Notes: generated from the sequence alone by a model not told the origin. A DNA stretch of 60,737 bases, filler included, from Platydemus manokwari (GCA_037951405.1; 5 parts of 5 records of this genome joined end to end with filler, not necessarily neighbours in it); one strand, 5' to 3'. Positions 1 to 60,737 are shown, counted from the first letter of the whole stretch. A program made the numbers and translations.

Positions 1-1619
1 TTAACATGCAAATCCTTTAATATCTCCAAACAAGAAATATATGACTTATACCACTTTCATAATCAAGGCCACATTTATCGATTGACAAATCACAAGTTGA
101 TATCATCTCAACATGTGAACATGTTTGTTGATCACATTAGATCTATTGTCTTTCAAACAACCCATTAAAGGATTATATTTTCAATAAAATGCCTTGATGT
201 TTTTGATATTGCAGTATTTTCAGGCTCTTATGCAGTTTTTATCGACATTAAATGCTTGATCAGAAATATTCTCAATGTTTTGTCAAATCAATTTTCGAGT
301 TTCTGAAAACAATAATAAAATATAATTGCATTCACATAATTTAAAATCAATCGATACTTTAATTACCAATTACGACTAATCGATACTTCATTTGACATTT
401 TCTGGTAATCATGTTTTTATTATCAATAAATAACGTTTCGTGTTCTTTCAAATTGCATTACTGCTTTAGCAAATGACTCTAAATTTGATTGGTTGGATTG
501 TCAGAAAAATAATCTGATTGTGTTTTATAAGAAACCGTTAAATATAGATTGATAGTTTGACTGATTATGATTTTTGACAAAAATTATTCCTGATTGCATA
601 GAAGCTCTAAGATACAGCGCGTTATTAATTTTTAAACTCATTTAGCTATTTTTAATTAATTTGATGAGTAGAAAATAACTTTATTTAATAAACATGGAAC
701 AGGAACATTGGAATTAATTCAGTCACTCGTGCTAGTTAATGTTAACTTCCAATTCCGTTCGATCCAGGTATCACATATTTTGACATTGATCGATGTACTC
801 AGCTCATTAATAGATCGTTCCTTTCAACAAACTTCTCCAATCATTAGAAAGTCGTCAGACATTTTCTGGGACAAAGATTCGATATTATATTAAGAATATC
901 TTTCTTTATTGTTTAGCTAACCTGTCAAAAATGCATGTTATTGTTGACACTACTGATATTTAAAACTAGTTTTATCTATAACTTTATACATCCAATTGCA
1001 ATCTCGTTCACCTTCTTTTAACGCCCCCAAAATGCTAATTTAACTCCATGATATTACTTATTGACCATGATACGAAGTACATTCGACAATTAAGTAGGGT
1101 TAAACTAGCTGTATACTCTCACTCAAATCATACATTTCTATATTTTGTACATTCGGATGAAGTTTAGGCTAATTCTTTTTCGATATTTTGCGACAATAAG
1201 AAAGACAATTTTAGAATTATAGATAAACTGTTTGTTAAGAGTTGTTAAACTGACAGTCTTTTTCAGCAGATTCCCTATAATTTGTATCGGTTGTTATTCT
1301 TCTTATCACTATGCCCATGATCTTTTCATATCAAGGAATTTATAGAAATCTAAAAGCTTCACATCTGATAAAAATTTAAGTCAAACATGAAATTCCATTC
1401 ATATTTTTCACCCAACGTAACTAATGCAACAGTTCTTGGTTTGTGTAGATATTGAAATGAATATATCACTCAACAAACAACCACATTACATAATTTTACT
1501 TCACTTCGATCTTCTGGTCAGTATAAAGTAAGTATGCGAAACACTTCTAATTTGATAGTAGAATTTATTTTGATAGTTACTCATCAATTATTGTGGCAGT
1601 GAAAAAGTACATTCAATTA

Positions 1620-2000
1620 TCAACGGCCTATATAACAATTATGATATTCCTTTTCTATTATACATGTTCTGCTAATATAAAAAGGCTCACTACAATGATT
1701 TACACTTTTAATGTCTAAATTGATTCGCTCTTGAATGAAAACATATTAATGACACCAAAATACTAGATCATCTTATTAACAGATGACACACAAATTATTG
1801 CTGATTCTAAAATTGACCTTCAATAAATTATAATTGATGTTTCCCGAGTAGCAATATACTTTGGATTTAATTTGAAGTCTGGAAATACATTTATCTTTGG
1901 AACACTGAAGTAGGTCTTCTAAATAAATAAAGAGCTTATAATGTACAAAATGAAATACCAGAACTCCGAATGGAGGATCACTATATTGGGTTTGATTCTT
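1620..2000 (+). mobile_element. Decayed non-LTR reverse-transcriptase fragment
   Basis: LLTDDTQIIADSKIDLQ*II.DVSRVAIYFGFNLK resembles the YADD region of non-LTR RTs. Heavily mutated. Confidence 0.35.
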
Positions 2001-2569
2001 TTACTTTTTTGGACGTTACGATATTTAGTTTCACGAATATCTTATTAACGCTTAGCATTTTTATATCAATCTTCTGTTGTTTTTGGTGAACCTTTTCAAC
2101 CTAATAAATAGTTAAAGCGGAAGTTACTAATTTCTCTTTAGGATATTACGAGATTTAATACCATAGTCTTATAATTAAATGGCAATTTCGTTATTTTACC
2201 TATAACCTATTTTACCTATTTTACTCTACACCTTTTATATAAATGGCTGTAATTTGTTATTATAACAGGAGCAAAAATTAAATTATACAACACGATATAT
2301 GTCGAAAATTTATTAACAACATAACAGTCATTAACGCAAACCCCCGTCTGATTGGATGTCACATGAAATTTCGACTTAATAAAGTCTCAAAAACGAACTT
2401 TTATATAAAATAACCTATATTTTTACTTAATCTTTCGAAAAGGAATCTTTTCAAGTGATTATATATTATCTAGTGATTATAAATATCAAGGAATAATTTC
2501 TTTGAATCGTGAAATAAATCAGTAAAAACTTCTAGTAATCGTTGATATTTATTTCTCGAGCTCCAAATA

Positions 2570-3300
2570 TTTGTTGGGTATTGGTGATCAACAGCCACAT
2601 TTGATGGTTGAAATTGACAGTTCTTTTTACCGCGATATTTTAGTCAGTGTATAATTCTGTTTGACTACATTGAAATAATCAGTAATATTAAAAATGATGA
2701 GGAAACATTTCTTGTGGAGTAATTTTGTAGGAACGAAAAAAATATTTGAGTGTTTAATTTAATTTGTAATTCACAATTCCAGAGAAGCATTGCTGGTAAA
2801 TAAATTCTTTAAACACAACACACTCTTTTAAAATAAATTAAACTCCTTTAAAATATATTATAAACAAGAAAAATCCAATTATATAGAAACCCAATACAAT
2901 AATTTAACCATCGAATTAATTCATAGCTCATTGGAAAAGAAAAATAATTTCTTACTCCCAGATAAACAAATGAAAATAAGTGTATCTGACAGAATATATC
3001 CGTTAGTTAGAAAACAATATATATATATATATATATGAGTGGAATAACGTTGACTTGGCTCACTTGAAAAGAAACCATTAAGGAACAGTCATGTGAATTA
3101 GCCCATTACGAAATGATCCGAAGCTGATTTTTTCCTCTTTGTTATATGTCCAATTTTTCTCTAGCTGGTGGACAGAAAAGGGCGTTTGGCATTCCATAGA
3201 ATCATATAGTAAATTCTTCTTGAACCCTGATACTGCACCAATAAAACAAAGGAGAGTGTGTTGTATCACAATCTTCAATGGAATAGATAGGACATTTTTA
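2570..3300 (+). mobile_element. Decayed Merlin/IS1016-type transposase relic
   Basis: Relic peptides GIGDQQPHLMVEIDSSF (compare GG..VEIDES.F), FLVE..RN and SKFFLNPDT (compare HS..FV.P.TG) occur in the expected order, with stops. Confidence 0.4.
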
Positions 3301-3436
3301 TGCATTCCCAAACATTGTATTTGTTGTCAAATTTTGTAACAATAATATTTGTATTTTTTATTACTTCTTTATATTCTTGTAAAACATTTCGGTTTGATTG
3401 ATTTGCTATGTTTAATAAAGTGTTCAATATATTAAA

Positions 3437-4939
3437 TGTTATGGTTGGATTGGTTTATTTTATTTCTATACTGGCTCTTAACGGGCTTCAATAATGGGTA
3501 TGAGGACCAAGTTATCGGAAACTATTACTGTTGTGGTTTAAAGGTTTTTAGTAAAGCCAAGGTGACGAATACCTTAGCCGAATAAAATTTAATAGTGATA
3601 AGAAACCGGTCGATTATGCTGAAATATGAAGTTAATAAAATAACCGTTCCAATTTCACCGAGTACTATACAAGTACTATGTACTTTAGTTTGTGTATCTA
3701 CTATGAGGTATTAAATCCAAAAGTCGAATGACAATTACTTTTTGAAAATAAAAAGGAACACTAATCGAAATGATGAACACAAATAAATGAGAAAATGGCC
3801 CTCACATTGTCTCAGCAAGTAGCCAGCAAAATCCGAAACGGGTGTTGAAGAGGTCTAATGAATAGGAGATAAATTGGGAGATTTATGATTCGTTAATTAT
3901 CATATAGTTTATCAACTATGAATGTAAGAATATGTTCTCAATAGATTATCAATTGTAATTATTAAATATAAATGAATTATCTTTAGTAATAGAATTTAAG
4001 TAATTAGAAACCAAGGCGACACAAATGAAATGATATCTAGTATAATAATTAAATGACCCTTACTCGGCTCAGTTATTGAAAAACAAATTCTCTTCGTAGA
4101 AAATTTCTGCTGGAACATAATAATCCTCCTTGAGTTTAGGTGGTTCCGTGTTTTCCACTTCCGCAATAACTTTGCCGCAATGCTTTCCGACTTGGTTCAA
4201 GATATATCACTTCTTTTCTGAATCAATGATTTGTTTATCGATATAACGCTATGCTTCTATTTGCAAATCAACTATCCTGGTGATCTATTTTTCAACAGTG
4301 TGTTCGGCTCTGTTTTCAACTTGGTATTTAAACCGTGCTGTGCCGTCCCACCCAATACTATTTTTAGTAATCCGTTCGCGTTTGTTAACGACCTCCACTT
4401 TTCATTTGCATATTTGTGCCTTATCTTGGTATTGTTTTTGATATAATTTTCTATTTTTTTGTTTAATATATATATTTAATTGGGATTTTTGCGTATCAAT
4501 ACATTTAATATTCCTTGTGTCGATATTCTATTTTTCCTAAATCTACCAACCTTTCTCCCTTCGCTTTCTTACATTGTAAAAGATAACATTATAAAGGATA
4601 TCAAATTGTGTGAAACATAAAATTGTCATTATTGTTGATCATGACACATAAACCATAATAATTATCATAAAACACAAGAGTTATCATCATTATGAAATTG
4701 TCACACAAGGTTTTGCAGCAGCAATAAACGCTTTTGACAATTTGAAAATTGGGATTTAGAAGGCTCTATTTCGAAATTGAACTGGATTTGAACTTGGGTC
4801 CATTTTTCATTCACAGTCAAAGGTTAAGGCATACGTAGGCACTTTTTATGCTCGTAATTGTGCTATATGCAGGATTAAAAGTAAACTGTGCTATGTAGGG
4901 GGTTAAATATATCCTTGTGCTCGGGTGGGACTCCCAACA
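3437..4939. mobile_element. Solo-LTR-like ~1.5-kb repeat (family X, copy 1)
   Basis: TGTT...CCCAACA ends. Colinear conserved blocks shared with 52204-53555: GCTTCAATAAyGGGTATGArGACC, AAAGGTTTTTAG, CTCAGCAAGTAGCCAG, a pyrimidine tract plus TTACATT, and GGTGGGxxTCCCAACA. No clean TSD. Confidence 0.6.
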
Positions 4940-5396
4940 AATATAACATCATTTACCGGTATATTTACCAATCATAATCATAGTCTATCATTACTGTCTA
5001 TTTTTATTATTTATTAGTTAAATTTCAGAATTCAAATACCGCCATTTATTTGGAGACGTAAACCATAGTTACAATCCAGATCGTTAAGATCATTTTAGTA
5101 GAGCGGGTTAAATAGACCATTAACGCCACACCATTAATATCAATAACATTGTACTGTGTCGAGACGGATATAAGTTATAAATTTATCAAGGTATTGTCAG
5201 GTATAGATCGGATTCGAACTCAGAGACTGAATAAGACGCTAAAATAGTTTTTACAAAAATCAATTATTCGTCAATTGTGTGCCTTTGTCAGTTTTATGTA
5301 TAATTTTCATTAATTTTTTGAGCATTGGTTTTCTGATAATTTTGCATATTTAATTGAAAATATTTATCATTAATTATGGCCAGATTTTAATTGATT

Positions 5397-5441
5397 TATC
5401 CCATTTGTTATCCCATTTGCTATCCCATATGATATCCAATT
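5397..5441 (+). repeat. 12-bp minisatellite (TATCCCATTTGY) x~4
   Basis: Read directly from the sequence. Confidence 0.8.
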
Positions 5442-6004
5442 GTCAACATTCCAGTTTGCGTAAATTTATTTATTTTTACTTAATTTATATTATAATTTTA
5501 TCTAAATATTATTATCAATATTATTAAATAATAAAAATCGCGACATACTTTCTTTCAAATAAAAGCCCATTTTTTATCTAAGATGAAATAATAGATTTAT
5601 CTCGATAATCACATATGATAGATAAAAATATTCCATTGCGTAATCATAAAAATAAAGGGGTATATAAAAGAAAAATAAAGATAAGAATAATGTTTATTGT
5701 TCGTTTATGTTAGCTGAATCAAATTTAAGTCTTTATTGATCTGGACTAATGGATTCTTCTTGGAACTATAACCTTCTCTAAGTTGTTGAGATCAGTAGTA
5801 TGTTCATAATTATTATTGATTTGGTTTTAAACCGATCTGGATTCTTAGAGTTTAATGAGAATGTTTTGTGTTGGTCCTTATTTTCTCGCACAGAAATTTG
5901 TGTTTTTTGAGCACGCATTTGTTGAAGTGAAGCTCTTTTAGAGAGCACAAAGCGAGTAATTTTTAACTATTTATTTGCTCAATAATTTCCATAGTGTTGT
6001 TGTA

Positions 6005-6600
6005 CTCATTCATTCATTCATTCCCTCCTTCACAGGTTTTTCGATCGTGACTGATGTCGTAGCTTAACTTTATTATATTTATTGATTACTGTAGTTAATA
6101 TTTCCGTATGGATAACCGAAGAGAACGCCTATCTTAATTTTTTCCGAGGTCAATATTATTGCTTTTTGAGATGTATTTGTTCTATTCTTATTTCTTTAAA
6201 ATGGAAGATGAAACACAAACTAATTCATAGTACATACATTTCAACAGTGTCGACCGTTCGTATTTCTCTCTTATTCCTGAATTAATCTTTCAGTAACCAA
6301 CCTTCGAGAGTCCTTTTAAGCTTTTCGAATGCTGCTAATGAGAGTAAATCTTATATTGGTTTCTTCCTTAATTTGAATTTTGTAACGTCAACTGATATAT
6401 AAACTCAGTCTTCTAAATATTAAAGGAAAAATATTCTAAAACTAAGTCTAAGCCTTAGCTGTTAGGATAAAGATTAATGTGCTTATTTGCAGTTGTAAGG
6501 AGATATATTTTGTAAACCGCTCACTAAGATTCTCGGAAACTATTTTCTCTAAGAAGATAAAATTTCCAAATCTGATGATTATCTCTTTTCCTTGGGTTAA
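6005..6600 (-). mobile_element. Decayed LINE 3' fragment
   Basis: A minus-strand relic resembling the RT thumb region (AAFEKLK) ends in a (GAAT)n tail at 6005-6023. Confidence 0.3.
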
Positions 6601-6954
6601 GTTTATATTGGGCCTCTTCTTCTATTTAAAGACCATATTTAAAATGAAAAAATAGATACAAAAAACAAAAAAAATATTGATTTTTTGAAAATGTAAAACA
6701 AATCGATTGCATTCATAATCATTAATTGCCAAGCAAAAATATTTATAAAATCGAATTATTAAATTTTAAAAATTCTCAAATAAATCATTTCTTTGTCGAA
6801 ATAAAAGAGCTAATTTGAAAGTAAAAACTATTAGATATTCAGAATAATATTTATTTATCAATTACATCATAGCACCAAATATAAATTCTAAAAGTACAAA
6901 TTCCAATCTTAAACGAAAAGTTCAAATGCGATAGCAAGTTCGTTTCCAATTCTC

Positions 6955-9931
6955 TTATTTCCAATAATCATCTTCGTGGATCTGAAAAACATTGGGCCGC
7001 AACTCTTTGCTATATGTACAACATTTACGAATAAAATCCTAAAAGTATAAATAAAATATTAAACAAAAAAACCCAATAAATTTAGATTATTGATCAGTTG
7101 TCCTTGAAATCGTCTTTCAAGATTTATGATGTATAATTCGAATAAAATTTTAAAATGCTTTTGCTAACTCACCTTTGTGGCATCACTGATTTTGGGACCA
7201 GCAGGAAAATGAATATCTTTAGCTTGGAGAATGGTGTTGTTGTGAAGAATATCAGTCTGAGTCATATTGTTACCAAATGGCTGCAAAATCATTAAATGAG
7301 GTATAAAAATACAATTTTATCCAATAAAACCTTTTTGCCATAAAGGCACTGATAGAAAATCACTCCCACGGACCAAACATCTACCTTATTAGATATTTTT
7401 GGTGGTCCATTGTTGATGACAAAACATTCCGGTGGTAAATACCAATATGTGCCGGCACCCTGACTTGTCAGTTCCATTCCATCGGGATTGTGATGATCAT
7501 CGGGGAAGATCTTACTCAAACCGAAATCAGTGATTTTGATTTCTGGATAATCGCATAGCAGAATATTTCCAGGTTTAAGATCGTAATGAATAATGGGATT
7601 TTTGCGATCATTTAAGTATCTGAGTGCGTCGACTAGTTGATAGATTAACGATTTTGCTTCGCGTTCTGGAATGCATTTGTTTTGTTTGAGATAAAAATCC
7701 AGATCATTTCCTTCACAATATTCCAAAACCGTACAGAAAGCATCATTGTCAATATTAAATACATCATGAACTCGAACAATACATTCGTGATGGAGACTTT
7801 TGTGAATCGATATTTCACGCAAGGCATGTTTGATATAACTGTCTTTCTTGTCTTGTGACCATCTTGGATTTAATTCATGAATTTTACAAGCAACGAAACA
7901 CAGCTGATCGAGGTCGTATCCTTTGTGAACCTCGGAGAATCCTCCTTTGCCAAGAAGTGAGAGGATTAAATATCTGTCATTTAATATAGGATAATCTCGA
8001 AACCGTGATGATTCTTCGTTATCTGTTCTTTTTATTTCTCTTATATGAAGATTACGCTTTCGATCGAGTCGTTCAATTTCGGCTTGGAGATCTTTTTCTT
8101 CGTCATTTATGTGTGACCTACGAATATCACATATTTCTTTTAATTTCATTTGCTTTCTGGGATTTATTCTACACATCTATAATAATAATCAGAAATTAAT
8201 ATTAATTTATTTACTCTGGGTATGTTTTTTGTGTATTTTGTTTTAACTTTTCACTCGCAGATTTACACTTGTTCAACATTTTCCTTAATTTGTCATTTTC
8301 ATCTCTGCGCTTCTCAAGATTTTTACGTTTTCTGTAGATATTAATTAATGGAACACAATATTTAAAAACTATTTAACTTTTCAATGGCTTTATATTCCAA
8401 ACCTTCATACCATTTATCCTCAAAATAAGCACCTTGACTGAATTTCTGAAATTTCCCAATTTTCAGTTTGTTTTCATGGACCAGTTCCATTGCATACTGT
8501 CTTTCTATTTCATTCTATAATCATCTAATGTCATTTTAAATATCCAGAATTTCAATTCGAACTTGTTCTATCAGAGTTTTAATTCGTTCTTCTCGACTTT
8601 TTTTTCGATCATTTCTATATTGTTCAATTTCTTTATCTGCTTCTTCAATTTTTTGCTCGAGATGTAATAATTTGACTTGTAAACTATTTATGACGACATC
8701 ACTGTCGTTATTGAATGAGACATCATTATAATTAGTTGGATGTTTGCAATTATCATTGTTCTGATCAGGATGATTGGATTGGTCTGAGTTAACAGCATCT
8801 TTTTTCATGCTGGGTTTTTTGAATGTTTTCAAGATTTTATTACTTTTATTATTTTTCGGAGTAACCTGTTGTTTTAAATATAATTAGCATTGAAATAAGA
8901 CATCATTTGTTCAAAACCGATTTAATAAAATATATAATTATCCATAAACAAGTATTAATAATAATTAATCGGAAATCAAAAACTTTGTCAATAAATAATA
9001 TTATTATGGGAAACATAATTCACACTCACCACAGGATGTATTTCATGCGTAATGTCAATTGAGCCATCGCTACCACAATTCTTGGGCGGTGGAGAGAGTG
9101 GTTGTTGTTGTTGAAGAACATTTGGTATTTGGGTCTAATAAAGATGTGTTAAATAAGACAAGATAAAAATAAATTCTTTCCAAGATTTATTGGCAACAAG
9201 AAATTAAATTGCAGTAAATTATAATAGAAATGATAAAATAATATTTACCTTGAATATTTCATCAATGCGTTTTTCATTGCGATAACCTAATAATAAATAT
9301 CAATGAAAAATAAGCATTTTATAACTCAGACAAGTGTTTAACATAGGAAATAATTAAGAAGCCCCAATGATTTACATGCATTAATTAACGTGTAATATCG
9401 AACGTTTTTAAATTTTAAAAAATCGTGATTAAAAAATCTTATTAAATAATTTGATAAATATAGATTTGATGAAAACATTGTAATAATCGATAATAAAATC
9501 TTACAAAACTTTTTGCTTCTTTCTGATTCAAATTTGTTGGTGTTTCTACGCTTTCCCTTTGATTGTTGTCTATTGGGTGAAGAAAATGGATCGATTTCGA
9601 CCTGTGAATTGTTAATTATCATTTTATCGTTATTATTATTAATAGGTGTTTCAATGATGCAATCTGTTGTCGAATTATTAGCATCATTTATCAAGCATGT
9701 ACTTGATGTAGAATTATCATTGATTGTTGTGGATTCGTCGGAAAACAAATTGGAAACACTGTTTATATTAATCGTTAATTCTGTTTCCACATTGGCTTCG
9801 AATTTTTGATTTGATGAGTTACTTTCTTGTGAATTTGAATTGGTATTTACATTATTATAACTTGAGCTTGTTGATAACATTCGAGATTCCAATAATTGCT
9901 GTTTTGTTGAATCAATAAATCGAGAGTCCAT
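6955..9931 (-). CDS. TLK: Tousled-like serine/threonine kinase (9 exons, ~718 aa)
   Basis: Exons rebuilt with GT-AG and in-frame joins: 9931-9505, 9286-9249, 9134-9030, 8865-8563, 8514-8378, 8331-8215, 8168-7331, 7280-7173, 7038-6955 (TAA). TLK-diagnostic motifs: [81 protein letters not shown]. Confidence 0.95.
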
Positions 9932-12900
9932 TGATATAATTGATCACACAAGAGTATACAATAAATATCCAACAATATTTTAAAATTAAAAACAAAATAT
10001 TAATAATTTTTAACAATGTTTATTTTTAATAATAATAATAATAATAATAACATCACGTTTTATAATATCCAGAATAATTTTTAAATCAATATTATTTTTC
10101 TCTCAACATTTTAGCAATACAAATACTTTATCTCGTTTAAATTAAATTTCTTTTATAATTTTTCACGGTGATCTTTCCAAATTCATTCCATTACAATATT
10201 TGATTATTCCAATCAAATAACATTTCGGTTTTTTTGATCTAATTAAAATAATTATCTGATAAACAAAAGTATTGATTGATTGCAAACATATGTTGTTGTG
10301 AAAAAATCTGCAAAAATTTTTATACAAACTGATTCGATTGAGAAAGTTGTTGATTCGATAAAAATTGGAATCGAATATCATTTAATAAAACTAATATACT
10401 TGTTCGAATATACTAAATTTTGATAAAATAATTTGCCACATATATGATTTGTGATCACAATGATAATGTCCTACATGTTCATCAACAACGTTGCAGTTAT
10501 TTATAAAATCTTATCCAAAATTAAAGCGAGTTATTTCAAAAAATATTGTTGATTTTCAGAGTTATTTTCGTTGCTATGGTATCCTGTGATGGATTTTTTC
10601 TTTTCCACATATATTACATATTTTATCACAACATATATTTCATCACTGAACAGGTTCTTCAATTCGAAGTTTTACGTTATTTTAGAAAAAAACTAATCAC
10701 GAAGATCAATAAGAATATTAGGTTCTCGCTACATAAACTAAATGGTGAATTTAACATCTCCATTTTTTGTTCATGAAATGCAAATTGTTGACAAAAAAAT
10801 ATGTTCGTAATCATCTTGTAATTAAGCAAATCCTTTTTATCCAGTCTTTAATCTTTGCTATATGCTTCATCAGTTCACCATAATAAAACATTTGAAAATA
10901 TAACGACTGTTTTGCTATTCTGTCTCTTTAATTTTATTAAGAAAGACTCTAATCAAACTGTGATCTGTAATTATTGCCGGTTATTTGACATCCTTATTTA
11001 TTCTTCGAATTACACCTTAGTCTTCAGTATTTGTTTTGAATAAGGTTTTCCTTTTACTTCGTTGCTGTGAATTGCAACAATGAGTATAAAATACGGTACA
11101 GAATGAGCGCGCTATTTATATAGTTCGGGCTATGCCCTAATAGTTTATTACTAATTTGACTTTTGAATCGCAATGTCATTACAACATGATCAAGCATTAT
11201 ACATGATAGTCTGTTGATATTTAAATTCTAAAACACAAGACTGAAATAATATTCCATAACTGATATAATTTTAAAGTAATATCTTACTTGAATTGATAAT
11301 TGTGTTACCCATTCAAAGAATTTTAAACAAAAAATTACTGTAATGTAAGAAAATCAATATTTGTATTAAACAAACTGGTTAGAAAGGTAGTCAACCAGGT
11401 ACGATTCAGTTAATGAACATTCTTTTGGTTGGTATAAATTTGAAAATATAATAAAGTTTAGAATATATTTTTTCCTCAATTATCTACGACAAGACTCTTT
11501 ACTTTTTTCAAAATTATCTCTTTTATCTTTCAATAATTTAACAAGCTAATATTTTTTAGTTTTTTGTAAATATTCATGTCAGAGACTAAGAAATATTTTG
11601 TGAGCGATTTTCTGTTTTTTATACCATTTCCTTTTATATTATCTGCTTATGGGGATTATGAATAATGGATTTTATTATTTTCTTTTCTCTGTCGGTTTAT
11701 CAAATCATTTTATTTGTATACTCTGATAATTATATTTATTTTAATTTGATTATGATCTTGAATTATTATTACTAGAGTTAATTTTTTAATTAAGATTAGT
11801 CAGCATTTGATATATTGCCTTCTGGCTTGCTACCGTAACTATGGTGAAAAACGAGATCAGCGGAGAAGTAGTTTAGAAAGAAGTCAAATATTCCTCGATA
11901 AATTTGACCAGGTTAGATTATTGCCATTAATTAAAATACATAAAAAATTACCCATAGCTTCTGAAGTGCTTCTTCTGTAATTACACTGAAAATCATCAAT
12001 TTTTATTGTGACAAAAATCTTTTGCATTTTGTGATTTTTCAGTTCGCCTCATGGACAATTTTCTGTGTTTCTCTTATTGGTATTTATTTGTGATTAGTTG
12101 TGTCTGTTTATTCGTATTTATTATGATTGGTTACCATAACAACTATGTAATTGTCCCTTCATGAAAATTTAATAAAGGAAAATATGATATGGGTATTAAA
12201 AAAAAATTACTATAAATTAAAAAAAACTGTATAAATCAATGATGTAACAATTCATGCAATTTTATTTCTAGATACCAATTGGTTCGAACCCTATCTATTC
12301 CACAGAATATTGAGGTTAATAGACTCCCAAGAGGAGTAAAACTAATGTTCAAGGTGTTTGAGCTACGTTAGATAAATAGGAATGACATAGATTTAAGAAT
12401 ATAATTTTATGTTTTATTTAACCCTTACGTGACTCCGTCTTCCAGTTGGAAAAACTAGACACGGACAATCTTCTCCCAATTAAATAATTAAAATATTATG
12501 ATTTACAGGTATATTAATATATCTGATTAATATTATCAATTAAAGAGGATATCTGGAAAAGATATTCATTTGTTTATAATGCTTTTTTGAGGATTATTCG
12601 TGGGTATTTTGATTAAGCTCTGTTACACGCTCATCATAGTCTATCTTTGACATTTATTGATTATCGTTATTCTGAAAATAGATGAGCATTCATACGAGTA
12701 TCTTTGCTATGGCATTTATTGATTATTTTTTACCCGATCATCGTTGTACAAAAATAATTATTTTTATACGATCTCACATTGATTGTAGCATAAAATTGAT
12801 TATTATGTGGTTATTAGAAGTCATAAAATGTTTGTCGTTATTAAAAAAAATTGTAGAGAATTTATAGAAAATGAATAAAATAAAAGAATCAATACATTGC

Positions 12901-13763
12901 CTTTGGTAGGATGCGACCGAGGCAGTTAGGAATTAAAAGTTTAGTAAATACTTATCAATAAAGCAGCGTCTAGATCGAGGAAGAACATCATAATATTGAG
13001 TTCGTGATTACCTTTTACTTGAGGGTCGTTAGAACTCCAGAATTCTGATATGACCAAGACATTGGCCGAAAAAGTCAATAAATAGGAAAAAACCAAAATA
13101 GAAAACAGACCGCAAAAATAAACACCGAAAATTGCTGAATTAATTAATAAAGCTCATTTGATAAATTTTTGCTGGTCCAAAGAGCTACTTTATCAGCGAC
13201 GCAAATTTATAATAAACGAATTAAAAGTGCCTTTCGAGCTCTAATTCCACACTAAAAATTGATATTTCCGATATATTTCATTCTATCTTACGTGTTGATA
13301 AATTTAGGTAAATTAAAAGTATGCATTGAGTGTCAATCTCGTAATAAGCTTTAATATATAGGTCAATCGTGCTTTAAGAATCGATTTTACAATGAGCATT
13401 TATAACTTGGAAAAATGGATCTAGGTTGATAAAATTGATTTCGCATTAAGCGTTGATAAATTTGTTATTTACTCTGTAAAAGGCGTTAAAAAACCATAAC
13501 TGCATTTGAAAATGGAAGAAACTGTAAAAGAAATCAATTAAGATCAGTAAACATAATAGGAAAATGAATGGAAATATTAGAGAACCCATGGAGAGTAAAG
13601 TTCTTAATTATAAATTTAGAAAGAATGATAATATAAGTAGTGGGGCACTTACGACAAATTTATAAAGGAATCAAAATCATTGAAACTTGAATGGAAATTT
13701 AAAGCTCCGATAAGTAAAAATAGAATAGGAATATAATGGGAACCGTTCAAAAAACCGATTATA

Positions 13764-13931
13764 TCAGGTTGGTGCAAAAATAATGGCCGTTATCTAATAG
13801 CAACTTTAAAAGACTATAACTCGCTTTAAAAAAAGGTTATTAATCAAAATAAAACCCATTGGATTCGATACATTTCTGCCAACGAGACAAAAGTTTAGTA
13901 ATTCCAGTGGCATAAAAATCTGGGGGCCTAG
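13764..13931 (-). mobile_element. Mariner transposon 3' end (cut by gap)
   Basis: TA followed by TIR TCAGGTTGGTGCAAAAATAATGGCCGTT. The minus strand encodes the transposase C-terminus DFYATGITKLLSRWQKCIESNGFYFD*. Confidence 0.88.
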
Positions 13932-14031
13932 NNNNNNNNNNNNNNNNNNNNNNNNNNNNNNNNNNNNNNNNNNNNTTAATTAATTAANNNNNNNNNNNNN
14001 NNNNNNNNNNNNNNNNNNNNNNNNNNNNNNN
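13932..14031. other. Assembly gap with synthetic six-frame stop linker
   Basis: 44N-TTAATTAATTAA-44N. Identical structures occur at 27999-28098, 38529-38628 and 48092-48191. Confidence 0.97.

Positions 14032-14083
<52 letters not shown>
14032..14083 (+). repeat. (TAT)n microsatellite abutting gap
   Basis: Read directly from the sequence. Confidence 0.95.
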
Positions 14084-15491
14084 GATATTATTATTAACAT
14101 GGCATATTTCATACTGTTCCTTTCTTTACAATCTCCTACAAATTCATAAGCCAGAGAATTAAATATTATATTGTTTAAAACCTCTTCCCAGATCAGATCA
14201 TCCCAGACTACTGTTTTAAGCAATCATCGATAAATAAATAATCAAGGACATTTCGAAAGAGAATTACACTGAATATTCATTTATATCAAGTCATTAAGCA
14301 CTTGAAATTTTTGTACAATTATTTTATCACTTGATAAAATGTTATTTTTTGAACCAAGAGCTGTTTAGTTGAGAATTGATTGGAAGATTGAACTTGGAAA
14401 GTGATAAAAAATGTCATTATTTGGGAATATTTGAACATTGGCTGAATACATGAGAGATTGGCTGTTACAGATTCCAGAAGGAATTATAAGAGATTTTATC
14501 TGAAGAATATTGGAGAGAAAATTTGTGGGGAATATGCGACTTGTAAGGGTCGGCCCTCAGCATGAATTTCAATTTTTGAATAAGATGTTGTAAAATCTTC
14601 ACAGTTTAATTGTGTCAGATACATTTGAAAATAACTGCGTTAAAAATTATTGTCCATCAGTTTTTCGTCCCCTGCATTATATAATTAAATAAGATACATT
14701 AATGAGAGCACACGCAAAATATTGATCAAAGAATACATAATGAAAATCATTTTTCAAAACAATAAAATTAGACATTTATTGCACGAATAAATTCAAAACT
14801 CAATCTGATATAGATCTACAAAAGAAAAAATTTAAAATCTTTGAAATAACATGAATAAAGAAAAGTATAATATTTATGATAATAAAACTAAATTTAAAAC
14901 ACAAACAGATGCCATAACAAACTACAACAAAATTTTTAAGTCCTTTACACTAGAAATTATATGTACGAGATATTTTAAATCACCTTTTGCAGTTCTTATT
15001 TGATATATTTTACTTTGTTGTTTTGTTTTGCTTCACCGCCACACTTTTTTAAGTGAATAGGGACATTTTATTCCACTACATGATTTGTTCATATTGTTAA
15101 ATATTATAGTTCATTCTAAATTATGACCTTTTATTATAAGGAGTTTTATTTAGGCTGAGCAATAACCGCGGTATATAGACTGCATATCATAAAATTCCAA
15201 TCTTGACTTTAATAAAACTCCATCAAATATCAACCTGGGAAAAGTTAGAACTACATAATTTTAGTCGACCAAAAGACTTAATTAATGCAAGTAAGACTAA
15301 ATATTTTATTTGAAATCCGAAAAAAAGTGAAAGACTGAAACAGTTGCATACTTTTTACTTATTATCTTTCTTAAACAACAAAAATTTTGATTTAGTTGAC
15401 TTGAAAATGATTTTATTTATTTAACCAATTGCAATTTTATTAAATCAATTACTAGTAGTACTGGAAATAGAAGTACTTAAAAGAAATTTCG

Positions 15492-15814
15492 GGTTAAGTT
15501 AAGAAAGGAGTCCCTTCGCATACGTTCGTAATGATGAATTTTCGCGCACTAATTAATTTTATAACTTAATTAATATAAAATTATATAAATTGATATTTCT
15601 TCAAATACTTTGATTATTTTTTTCAAATTATCAAATTTTGGAACATTTTTAAGTTCTAGTTTATTAAATATTTGATTTCAAACAACTAGAATTCTTCTCG
15701 AGTACCTATATAAAAATTCAAAATTTTATTTAAGAATATAATTAAATAAACTATATAGATTTTTGCTTAAAGAATTTAAAATTTTAATTTAGGGCTTTTT
15801 TCTTAGCTTTAACC
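15492..15814. mobile_element. MITE with GG-initiated TIRs and an 8-9-bp TSD (Merlin-like)
   Basis: GGTTAAGTTAAGAAAGG...CTTTTTTCTTAGCTTTAACC flanked by GAAATTTC(G)/GAAATTTC(A). Related termini occur at 38284-38362 (+) and ~48730-48790 (-). Confidence 0.6.
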
Positions 15815-16213
15815 GAAATTTCATAACAGTAAACTATAATGTTATAATTATCAATATAGTGAAAATATTAAAATAAAATTATTACTAAAAATTAATACCC
15901 AAAACTATATTTGTAAAATAATAGTTCATACAAGTTCAATAACATATAACTTTCAGGGTGATTAAAGTGACTCATCAAAACAAAAGGTTCGAAAGTCAAA
16001 TCACACTGGGTTAATAATTCGAATAATAAAATAACGTCAGAATTTACCGAAGAAAAAAGACTGGTAATTGTCCTTTACAGTCGACTTCTTTTTATATACT
16101 TGTCGCGAGAATTGATTTGTTGTCTTTTAGCTTTACTTTTCATTTGTTAGAACCGTATGACTAGTCTAGTGACAAAATTTCCTTCTACCTCTTTAGTTAT
16201 TTTTGATCGATTT

Positions 16214-16854
16214 TGTCAAGTGCTTCACAGCAGCTAAGTTTGTGTTGGGATGATAATCAACAGTTAAACCTGAAAATTATATTGAACTAAAATTGTCAAA
16301 AGCTCAATCACAATGAATAAAGTTAATTAATACAAGTCAATGATAGTCTATCACACAGGATGGGATCAGCACCCATAAGTCAGACAGAATAGAAATCTAC
16401 CAAAAAGACTGACTGCTGTAAATCTCACAAAGTTAAGAATAATACACAAGTTACCGACCAAACAAGACTGGCAGTTGCTCATGGACTTCAACATCTTTTA
16501 TAGACCTATTGAGTGTATCTGCTTAATGTCACGAATCTTTATTTTTCATTTTCTGAATTCACTCTTACATCGGTCTACTTTCAAAATTTCCTTGTATCTC
16601 TTATGCCATTGACAGATATTTGAGCTTACTACCATTTGTAGGTATGTGCCCGCCAATTTTTAACTTCTACATATGGATTAATATTAGAAAGAATCTGATT
16701 GGCTGACGGTACATGAGCTTATCGGATCTGTGTGTATCGATCCTTTTTAGGGTTATTTCCTTGGTTCCTGTAATCCTTTTCGTAGATTTTGTGATCTACA
16801 TTTGTATTACTTTACGGAGCCCTCTTATTTGTGATTGATACGTGAAGCATAACA
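16214..16854 (-). mobile_element. Solo-LTR-like repeat (family Y, copy 1)
   Basis: TGT...ACA ends. The reverse complement aligns over ~300 bp with 47060-47400 and includes CCAATCA and GGTCTATAAAAG (CCAAT/TATA-like). Confidence 0.55.
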
Positions 16855-19342
16855 AGTATTGCATGAATCATATAAAATTAAGATAAATAGACGTGTAGCT
16901 GTTAATCGATTGATAGCACATTAGGATTAATATAATGATTAACAATGTGTTAATAAATTAAAATTTTTGGAATTCATATAAGTTCCCGAGAAATATTGAT
17001 TGCTTATAAATCATCCTTCAATTTTCGAATAAAATTTGAGCTTGAAAATTTAATAATGATTTAATTAGAAATTTAAATAAGTATTCTAAATGCAATCATT
17101 ACACATTTGATTATCGACAAAATTGGTTTATCAATAAATTTTGTGAATATCCGAGAATGGGATTAGACGAGAATTTTTGCGTTTCTAAATCTCATTGTAG
17201 ATATTCATTCAATATTAATAGAAATTTTATGTGTAAAAATTATGAAATCACAATGTCGTAAAGGTGAAGTCATTTACTTAGGTTTGCAACAAGTTTGAGT
17301 AGTTGTTGAGATTATTTGATAACGTTAAATACTTAACTGATAAATTCATTAGTTTCATTTTGATAAGTGCTCTCATAATAATGTCCGTAAGCTATTTCAA
17401 ATGCTCATAATCATGAATGTGAAGCTTTGAATGAAGTAGAACATAATTTATTTTGTCGATAAAAAGATAGTAAAGCAATTCAGAGATTGCAGTGCTTTAA
17501 CACAAGCTAAGTATTTTATTTTATTAACATCTGAACTGAAATAAATATTTTATTTCTACATAAACTTCGGGAAATGTGTTTTAAAATTTAGTCGAAACTG
17601 ATGAATCACCCGAGAAAGAATAAAATTATAAGTAAAAAAAATTGTAAGTAAATCACTACTCTATACGGATTTTTTGTGTTGTCGAGTATAGACGAATCCC
17701 TTGGAAATAACGGTATTTAGCTCATTGGTATTTATGTTTTCATATTTTACTTACCTTAAGACACGATAGCTGACCAATTAGACACAACATAGAACGAAGT
17801 TTTCAATATGACAAAAAATACTTAACCATATAATGTTACGCACAGGGATTGATAACTTCAATTGGAATATTGAAAATCAGAGCAACAAATGGAAGTTGAA
17901 CACAGTGAACACGCTGCAACCTTTGGCTACAAATTTCATGCTAAATCTATCCTATTTCCAGTGGAAGCCATATAGAAATAGATATTTGTACTGTGAAAGT
18001 GATTGCCTGTGAAGCCGATTAGAGTGAAATGTATTTATCAATTTTGGGGATATCAATCTCCCATTGATATATCAGCAGTATAGCTGTTCTAAAGCTTATT
18101 TCTCTGAGTTCATAGCACAGCCAATAATATTTAATAGTTAGTTCAAAATATTAATTTCACATACCAAAATAATTTTTCTGGAAATTAAATTTTTAAATAA
18201 AACTCGTACTTGAACTTATCATGCTTTTGCTTCGAAGTTTATAAAATTGGAATTTCAGAGGTAACCAATATTTAAATTTCCATTCTTGAAAAATTGCAAG
18301 AATTGTGGGAGTGTTCTGACAAGTATCTTCCGGTAATCCGTAACTTTCAAAATCACTAAATCAAGCAGTTCTTAAGTGAGGTTCATTACATTGTTTTAAT
18401 CTTTATTAAATTCGTATAAGATAGAAACAAATATTTTATCAAAAAAACACTTTGAATATCAAAGATTCTCCAATTTATAGTTTAGTTTTGACTTTTTCGA
18501 AACACTACCCTTTCAAATAAATCCGCGAAATTATTTTTAATTTATTGATATTCTTATCAATATATATATACATGAAATATGCCAGGAATTATTCGTCAAA
18601 TAATTCTAAAGCGTGAAAGAGGTTTAAATGCAAGCCTGTAATTTTTACAAGGCTATTTGATGTGTTATAGACGAGAAATATGTATTAAGATAAAATCTAA
18701 TAACAAAAATACAAAATAACTAAGATCTGGTTCGTGAAAACAATCAATCAGATCTCATTTTTTTATATAAATCAATTTATTTAATTAAATTAATATTTAA
18801 TTATGTATTTAATTCTTTGTAGAGACATAACCAATTACATTGAATAGTTACAATTATGCAGATTATTCTCGTGTGTACATTTGTGTGTGTGTGTGTGTTC
18901 AGAAATGATTTTTAGTATCGACGATCATTCATTTGGGTCAATCTGCAATGTAACATTTTCTAAAATTCCAATACTAAATCAAAATTACCACCAAGGATTT
19001 CGAATAAATTCATAAAAAATAACAATTTAATCATTGTGTTATAAACGAAAATCAATAGGTTATGTTTGTGTTTCTTTACCGGTTGTGAGCTTAAAATGAC
19101 TAAATATCTCAATTTCAAACACCGCAACCATTAATTTTTCCTTTCAAATCTGGACAAAATAATATCTTTCATAAAATAGAGTACCCCGTTTCATATCGTT
19201 CAACTATAAAAATCGTCTTCACAATAATCGAAACTGGTTTCAAATGTGTTTTTATTAAAGTAAGACATCTATAGAAATACAATAATATCTATAAAGACGT
19301 ATGATATGAAAAATAATCTTCGAATTTCTAACAGGAACTTCA

Positions 19343-21032
19343 TCAAATTGGGACAGTTTTCAATTTATTATTTGGGTGTGCTCTGAACGTTTTGTAGAAA
19401 CATTGAACATAGGTGAAGACACATTTCCAGTCCGGTTTCTCCATGACGAGCATGTCATCAACATCCAGCAAGGGATAAATATCGGCATATTTACTGAAAG
19501 AAACAAATAATCAATCATCAATAAACAAACTCGAAACGTATTATCGTATTCGTTACTAGGCACTATTGAAAGCCAAATCTAAATTTGCTCGACGATTTGT
19601 CTTATTCAATTTGGAAAAATCAAAAGCTTCAGGATGAAAATTATGAATCAAAGCGCAGAATGCCAATCCATCCGACCAGCTCGTTGATAAATTTTCCACA
19701 CAAACGCCCTGATTTAAACAAAAACTCCATTAATATCATCGACACAATCAATACATTTCTACATATTCATAATATTCGTCCGTATTCAATTTACAAAATG
19801 TCAGAATGATATCTTTGGCTGATGTTGCAGAACGATTGAATCTCCTGACAAAATTTTGACTAGAAACATGTTCATAAAAATTTGTAAAAAAAAATCAAAG
19901 AAAAATCAATACGCTGGTGAAATTTGAATTTTGGTTTCTGAAATTATAAATACATACATGTAAATGATGAGCGAAATTTTTCTAAAATTTTCATTAAATA
20001 ATTCATTCCTGTATATATAGCATATGGTTAATCGATATTTTATGTACTCACTATTGTCTTATTTAAGTAAGCATTGTTTAAAATATTATTGATTGATTTC
20101 ACGTTCAAAATGTATGGAACACAATTATGATCAACTAATTCTCGTTCTGAATCGATAAATCTTTATTCTAGATCGATATATAGCATGTTCTAATAGATCA
20201 GTAACATTTATATCATTAACATATAAAACAACGATAGAATAAAAGATTTTTTGATCACAAATCAAACAGACTTATCAATAAATTGAATTTCAGTGGTCAA
20301 TGAGTTTTTGATATAATCAATATTTATCAATGTATTTAACTTACAATCCATTGTTGCGATATAAAAATTGAATAATTTCATATGATTAATGACAGAGTTT
20401 ATAAATGCAAAAATAATATGAAAGAATAAATAATATAATCGATAGAATGGTGGAGAATATATACGCATATTTTCTGATATATATCAGGGCAAAAATTATG
20501 AAGATCTATGAAATATTCATGAGAAAACGAAAAATCGAAACACGGAGCTACTAAATAAATACAAATACCACTTGTAATACAAGATAAACTAGTTATACAT
20601 TCCATGACAATAACAAATGTAAATATATCTAACCAGAAGCTTACTATATTCATTGTTTATTATTATTATCGTTGTCGTTAGGACTTTGATAGACATTAGA
20701 TTTCACCAAAGCCTTACAACATAATATTAGAATTAGGAAAAAAAAACAAAAAGACCACGATAAGATGTAAATATAAATTCAAGCCAATTATTTAGTCATG
20801 AATTTCGAAGACTGAAGTAAATAATATATTAAATAATAAAATATGAATGATAATATATTAATGAGGTAGATAATATATTAAACTATAAAAGGTGAATGAT
20901 AATATATTAATGAGGTAAATAATATATAAACTTATAAAATTATTAATGAGGTAAACAATAGCACTTTAAAGCATTTAATTCTGAGAATACTCGTTTTTAT
21001 TCAAAATATAATTATTCAGATTATGTTATCGA

Positions 21033-21095
<63 letters not shown>

Positions 21096-24000
21096 CATTA
21101 TTTTAATATCAAGGCCATTGTAGCTAGTATCACATAAATATTATTAATTTAATTATCATAATTATTAACAAGTTATAAAATTCAAGCCTTGCTAAAGTAC
21201 AAATAAAAATTATACGACACCATGCCTATTTGATCGACGCCTCAAAGCCTGGTTAATAACAATGGATAATGTATTGAAAACAAAGTTTAAAATAGAATGA
21301 TGTCATTGATATTGAATAAAAAAATCTCAAATATCATATCACAAGGTGCCATAGAGCACGAGGTCATGATGATGATGATGATATGAATCGGGTTGCATGA
21401 GTTGTCTAAATTGTGAAATGAAATTCATAATCTCTCTGGCACACACCGTTGAAATAAAAATTCAAAAATATATTGATTTACCTTCTTTCACTGGTGCCAC
21501 TGAATTCGGTTTCAAATCATGATTTAAACTTCCAAGCATTTCTTGACCGATCATGGTTTTGTGTCGATTGAACCTATTTTTGTGCAATCCCACAACGGGT
21601 TTTGCTGAAATGAAAAACAAATTTCATCGATTAGATACGGGATCGATTAATCATACAAATAACATCACATCGGGGAGGACTAGTAACGATTTGATTATCA
21701 GCTGAAATAATGATCAGAATTCTTAATAAATCACTAATATCAAACCTTTCTCGACTTTAGATTCCAATTCTTCTCGAACGATGGAACTCACAGATTTACC
21801 AGCCTAAAAATACGAGATATTTGGTAATTTTAAATGTCCTTGTTTTCCTAGTTTTACGTACGTTTGTACTGTTGATGACGATATTGAATTTTAGCCAATT
21901 CTTTTTCAGTCGTTGGGAAAGTATTGTGATTTGATAAACACCACTATCGTTAATGTTGAGATTCGATATGGTTAACGATGCCTGTCTGCCATCAAAACTG
22001 ACAGCAAACCGATCGGTGTGAGAAATTTTGATATCTCGATCTCCAAATTTCCACAAACACTCAATTGAATTCAATATTTTATACGGCATAACCCATACGA
22101 GTTTTAAAGAATCATTGATCTTTATTATTGCACTATCTATGCTCGTCGTAGATAAATCATCTAGATTCATTACAAAATCATTCTTTCATCAACACAAACC
22201 ACATCCTCACCATGTCTCAATTCTTTAATCTCTGATATTTGATTTCTTAATAGACATAAATCTTTATATCGAATATAACAGTTTTTAATTTTATACTTTT
22301 TTGTCGGGCTATTAGCCATTGATCCGTTTGAGTTTTCATTTAGAACTGAATTTGGTTCTACTTTCTGTGTTGAATTCATTTTCTCTAAATAATATTCGAA
22401 CAACTATATTAGAAAGATTCAAAATTTATCCGATAATCGAATTAATAATGTCAATAAAATTCACACGAATGTGCTTTAATGTGATTTTAGTGCGATTTTC
22501 AGTACATGTGCGAATATATGGTATATTTCATATTATTATGTATATCAGTGGTCTTCACACTTTTTGTGTTGCGACCCATTTTACAAGTAAAATTTTTTTC
22601 GAGACCCCTAAGGACTAAAATAAAAATAGTAAAGTAAATTTTTATAATAAAAAAATATTTTTAACACCAAAAAATTAAAATATATTTAATAATAACAATT
22701 ATTTTTCATATCCTGGCATAAAATATCAAATCTTAACTCTATTTCGGTGATGGTGGGTCTCAATACTAATTCCAGATCTTTAAATTCGATCGATATTTTG
22801 TCTTAATATAAATAAGTGTTGAAATTGAAAATTTTAGCGACCCACTGGTACGTTGCCCCCCTTTTGAAATATATAATTCAATATTATTTTCAATTTATTA
22901 ATAAACCATTTCATCACGATTATTTCCAAACATTTTACTGAAAAAAATAGCGATTTTTCAAATTTTACTCACCAAGCTACAGTGCTTGTTTTAAGTTTTG
23001 TTTACATAAAAAATATCATTTTCTATTCGATTTTAACAAAGTTCATCTGTACGGTGGTTTCAGTTGAGGACATTATAAGTTTATGTTGTGTATATATTGA
23101 TTTATTGCAACTTGGTGTTTAACAGAGTTCCAGTTTGTTATTTGAAATAAACAACAACCGAAATTCAATTTTCATCATTAGATTACATCAAGCCAGCTTT
23201 AATTAAAAATACATGGGTGTCCAAAGAAAGACAAATTATTGAAGAATGTATAGCTTCTGGTGTGAGGCGACATTTATAAAAAATATTGATATTACAATTC
23301 TTATGTGATGGGCACCTAACTTGTTAATAAGATTGTTTGAAAGATTCATTGAATGTAATATTCGATAAATCAATGACATACGGGAATGTATATCGATCAA
23401 TCAAACCTTCATTCATACTTTTTACGGGGTAATTAATTCAGATAAAAAATTTACTTTGATTCTTTTGCAGATGTAAAATGTTGCTTCTTATTTTGCATTG
23501 TTCGAAAAAATCGGTAGTTTTTTTCAGCTGAAATAGAAGTTTCTAAGACTACAACGTACATAGAACTCTTTTACCGATTCTCTAAGATTTTCAATTTCTC
23601 GTGCATTTTCATCTTTGTAATCTTCAACTGGACCATTTTCCACTTAAGAGAGAAAGCCAATGAATAAAAATTGATGCAAGCATATAATAAATATGGATTA
23701 TCATCCAATCTTTATCAATGCTATGTCAAATCGTTAATAATCCATACTCACTTAATTCGGAAATGTATTTACTAGATGATACTGGTAACTTAGTTCGTTC
23801 AATGTTATCTCGTTCAAATATCAGTACTAATTTTAGAATCTTCAAATATTTTTGAAATATTGTAAATCATTTTAAAATGCTCGGTACTTGGATCGATTGA
23901 TTAAAGAAGAAGGTTGTATAAACTGCAAAAAATAGTTACAATTTAGAAGAAACAACTAAAGATATCGAGACTGATTCTAACTCCACTAATAGTGCTCGAT

Positions 24001-26772
24001 GATAATAATTAGTTTTAGCTAAATTCAAGATGGCCTGTATGGTTTTTATCAGCTTTTAGTTTATTTTAATTTGCTTTTTAGTGAAATCCATGAATATTGT
24101 TATTTTTCTCATACGAGTAGGTTGATATATTAATTGAGTTTAATAATAGATACTTAATATTCTTTTAGGAAACAAAGAATATATGGATAAAGTCTCTTAA
24201 AGCTTATCTAACATTTTATACTGAAAAATAAATTCTAATTGATTCTGATTTTTTCTCAAGAATTCATTTGTAAGCAAGATTTTTCTCACATTTTCAATAG
24301 ATGATGACTTCGATGTCATTTAATTGATAAAATTAACAGTACAAAATTGTTTATCATTGTCGATTCGCAAAGCTTTGCATAATAATAAAACATTGTTATT
24401 CTCAACAATACCGATGCACTGAAATCTGTAAAACGTATTTGTTTTAAAGAAAGCCATAATAAAATCAGAATTCTTGTCATTGTATTGATAAAAATGATAA
24501 AAATCATAGTGAGATATGAAATCGATATAAAGTGATGATGATTATAACTGGATTTTTCTTTAACCACGTGAATCCTTTCGTGTAAAATTATCGATATAAT
24601 ACTCAACTTAACATCAGAATGAATATTTAAAAAACCAAAACCATTTTCGGTACCAATCAAAAGAAAGTACAAATTAAAGTTTAGAAAATTAAAATGAATG
24701 ACAACTACAGTTTCTTAAATTGTTTTGAAAAATGGAAAAAACGAAAAAAACATTGATAATTTGGTAAATATGACAAAAATGATAGAAAATGCAAGCTAAA
24801 TAATGAAAAGTTGGTTGAGCATGAAATAACAAAACAATCACCAAAACAGTCACCAACAAATAGATACATATTGGATGTACACTGAGATAATATGTTTATT
24901 AATATTTGTATTTATTCTATTGGTGCCAGTTTGTTTAGACTTTCTACCAGCTATTAGAAATGTTCATTAACATGATTTCCATTTATTAAAAACATATCAT
25001 ATCTCCACAGAATAATTTCAATAATAAATCGCAACCAACATTAAATGTTGGCATAGATCAACAAGCTAATTCAGATGTTACAACACCCTCATAAATTTGT
25101 AATTCAAATCAGTAGCCAAAGTCGTAGTGACTTCAAACGTGTTGTTTTTGTACTTGATTTCATATTGATTTTTCTAAAAATGTATCTCGAGATAATTTCA
25201 TTTTGAAAATAACCACAATTCCATTTCGGCAAATCACATCACAAAATGCTGAAATGTTTGAACCAAAACCAGTGCTCACATTCAATTTTGATCATTTTAT
25301 GATTCTGTCCATGACCAAGGTTGACAATAAGAAACAAAGCAAGATGAAATAAAATTGAAACGAATAAATAATTGGCGTCAATATGTTAATATTTTGTGTT
25401 GAAATCGATAATAAATTTCAAAACAAAACAAAACTTCATTTATGTTATCATGCCTGAAAGTAAATAATAAAAAGAAAAATAAACAAAATAAATATAATTT
25501 CCGAAAAATTTGAAAGAAAAAACTCATCGAAAATTTTCAGTAAATATTATATTACATAATATATAACAGTTATTTCGTTTATTGTTTAAAAAGAAAATTT
25601 TGTGGTTGTGATCAATTTGAGTTTCTAAATTGTTCTATTTATTGTTTTGTTTTATTTACTTTTTACAAAAAATTCTCAACACACACCGAACATAGCAGAA
25701 ATTATCTGGCAAGCAAACTAATAAAGAATTCAGAATTTTTGATATTCATTCATAATAATAATGATTATAGTAATTTTTAAGTTCAATATAATTATAAAGA
25801 TAAAAGAATATTAATATGTACTATCTAAATGTAAATTTCATTTCAATTTCTATCAGTATAGGTCGATAATTGTCTCAATAAGATTATAAAATAAATTATT
25901 GAAGCCAATAAAGGTTAAATAAACATCAAAAATTAATTCGTTGATCTTTTGTCATGAGTCTGATAATTCCAAAAATTAATAGTACTTCTAGTCCATCACA
26001 TATTTCAAACATCCACCAGATTTAAGCGGAAAGAACTCTTAAATCAACTCAGCAATAATATGAAGCAATAAATGTCGGAAAATAAATTCTTTATATAATT
26101 CTAAAAATCATTTTAGAATGGGTCTCTTTCGAAGAATAGTTTAAACAACAAGCTCCTTTGGGCTATTATTGACAACCAATAAGGATTGATGTATAAGGGC
26201 ATTGGCCTATAAATCCAATATATATATAGAGCTATACATGTGATTAACCATCTTCGGGAGAAATACAATCAATAATATTGATAAACCATGTTCAAAATTT
26301 GCAAGCGTTAAATTGATCAAGTATTTTAATAAATTTTAATTAATCGACTAATAAATATAATTGGAACTAAAAGGAAAAAGTAGTAATTCTAACAATTATT
26401 CTAATTTAAGATTCCTTGAAAAGCTGACTAATAAGATCTAATATGAATAGATTTTTCGAATCCCACTGCCATAGAGGTGATCATTTACATACACATAACC
26501 GATAAAATTTTCAATAAATTATTATTAAAAATTATACAAAGGCACATTTTGGCAAAACAATTACCTGTATTTTCTTTTCGTTTTTTTCTAATAACCTGTC
26601 TGATAATATTTCTGTTTTGATAGGACTTCTCTTCCAACAACTAAGGATTCATTCTCAACAATTACAATCCAAACCCTCAAACATGTTTTACCTTGGCTTC
26701 CAACTCTTTCAAACTGTACTGTGAATAAAATGCATTTCGATCTTCATTTGCTAAAGAATTTGTCTGTGACAT
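19343..26772 (-). CDS. Smoothelin-like actin-binding protein: two N-terminal smoothelin-type helical repeats, an Ig-like domain and a C-terminal calponin-homology domain (13 exons, ~473 aa)
   Basis: Exons 26772-26692, 26640-26565, 23642-23575, 23527-23455, 22384-22211, 22160-21862, 21803-21746, 21701-21657, 21604-21482, 19937-19913, 19859-19763, 19708-19557, 19493-19343 join in phase (1422 nt). The CH domain (ENLSTSWSDGLAFCALIHNFHPEAFDF...PLLDVDDMLVMEKPDWKCVFTYVQCFY) is smoothelin-type. N-terminal LEAKLLEEKSYQNRNIIRQVIR and LRESLKKTTDFFEQCKIRSNI resemble smoothelin repeats. Confidence 0.85.
20835..20960 (+). repeat. ~49-bp tandem repeat x~2.5 (TGAATGATAATATATTAATGAGGTA...)
   Basis: Read directly from the sequence; intronic. 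Confidence 0.75.
21034..21101 (+). repeat. (TAT)n microsatellite
   Basis: Read directly from the sequence. Confidence 0.95.
22546..22870. mobile_element. Degenerate hAT-like MITE in a smoothelin-like intron
   Basis: Starts CAGTGGTCTTCACAC, with repeated GCGACCC subterminal motifs. The right TIR is decayed. Confidence 0.45.
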
Positions 26773-27108
26773 CGCTCCTCAGTTCACCGGTAATATTAAT
26801 TAATAAATAATGAGCGATTATTCCAATAGTGTAAAATCATTCTACCAATACACACGAACGAAACCGAAAACATCAACCAATTGAAAACAGTTAAATTACA
26901 AAAAAATTATTTGTTTGTTTTTTCTTCTAAATCACATACACACAAAGACACACACACACAGACTGACAAAAGTAATTCATTAAACATACGTCTAGATGGC
27001 TTATCGAGATAGAAATAACAACTACTTCAAACAATTATGACAAATAATTCAGTTTTTTTGCAGAAATTCAAAGTATTGGAGGAGAATATTTTATTAATGA
27101 CAAAAACA

Positions 27109-27595
27109 TTAAGAATTAGAATTCTTAGAAAATAAGACAGCTATGGGTTTGTCATAGAAATTGTAAGCATTTGTAGACTCCAGAGCATTTTCAGCTGCAG
27201 ATTGTGATGCAAAACTCACAAAAGCTTGACCTGAATGATGGAGTGTCATTCGCAATCTAATATTTTATTCCATTGATTTACCCTTCATTCGGCCTTCGGT
27301 GAAATATGTCACCTGGAATGAGGCAATATCCGTTTCATTAGACCAATCAACAAATCCACCAAAAAGACTGATAATATCATCTTTTGATACTTTTTTGGAA
27401 ATATTTTTTACGTACAACTGATTGGATGGCATTCCGCGTTGGTAGTTTTTCAACGCGTTAATAGATGACCATTCTGATTTGGGAAGAATATTGGCTTTAA
27501 TTTCTTCAAGCGGTATAATATTCAGCGGCTTCTCGAAATGTTTTGGATTGAATTTCTCTTTACTATCAGGTGTGTCAACATTTTTCCTAATCTTA
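27109..27595 (-). CDS. RNPC3: RNPC3 / U11-U12 snRNP 65K protein, 3' part (C-terminal RRM); 5' exons not found
   Basis: Exons ~27595-27282 and 27230-27109 encode YQRGMPSNQLYVKNISK...FGGFVDWSNETD...EGRMKGQAFVSF...NAYNFYDKPIAVLFSK. This matches the RNPC3 second RRM. The paralog RBM41 is a less likely alternative. An assembly gap lies 400 bp upstream. Confidence 0.8.
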
Positions 27596-28098
27596 TCTAC
27601 AAACAATCACAAATCTAGGTGAATAAATAGAATAGATATCAAAAATCTTTCCCAATAGATTGATATAAATCTTCGAACAAAAAAAGTAAAAAATAATTCA
27701 TCGATATATTTGATTGATTTATTTCGTTATATAGAGGTTCATAATCTCTACCTTTACAAGCAAAAATGTTATAATAATCCATATTATGAAGGGTTTAACG
27801 GACAATCCTTAACATTTTTTTATTATAGCCAACTTAAAGTCTTGTAATGGTAATCTTCAATTGGTCAGTTTAAAAAATAATTTATTTTATAAATCAATAA
27901 ATATGGTGTTTCAATTCAGTTCGGAAAATCAATTGAATTTATAGCTGTATTAAAAGAAGAAATCGAAACATATTATGATTGGTGATTAGATAAGATTANN
28001 NNNNNNNNNNNNNNNNNNNNNNNNNNNNNNNNNNNNNNNNNNTTAATTAATTAANNNNNNNNNNNNNNNNNNNNNNNNNNNNNNNNNNNNNNNNNNNN

Positions 28099-28153
<55 letters not shown>
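28099..28153 (+). repeat. (AAT)n microsatellite abutting gap
   Basis: Read directly from the sequence. Confidence 0.95.
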
Positions 28154-28170
<17 letters not shown>

Positions 28171-28619
28171 TAAAAATTTTAATGTTTATTTAATGCTTAT
28201 TAATATGTTTGAGCTAGAATCTCAATATATTATTTCTTCCCATCTGATAACCAACTATTAGGTGAATATATAGACCAATGATTGATTGGAGAATTGTTCT
28301 TTTATATGGAAATAGTGTGATGATCGAATCATTTCCCCTCATTTTGCTATTTATAATAAATTTTATTTATAACCATTTAAAATGCCATGCTATGACAGTT
28401 TATATTTAATTGTTCAGAATAATTATTTATTAATAATAATGATGTATTAACTGAAAAAATGTGACCTCTGATGTTCCAAGAACTCATAAAATAGAGATGG
28501 CATGGATTTTCTTTCTAAAATACTTTAAATATTTCAATCGTTCGGTAAGAGCATCAAATTTGTTTTGGTTATTTAATAAACTTCTCTAATTAATATGTTG
28601 TTGTTGTTATGGTTATTAG

Positions 28620-28829
28620 AAATGTTTAGTGTTGCTATTCGCAACAATATCTCTTCAATCACGTAATGGAGGACCGAATAAATTTTGGAACGAACGGGAA
28701 CAATGTTTCCATAAATGTCCCTCATATCAAACATTTTGTGCCGTTTGTCGGAAACCGGGTGTACATTGCATCATGGACTGTGATGCATATAAATCGAACG
28801 AATGTTTGACTGATTGCATGAATTCATAA
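28620..28829 (+). CDS. Small secreted 8-cysteine peptide A (main exon; first exon uncertain)
   Basis: After acceptor TTAG at 28616-28619: KCLVLLFATISLQSR...CFHKC-x6-CAVC-x6-CIMDC-x7-CLTDC-MNS*. Phase-0 first-exon candidates are 28306-28314 (MEI) or 28497-28544 (MAWIFF...). AATAAA lies just downstream of the stop. Clear paralog of the 36704 gene. Confidence 0.8.
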   Translation, partial: KCLVLLFATISLQSRNGGPNKFWNEREQCFHKCPSYQTFCAVCRKPGVHCIMDCDAYKSNECLTDCMNS

Positions 28830-31286
28830 TGTCGAATTAAAAAAAAATAAATAAACTGTGTTTTACTTAAAATGATATATAAAGATGTCTATCCAATGCC
28901 CTTCAATTAAATTTGTCCAGATTTATTCGATGATTTGATTCGATATTTTTAAGTTATTTTTTAATAATTATAATAATTATAATGTTGGAAAATGTATTGG
29001 GAATAATCTATTTTAAATAATAATTTGAATAAAAAATTGGCTACCGAACAAATCTTGCAAAACATCATCACGTTCTGGTGGGTTATGAATCTTAACGTTT
29101 TCGATTTTATTTTGATATTCTATAAAACAGCTAATTAAAATCTGATTCCAACAGATGTAGTCATTTTTTATAAATTATCAAGCCTCTTGTAAAAATAAGT
29201 CAAACAAATCGATTAATCGATATTAATATATACTTAGAATGACAAATTTGTTGGGGTTTTGTCTTTATTATTTTATTTCTAATGTGAGTTCTGTTGTACC
29301 GATTGATGCCCGATGTCCATCCGGTAAGTATAAAATTATATTATTTTGATTTACTGTAACCAAAAATTCGTTTAACGCTAATCAATACATTGTTTTATTT
29401 CCTGTTATAATAATCCAATAAAACGCCATCGCAAATAAAATCTCATTAATGATTATTATCGATTATTTAGGATAATGATATCTATGAAAAACTTAAAGTA
29501 CTTTCTTTTAAGATTCACAATTGACAAGATTATCGTCATTGTTTTGTAAATAATTCAGTGATAATCATTTATCGTATTTGAAAGAGATTTTTCTCTAAAA
29601 GGTCTTGAAATAATTTTTGTTCTATTTTTTGCAATGAGATTTCTTCGATAGAGCTTATTTTAATAAATTATATCATCTTAATCTCCTACAGTCACTGATA
29701 CTTTGCAATTACGTCTTATAAAAATAGATAACCTCTGTCTTTTTTTATTCTTGATTATTTTTGTCTCATTGGTGTATTTTCCATATTTTTCATTTTATGC
29801 TCCTCTTAGTCTTTGAATTGGATAAACTCTTAGCAGTATTCACACTTTATAAATTTATCTGTCTCGTAAATTTTATCATTGATCATTCTTTTGATAACAT
29901 GTTCTTTATGCCTATTTGTTTTAATTCGTCACACCGTCCCGCATCCTCAATTTCAGCCTTGGTTTCAATCCATAGTCAGTGCTGTAACTTTTCTTTTCCC
30001 ATTGTGCTTGAACCTTCAACTAGTTGTCTTTTCCGTTGTTCCAGTTATCTTGCCTTAATGATTAATTCCATGTACTATTCTATCATCGAAATATATTCTT
30101 TTTAGAGGGGCTTCATTGCCTCTCATTTACTGTAAGTTTTAGGTTTCTTTTATCAATATCATCTGCTGTATTTCAATATCTCATTCTCATATCGTTACAC
30201 TCGATTATTAATAAACTCATACTCTGCTATTTTCTATGCTAGAGATATAAAAGTATGTTTTTTGATAAACATTTTCATCGGATTTGGAATAAATACTGTT
30301 TAGATTTAATAATTCATTCGTTATTTTAAAACACTTCCAATTAGTGATCATTATGAAGTGATAGTAAAACTGAATTTCAATTCAGAAAACACTTCTTTCA
30401 CTATAAAAGCGTGTATGTTGATTGTCCAGAGAATATTAAGAGAGAGATGCATGAATATTAAAAGAATAATGAGAAGCCAAATTGGGAGACAACATGATGA
30501 TTTCAGATAAAATAAATCTCGTAATTATAAATAATAAATCATTGCATTGTCTTATGAATGCACATGATCAATATTATTGAAAGATTCGTTTAAGTGTATT
30601 GTTGATCGATATATTTTTCACATTTTAATATTCAAAATAATGAGCATAATTGGTTTAAATTTTCATATATTTTCTAATATAGTGATTATCTAATTTGTAG
30701 TTGGCATGTGAAAAATGCTAATTTATAAATGGTACTCTCACTACGCAAAAACAATTCAATATTAGAAAAATTAAAAAAAAATTTGCTATTAATTTTATTT
30801 TTTCAAATACCAGAAACTTAATTTGTCATTTAAAATTCTCTGAAAGATAAATGAAATGAAGATAATTTTAATTCTCTTAACATGGTATGATATTGTTGTC
30901 AAATGGCTTAAATTTGCTTTAATCGATATTACGTTATCTATGTTTCATATTGAAAACGCACAATTTTTATTCAATCTTGTATTTTATTTGTTTCTGTTTT
31001 TTTCCTTCGCCGTGTCTTACAAGAAGAATTCAATTTTACAGATAATCGTTCTTTAGTTTCCTTTTTTTGAAATAATTAATCCTTTATTTATTTTACCTTA
31101 AATTTTTTTGCCAGTTTACTTTTCAGACCCATAAGTAATAATAATCAATAATTGACATCCAATTTGATAGTAAACATAATTATTATAAAACATATATCTC
31201 AGATGTTTGGCTTTAAATGTTTTAACAACGTAGGTGATGTATTAAATAACACGTCGTTAGAGAGAGTTTATAAATGAAGCTCGAAA

Positions 31287-31613
31287 TTACACGCTCAAAC
31301 ATTTACTAAGGCAAGGGTCATGGCTGTAGGTTTGACAGTGCATTAAACAATCCGGACTCTGACAATCTTCAAAGCAATGCGTTCGAAAGACTGTGCATTT
31401 TCTGGCGCACTTTTTAATATCTTCCCGTGTAGTTTTAATTCTTGATGAAGAAATTATGATCACGAATATTAACAGAGTCACGAGACAAATCTAAAATATT
31501 TTCTGACATAAACCGAACCCATATTGATATCACGGTATATTATTAAATCAAAAAATAAAAAATTCAACAAAAATATTTAATCAAAATCAAAGACAAAAAA
31601 CCTTTGTAGCCAT
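31287..31613 (-). CDS. Small secreted 8-cysteine peptide B (71 aa, 2 exons)
   Basis: Exon 1 31613-31602 (MATK, AAG|GT) plus exon 2 31490-31287 gives MATKICLVTLLIFVIIISSSRIKTTREDIKK-CARKC-x6-CFEDC-x4-CLMHC-x7-CLSKC-LSV*. The N-terminus is signal-peptide-like. Confidence 0.8.
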
Positions 31614-32793
31614 TATTAAATGATGAATAAGTAAATATGAAAAAAAACAATTACAATTTTCACCATTGTATGGATCCCTTGCATCTTTGTAGCGTTTTGA
31701 AAATTTAGCCACCGATATACAGTATAGATATATAAAACCTTTCACTTGCTGGTAATTAAATACTCTTTTAACACCGCATAAATAAAGAACTTAACTTAAT
31801 ATTACACTTTAAAATTGCAAATTTTTTGATTGGAATAATAATAAATGAAGTAGAATAAATGAATATTTACAACGAATCCCCAATTTTAAGCCAGGTAGCT
31901 ACCAATAACGATCTGTATTTTGGTTGCTTTTCAAAATTGGAAGTGCTCTTTTCAAATATTTTATGAAATAAATAATGTTTAAAATTCTACTGGTTTTCGG
32001 TTGTTTTTAGTTTTTGTTATGCAATTCAACAGCCTGAGCTCTACTATGTATGTGATTACGTTAATGACGTTTTCTGAATAAGAAGAACACAAAAATTACC
32101 AGTTAATTATATTTTACATTGATCAATATGTGTACATTCGATTTGAAGCTGACCCGTATTATTTTACAACAAATAAGTATTAGCTGAAAAAACATCTTAG
32201 CTCTTAATTTTCTGAATAAATTAGTAAATTGATTTTCAACGATGACTAGTTGGGCTTCAAAAGGGTGTGATTCTTTAGGCGTATGAAAATTATTAATTTA
32301 AAGATAAATTTACCAAGTTATTAAAATTTTTGTGATATATTAATGTTTTCTTCAAAAGACGAGTTCAAAATATTGTGTGACAATTCATCCAAAGATTATA
32401 TTATAGCTTGTCTCTTTGTTAGGTTTCCTAGTGAAGCCCACTGATGTCATGTAATTTGTACACGGGATTTTTCATCACTCAAAAAAATGTATCGTTTTTT
32501 ATATCTTTTACTTTAATAATTTACATTTTCAAAATTTCCTCTCAATTTTAAATTTTTAAATTTTTCTGACATTGCCAATTTTTTAACCTAAATTTACAGA
32601 TGTTTCATTTTATATTCCTTTTATATTCTATTTCTTTGAATTATTAACTTTATATTAATTATAATAATATGCCATTATTTTTAGAATTCTTTGCAAACTA
32701 TACTAATATTGAAGGGATCATAAATGATAATAAATGTCTAATGTCTTGGCGTAATTGTAATTCCAAAAAAATGACGAAAATTCAATTGGATTC

Positions 32794-35700
32794 AGTTACG
32801 GCATTAACACTTTCAGTCATAATATTTATTTAAAAAACTACACTAATACGCCAATCAATTATTTAAACAAAAACAATATGTTTCTTTATTTAATCGCGTT
32901 TCACGCCTTTTCTTAATGCCCTCTGCACCGTTTCAGTCACTCTAATCATCTGGATTTTATTGCATGAGGGCATTGAATCTCCACATGTCTGTCTGACTTG
33001 AATCTGGTAATTCGATAGAGGCCTTCGTACTGGTATCCATTCTTCTTCTTCTTATGGGAATATACGCAAACTAGCACATTCTTTCTAACCTAAAATAATC
33101 GATGTGTTCTTTCCCCCCTGTCTCGATTAGACATTATGTTGGCTGCCACTTTAGAGTTTTCTCTAGCTACTGCTGCAATATCATCTCAAGTTTGATTCTT
33201 GTGACTCACATCTGTATGAACATTGATCTTCTGCCCGTAGATTATCTCGAAAGGCTAGAACGTCGTTGCTGATTGATGCGTTGCGTTGATACAGAATTCT
33301 ATTCTTGGCAACAATACAGCCCAATATTTCTCATGGCGGTTACCTTTTAAAGTAGCTGTTATCATATCTCGTACCGTCGTGATGACACTTTCTCTAGTTC
33401 GTTCGATTGATGCTGGTATGTTGAGCTGAATTCTGGTTTAATACTTAAATTCAATCAAGCTTATCTCATAAATTTGCCTCAAAATTGTTTCTCCTTATAA
33501 GCTTTCTAAAACGATAAATTCAAGATTTCAAAATGACCTGGAAGATTGTCTTTTCGTCTTGCTTAGATGTAGCAGTGAATATGTCGATAATGTCTACTAG
33601 ATACTTATTGTTACTATGCATCGCGTCCATTTGTGCAATGTCCACCACGATTTGCTCTTGAAACTCAGATCCTAAAGGATGGAGCAGAAACTTCTTAGTT
33701 CTGGATTGATCAATCTTTCTCTTTGCACATATAATACATTCTTTTAGTATCTCTTTGATGGTGTTAAACATCTGGGCCAATAAAACCTGTCGTCCAAATA
33801 TACGAAGGTTTTCTTTGAGCCTAAGTGGTAAAGCTTTTCGTGAATTGTCTTGCAAATTGAACGGCAAAACCTTTCGGTATTATAGCAGTCAAACTTTTCA
33901 CTTTTTTTCAGCATCAGCGTATTGTCGACCACCTTCAGTTTATCTTTAATTCTCGAAAGTGAATGTTTATTCCAGAATTCCGCGCTAGTTAGAGTTATTT
34001 CATTATTTAGAAATCTGAATATCTTCACTATTTCTGCATCGTTGTGCTGTGATTCCTGTATTTTCTGCATTATCTTCGACTTTTTTTGTATTTGAGCCAA
34101 ATATTTGCTTTTCGGCTTTTCCGTCTTTGCTTCATCGTGTCTCGTCTTGCAATAGAAACATAGTGTCTCATTGATCCTAGACAATCTATCTGCGTTGCTA
34201 TGATTCTCTTCATTTCTGTATCTTAAATCGAAATCGTATCCTGACAGCGTAGCCATCCATGTTTGAAATTGAGGGCTGATCGCTTTTCATGTCGAGTTTA
34301 AGAATACCAGGGCTTTGTGATCGATCCTTGCTATGAATTTCTTCCCGTACAAGTATTGTCTAAAGTAAATAACATACTCAAGGATAGCCAGCGGTTCTTT
34401 CTTGGTAACACAGTATCATTTCTCGTGACTAGTCAGCAATCGAGAACCATAGGCTATAACTACTATTGTTCCTTCTTCAGTAGCTTGGGTTAGAACAGTC
34501 CTAATTGCACCAAAACTTGCGTCCGTATCGAGAAAAAATAACCTATTTTCTCTTGGGTAATCCAAAAATGGTGCTTCACACAGTGCCGACTTAAGCATCA
34601 AAAAACTTTACTGACACGATTCTGACCATTTAATCCCTTAGCTCCACCTGCAGTTGCGGCGTATAGTGGAGCCGCTATTAAAGCATAATCTTTAATGAAT
34701 TGCCTGTAATAGTTTGTCAACCCTAAAAATAATCGCATTTTGCTGGTACACTGTGATATTCGGGCATCTCGTATCTGTTCAATTTGTCCTTATTGGTTTG
34801 TATGCCCTTGGCACTGACCGTGTGGCCTATAAACCGTACTTTATCTTTGATAAGTGTACATTTCTCCGGATTCAGACACGACTTTTGAATTCGTCGAAAC
34901 ACAGATTCCAGTAGATCGTCATGATCTTGCTGAGTTCTTCCTTATATTAACACATCATCTAAATATACCACAACGCCTTTAAAGATCAATCCATCCAACA
35001 GCTCGTGCATTCGTTTTTAAAAGGTTGCTAGTGCTGTAGATAGTCCAAACGGGAGTCTGTTGAAAGAGTATTAGCAGGTTCTTGTGCTAAAAGCTGTGTA
35101 ATCTTGGAATCTAGGACTTAGTTCGACTTGGTAATAAGCCTGTCCCAAATCTATCGAGGAGAAACATTTAGCATCTGCAAACAGTCTAGACGTAGGTGGA
35201 TATCAAGGATGGGGAAACTAAATTTTTTTGTCACTCCATTGAGTCTTCAATAATCCACACACATCCGGATCGATCCGTCCTTTTTTCATACGATGACCAG
35301 TGGTGAATTCCAAGCACTCTTGCATGGTCTCATGACTCCTATTTCGATAAAGTTTTTCATCACATCTTCTATTTTTGCTTCTAAGTGCACGGGTTGTCTT
35401 CTGCGAAATAAGATTTCCGCTAATTATAATATCATGAACAACTAAGGTGGTTTTGCCTAGATCCAATTTTGAACCCATGAATATATTTCCGTATTCTTTG
35501 ATGAGTCTTTCAATTCTCCCCGTGTTCCTAGTTTTGATCATTTCCTTTGCGTGTTTCGAACTTTCTCATCTGTATATTCGCCGTTAAATTGTAATGATTC
35601 GATTGTGACCACCTCTTTCAGCTGAATCCCGAATGCATTCATTGTGTCAATACATTTAATGAAATAATTTTTTTATTATCACAACCGTAATTTTTTTTCT

Positions 35701-36322
35701 TTCCTTTTCACTCGACCATCACATCTGAATAACCTTGAGGGCGTTCGGCACCCGTTGAAAAAAATCCACTAAGCGTAATCAAACTATTTTGCAATTTTGA
35801 TCTTCCCACTTTCTTCCCACAACATTCTATACTTCAGCTCCGTTAATAAGCACTTTACTTCACACCATTCACGTATGGTTCGATTTTCATGTTATCTACT
35901 GATTTAACGTGGTACACTTTGTTCTCGATCCTCCAACATCTTTGCAGCACTCCTAATTTCACTAATATCAATATCTGGTTTAAGAGCAAGGCAGTCTTTT
36001 AACCAATTTTATCGTGTTCTTTTGCTGATGATATCCTTCACTAATTGATAGCCACTCCTCTGTATTTTGCATCCATTTTGGGGCTTTATTTGAATTTCTT
36101 TCATCGGATTTTGGAATATTGAAATTGGTTCGCTTTTTGTGCCTATTTCAGCAAACTCTCTAATATCTGTATCTTCCGCTGATTCCTTGTGATTGCATTG
36201 ATTTGTATGGCGTCGTCGCCAGTCATGTCATTAATACTCTCGCGCATAATATTTTTTTAAAAAACTACACAAATCCGCCAATCATTTCTTTAAACAAATA
36301 CATTGTGTTTGTTTATTTAATC
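32794..36322 (-). mobile_element. Degenerate Ty3/Gypsy LTR retrotransposon (copy 1)
   Basis: Fragmented pol: RT (YLDD near 34955), RNase H (LDTDASFGAI, IAYGSR, NHSNADRLSR) and integrase fragments, with many stops and frameshifts. ~100-bp direct repeats at 32794-32895 and 36221-36322. PBS-like TGGCGACGACGCC reads on the minus strand from 36221. Confidence 0.9.
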
Positions 36323-36703
36323 AGTGGTTGAAATGTATAAAAGAAAGAGTTATAAAGTTATAAAGACAGTTTAGAGAAGACACATAAAATGTTGAAGGTA
36401 GATATTTTTATGTATAGATAATTTGGAAAAGTTGTACATCAAAGATTTGATAGAAGAGGTTACGAGAATTATCAAATGAATTTAAACCAAAAGGATTTAT
36501 AATAAGAATTTTTGTTATCAATATAGATTATCGATTTCGAATTATTTAAATGATCTCAATAAATACTCTTTTTAAGTTTTGACTTTTTTAATCATTTTCA
36601 AGGCGTGATTTATAAATTAATAGCGCAATATAGAATACAAAAACATTTTACAATCGATATTGAATACAAAACCGTTTTCAAATAAGTTTATTTTTATTCC
36701 ACA

Positions 36704-37259
36704 TTACATGGCCATACAAAGACTCAAACAAGAATCTCTTTGATAGCCTGGACAGTCAATAACGCAATCATCTTTTCTAGGCTGACAAGGGTTACAATGT
36801 CTTCTGTAATTCGGACATTCCATAAAACATTTCTTTCGATCCTCCCAATTGAGTTCAGGTTTCTTTTTTGAAGATGATTGCAATGTTATCGATGCGAATA
36901 GCAATACCAAGCATTTCTACCAGTCAACAATTATGCATGACATCAATTCGAATAATCAATCAAATAATCGAAATAGATATAATACCAAAATGAAGCGTAA
37001 TGTTTCGCTTTCTGTGATTGGTTAACAGTTTCAGAAATATTTATTATTGATAAGATGTTTCATTCTTTATGTTCACACTTAATCAGACATTCAAATTAAG
37101 TTTGACCTCACAAACTCTATTTAAATATTGATTATTATCGGTTATACAATCATTATTGATCATAATATATTCGTTAATCTTAGATCATCAATAAATAATT
37201 CAGTGAAATTAAAGTGCAATTTTAATGATTAATAAAACAAATCAAACCTTTTTGAACAT
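36704..37259 (-). CDS. Small secreted 8-cysteine peptide C (74 aa, 2 exons)
   Basis: Exon 1 37259-37248 (MFKK, AAG|GT) plus exon 2 36916-36704 gives MFKKKCLVLLFASITLQSS...CFMEC-x6-CNPC-x6-CVIDC-x7-CLSLC-MAM*. Cys spacing is identical to peptide A. AATAAA follows the stop. Confidence 0.8.
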
Positions 37260-37989
37260 TGTAAAATTGAATTGAAAATATTGGGAATAAAATTAATCTA
37301 ATACAAAATCAAGAATACAAACAAATTGATTTTTTCCCAACCGATTTACGGCGCCTGTCATAATTTATTTAAAATCAATCAATATTTGGTTTTAGAATTG
37401 TTTTGAAGTTGTTTATTTCATTTGGTTGATAAACCCTAAATTCCAAACCTATTTTTATCTTCCTGCCTGAGCTCCAGAACCAAAATGAGTAAATAACAGG
37501 CATTGTTTTTGTCACTGCTTTTAAAATAATTACCACAAAAGATTTTACCATGATATTATGTATTTTTTATAGAAACATAATGCAATCCCCTCACTGGAGG
37601 TCATTACAAATTGATTGTTGCGATAACTAATAACAAACTTCAATATAGTTAATAGTATCGAATCAATACCGCGTTGCTCAATGAGTGTATTGGCAAGTAG
37701 CCACACTGTAATAATTGAAATCTTATCATGGAATTTGATGTGTTGTTGTCAAATAAATCAGAAATGTTTTGCTAAACGTCACGGTGAGTGAATTATTGAA
37801 ATATATATTATTTCAGGAAACATTCTAAATGAAAAATCAATAACTAAAATAAAAGTCAAATTGACAGAGGTGAGACAATCAGTGAAATGTATTAGATAGA
37901 ATATTGCAAGATTTCCAGACATTCAAGTCATTGGTTTTGAGAAATCAATAATTAACAACAATAATTATACAAAGTAACCAGGCGAGTTT

Positions 37990-38260
37990 TTGAGTATTGT
38001 TTTACTTAAAATTGTTTGCTCTTGATCAGAATTTAGTGAAGAACTTTCCTAAGAAAACACTATCGTTTTCTTTAAAGAAAAGGTCACGAATCATATCTAT
38101 CAGTTGGTGTTCATGAAAAGACTTAGAGTTAAGGTGTATGTGACAGTCGAGAATGTATGGAATTCATTGAAATAATTGCTACCTGTTATTGACAATTCTG
38201 ATCAAAAATAGTAGTCTATCACATGAGAGATAATTATATGGTAGCTGGTAGATTTATTTA
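37990..38260 (+). mobile_element. Possible piggyBac transposase relic
   Basis: ELS*ENTIVFFKEK and RVKVYV resemble the LS.DE.M..FKGR and GIKVYV motifs. Strongly decayed. Confidence 0.25.
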
Positions 38261-38628
38261 TATTAGATTTTACATGAATTTTAGGCTTAAGTTAAGAAAA
38301 AGAGTTCTTTGACCTACTTTTGTTATAATGAATTTTCACGCATGAGATTATTTTATAACTTATTTTTATATATAACTGCCATCTTTGATTTGTTTGATAT
38401 TGTGCAGTTCATATGTCATTTTTTAAAATGTCTAATAGGGACAAAACATAGTTTTAAAATCAAGTTCCCATTCTAATCACAACACTTCTATATGATTATT
38501 TGAGTTTTTAAATTTAAATTTTTATAATNNNNNNNNNNNNNNNNNNNNNNNNNNNNNNNNNNNNNNNNNNNNTTAATTAATTAANNNNNNNNNNNNNNNN
38601 NNNNNNNNNNNNNNNNNNNNNNNNNNNN

Positions 38629-39314
38629 TCAAACACCAAATGTAATAATGTGACAATATTTATCAATAATCGATATAATAATAAGGTAAGATCATTTGAT
38701 TTGATCATTTATTAAAATTAATATTTCAGTTCATGTCGGATAATACCAGTGTGGCATTTCAATTATTTAAGGATATCGATTTCAAAATTGATAAAATTAA
38801 CCCATCTGAATTTAGCATTAAAAATCTGAGACAAATTACTGTTGTCTATACAAGTGAACAACACAAAGTGATGATTGTCGTTGGTAAATTTAATCGAAGT
38901 AAATCGATATTTTTTCCATCAACGAGTCTTGTTACAAGTCTTGATCAAAACAAAATTAGATATACGAAAATGGCTGATAATTTTATAAGGTATTTAACAA
39001 ACGGTAAATGTACGAAATATCAAAACTGCTATCATCCAATTAAAACATATAAACAATATATTGGAATCGAAAATCTCGTATTTGGAATAAATCCTTATTC
39101 TACGTTCGATTTTAAACAATTGAAAAATGAAATCATCAAAAACGAATGGCATTTGATCATTGGTAGTTCACCTTTCGAAGGTGTATCCCTATCTACTAAT
39201 TCTTTAACAAAATTGTACGGAGTGTGCTTAATAAAGAAAAAGACCGAAAGCGATTGGTTTATTCGACATAATATTTGTACGAATATCACTAATTATAATC
39301 ACAATAAATGTTAA
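38629..39314 (+). CDS. Uncharacterised protein, 3' part (5' end hidden in gap)
   Basis: Exon 38629-38685 (AAG|GTAAG) splices in phase to 38730-39314, an open 194-codon exon, which is unlikely by chance at this AT content. AATAAA lies at ~39390. A recognisable paralogous relic is at 40152-40418. Confidence 0.7.
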
Positions 39315-40151
39315 ATTTTGGAAAAATTAGAGTGACTCAATTTTTACATTACATTTTTACATTCTACATTATTATGCATTGATGTTTAAAAATAAATGAA
39401 ACGCGTTTTAAATGATTTTCTTTAATATTTATTTAAAGTATTTGCTAAAAAGACTGTCATTAGGATAATAATGTTTCCAATATGAATGTTTTTCTAAAAT
39501 TTCAATGAAGTTTAAATTAAATTTCTTTATTATTTTAAGAATAGAGTATTCGTATAAGCTGTTTCGAGTGTATTAGTTAGAGCATAAACTAGATTCTCAG
39601 TCAGAATCCATATAAATTTGTAACACTTCTTTCGATTTTTTTGTTGGTCTTATCTTTGTTAAAGTTACAGTCCATCCGTATTCAAATTCATACAGTATAA
39701 TAAAATACATTAGCAACAGCATATTGCGAAACAATATATTGTTATGTAGTACACCAAGTGGATTAAATAATATTTTAAATTAAAATTATTTCTTATAATC
39801 TGAAGTGCCCAGTAAATATAATTAATTTAAGGAAATCCAAATTATATAACTTAATTAATTTAAATATATGTACAGAATGAAAGTTGACGTGTAAGGTAAA
39901 AATAAATAAATATCACAGTGATAGTTATGAACATCTGAAAATTTCGTTAATATATTTCCAATTATATCAAATCAAATTCATGATTATTATATTAATTCAA
40001 ATTTGAACAAAATTTATTTTAATTATTATTAAAAGCTATCAATGAAGGTTGTTTTCTCAGTATTTATTGCTCCTAAGATCACATTTCTTAATATGTACTC
40101 TAGTAATATTTAGTGGATAAGTTTTGAGAATATCCTGTTCGATATTTCCAC

Positions 40152-40418
40152 CTAACATGTCAAACTTTTTGTAAAAAGAATTCCGAACATTTGTGCCAAT
40201 GATTTTACATCATCAGCAACACCAAAATAGTCGTTTAAAATAATTTTAATAAATTATTGTAAATTAGCAAATTTAAATGTTGAAGAATCACTTACCACAA
40301 AAACCAAGTTGCGATTGCCAACATATTTTTCGTAATCTTCGACAGGATGAGAACAATTAGAAAAGTTAGTGCAATTCCCAATCGTCAAATGAGTGACTAA
40401 ATTATTAGCGAATTTCAA
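40152..40418 (-). pseudogene. Decayed paralog of the 38629-39314 gene
   Basis: Translates FANNLVTHLTIGNCTNFSNCSHPVEDYEKYVGNRNLVFVVSDSSTFKFANLQ*...GVADDVKSLAQMFGILFTK, versus MADNFIRYLTNGKCTKYQNCYHPIKTYKQYIGIENLVFGINPYSTFDFKQLK...GVSLSTNSLTKLYGVCLIK in the intact gene. In-frame TAA at 40254-40256. Confidence 0.65.
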
Positions 40419-41809
40419 GAAAATGCCTTACATTTATTTACTTAACCTGAAAAAAACAAGATTCCAATAACTCAAATACACAAATACTAACAGCCATGTA
40501 CAGATTTTTGGCTTTCATGGTTTTGAAAAACAAAATCTACAAAACATAAAAGATTTTTAATCAAACATTAATAAGTTTTATTGAAATTAAAAACTTATTT
40601 AAGATTTACAATATTGCTGGTATTTATATGAAATTAAAACAAAAATACAATAGTACTAAGTAGTTTCCGTCTTAAAATTTGATTTATCCGCGAGATAACA
40701 ATATTTATCTAGTGATAATTTCGTAAATCTTTATTTCAATTCTGTATATAACCACCAAATGTAACACACTCATTGTATGAATCTTGATTTATGATACATA
40801 TCATTATTGATGAATGTCTCCTTCACTCGATTCATCATGAATTATTATTTATTTTCATATTTTAAATGTGAATGATGAAATAAATTTAAACAAAATAAAT
40901 TTAAAGTCTTCATAATCCTTCACTTATTCTAATTTTCGTTTTCTTTTTCATTGAAATACAAACCGATTGTCTTTGATTTACATGCAACTAACAATTGTCG
41001 AGTGCCTCATTTATACAATTCTTTAAATTACATGTAATAAAACAACTGCAACAAAATCTACTTCGTGCAATTCTATTGTTTAGCTTAAATAATGCCTATT
41101 GTAAAATAACAAATCCAAGAAATTCAATTGTTTTCATTTCATTTTCAATCAATCAGATATTCTAATATAAAATGAGAAACCGATTATGTTAAAATGAAAT
41201 ATATTAACAAATATATAATCTTATAAATGCATTTTAAAAATCTATAAAATATATTATTGATAGTGTTAATATCGCTTTCATATGTCAATGTGATAATTGA
41301 AGATTTCCGTTTAATATTGATCAGTTTAGAAATGTAGTCCATAAATAATCTGTTTAAATATAAATTATGGTTAGATAAAAGATTTATTAACCAAGATGTT
41401 GTTGTAAAGTCAATTTTGAAATTAAATAAAAAATTATTATTAAAATTAATTAAATTAAATTCTAAGTATTATAAATAAGTTTTTTATGAAAAACCTCATT
41501 GGATTAACTTATCAAATTTACCATATGATAATAATACTACATTTTGTGGACTTAGCCTTTTTTCCAAATAATTGAAACACCGCTTTACAAATAAGCCCCA
41601 TTGATGACCTGGCGGAATATTAATTAAACCTTTCAATTTAACAGACCAATAGTTATGGAAAATTATCTACATTTAAATTATTATAACACCATGCTTTCTT
41701 TGTATGATTTACGCATATTTTAATTAGGTCTGTGATGTATTGGACGTGCTTATTTCATTGCAGTCTCATTTAATTTATTATTTTTCCTTTATGTTTATTT
41801 CTTATAAGC

Positions 41810-44800
41810 AATAAAAAGATAACTCGTTTGCATCAATATTTTATTATAATTCAAAATTACACCGTTTGTTTTTAATATTAAAAAAAATCTTATTTTTTAT
41901 CTAACTTCCCTTTCCCGTTTTTTTTGAGATACTTTTTAGCCATTCAATTCTTCGAGTTTTGGCTGTCCCTAAAAATCAAGAAAAACTTAGTGTGGACTTA
42001 TAAATTTCAAACTTTTATGTGGACCTTTATAACGATCTCCGTTCTTTTTTATCTTATGTGATTCTTTCTTCAATAAAGCCTCTTCAACTGTGAAAATTCT
42101 ACAAACTCTTTTCTCAGCATCGAATTTCTTTAAGTTTGTGGTTACTGATCTTAGCTGACTTTTCGTTTCTTTGATGACCTGGTCGTGATGGTTTGGTTCA
42201 TTTAGTCATAATACATTTGTAATTATTTGTCGTCCAAACAATATTTGAAAAGGAGTATGTTGAATTGAATTTTGATATGTTGCATTGATGATGAATTCTA
42301 TCTGCGATATTAATTTATCCCAAGCCTATTTCTCTGATGCCATCGTTGTTACCACCATGTCTTTGACCGTTCTAATCATCCTTTCAGCTAAGCCATTTAC
42401 TGATGTTGGTATGGCGAGGTAAATTTTTGTTTTATTCAAAATCGTGTTGCAACTTCTTTCATTTCCCTTCCTTCGAAGACTCTACCTCAATCAGTGAGCA
42501 TTGACTTTGGGACACCATACCTATAGATCCATTTATCGATGATGGCCTTCGAAATAGTAGTTTCGTCTTGTCGAAAAAGTGGCACCAAGCTTACTAACTA
42601 ACAGAATCTATCGACAATAACCAACAAAAATCTGGTTTTAGTCATAAATTCCCCAAAATGCACAACATCAACCACGATCCGTTCCAGAGGCGCAAACTCT
42701 TCTCTTTGAATCATAATCTCTTTAGTTCGCCCAGTGTATACCTTCCGTTTAACACAAATATTACACTTCCGTACTTCATGTTCGATGCTTCGTGACATAT
42801 TTGGCCAAAATTCAATTTTTTGAATATTGATTTCTGCTGAATTGATTTCTGTTTCTATTTTTCCTAATCATTTTCGAATGGAACCAACGACAGTATCTTC
42901 TTGTTGAATCTTTCTTAGTTCGTCATTATTTGCAATGGAATGCTCGACCACATTAATAAACCGAGATTTTGGCTTACCTTCTTTAGCATCTTGGTGCTGA
43001 GTTAAGCATTGTGAACAAATTGCTTCGCCTATCCTTGAGAGTCCATCTGCATTTCCATGATCTGATCCTTTCCGATATTGAAGTTCAAAATTGAATCCAG
43101 ATAAGTCTGCAAACCATGTTTGAAACTGAGGTCTAATTGGTTTGTTAGTTTTCTTCATGTATGTCAAGGCTTTGTGATCGATCCGAGTCACAAATTTCTT
43201 TCCCAATAAATAATGTTTAAATGCATGGTAAACTCATGGATTGCCAAAAACTCTTTACTCGTGATACAATAAACTTTTTCATGGCTGTTAAGAGTTCTCG
43301 AACCATAGGCTTCTATTCTTTTTTCAATTGTCATCCAGATGTCTTAGAACGTCTCCAATTGATCCGAAACTAATGTCGGTGTCTAAAATCATCTCTTTGT
43401 TTAGATCCGGAAAGGCTAAAATCGGAGCTATGCATAAATATTCTTTAAAGTTTTCATAACTTTCCTCATACTCTGTACTCCAATCCAATTTCTTGTCACT
43501 TTCAGTCATCCTCGCATATAAGGGAGCTGTTATTAATGCGTAATCCTTGATAAATCTTCTGTAATAATTACATAGTCCTAGGAACGACCTCAACTGACTG
43601 ATGCAACCAGGTTTAATTGCTTCCTCAATCTTCTTTACTCTATTGTCATAAGTGTGTATACCTTCTGCACTGACCACATGACCCATGGAATTTAATTTTC
43701 TAGTGCCAAAAATGCATTTCTCGGGATTGTTTTTCAAACCTGATAATGTAATAATTCCGAATACCTTGTCCAATTTCTCATTGTGTTCTTTTACTGTTCT
43801 TCCATACACTAAAATATCGTTCAGATAAACCAGAACGCCTTTGTAAATCAAGTCCTTGAAAATAGTATTCATTAGACTCTGAAACGTTGTTGGCGCAGTA
43901 CATAATCAAAAAGGTAGTCTGTTAAAACAGAACTGCCCAGTTCTAGTGCTGAACGCCGTTTTCATTTTAGAATTTTCCTCAAGTTCAACCCGATAATATC
44001 GTGGAGAAAACTGTCGCTCCATACACTGAGTCCAATAATGGTTGAATGTCAGATACCGGAAAAGAAAACTTCTCAGTCTGTTTCTTAAATTTTCTGAAGT
44101 CTATACACATCCTGATCGATCCATCTTTCTTAGGAACCAAAACCAAGGGAGAGTTCCAGGGACTTTTGCAAGTTGTTATGACATTACTTTCCAGCAGATT
44201 TTCTATCAATTCTTGAATTTTAGTTTCTAAATTTCTTGGCTGCCTTCTAGGATTTTGAGCAATAGTTTCCCCTTTTGTACGTATTTCGTACTTCACCAAA
44301 TTTGTTAATCTCAAATTGAACCAAGAAATCATAAAAATTGACCCATTTTATTTTATGCGCCTATTCAATGAAATATCATTCTTGTCAGTGCCATTTCGAT
44401 TCTGTCTTGGTCGCTGTATTTCTTTCCCACATCCCTGGTATCAATTGATTTTTTCCGTGCAAGGAATATTCCACAAGTCTTGATAATATTAACTCCTCCA
44501 ACAAATCCTCTTGAAATTTCGTTTACGACAATGATTACTAGAATTTTGTTGTTCCAAACTATTGGGATCCTTATTTTCCCTAGACACGATTTGTGCGTAT
44601 TGGAGAATTTTTAATCTGCGGCTCTCCATCGCACTTCAAATTGCTCTCGTTCATTACTGTTATTGATGCATCGGAATCCCATAACATTTCAATATGTGTA
44701 CTGTTGCACTCAATTTTACTACACTGTCTACCATCTGCTTTCTGATACATCTGTGAATGCTTCCTCTTTCTCTTGCTGTCTTCCTTCTTTACTTCTATTC

Positions 44801-45944
44801 TATTTCTAGCTGATATATGTCATTTTGACTCAACCCCACTGACGAGATATGCACAGGAGGTTGATTCCAGTTTTTATGTTTTCCATGGAGTGAGCGTATA
44901 CAATCCCTTGATTCACTTTCATTTGAATATCGGCTTTATCTTCTTCGTCATGGATGTACAATATTCTTCACGAACTGTTGTAACTAGGCTTTCTGGCTAA
45001 ATGAAATTATTGGAACGAATGTCCTTCTTTTCCGCATATCAAACATTTATTCCGCAATGGACATTCAAACTTCCGGTGTCCAAGCACATTACAGCAAAAA
45101 CAAGCACCTGTTTTCACATAATCGCCACGTGGTGTGGGTTTTCCTCTGCAATCGTTGTAGAATTTGATCTTGTTGGTCTCTCATTGTTTGGAGATTCAGT
45201 GCGATTAACTGATGCCCGATGATATTCTTTTACACCCAAATCTGTTTCCCGCACAATTGGACTTGGCATTTTGAACGACGTCTCCTTCTGAAAAGTCTTT
45301 CTTGGTTCACTTTGAAATACAGAGCAAGCATATGTCTTCTTGATGGCGTTTATGGGCTTCGTCGGAGTTAACTTCTTAAAATTGACAGCCAGCTCTCTTC
45401 TATAGTCGGACATCGCAAGGTTGATAGTAAAAGACTCTTTCAATTTCTTACTATTTAGACCTTGCAGAATAAATAATCTTGAAATCTCTTCAACGGTGTT
45501 TCATCTGGTCTTTGTTGCATTGATGCCAAATCCTGAACCTTGTCATAGACTGTTTTGGTATGTGAAAATGTTTCTAAAAACTATTTCTCAATTTCTTTAT
45601 TTGAAACAGTCTCTTTGAAACTACTGAATTCTTGCCACAGTTGTTTGGCGTCTTCTCTCAAAAGCATGTCAAATAAAATGACAGTTCCATTTGATTAAAG
45701 CATGCGAAATCTTTGGTTGTTTGGAACCATTTCTCAGCGTTTTGGATTGATGAATCGAAGAATGAGGATTCCTGAGTTTTTGTGGCAGTTTTGCAAAAAG
45801 TTTCTGCCTCTCTTCTCGTTTAGTTATAGTCAGAGCGTTAATTTCGGCGTGGTCAGCAGTAAAAAAATAACTCATATTTTATTCTAATTCAAAATTACAC
45901 CCTTGTTTTTAATATTAAAACAAATCTTATTTTTTTATCTAACT
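41810..45944 (-). mobile_element. Degenerate Ty3/Gypsy LTR retrotransposon (copy 2)
   Basis: gag CCHC knuckle (CFCCNVLGHRKFEC, ~45060-45105), RT (SPWNSPLVLVPKKDGSIRMCIDFR; YLND in place of YLDD), RNase H and integrase fragments. LTRs at 41810-41906 and 45858-45944. PPT GGGAAAGGGA at 41907-41916. PBS-like TGCTGACCACGCC. Flanks TAAGC/TAACC form an imperfect 5-bp TSD. Confidence 0.92.
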
Positions 45945-47059
45945 TAACCAATTACAAAATTTGAAACAATTAAAATCAGATCGCCAGATTTTACACAAAT
46001 GCTGTTCAATTTTGAGATGAAAATTAGTTTTTAATAGATATTTCCTACCTTTACCATATGAATACTTAATGCAGTAAACATAAATTATCATTCGTTAATA
46101 TTAAATGATTTTCAATAACATTTGTTTAACAATTCTCGTCTTCAATGAAATTTTTCCACATACAAATTTTAAATACAACTCATCTAATTAGGTGACTGAA
46201 ACTAATTACTCAAAAATATTTATTGATGCAAATAAATTCTTACCAGATAAGTTAAATAAATTCTCAAAGGGTTCATACATATCATAAATATAATCTGAAT
46301 ATATTTCTTAACATTAATCAATGAATAAGATATAAAACGATAATTTTTTAAATTCACAAATCAATAATATTTGGGCTACATTTAAGAAAATGGGTCATAA
46401 AATAAAAAAAATTAATTTCATAAGTGTATTACAAAATTCTATTTTTATTATTTTTACAAACTATCAAATCAAAAAATGCTCATACCCACTGCTAACATTT
46501 TGCGAAATCAAATGTACATTTTGCAAATTCATTGATATCGATGATTCTAATTCGTTATTGAATTTTATCGAAATCTTAGATGAATATACAACGAACAAGA
46601 AGTCAGACTGCAAGTTCAAAGTAAAGACAATTAAAAGCTGATATGAGAAATTCAAACTCTGCTCTGATTTTTCTATAGAAATTCTTAAAGAAGCAATAAC
46701 AGATCAAAATTAATGAAAGTTTTAATCTAATTTTTATTCATTTAATTATTTTAAAAAAATTATATGAAATCAATATAGTATTTTATGTCGGAATTTCTTT
46801 AATAATTCCTTTGGATTGATGTATGCTAATCTAAACTGTCAAAATAGTACCTCTACTGCATATTTTAAAAAACGCTTTGGTTTATATTTTTGTCCTTCAG
46901 TCACAAACTTAATCTGTGTTCTTAATTTTTTGTTCGAATTTGCCGGTTAATTTTTGTTTGGCTTAGGGTTGAGAGAAGTCTGACTCTGACCATATATAAG
47001 TTTAAATAAGCAACTCTTCAATATAATAAAGATAAACAGAAAAATATCCAATACATAAT

Positions 47060-47480
47060 TATTATTGGGTATATCACAAATTAATGAAGAGTTACAAGAA
47101 CCATGAATAGAACTCTAAAGAGCCTCAATACACGCTGATCAATCTTCAACCAATCAAATTCAATTTAATACAAATACATATTTAGTAAATAAGAATCGAG
47201 AGGCACATATTTGCAAATGGCAACTTGCTCAAAGATCCGCCAATGACACGAGAGAAGTGAGGAAAATTTCAAGTAGATTGATATACGAACAAATTCAGCA
47301 AATGGAAAACGAAGATCTGTGACATCAACCAGATACACCCAAAAGGTCTATAAAAGAGGTTGAGTTCCATGGATATCTGCTAATCTTTTTTAGTCGGTAA
47401 CTTGAGTGCTAAGCTTATCTTTGATTGCTTTTTTGTAATCAGTCTTTTGATTACTTTTTATTCTGTTTTAGATTTTCGGG
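47060..47480 (+). mobile_element. Solo-LTR-like repeat (family Y, copy 2, degenerate)
   Basis: GTGACATCAACCAGATACACCCAAAAGGTCTATAAAAGAGGTTGAGTTCCATG matches the reverse complement of ~16480-16535. Boundaries are approximate. Confidence 0.55.
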
Positions 47481-48790
47481 CGCAGATATCGTCTTCAATG
47501 AATTATTTTTGCGAATTCTGAAGAGTTGATAAAAAATAATAAACGTGATTAATAAATGATATAATAAAAATATGAAAACAAAGAGACAGATTATTTTAAA
47601 AAAAAAATTAAATAAATATAATTTTAATTTAACAAAGAATATATATAGATAAATTAAAATTTAAAACAATTACTCACAAATAAGAACCATTAGATCAAAT
47701 TATGATTATTCAAAGGTAATTAAACTTCATAGAACATCCGTATAGAAAACTATTGAAAAAAGATATAACCAATAAAAAATAAAAACGCACCGAGATTTCA
47801 AGACAGAATTCGAGCACGATGGAAACTAAAATGAACATTATGATCGATGAGTCAATTTTCAAAAACAAAAAATCACATCAATTTATCAATGATAGTCAAA
47901 TTCATAAGTTAACTCAAAACTTGCATTCAATGTAAAGTAAGTTTATTTTTATAAAATTTCCAGAGATATAGAAAAACATTAATTAGAGATATTTAATGAA
48001 CCAATAATGCCTTAATAATAACTGTTTGTTATAAGATTTAATAATTTTTTTTTCTTCTAAAGGATTATGCAAAGATATTTAGAATTAAAAANNNNNNNNN
48101 NNNNNNNNNNNNNNNNNNNNNNNNNNNNNNNNNNNTTAATTAATTAANNNNNNNNNNNNNNNNNNNNNNNNNNNNNNNNNNNNNNNNNNNNATTGGATAC
48201 ATAGATCCGAAACCTGTCGATGTTGTAATGAAATGAAAATTTGATCCAAATCAAATAAATCGTACAGGCGAAGATGCCACACATATATAATTTTCAAAAT
48301 TCAAATAGGGACTAGGTTCAACAATTCAGCCTTGTCTCTTTTCGACATTCTTAATAAAGTACTTTTGGTGCACGGGACTCACAGAAAAAATTATATTTAC
48401 AAAATGATATCCATTAGTAAACTAATAAGCAACAAATATTGACAATTTTTAATTAAAAAAAACCAATAATTCAAGAATTAATAATTGAGATAAAACAATA
48501 TCTGTAGATTCCTCGCCATTAAAGAAATATCTTGTCACAGAAATATATTCCCAGCCCTAAGTGTAGTCAAAGAAATTGTCGAGGAATGTTTTGAAAGCAG
48601 CAAAAATAGTAGCGGGCATCGAATACATGGTTTTTGATTGTTAGAGTTGAATTTTGATTATAAATCTAAAATTGAAATTTATGTAAAAATTTCATTAAAA
48701 TATTATTACAAATAAATTTTAATATAAAAAAACTCACGAAAAGTCATTACTTTAAAATTGGGTCAAAGGACCTTTTTTCTTAACTTAAGC

Positions 48791-49026
48791 CAGGGGTCTC
48801 CAAAGTACGGCTCGCCAAGCTTACTATGAAACACACGAACATTATGACAAAATTAAGTGATACACATATTTATGATAATCGTGGTATTTTAAATGATGTT
48901 TCAGGATAATTAATAAAAAATATTTTGGCTAATTTGAGTTTTTTGTAAACCTATTATAATTTTGGCCTTCCAAATTTTAAAAAATCAACAATGTGGCCCT
49001 TTGCTGAAAAAGTTTGGAGACCCCTG
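48791..49026. mobile_element. hAT (Charlie-like) MITE
   Basis: TIRs CAGGGGTCTCCAAA / TTTGGAGACCCCTG with internal GGCCC-type motifs. The 8-bp TSD is not preserved. Confidence 0.75.
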
Positions 49027-49054
49027 TTTTAGTGTATGGAGGAACAGTAGACTA

Positions 49055-49520
49055 ACACAATGAGAAACTGGAGAAGGTATTCAGATTGATTAGGTTTGAA
49101 AATCAATCCCGAGAAATGCACTTTTGGCACTAAAAAATTTAATTTCCTGGGTCATACGGTCAGAGCAGAAGATATAGAAACTAATAACGACAAAGTGAAG
49201 AAGATCAAGGAAGCAATAAAACCTGGTTGCATCACTCAGATTTCTCAAAGATGACGCATCAATTGACATACATAAAGAAAACTAACAAAACCATTAGCCC
49301 TCAGTTTCAAACATGGCTTGAAAACTTATCTGGATTCAATTTTGAACTTCAATATCGGAAAGGATCAGATCATGAAAATGCAGATGGACTCTAAAGGATA
49401 AGCGAAGCATTTTATTCACAATGCTGAACTCAGCACTAGGGGATAAAGAAGGTAAGCCAAAAAGTCGGTTTATTAATGTTGTCGAGCATTCAATTGCAAA
49501 TAATGACGAACTAAGAAAGT
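49055..49520 (+). mobile_element. Internally deleted Gypsy pol fragment, same family as copy 2
   Basis: Highly similar to the reverse complement of ~43600-43780 joined to ~42910-43170. Shared peptide EGKPKSRFINVVEHSIANNDELRK. Confidence 0.85.
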
Positions 49521-52203
49521 GTTTGGCACACCCCAAACCTAAATACTTTTTTGTAAACACTTTGTACATATACATATCCCGAAGAAAAACAGTTCCGAAA
49601 AAAAACATTCATAATTGAGCATATAACCCTATCAAATAACCGCAAAGCATTGAGTAAAAAAAACCTTGATTATGGATTTGGAGCTAAAGGAATCGTGCCA
49701 GAGGACGCCAGATACCCAGTACAGAGGTCGATGCAGTGAGCGTCAAACAATGAGTCTCAACAATCAGCCCTCAACTCTCCAGTTATGGCATAAACAATTA
49801 TCTGGTAACTGTGTATTCGTCTTAAATGTTAACAATTAATTTTTGCTTCTTATTATTATGTACGTTTTAAAAAAAATTGTTTTATTATTAATGTTTTGCT
49901 AAAAAGAAATAAATATTTAGCATCTGTATGGAATTTGTGTTTTCGGACGGAGCAAGTAGCAGATTGGGGGATGTGGTCCGACAAAAATAACAAAATAAAA
50001 AATATTAATAATTATAAAGAGTATACACATAAATAAATAGAGCGGAATAAAACTAAGCTATCAGAATAGATAAATAAATAACAAAAAACAGTTAAATTAA
50101 ATGAAATTAATTAATTAATTAAAATAAATAAGAAAAATATATAAATTACGAAAAGAACAAAATGGAAAAAATAAATCAGTTAAATAATTAGCTTCGTCCG
50201 TTCCACGGATTTACCTTTTAATCGCTAAGGCGAGGTACGGGATATTTGATAAAATTTTGTGTTCTCTTTTTATACTAATGGCTATATTTCCATTTCTTAA
50301 TTAATAAATATTTTGATTTGAAATTCAATATTTTGATTTCAGAACTAGTTATTATTGCACATAATCAACACGGTTATCGTTTTAACGTAGAGCGTTAATT
50401 TGTGAAGTTATTTATATCATCATAAGTTATTAACTAAGTTTGCAGGATTATTTTTGCTTTGTTATAATATTGATCAATGAACCAATTACTCTTTCATTTT
50501 ATTATAAGTTGTCAATTAAATCCAGGTTTACAACTTTCTCATTATTTTCAAGCTCAGAGCAACTTCATTTCCTCTGCGCTCAATTATTAATTTTAAACTT
50601 GAGTCATTTTCTCAGTAATTCGGTCATCATACCAGTTAAATATAAAATCAACCGCAACCAACATTATTTATTTAATAAAAGATTCAACAAGAAGATACGG
50701 TCGTTAGTTCCATTCGAAAATGGTTAGAGAAAATAGAAACATAAGTCAATTCAGAGGTCAAGAAAAGTAAATTTTTTAACAGTTTAGAGAAATATGAATT
50801 GTATAAAAAATTGTATAAAATATCATTTGTTATTAATTACTATTAAATTATTAATTAATTTAATTAACTCCCTCGTGTAGATATTTTGCAGCAACCTGCC
50901 TGCTTATGTAGTGCGTCGCATATTTCAGCATATTTTTGTGTTATTTTTTCTCTAGCTAAATTTTTTATTTTTCCGAGACAAGTCTTGTAAACAACAATTG
51001 ACTTATAAATCATTCTATAATCATATCTCTACGTATCTTAAATGATAACAATTTATTAAATATGCACGTTCAGTACCACCCATAATTGTTGTAGCGGGAA
51101 AAAGAATCCTTATCGCAACAATCAATAGTTTCTATAACCTTTAGAGATTTCAGTAAATTTCCCTGTAACTTCGTCTTCAGACGAGTTGCTAAAGCCCTCT
51201 AGGGCCAGTGCTAGCAGTGATAATAAAAACCACACAACAAATTAATATTATATTCATTTTTGGTACATTAATAACATTAGTTATTATTTGATTTGTTCTA
51301 TTTCAAATTGATTACTTTACTTTGCACCATCATTCGATTTAATTTATTTTATACAATTAATTACGACAAATTTTATTTTATGCCAAAAAGCTATTTTATA
51401 AATAACAAACATGTAGATTTTAGAAACATTTACTGACTTCCAAAAATAATCAAAACTATACAAAAATATGTTCATTACTGTAGAAATCCAATTTTTATCT
51501 ATAAAACCGTATCCAAAACATCATTTAAATAAAACAGTCAATTAACAAAAACATATGAAAAAGTCGGATGTGAGGCAATTACTCTTTGTCGCTTTAATTT
51601 TTTGACGATTATATTTCGACATCTTTATTTTCTAGTTTTCATATGAACTAACAGTCATTGGAATCTCTTCATTTTCTATTTCGTACTCGTAATATATCAC
51701 TAATTTGCCATGGTAACGTGGAAAATTGCTATAGAAAATATAAAATTAGTAATAACTCCTACAAACACCCACAATTTGAAATAGTATAAAAGAAAAAGCA
51801 ATTATCAGTCATTTGCACAAAATTTCTTCTCATATTGAAAGTAACCTGGATTTACGAGAGTCCAGTTTTCGGAATATATCATTATTATTTTCAATGAATC
51901 ATTCATTCAGTGAAAAGTTCATTTTACGCAATCATTATTCATTTTAGAATCTTCATTATTCCAAATTTCATTACAATACTGAATATTATTATTCTACATA
52001 TCGTTAACTTTTCCTCAACAATCTCCGATAGATTAGTTGAGAAGTATTAATTCACCACAAAGTCTGAACAGAATTTATTGGAGTATAAAATCATAATCTT
52101 CTTTAGTTTTCACATCTAAGTGAAAAGTCACTTAGTACCCTTTGTCGATTTTTCACTATTGAGGTTACAACAATGCTTCTTTTAAAATCACAATGCACAT
52201 TTA

Positions 52204-53555
52204 TGTTAATTAAAATGGGCGTTGGGTGGCTGCATTTTAGTTTATTTCACTGGTCCTATAAGGAGCTTCAATAACGGGTATGAAGACCTCGCTATTGGAA
52301 GATTTATAAATACGGTTATCTAAAGGTTTTTAGCCCAATGGATGGTGTTAGTCCACCTTGGTGTTGACGAAGTTGATTGAATGCGCTATAAAATTAAATA
52401 AGCCTATCAACCACCTCCGCGTAATTAAAGATTATGAAAAGGTGTCTTTGATTCTTTACATAAATTAGTTTCTTTATAAATTGATTGATTTTCGCTTAAA
52501 TTTATCAGATTAGAATCAATATCAAAAACAACTGTACTGTTATAAATATATTTTAAAAAAACAAACGGAACAAAATCGAAATTATAACAAAAAACAAATG
52601 AGCAAATAGCCGGCACTTTGCCTCAGCAAGTAGCCAGTAAAGTCCGAAGCGGACGGAAGAAAAATTTGTTAGATAATAGAGAAGCGTTAGCAAATATTAT
52701 CAATACAGTCGTAAATTAATATGACTGTCCAATATTATTGTCTGCGACTAATATATTTAAAATATTATAACCAAAATGGTAAAATGAAATTAATATATTT
52801 AACATACGATAACTAGAATGCGATGTGAATGTGCTGTGTTATTGAAAAATTATAATGATCTTAAAAATGAATGATTGTGAAGAATTATAACAATACAAAC
52901 GAATCTCTCAGAAATATGTGAAAAATGTTGTAAAAATGTCCCTCTAATGAATGTATCGTCCATGTGTTAATCGTATTCCGAATGCGTTAACCCAAAATTT
53001 TCGTCAATGTGATCCGAATTTAATTTGTTAGAGGTTCTGTTTGTTGTAGTTGTGACGGTGTCCTGGCCTCTGTGCTGGCCTTCACCTTCTATTTTTGGTA
53101 ACATCGTTACCGTCGACAATTAATTTGCATTTTTGTCGACATTCTTCACTATTTAATTACCTATTGCATTCCATAGTGTCTCCTTAATCATAATTATAAT
53201 GTACTTTTTATTAATATTTTTTTATTTATTTTTATAAATTATTATATAAATTTTTGCTATTTATTCCCTTATAAATATTATGTTTATTATTTTATTTTTG
53301 TATTTCTAACATTTGCCACTCTCTCCTCCACCTAGTTACATTATAAAAATATTTTCCATAAAAAATATTCAACATAAAAATATACACAAAAGAATATAAC
53401 ACAAGGGTAAAGTAACCGTAATCAATATCAATATAGAACAATCGATCATTGTAGCCGAATATCATCTTTGAAGCTGGCGCTATGTTTTTGTTTTATGTGT
53501 GCTACTTGTATTGCTTTTATGAACATGCAATAAATGTTAGGTGGGGATCCCAACA
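52204..53555. mobile_element. Solo-LTR-like ~1.35-kb repeat (family X, copy 2)
   Basis: TGTT...AACA ends flanked by TTTA/TTTA (possible 4-bp TSD, weak in AT-rich DNA). Homologous blocks shared with 3437-4939. Confidence 0.65.
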
Positions 53556-54528
53556 TTTATTATAATCAATAAAAGTATTATTTTTTTCTGTTATTTATTA
53601 TTTTTTTCTGTTATATTAGTAGCACGCGCCTAATTATCCATTAGTTGTCAGAACCTTGGTGGAAACATAAATGATCCGCTTTTAACTACTTAACTAGAAT
53701 TATCGGAAATTTATTATTTATTATCGGATTTAAATTTATTAGGATTACTTAATTGAATTTCATCGTATATATAGCAAAACCATTTTATGTTAAAATAAAA
53801 ATACATTGTATGAAACACCATGTCAGTCCAACTAACTGTCGAATCGATTCATTGACCGTTATCAAAGCTTGTCCTAATTGTTTTTTGGATGTTATAAAAA
53901 TCAATCATGGAATTGGTTTGTTAAATACTTATAGTGGTTAATACGATAATACATCACACATACAATTTATAAAAGTTTCAAGCCTAGTAAAATATATTTG
54001 TTTCAATAATGATTTGTATTTATCAAGAATCCTACAATTATTTGAAAATCTGACATAATTTATATGAACAATGAGCACCGGTTGTACCAATAAATGAGAC
54101 AGTTCTATTTTATTATCTAGAAATGCACTAAACGCTCATTGGCATTACAAGAGAGAAAGGGATCAGCAATGAAATGGCTATTATAAACAAAAATAAATGC
54201 ATAATTTCCAAAATCTGAAATAAACAATATTGACACAGTCATTGCAGTTAAAATTATGTTTGGGCCGTTAATTCAACATATTATGCTGGAGATATATATA
54301 TAAATCAGAAACTTATCTAATATATCGACAATGAGCTCAGTGACCTCAGAGAAAACAATAACAATATACATTGAATGTCTATTACCCATACATATACACT
54401 CTATCACACAACGCATATATTGATCTATATTTATATGCAGCACACAGATGGCCAGGTGCCAGTTGAAAAATAATATGTATATATCGATAATGCTGCCGGT
54501 ATGTTGAATGCTGACTCGATATCGATCA

Positions 54529-57500
54529 CTATTCATCATTGGTCAAATAATAACCATGGTTATTTATTCGACATTTCTCATAATATAGATCTTTTTCTAC
54601 AAGTTCCTGTGCTGATCGATAACTCAATACTCTACCATAGAGTTGATTCAGTTCTGATTCGATCGATTTTGAAAATGGATCACCACGAGGATATGATGTT
54701 TCGTGGAGTAATTTGTCAATGAGATAATGTAACCAATAGAGATTACTTCGTGGATTGAAATCGCGCCAATTATTTCTGGAAGAGAAAACAATATATCAGT
54801 TATGTGAAATATTATAAGATTCAGATATGAGAACCAGTGTTGCGGTTTAAAAAAGGATGGTATGTGGAATAGTAAGTAGAAACTGGAATCAATGTGTGGT
54901 GTACATTTCATCAATAATAATAAAAATAATCGGAATGTTCCGTTCGATGGATAGACGAGATTGTCAATGATATTGTAATGGAAATGCTGTTCCAGCACTT
55001 CAAGTAGAGTATAATAAGCGAAGAATATTGGTATAAATTATTTAGTTGTGAAATTTCATTATAAAATAACGGAATCATTACATGAGCTAGGTTTGCTAGG
55101 AAAATATAGTATGATTAGATTGAAAAATATTTCACAGATTATATATGGAGAACTAAATTTTTATAATTTTACATAACATCTAATGAAAATATTTTAAAAA
55201 ATTAATAAATTTTGTTTTAATGGTATTGAAAGGATCATATTCTGGTTTTACAGAAATCTCTCACCATATTAAGAAATATATAAAACTTATGGTGATATGG
55301 ATTTGATTAAAACTTTGATTAAAAATCAAGATAATAAGGTTCGTGAATATGAAATATGCGTGCTTAACACACTCGAATGAAGATTGCCAAATTCCTATAA
55401 ATGTTGTCCTTTATGAAGAAAATTTTATTAAAAATTAAATTTCAATACACTTAACAATTTCATCACATCATTTGAACATCAATATTGTAAAAATCATAAA
55501 TTTGCTTTACTCATCATTTTAGATAATATTGAATGACAATATTCACATTAACAAATGATGGCACACAAATACAGATGATTTTCATTATGATATTTTTGTA
55601 ATAAATTTAACCATTTCATTTAGTTAAATGAATAAAAATTTGTGATATTGATATTTGTGGAAATTATGAGATTTATTATCTCAATATAGTTGCGATTTTA
55701 CACATTGTGGCTTTTATTTTAACATCGAAAATCAATGGACCGAAAAATTAATTTACCAACAGATCAATTCACTGACAGGCAGCTTTATTTAGCAAAAAAT
55801 TTCGATCAACTCATACTATGAATCAATAAATAAAACTGGAAAAAATTGTTTAATGAGCTGAGAGAGTTGGTAATAAGAGTATTGGTGCAAAATAAGTTTG
55901 GAAACTCCTCAATAACATTTATTTCTCTGCACTAACTGGAAAAATTCGATTATTTGTCATATGTCGTTATCCGCATAAGTATGGCAAATAAAATTATTAT
56001 AAAAATTTACTAAATTTTATTTAAACAAACAATGAATTATTATTAATATTTATTTATTATTAATAAATACAATGTTGAGACAACTATTTAAACAAAACAC
56101 GGAACATCACAAACATGTTTCCATTGTGAAATTCATCGATATTGAACTCAAATATTTTTCATCAAATTTCAACTGATTCGTAATTTTGTTATTGGTACAC
56201 TATATTATACACGTTACATATTTAAACAACTGTTAGAATAAATATCTCAATTTGATTGGTTGAGATGTTATCATAGTTAATATGATTGGTTATCAAGATA
56301 AATGCGAGATTCAGTGATGATAATAAATAAAATATAATTCTATCAAACAAAGCAGAGTTTGATAATCAAATGAAAATCAAAATAACTAACTTATTGTCAT
56401 TCTTCATCATGCGATAGATCTCAAATTGATAATCTCCCTCACCCTCAAATATTTCCGGACAATCAGACATATCCATGTAGACAGTATTATTATCTATGGG
56501 AAATCATTTCATTGGGATAATATTGTGAAATATTATTATTATTAAATTTTTACCTACACACATTCTCGAAACAGTAAAATCAATGATTGTAACAAAGATA
56601 CCACAACAAGTACCAAAGTAATTAGTTCCATTAATTCGATAGCGCAACTTCAATTGACGAGTAGGTTTAACAAGTATGTTTAACCAGTGAAGGTCACGAT
56701 GTTCAAATTGAACAGCAGCTTCAGCTACGGCGAGAGAGAATGAAATCTGTTCAATGATGCTCCGTACTTCATTATAAGAATTGAACTAGACCGATTCAAG
56801 CAATGTTAAATATGATCATGTTGTTATATATGTTTATAAAATAATCCATAAACATGAAGTAATCAATTTCAAAACGTAAATATCAGATAAAAACAATTAA
56901 TATAAATTATAATCAAATAATCATATGGATTAGATTGGATATCATAATAGATACCAGTTCATTTCAAGTGAATAATCACAATATAGACTAATCAAATATC
57001 CATCATCAATATTTCCCATCATTAATCAATTTATACATTTCAATATATTGATTCTATCAAAGAAATATTGGCATTTTTTAAATAAATTGAAAATTTGAAT
57101 CTTTCAACACAATCATATCAACAATAAATCATGATAGTAAAATATGGACCTATATTCCCCAGACAAGTATGAAACCAATTATTATTCATTAATATGGGAT
57201 AATACAAACATTAAATAATATTATTAACCCTTTTAATACGACTTTTGATCAGTGAAAATATTTTTGTATAACTGAACTATATGTGCTGCAAATAAATAAA
57301 GGAACATATTTACATAATTTCAGATTTTTTGAAAAAATGCCTTAGGACACACATGTCCCTGCAGTAGTTTAATGCGAATATTTTTCGCATCAGTAATTTT
57401 TGACCATTCTCTGGGACTTATATATCCCCGAAGTATTTAAAGGGTTAAAAAAATATATTTTCTATGAAACTTATTGATAACTTTCAAAATAAATAATAAT

Positions 57501-59948
57501 AATAATAATATTGATAATAATAATAATAATAATAATATTGATAATAATAATATCTTTATAATTGCTAATAAATATTTCTTTAGGGAGTAGACAGAATCTT
57601 TAACATATGTAAATATAATTTTTAATCAGTCACTAATCTTTTCTTTACCTCAATTAATCATTATTTGTTGCCAATAACAAGATATTTTATATCAGAACAG
57701 ACAAATATAGGATTGGAACGAAAGTCTTGTCCGATGGAAATAATATTTATTTAACCACTTATTTACTACATTCTGATAGTACAAACTCGTAGATACGATT
57801 CGAGAAAAGAGTTGCTGGTTGTGTGGAAACAGTTTTAAAAAGTTCGATTTCCTTCGGTTTTACCGCATCCACCATACTTTCCAGACCTTGCCCCTTCAGA
57901 CTATTAACTGTTTTCTCTTATGAAATACTCACTTAGTTGAAAAACGCATCAATCCGCTGACGAGGTTAACGATGATTTGGAAAAGTAGTTCGCTTCAAAA
58001 CCTGCGGAATTCCATGAAAACTGCATAAAACAATTTCCAGAACGCTGGCAAAAATGTGTAAGCCTTAAAGGGACTATTTTCAACATTTGCCTTTTACAGA
58101 CGAATGATGTTTTGTTTATATTTCTCAATTTACATATTTACTGTATTGGTTAAATCAATATCATTTTCTATCGGACGAGACTTTTGTTCCAATACTATAG
58201 TTATTATTAATTATATTTTATAAATTGTATCATTAATTTCGTTATTCCATTGAGTTTAGTATTCTGTAAGATTAAATATTTATAATAATAAAATGTTATT
58301 TGTGTTTATACTGATTATAAAACACGTTTCATTAAATTTGCCATGCATTATAAAGGATATAATTGTATAAACATATTATTTTTCACATGAACCTCTCTTC
58401 CCACATTACGATTTGTAATAAATAAGTTTCAACGTCTGAATAATTATTAGTGCAAAATGTCAGATCTGTAATAACGTCATAACATGTAAATACTGATATA
58501 AATCCATAATAGGATAAAAACTGGACCTCTATACATTTAACAATATCAATATTTGTATTCAAGAATACTTGTGTGACAGAGTACAATGAAATAAATTTGA
58601 GATATGTGATGAATAAAATAGAGCTAATAATTATTTATAAACTATAATCACACCAATTATTATATCAACGTTTTTCAACATTTTGTGAGTATGGAACCCT
58701 TTCCCACTCATCTGATTTTTAAAATTACATGTCAATTAGATTCGTAAATATGTTGAAAAATATTGATATGTTTAACTGTTATTTCATTTCTTTTGAATTA
58801 ACGGTCAGTGGAAAGAAAGGTGATATCGGAAAAATGAATCCATGTGTTAGACCGAATGTTTGACAATAACATCGATAATAATGCCCTTACTAGCTTTATG
58901 GACCCATGACAACCAATCGAAAATGATGATTTTTGTAGAAAAGGTGTATAGGGTGTGACAATGACCAATGATATTTCAATAAAATTGGCCGTGATTACAT
59001 CATATACACCAATACATCATAAGATGCAGCTAGTGTTTTATAATTTTGTCTAACTGGAAACAAGTGAATAACAAATGAGTCGTGATCGCATTAATCTATG
59101 ATTTATCATTAAATGAGAACTATTGGATCAGATAAATAATCAATCCTTATATAGCATAAATGATTCATTAAAGCATTTCATATGGGAGCAAATGAATATG
59201 AATGATAACAGTTACGTAATTATGATAGATTATCTCAAATATTGTCATCATCACACACTCCATCATGCATATCCATATGAAATACATCAATATTGCTTTA
59301 TTATATATAAATTGATAATAAAATAATTATTATTATTATTATAAACATTATATATAATGATAAATAATATGATTAAATAATCACTTTATAATTTGATAAA
59401 GGCTCGCCTGCATATTCATATTCGAGTGCCATCCATTTCTGTTTATCAGGGAGAAAATCTATAACAATTATTCCAATAAAATCACCCTAGTAAAACAACA
59501 AAATCGCATTAACGAACCCAAACATTCATTATCTGTGCCTTTATCAATTCTAAATTGTTCCCATTGTTCAATAAGCACTGGAGGCAATTTACCAGATACC
59601 ATTGAAGCTCTGAATGTATATATGATATGATATCATATGATATAATAGGATATGATACATTATAATACAATATGATATAATACAATACAATATAATATCA
59701 TTGATATCCAAATTTACTTTTTCAATTGAACAAAATTTGATGATCGATACAATTTATTTTTCCCATTCAATTCTGTCAATTTTTTCGAAACAAAAACTTC
59801 AGGAAATACATCTTCAACGGTCATTTGATCTTCACCATTCACCAATAAATCACCATCGACGGGAAATATTTTCAAAACATTTCCTCGATTCAATCGAAAC
59901 ACTTCACCATAAACGCCTTCACCTAATTTATGCATAGTTCTATTGGAG
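54529..59948 (-). CDS. HASPIN: Haspin (histone H3T3 kinase), kinase-domain exons; 5' exons not resolved
   Basis: Exons 59948-59718, 59609-59518, 59458-59385, 56785-56554, 56493-56391, 54775-54529 join in phase. Motifs: KLGEGVYGEVF, LKIFPVDG, LAVAEAAVQFEHRDLHWLNILV, IIDFTVSR, FEGEGDYQFEIYRMMK, NNWRDFNPRSNLYWLHYLIDK. Confidence 0.93.
57228..57444. mobile_element. piggyBac-like MITE in a haspin intron
   Basis: TTAA-CCCTTTTAATAC...GTATTTAAAGGG-TTAA, with two related subterminal GGGAC...TCCC palindromes. Confidence 0.75.
57708..58197 (+). mobile_element. Internally deleted mariner element in a haspin intron
   Basis: ~50-bp imperfect TIRs (TAGGATTGGAACGAAAGTCTTGTCCGAT...) flanked by TA. Relic motifs PPYFPDLAPSDY and PERWQKCV. 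Confidence 0.88.
59620..59695 (+). repeat. (ATATG)/(ATACA) pentamer repeats filling a haspin intron
   Basis: Read directly from the sequence. Confidence 0.8.
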
Positions 59949-59964
59949 CTAAAATTTTCAAAAA

Positions 59965-60450
59965 TAAATAGAAAATTATATATAAATCATAATTTAATCA
60001 ATTATAATTTAATATGAATCATTATTGAATATAAATTATAATTATATATAAATAATTTATAATAAATATAAATTACGATTAAATATAAATTATATTAAAT
60101 ATAAATTATATTTAAATAATAATATAAAAATAATAATTAAAAATAAATAATAATTAAATATAAATATAAATGATTAAATATAAATTATAAATGATAATTA
60201 AATATAATACATATTAAATATAAATTATAATCAAATATAAACTATAAATAAATATAAATCGTGATCGAATATAACTCATATTACATATAAATAATATTTA
60301 AATAATGATTATATAAAAATTATAATTAAAAATAAAAATCATAATTAAATATAAATCATAATTATTTACAAATTATAATTAAATATAAATTATAATTAAA
60401 TATAAATCATATTTATTTATAAATTATAATTAAATATATAATTATAATTA
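59965..60450 (+). repeat. Almost pure A/T degenerate minisatellite (AAATTATAATTAAATAT-like units)
   Basis: ~480 bp with very few G/C bases, immediately upstream of the first resolved haspin exon. Confidence 0.85.
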
Positions 60451-60737
60451 TTTCGTCATAAAAAATAATCAAAATAAAATTTCAAATCAATCTTTGTTTT
60501 AATGAACATATTTTCAGCCAATAAAAATTTCGAAAAATTTTCATTGGATATTTCTATTGTTGAATCAAAATATTTACGCTCACGACTTTGTTTTCATTCA
60601 TAATTATGCATTTTAGTGGAATGATTTTTATTTTGTTATACATTTCTACCGCTCGTGGAACAAAGATTCTTAAATGTGGCCTGAATACATTCGTCGATTC
60701 CAATAATTATTTCATCATGAAAAATACCACTTGCTAC

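Follow-up and report, generated by a model that had tools for sequence, protein, structure and literature searches.

Three small genes lying within 9 kb of one another in the Platydemus manokwari window (the whole stretch of DNA analysed, 60,737 nt) are, to judge from their sequences, three old, diverged paralogues of one small two-exon gene. Taken as a whole, they are probably best explained as ancient paralogues that encode secreted, disulfide-stapled helical peptides. Each gene (here g1, g2 and g3) contributes one open exon that starts right behind a TAG acceptor. The last coding exons, each including its TAA stop, lie at 28620-28829 on the plus strand for g1 (69 codons, with the in-frame TAG/acceptor at 28617-28619), at 31287-31490 on the minus strand for g2 (67 codons) and at 36704-36916 on the minus strand for g3 (70 codons). 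Their translations open with (K/I)CLV, pass through a hydrophobic run of 11-13 residues and then carry eight cysteines, so that each exon reads as a leader (KCLVLLFATISLQS, 28620-28661, + strand, in g1; ICLVTLLIFVIIISSS, 31443-31490, - strand, in g2; KCLVLLFASITLQSSS, 36869-36916, - strand, in g3) followed by an 8-Cys domain that was also located by the framework scan (28704-28817, + strand; 31299-31409, - strand; and 36716-36829, - strand, respectively).

All eight cysteines align in the common framework C-x3-C-x6-C-x2/3-C-x4/6-C-x3-C-x7-C-x3-C; g1 and g3 share the spacing C-x3-C-x6-C-x2-C-x6-C-x3-C-x7-C-x3-C, and g2 deviates at loops 3 and 4 only (x3 and x4). The loops also retain an aromatic residue three positions past Cys2 (Y, Y and F in g1, g2 and g3), a Tyr three positions past Cys6 and a Leu directly past Cys7 in all three genes, as well as prolines following Cys2 and Cys6. 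Translations and scan agree in this respect with the earlier note on this DNA, which had described three small genes with the (K/I)CLV start and the 8-Cys framework, and all of the conserved loop residues that it listed (an aromatic in loop 1, Tyr in loop 3 and Leu after Cys7) are present. Pairwise tblastn E values were 4e-19 for g1/g3, about 1e-12 for g2/g3 and 0.002 for g1/g2. A six-frame scan with a regular expression and tblastn at lenient settings both found exactly three copies in the piece 28099-38528 and no fourth; a segment at 37741-37786 (+), reading ..KCFAKRH.., was considered as a decayed fourth copy and rejected, with no further framework remnant there.

In g1, g2 and g3 alike, the in-frame TAG doubles as the acceptor AG and the open frame starts at the very next codon, and thus the intron position and phase (0) are common to all; with the in-frame stop just upstream, all three frames must also receive their ATG from an exon farther 5'. 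For g2 and g3, pattern scanning predicted such an exon of only 12 nt, namely ATGGCTACAAAG (M-A-T-K) at 31602-31613 (-) and ATGTTCAAAAAG (M-F-K-K) at 37248-37259 (-), each followed by GT. The corresponding predicted phase 0 introns are 111 nt long in g2 (31491-31601, - strand; GTTTTT...TTTTAG; 21% GC) and 331 nt long in g3 (36917-37247, - strand; GTTTGA...CTGGTAG; 25% GC). The pattern ATGNNNNNNAAGGT (ATG..AAG and then GT) occurs twice in the whole window, against 0.31 occurrences expected, and both occurrences are on the correct strand, 111 nt upstream of the g2 exon and 331 nt upstream of the g3 exon. The donors GTTTTT and GTTTGA are not strong relative to the general metazoan consensus, and 7-10 other ATG-to-GT candidates lie upstream of each gene. 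An equivalent 12-nt first exon is absent from g1, which has eight ATG-to-GT candidates; the best donor among them (TCG|GTAAGA) closes a 16-codon candidate exon at 28497-28544 (+), which pairs with a candidate intron of 75 nt at 28545-28619 (+), and g1 may be 5'-defective. The 12-nt first exons proposed previously are retained for g2 and g3, to which ATGNNNNNNAAGGT is unique, whereas the g1 start that had been placed at 28306 (28306-28314) is one candidate of the eight. Downstream, two overlapping AATAAA hexamers 17-26 nt past the g1 stop (28846-28855, + strand) may serve as a poly(A) signal, although such a match is weak in AT-rich DNA, and two AATAAA hexamers 6-17 nt past the g3 stop (36687-36698, - strand) may do likewise. 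No common motif was found when the upstream regions of the three genes were compared. Overall, they look, as had been predicted, like small independent genes that have two exons each and encode secreted peptides.

The predicted products divide into two contrasting parts, with GRAVY values of +1.2 to +2.8 for the leaders and -0.55 to -1.07 for the remainder. Signal peptides are recognized by a basic n-region, a hydrophobic core of 7-15 residues and small residues at -3/-1; by eye, g2 and g3 have an M-x-x-K n-region, a core of 11-13 residues and then S-S-S. The products appear to be secreted, as suggested by hydrophobicity and by the pattern of small residues at -3/-1 read by eye. The part after the predicted leader is hydrophilic and mildly basic (51-55 residues, about 6 kDa, pI 7.7-8.5), with 13-15 residues ahead of Cys1 and a span of 15 residues from Cys1 to Cys4. 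AlphaFold2, given an alignment of three sequences only, modelled this part with a pLDDT of 83.4 and a pTM of 0.61 and the full exon 2 with a pLDDT of 73; in the mature-part model from this three-sequence input, helices occupy residues 2-14, 18-25, 37-41 and 43-50, so that the four-helix arrangement proposed in the earlier note reappears as four short helices around the cysteines. The best reading of these predictions is that the products would be secreted cystine-stapled helical peptides.

The domain also seems to have an internal history. Comparison of the profiles of its two halves by hhalign gave P = 8e-5 and a probability of 61%, and an aromatic residue stands three positions past the second Cys in all six half-units; the 8-Cys domain therefore seems to have arisen by tandem duplication of a unit with four cysteines, C-x3-C-x2-[Y/F]-x3/4-C-x2/3-C. 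Its spacing (3,6,2/3, turn, 3,7,3) is nearly mirror-symmetric, like that of four-disulfide helical-hairpin toxins. Alpha-hairpinins, kappa-KTx and B-IV have ladder-like disulfides between CX3C pairs carried by antiparallel helices (PMC11591084, PMC11722136, bioRxiv 10.1101/2020.05.26.118075). These features suggest a model whereby a very small exon 1 (M-x-x-K in g2 and g3) would be joined in phase 0 to exon 2, which would contribute the rest of a classical signal peptide, that is, the hydrophobic core and then a Ser-rich c-region; import into the ER and cleavage would leave the 51-55-residue peptide, in which the eight cysteines would form four disulfides that staple the short helices. Folding of the two 4-Cys units, which have a short Pro/Gly-containing turn between them, could give a tandem pair of mini-hairpins or else a single helical hairpin, kinked and held by four nested disulfide rungs. 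A bolder version of this model, which we regard as tentative and would not favor as it stands, is that the genes belong to an animal peptide family not described before, whose fold is its own: a compact 8-Cys domain would have arisen by tandem duplication of a CX3C-aromatic-CX2/3C unit with four cysteines and would be unrelated by descent to nemertean B-toxins, acrorhagins or plant hairpinins. If this were true, the cystine-stapled helical hairpin would have arisen yet again, by an internal duplication that can be read from the sequence.

Relatives were sought with exon 2 as the query in every search, the 4-codon exon 1 being too short to search. Pfam hmmscan at E up to 10 assigned no family, the sole match being a sub-threshold one of g1 to 'Defensin-like' (E 0.04-0.08; 13-14 bits against a cut-off of 27). 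Among PDB sequences, the matches of g3 alone and of profiles A1 and A3 were all non-significant, being to the Cys-rich zinc-finger region of ASH2 (the best profile matches, E 0.12-0.9, covering part of the cysteines) and to the vicilin-like peptide 7uv1 (E 0.4-2.3), and Foldseek, which is weak on 50-residue peptides, returned no PDB match for either AlphaFold2 model. Neither g3 nor the alignment found a relative when 5.8 billion clusters were searched by word index, and HMMER, applied exhaustively to 1.84 billion representatives, gave none that was genuine: its single match, P0001, is a translated tandem repeat and was dismissed as spurious. Scanning with degenerate patterns likewise gave no relative in contig collections from metagenomes, prokaryote genomes and viruses, the conserved leader DNA was not found by exact scanning of metagenome contigs, and six peptide strings of 8-9 residues were not found in a full-text literature search. 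By these sequence comparisons, the three genes make up a peptide family of a generally common kind that is restricted to its lineage, with nothing similar in public protein databases. The earlier remark that the framework was not recognized as a named animal family is borne out insofar as Pfam, the PDB and the large databases gave no match; on the other hand, helical hairpins with eight cysteines and four disulfides, of about 55 residues, are known in animals, namely the nemertean B-neurotoxins and beta-nemertides and the sea-anemone acrorhagin I (PMC6410017, PMC11722136).

The genes might belong, as a remote branch, to the nemertean B-toxin family ('Neurotoxin B-IV-like') or have re-invented it independently, and their products would then act as mucus or venom neurotoxins on ion channels, although we consider this unlikely. 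Cerebratulus lacteus B-II and B-IV (PDB 1VIB) and the beta-nemertides are, like the predicted products, secreted, all-helical peptides with eight cysteines, some 55 residues long and about 6 kDa in mass (PMC6410017, PMC5864730, PMC11126048); B-II and B-IV have 55 residues, about 5.9 kDa and four disulfides, their first Cys is residue 12 and their hairpin consists of helices 13-26 and 33-49 (PMC6410017). Size and cysteine number match those of the predicted peptides, which have 13-15 residues ahead of Cys1. Their disulfides are ladder-like (bioRxiv 10.1101/2020.05.26.118075). In addition, the B-toxins form a multi-copy family in which the cysteines allow laddering of two antiparallel segments, as do those of g1-g3, whose near-mirror-symmetric spacing is what a four-rung ladder requires. 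The B-IV cysteine spacing is not known to differ from theirs except at loops 4 and 6. However, Pfam hmmscan at E up to 10 returned no B-IV-like family, neither the single sequence nor the profiles A1 and A3 matched the 1VIB chain among PDB sequences at E up to 10, and Foldseek of both models against the PDB gave no such match. The Cys4-Cys5 loop has 10 residues in B-II and B-IV and 16 in beta-nemertides (PMC11126048) but 6, 4 and 6 in g1, g2 and g3, and the two long helices of the B-toxins contrast with the four short ones modelled here from three sequences and with the prolines past Cys2 and Cys6. Moreover, the predicted peptides differ from the B-toxins in being only mildly basic and in their visible internal tandem repeat.

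There are partial resemblances to other known systems as well. Alpha-hairpinins are helix-loop-helix peptides stapled by CX3C pairs, with a 4C motif, C-X3-C-X4-20-C-X3-C, and modular precursors with several motifs exist (PMC11591084). Cys5-Cys8 fit this motif in all three copies, whereas Cys1-Cys4 fit it in g2 only, the first half-unit of g1 and g3 closing with C-X2-C. The curation rule for alpha-hairpinins allows fewer than three extra cysteines outside the core motif (PMC11591084 Table 1), and since the first-half cysteines of g1 and g3 form no 4C core and count as extra, these copies fall outside the class. The plant alpha-hairpinins and vicilin-buried peptides are, furthermore, plant-derived and defined by motif and fold rather than by homology, whereas here two units are fused in one 8-Cys domain with only 4-6 residues separating them and without a processing linker. 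Acrorhagin I (PDB 2L2R), like the predicted products, is a secreted animal peptide with disulfide-stapled helices and four disulfides (PMC11722136), but one of its disulfides joins a helix to a loop and it has no sequence or fold match to g1-g3. Scorpion kappa-KTx and conotoxin vil14a (CS-alpha/alpha) also have disulfide-stapled helices, but only two disulfides in 23-35 residues, and again did not match. As a genomic analogue only, the aphid BCR peptides are orphan, clustered and tandemly duplicated, about 70-100 residues long, and similarly conserve a signal peptide and cysteine spacing while the rest has diverged (PMC3574423). None of their four subfamily motifs (PMC9604261 Table 3), such as CX3CX6CX21-25CX6CX3C in BCR3 or CX15CX3CX3CX10CX10CXCC in BCR6 (PMC9604261), equals the present framework, and they belong to annotated genomes, yet public protein searches with g1-g3 gave no relative. 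The aphid BCRs, like fungal and insect 'hairpin loop peptides', were ruled out by cysteine motif, hydrophobicity and the absence of matches.

It is less likely still that the three genes are non-functional relics, either unexpressed pseudogenes or repeat-borne fragments whose frames are open by chance. A decayed retrotransposon does lie between g2 and g3, at about 32.8-36.3 kb, in keeping with the description of intact ORFs amid decayed neighbours in the earlier note; its only relative is an ENA metagenome contig, and Rfam and tRNA scans gave no match. The missing 12-nt first exon and clear start of g1 and the failure to match any of about 15 billion proteins would also fit relics, as would the fact that open segments of at least 67 codons are not very rare: outside the transposon, they account for 8 of the 1063 segments between successive stops. 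By itself, a frame open over some 70 codons is thus not rare here, and the evidence lies in homology and the conserved cysteines. Synonymous sites between copies are saturated (pS 0.65-0.85, against pN 0.39-0.49), and introns and flanks can no longer be aligned between copies; yet three frames remain open, and conservation extends to the cysteines, the aromatics and the acceptor position, and in g2 and g3 to the first exon. Stop codons make up 7.7% of random triplets, so that the probability of a 67-codon frame staying open by chance is about 0.005, and that for three frames of 67-70 codons jointly about 1e-7. Saturation with three open frames and eight retained cysteines argues for maintenance by selection, and the lack of any repeat common to the flanks argues that the copies are not recent transposon cargo. 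Outside the cysteines, constraint is weak, since differences between copies are only mildly skewed across codon positions (33/26/34 for g1 and g3, for example). With pN below pS in all pairs and a g1/g3 dN/dS of about 0.38, divergence of the loops is consistent with weak purifying selection acting on old paralogues and gives no sign of diversifying selection; the suggestion that fixed cysteines with hypervariable loops mark a toxin, antimicrobial or pheromone family consequently receives no specific support.

Finally, it is very improbable that the cysteines bind metal or serve an intracellular oxidative-folding relay (as in twin-CX3C small Tim or zinc-ribbon-like proteins) in products that are not secreted: CX3C and CX2C do resemble metal-binding or small-Tim motifs and ASH2 gave the best PDB profile matches, but those matches are non-significant and align only part of the cysteines, no Pfam match to Tim10/DDP or any zinc-finger model was found, aromatics and prolines are conserved within the loops, the hydrophobic leader right behind M-x-x-K is typical of ER signal peptides (a cleavable one is not expected in small Tims), and the CX3C pairs of small Tims are farther apart than the 6-7 residues seen here.

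Under the preferred reading of g1-g3 as ancient paralogues for secreted, disulfide-stapled peptides, the product would most likely act outside the cell, as a binding peptide that resists proteases. We would rank a defence or toxin-type effector first among its possible roles and a signalling ligand second; the peptides are mildly cationic with no obvious amphipathicity and so offer no positive support for an antimicrobial role. Small disulfide-rich secreted peptides include the toxins, antimicrobials and signals of many lineages and are routinely missed by gene annotation, and the present cluster, with a predicted 12-nt first exon (in g2 and g3) and a whole product of about 72 residues, is a clean example, nothing similar having been recorded in about 15 billion predicted proteins. 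Families of Cys-rich peptides restricted to one lineage are common, however, and the three genes are a moderately interesting annotation find made from sequence alone. If expressed, they would add an 8-Cys helical scaffold, with a plausible origin through duplication of a 4-Cys unit, to the few helix-helix peptides stapled by cystines, a group that attracts interest for its stable scaffolds and ion-channel ligands.

Translation and alignment bore out the description, in an earlier note, of three small exons with a shared leader and cysteine framework, here called g1 (28620-28829, plus strand), g2 (31287-31490, minus strand) and g3 (36704-36916, minus strand), each of which runs from (K/I)CLV through a hydrophobic run and a short polar stretch into eight cysteines. 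The spacing in g1 and g3 is C-x3-C-x6-C-x2-C-x6-C-x3-C-x7-C-x3-C, from which g2 departs in loops 3 (x3) and 4 (x4), and the residues common to all three are, as had been described, an aromatic three positions after Cys2 (Y/Y/F), a Tyr three positions after Cys6 and a Leu directly after Cys7. A six-frame pattern scan and a lenient tblastn, the latter a check proposed for the genome and run here on the piece 28099-38528, recovered exactly three copies (pairwise tblastn E-values of 4e-19 for g1/g3, ~1e-12 for g2/g3 and 0.002 for g1/g2). In every copy an in-frame TAG doubles as the acceptor AG and the open frame begins at the next codon; thus, the exon boundary lies at an identical aligned position and phase, and each gene needs an upstream ATG exon to start.

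All searches for relatives used exon 2 alone, exon 1 being too short to search. No characterised family emerged from Pfam or from Foldseek, the latter a check that had been suggested: Pfam gave no family at E up to 10 (a 'Defensin-like' match for g1 was sub-threshold), and Foldseek gave no match against the PDB. Neither g3 by itself nor the profiles found a relative among all PDB sequences, the best, non-significant matches being an ASH2 zinc-finger and a vicilin-like peptide, and none came to light in a word-indexed search of 5.8 billion clusters or when HMMER was run exhaustively over 1.84 billion representatives. The single HMMER match, P0001 (599 aa), which is also the sole match to the peptide profile with E < 0.001, was rejected as a search artefact; it is a translated tandem repeat of ~60 residues that matches nine times via a short ..DRKQCF.. 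string. We likewise found nothing on scanning collections of metagenome, prokaryote-genome and viral contigs for the pattern, or on searching the literature in full text for peptide strings. The neighbouring transposon also has only one relative in the databases searched, which evidently contain little sequence from the source organism or its kin; the lack of matches means that the peptide family is unannotated and does not imply restriction to one species.

No named family fitted on the comparisons that we ran, in agreement with the earlier note, which had not recognised the framework as that of a named animal family. Plant alpha-hairpinins carry the motif C-X3-C-X4-20-C-X3-C (PMC11591084), which occurs in the Cys5-Cys8 half of the domain (half 2) in all copies and in the Cys1-Cys4 half (half 1) in g2 only; they are a plant-derived family defined by motif. 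Other cystine-stapled helix-helix peptides include scorpion kappa-KTx and conotoxin vil14a, and two animal four-disulfide versions are nemertean B-IV (PDB 1VIB) and sea-anemone acrorhagin I (PDB 2L2R) (PMC11722136; bioRxiv 10.1101/2020.05.26.118075). B-II and B-IV have 55 residues (~5.9 kDa) and 8 Cys, with Cys1 at residue 12 and helices at 13-26 and 33-49 (PMC6410017), and the Cys4-Cys5 loop has 10 residues in these toxins and 16 in beta-nemertides (PMC11126048). The g1-g3 peptides resemble B-II and B-IV in size, Cys number, N-terminal arm length and the 15-residue span from Cys1 to Cys4. They differ from the B-toxins in a loop 4 of 4-6 residues and in having four short predicted helices, with prolines after Cys2 and Cys6, where the B-toxins have two long helices. 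The spacing of B-IV presumably differs from that of g1-g3 only in loops 4 and 6, which we take as a lead. On the tests run, membership of a B-IV-like family was rejected, since Pfam B-IV-like, the PDB and Foldseek gave no match and loop 4 and the predicted helix pattern differ; a distant or convergent neurotoxin of the B-toxin type is, for all the likeness in size and cysteines, an unlikely reading. Aphid BCR peptides, whose Cys motifs do not fit (PMC9604261), and 'hairpin loop peptides', which do not fit either (PMC13357843), were also set aside. We conclude that the products of g1-g3 probably function in the manner of a cystine-stapled helical hairpin, and we assign them to no named family.

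The three loci are no longer alignable beyond the coding exons. Between copies pS is saturated (0.65-0.85) and pN (0.39-0.49) lies below it in every pair, with a dN/dS of ~0.38 for g1/g3, the only pair whose dS is still correctable. Outside the transposon, 7.7% of triplets are stops, so that a frame of 67 codons would be open by chance with P ~0.005, and single open frames of such length do occur in the piece (8/1063 segments). As judged from sequence, three homologous frames that stay open after such divergence with 8/8 Cys aligned are not chance. Dead relics are thus improbable, and g1-g3 are probably real, selected protein-coding genes. Differences by codon position (33/26/34 for g1/g3, for example) indicate weak constraint outside the cysteines, so loop variability is what would be expected of old, weakly constrained paralogues; we found no specific sign of diversifying selection, and the argument from hypervariable loops made previously gains no specific support.

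The predicted first exon of g2 is ATGGCTACAAAG (31602-31613, minus strand), followed by GT and lying 111 nt upstream of the g2 exon, and that of g3 is ATGTTCAAAAAG (37248-37259, minus strand), also followed by GT and lying 331 nt upstream of its exon. The pattern ATGNNNNNNAAGGT appears nowhere in the window but at these two sites, versus 0.31 occurrences expected, a rarity that matters because bare ATG-to-GT candidates are cheap in the piece (7 upstream for g2 and 10 for g3). The 12-nt first exon claimed for two genes is therefore supported at g2 and g3, and, as that 'two' implied, none of this type was found upstream of g1. Eight candidate first exons exist for g1, the best donor belonging to 28497-28544 (M-A-W-I..., TCG/GTAAGA, 75-nt intron), and the start proposed at 28306 gives M-E-I with a poor donor; g1 may be 5'-defective. 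Just 5' of g1, at 28471-28508 on the plus strand, the short strings ATGTTCCAAG and ATGGCATGG, which have no GT donor, resemble ATGTTCAAAAAG of g3 and ATGGCTACAAAG of g2, respectively; they could be what is left of an ancestral exon 1, in keeping with a changed or lost g1 start. AATAAA hexamers lie 6-26 nt past the stops of g1 and g3, and g2 has TATAAA only, all weak candidates for poly(A) signals in AT-rich DNA. No motif is common to the upstream regions of the three genes.

Strong hydrophobicity marks the leaders (GRAVY +1.2 to +2.8), which end in small residues (LQS, SSS) and, with M-x-x-K in front, would have the anatomy of an ER signal peptide, and the predicted remainder of 51-55 residues (~6 kDa) is hydrophilic and mildly basic (GRAVY -0.55 to -1.07, pI 7.7-8.5). 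The products are likely secreted and disulfide-bonded, as predicted; that eight cysteines behind such leaders belong to an intracellular metal- or thiol-based protein is scarcely credible. AlphaFold2, thinly supported by a three-sequence alignment, gave a pLDDT of 73 for exon 2 and 83.4 for the mature part, and the mature model from this thin alignment has helices at 2-14 (around Cys1-2), 18-25 (Cys3-4), 37-41 (after Cys6) and 43-50 (at Cys7-8); a helical hairpin-type fold is predicted, with confidence evenly poised. Half 1 and half 2 align as C-x3-C-x2-[Y/F]-x3/4-C-x2/3-C, with the aromatic in 6/6 half-units and C-P-x-Y in both g3 halves, and their profile-profile comparison (P = 8e-5, probability 61%, 11 columns) is suggestive, not proof, of an origin of the 8-Cys domain by tandem duplication of a 4-Cys unit. 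The spacing is almost mirror-symmetric (3, 6, 2/3; a turn of 4-6 residues with Pro/Gly; 3, 7, 3) and fits both two tandem CX3C mini-hairpins (I-IV, II-III; V-VIII, VI-VII) and a single helical hairpin with a kink and four rungs nested one inside the other (I-VIII, II-VII, III-VI, IV-V).

The surrounding piece is AT-rich, with a GC content of 21-31% outside one transposon, and tRNA and Rfam scans of 28099-38528 gave no match. Between g2 and g3, at 32793-36322 with pol on the minus strand, lies a decayed Ty3/gypsy-type LTR-retrotransposon remnant with Integrase_H2C2 and RT_RNaseH_2 pieces, a GC content of 36-40% versus ~27% in its surroundings, most of gag/protease missing, and flanking direct repeats of ~103 nt that are 83% alike (32793-32895, 36220-36322). 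The public collections searched yielded one relative for the whole piece, an ENA metagenome contig (L001; ERZ27299534, k119_869587, 1883 nt) with 89% DNA identity to the transposon over 1872 nt (L001:1-1872 versus 33576-35431), so that the source organism or a close relative of it was present in the sample behind this contig; against the two ORFs of this contig, the pol stretch has 7 in-frame stops and at least one frameshift. Elsewhere, an ATG plus 29 codons at 29239-29325 (plus strand) has a signal-peptide-like start (MTNLLGFCLYYFISNVSS...) and a strong G/GTAAGT donor at its end and could represent exon 1 of a further gene for a secreted protein, for which we recognised no exon downstream; Pfam gave no match. 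A perfect (ATA)24 microsatellite occupies the left edge (28099-28170). A stretch with strong T/C skew (29599-30105, plus strand; GC skew -0.25, AT skew -0.31) contains an open frame of 114 aa (29761-30105) that matches no family and is longer than any other in the non-transposon DNA; the stretch may be another decayed repeat, or the frame a chance ORF in skewed DNA.

Together, the observation of a peptide cluster is confirmed, and its interpretation as a lineage-specific effector family is supported in part only. A putative role as an extracellular binding peptide in defence or as a toxin is tentative, and a signalling role is more doubtful still. Lineage-specific Cys-rich peptide clusters are common; the general kind, cystine-stapled helix-helix peptides, is already well known, and g1-g3 are a new family within it.
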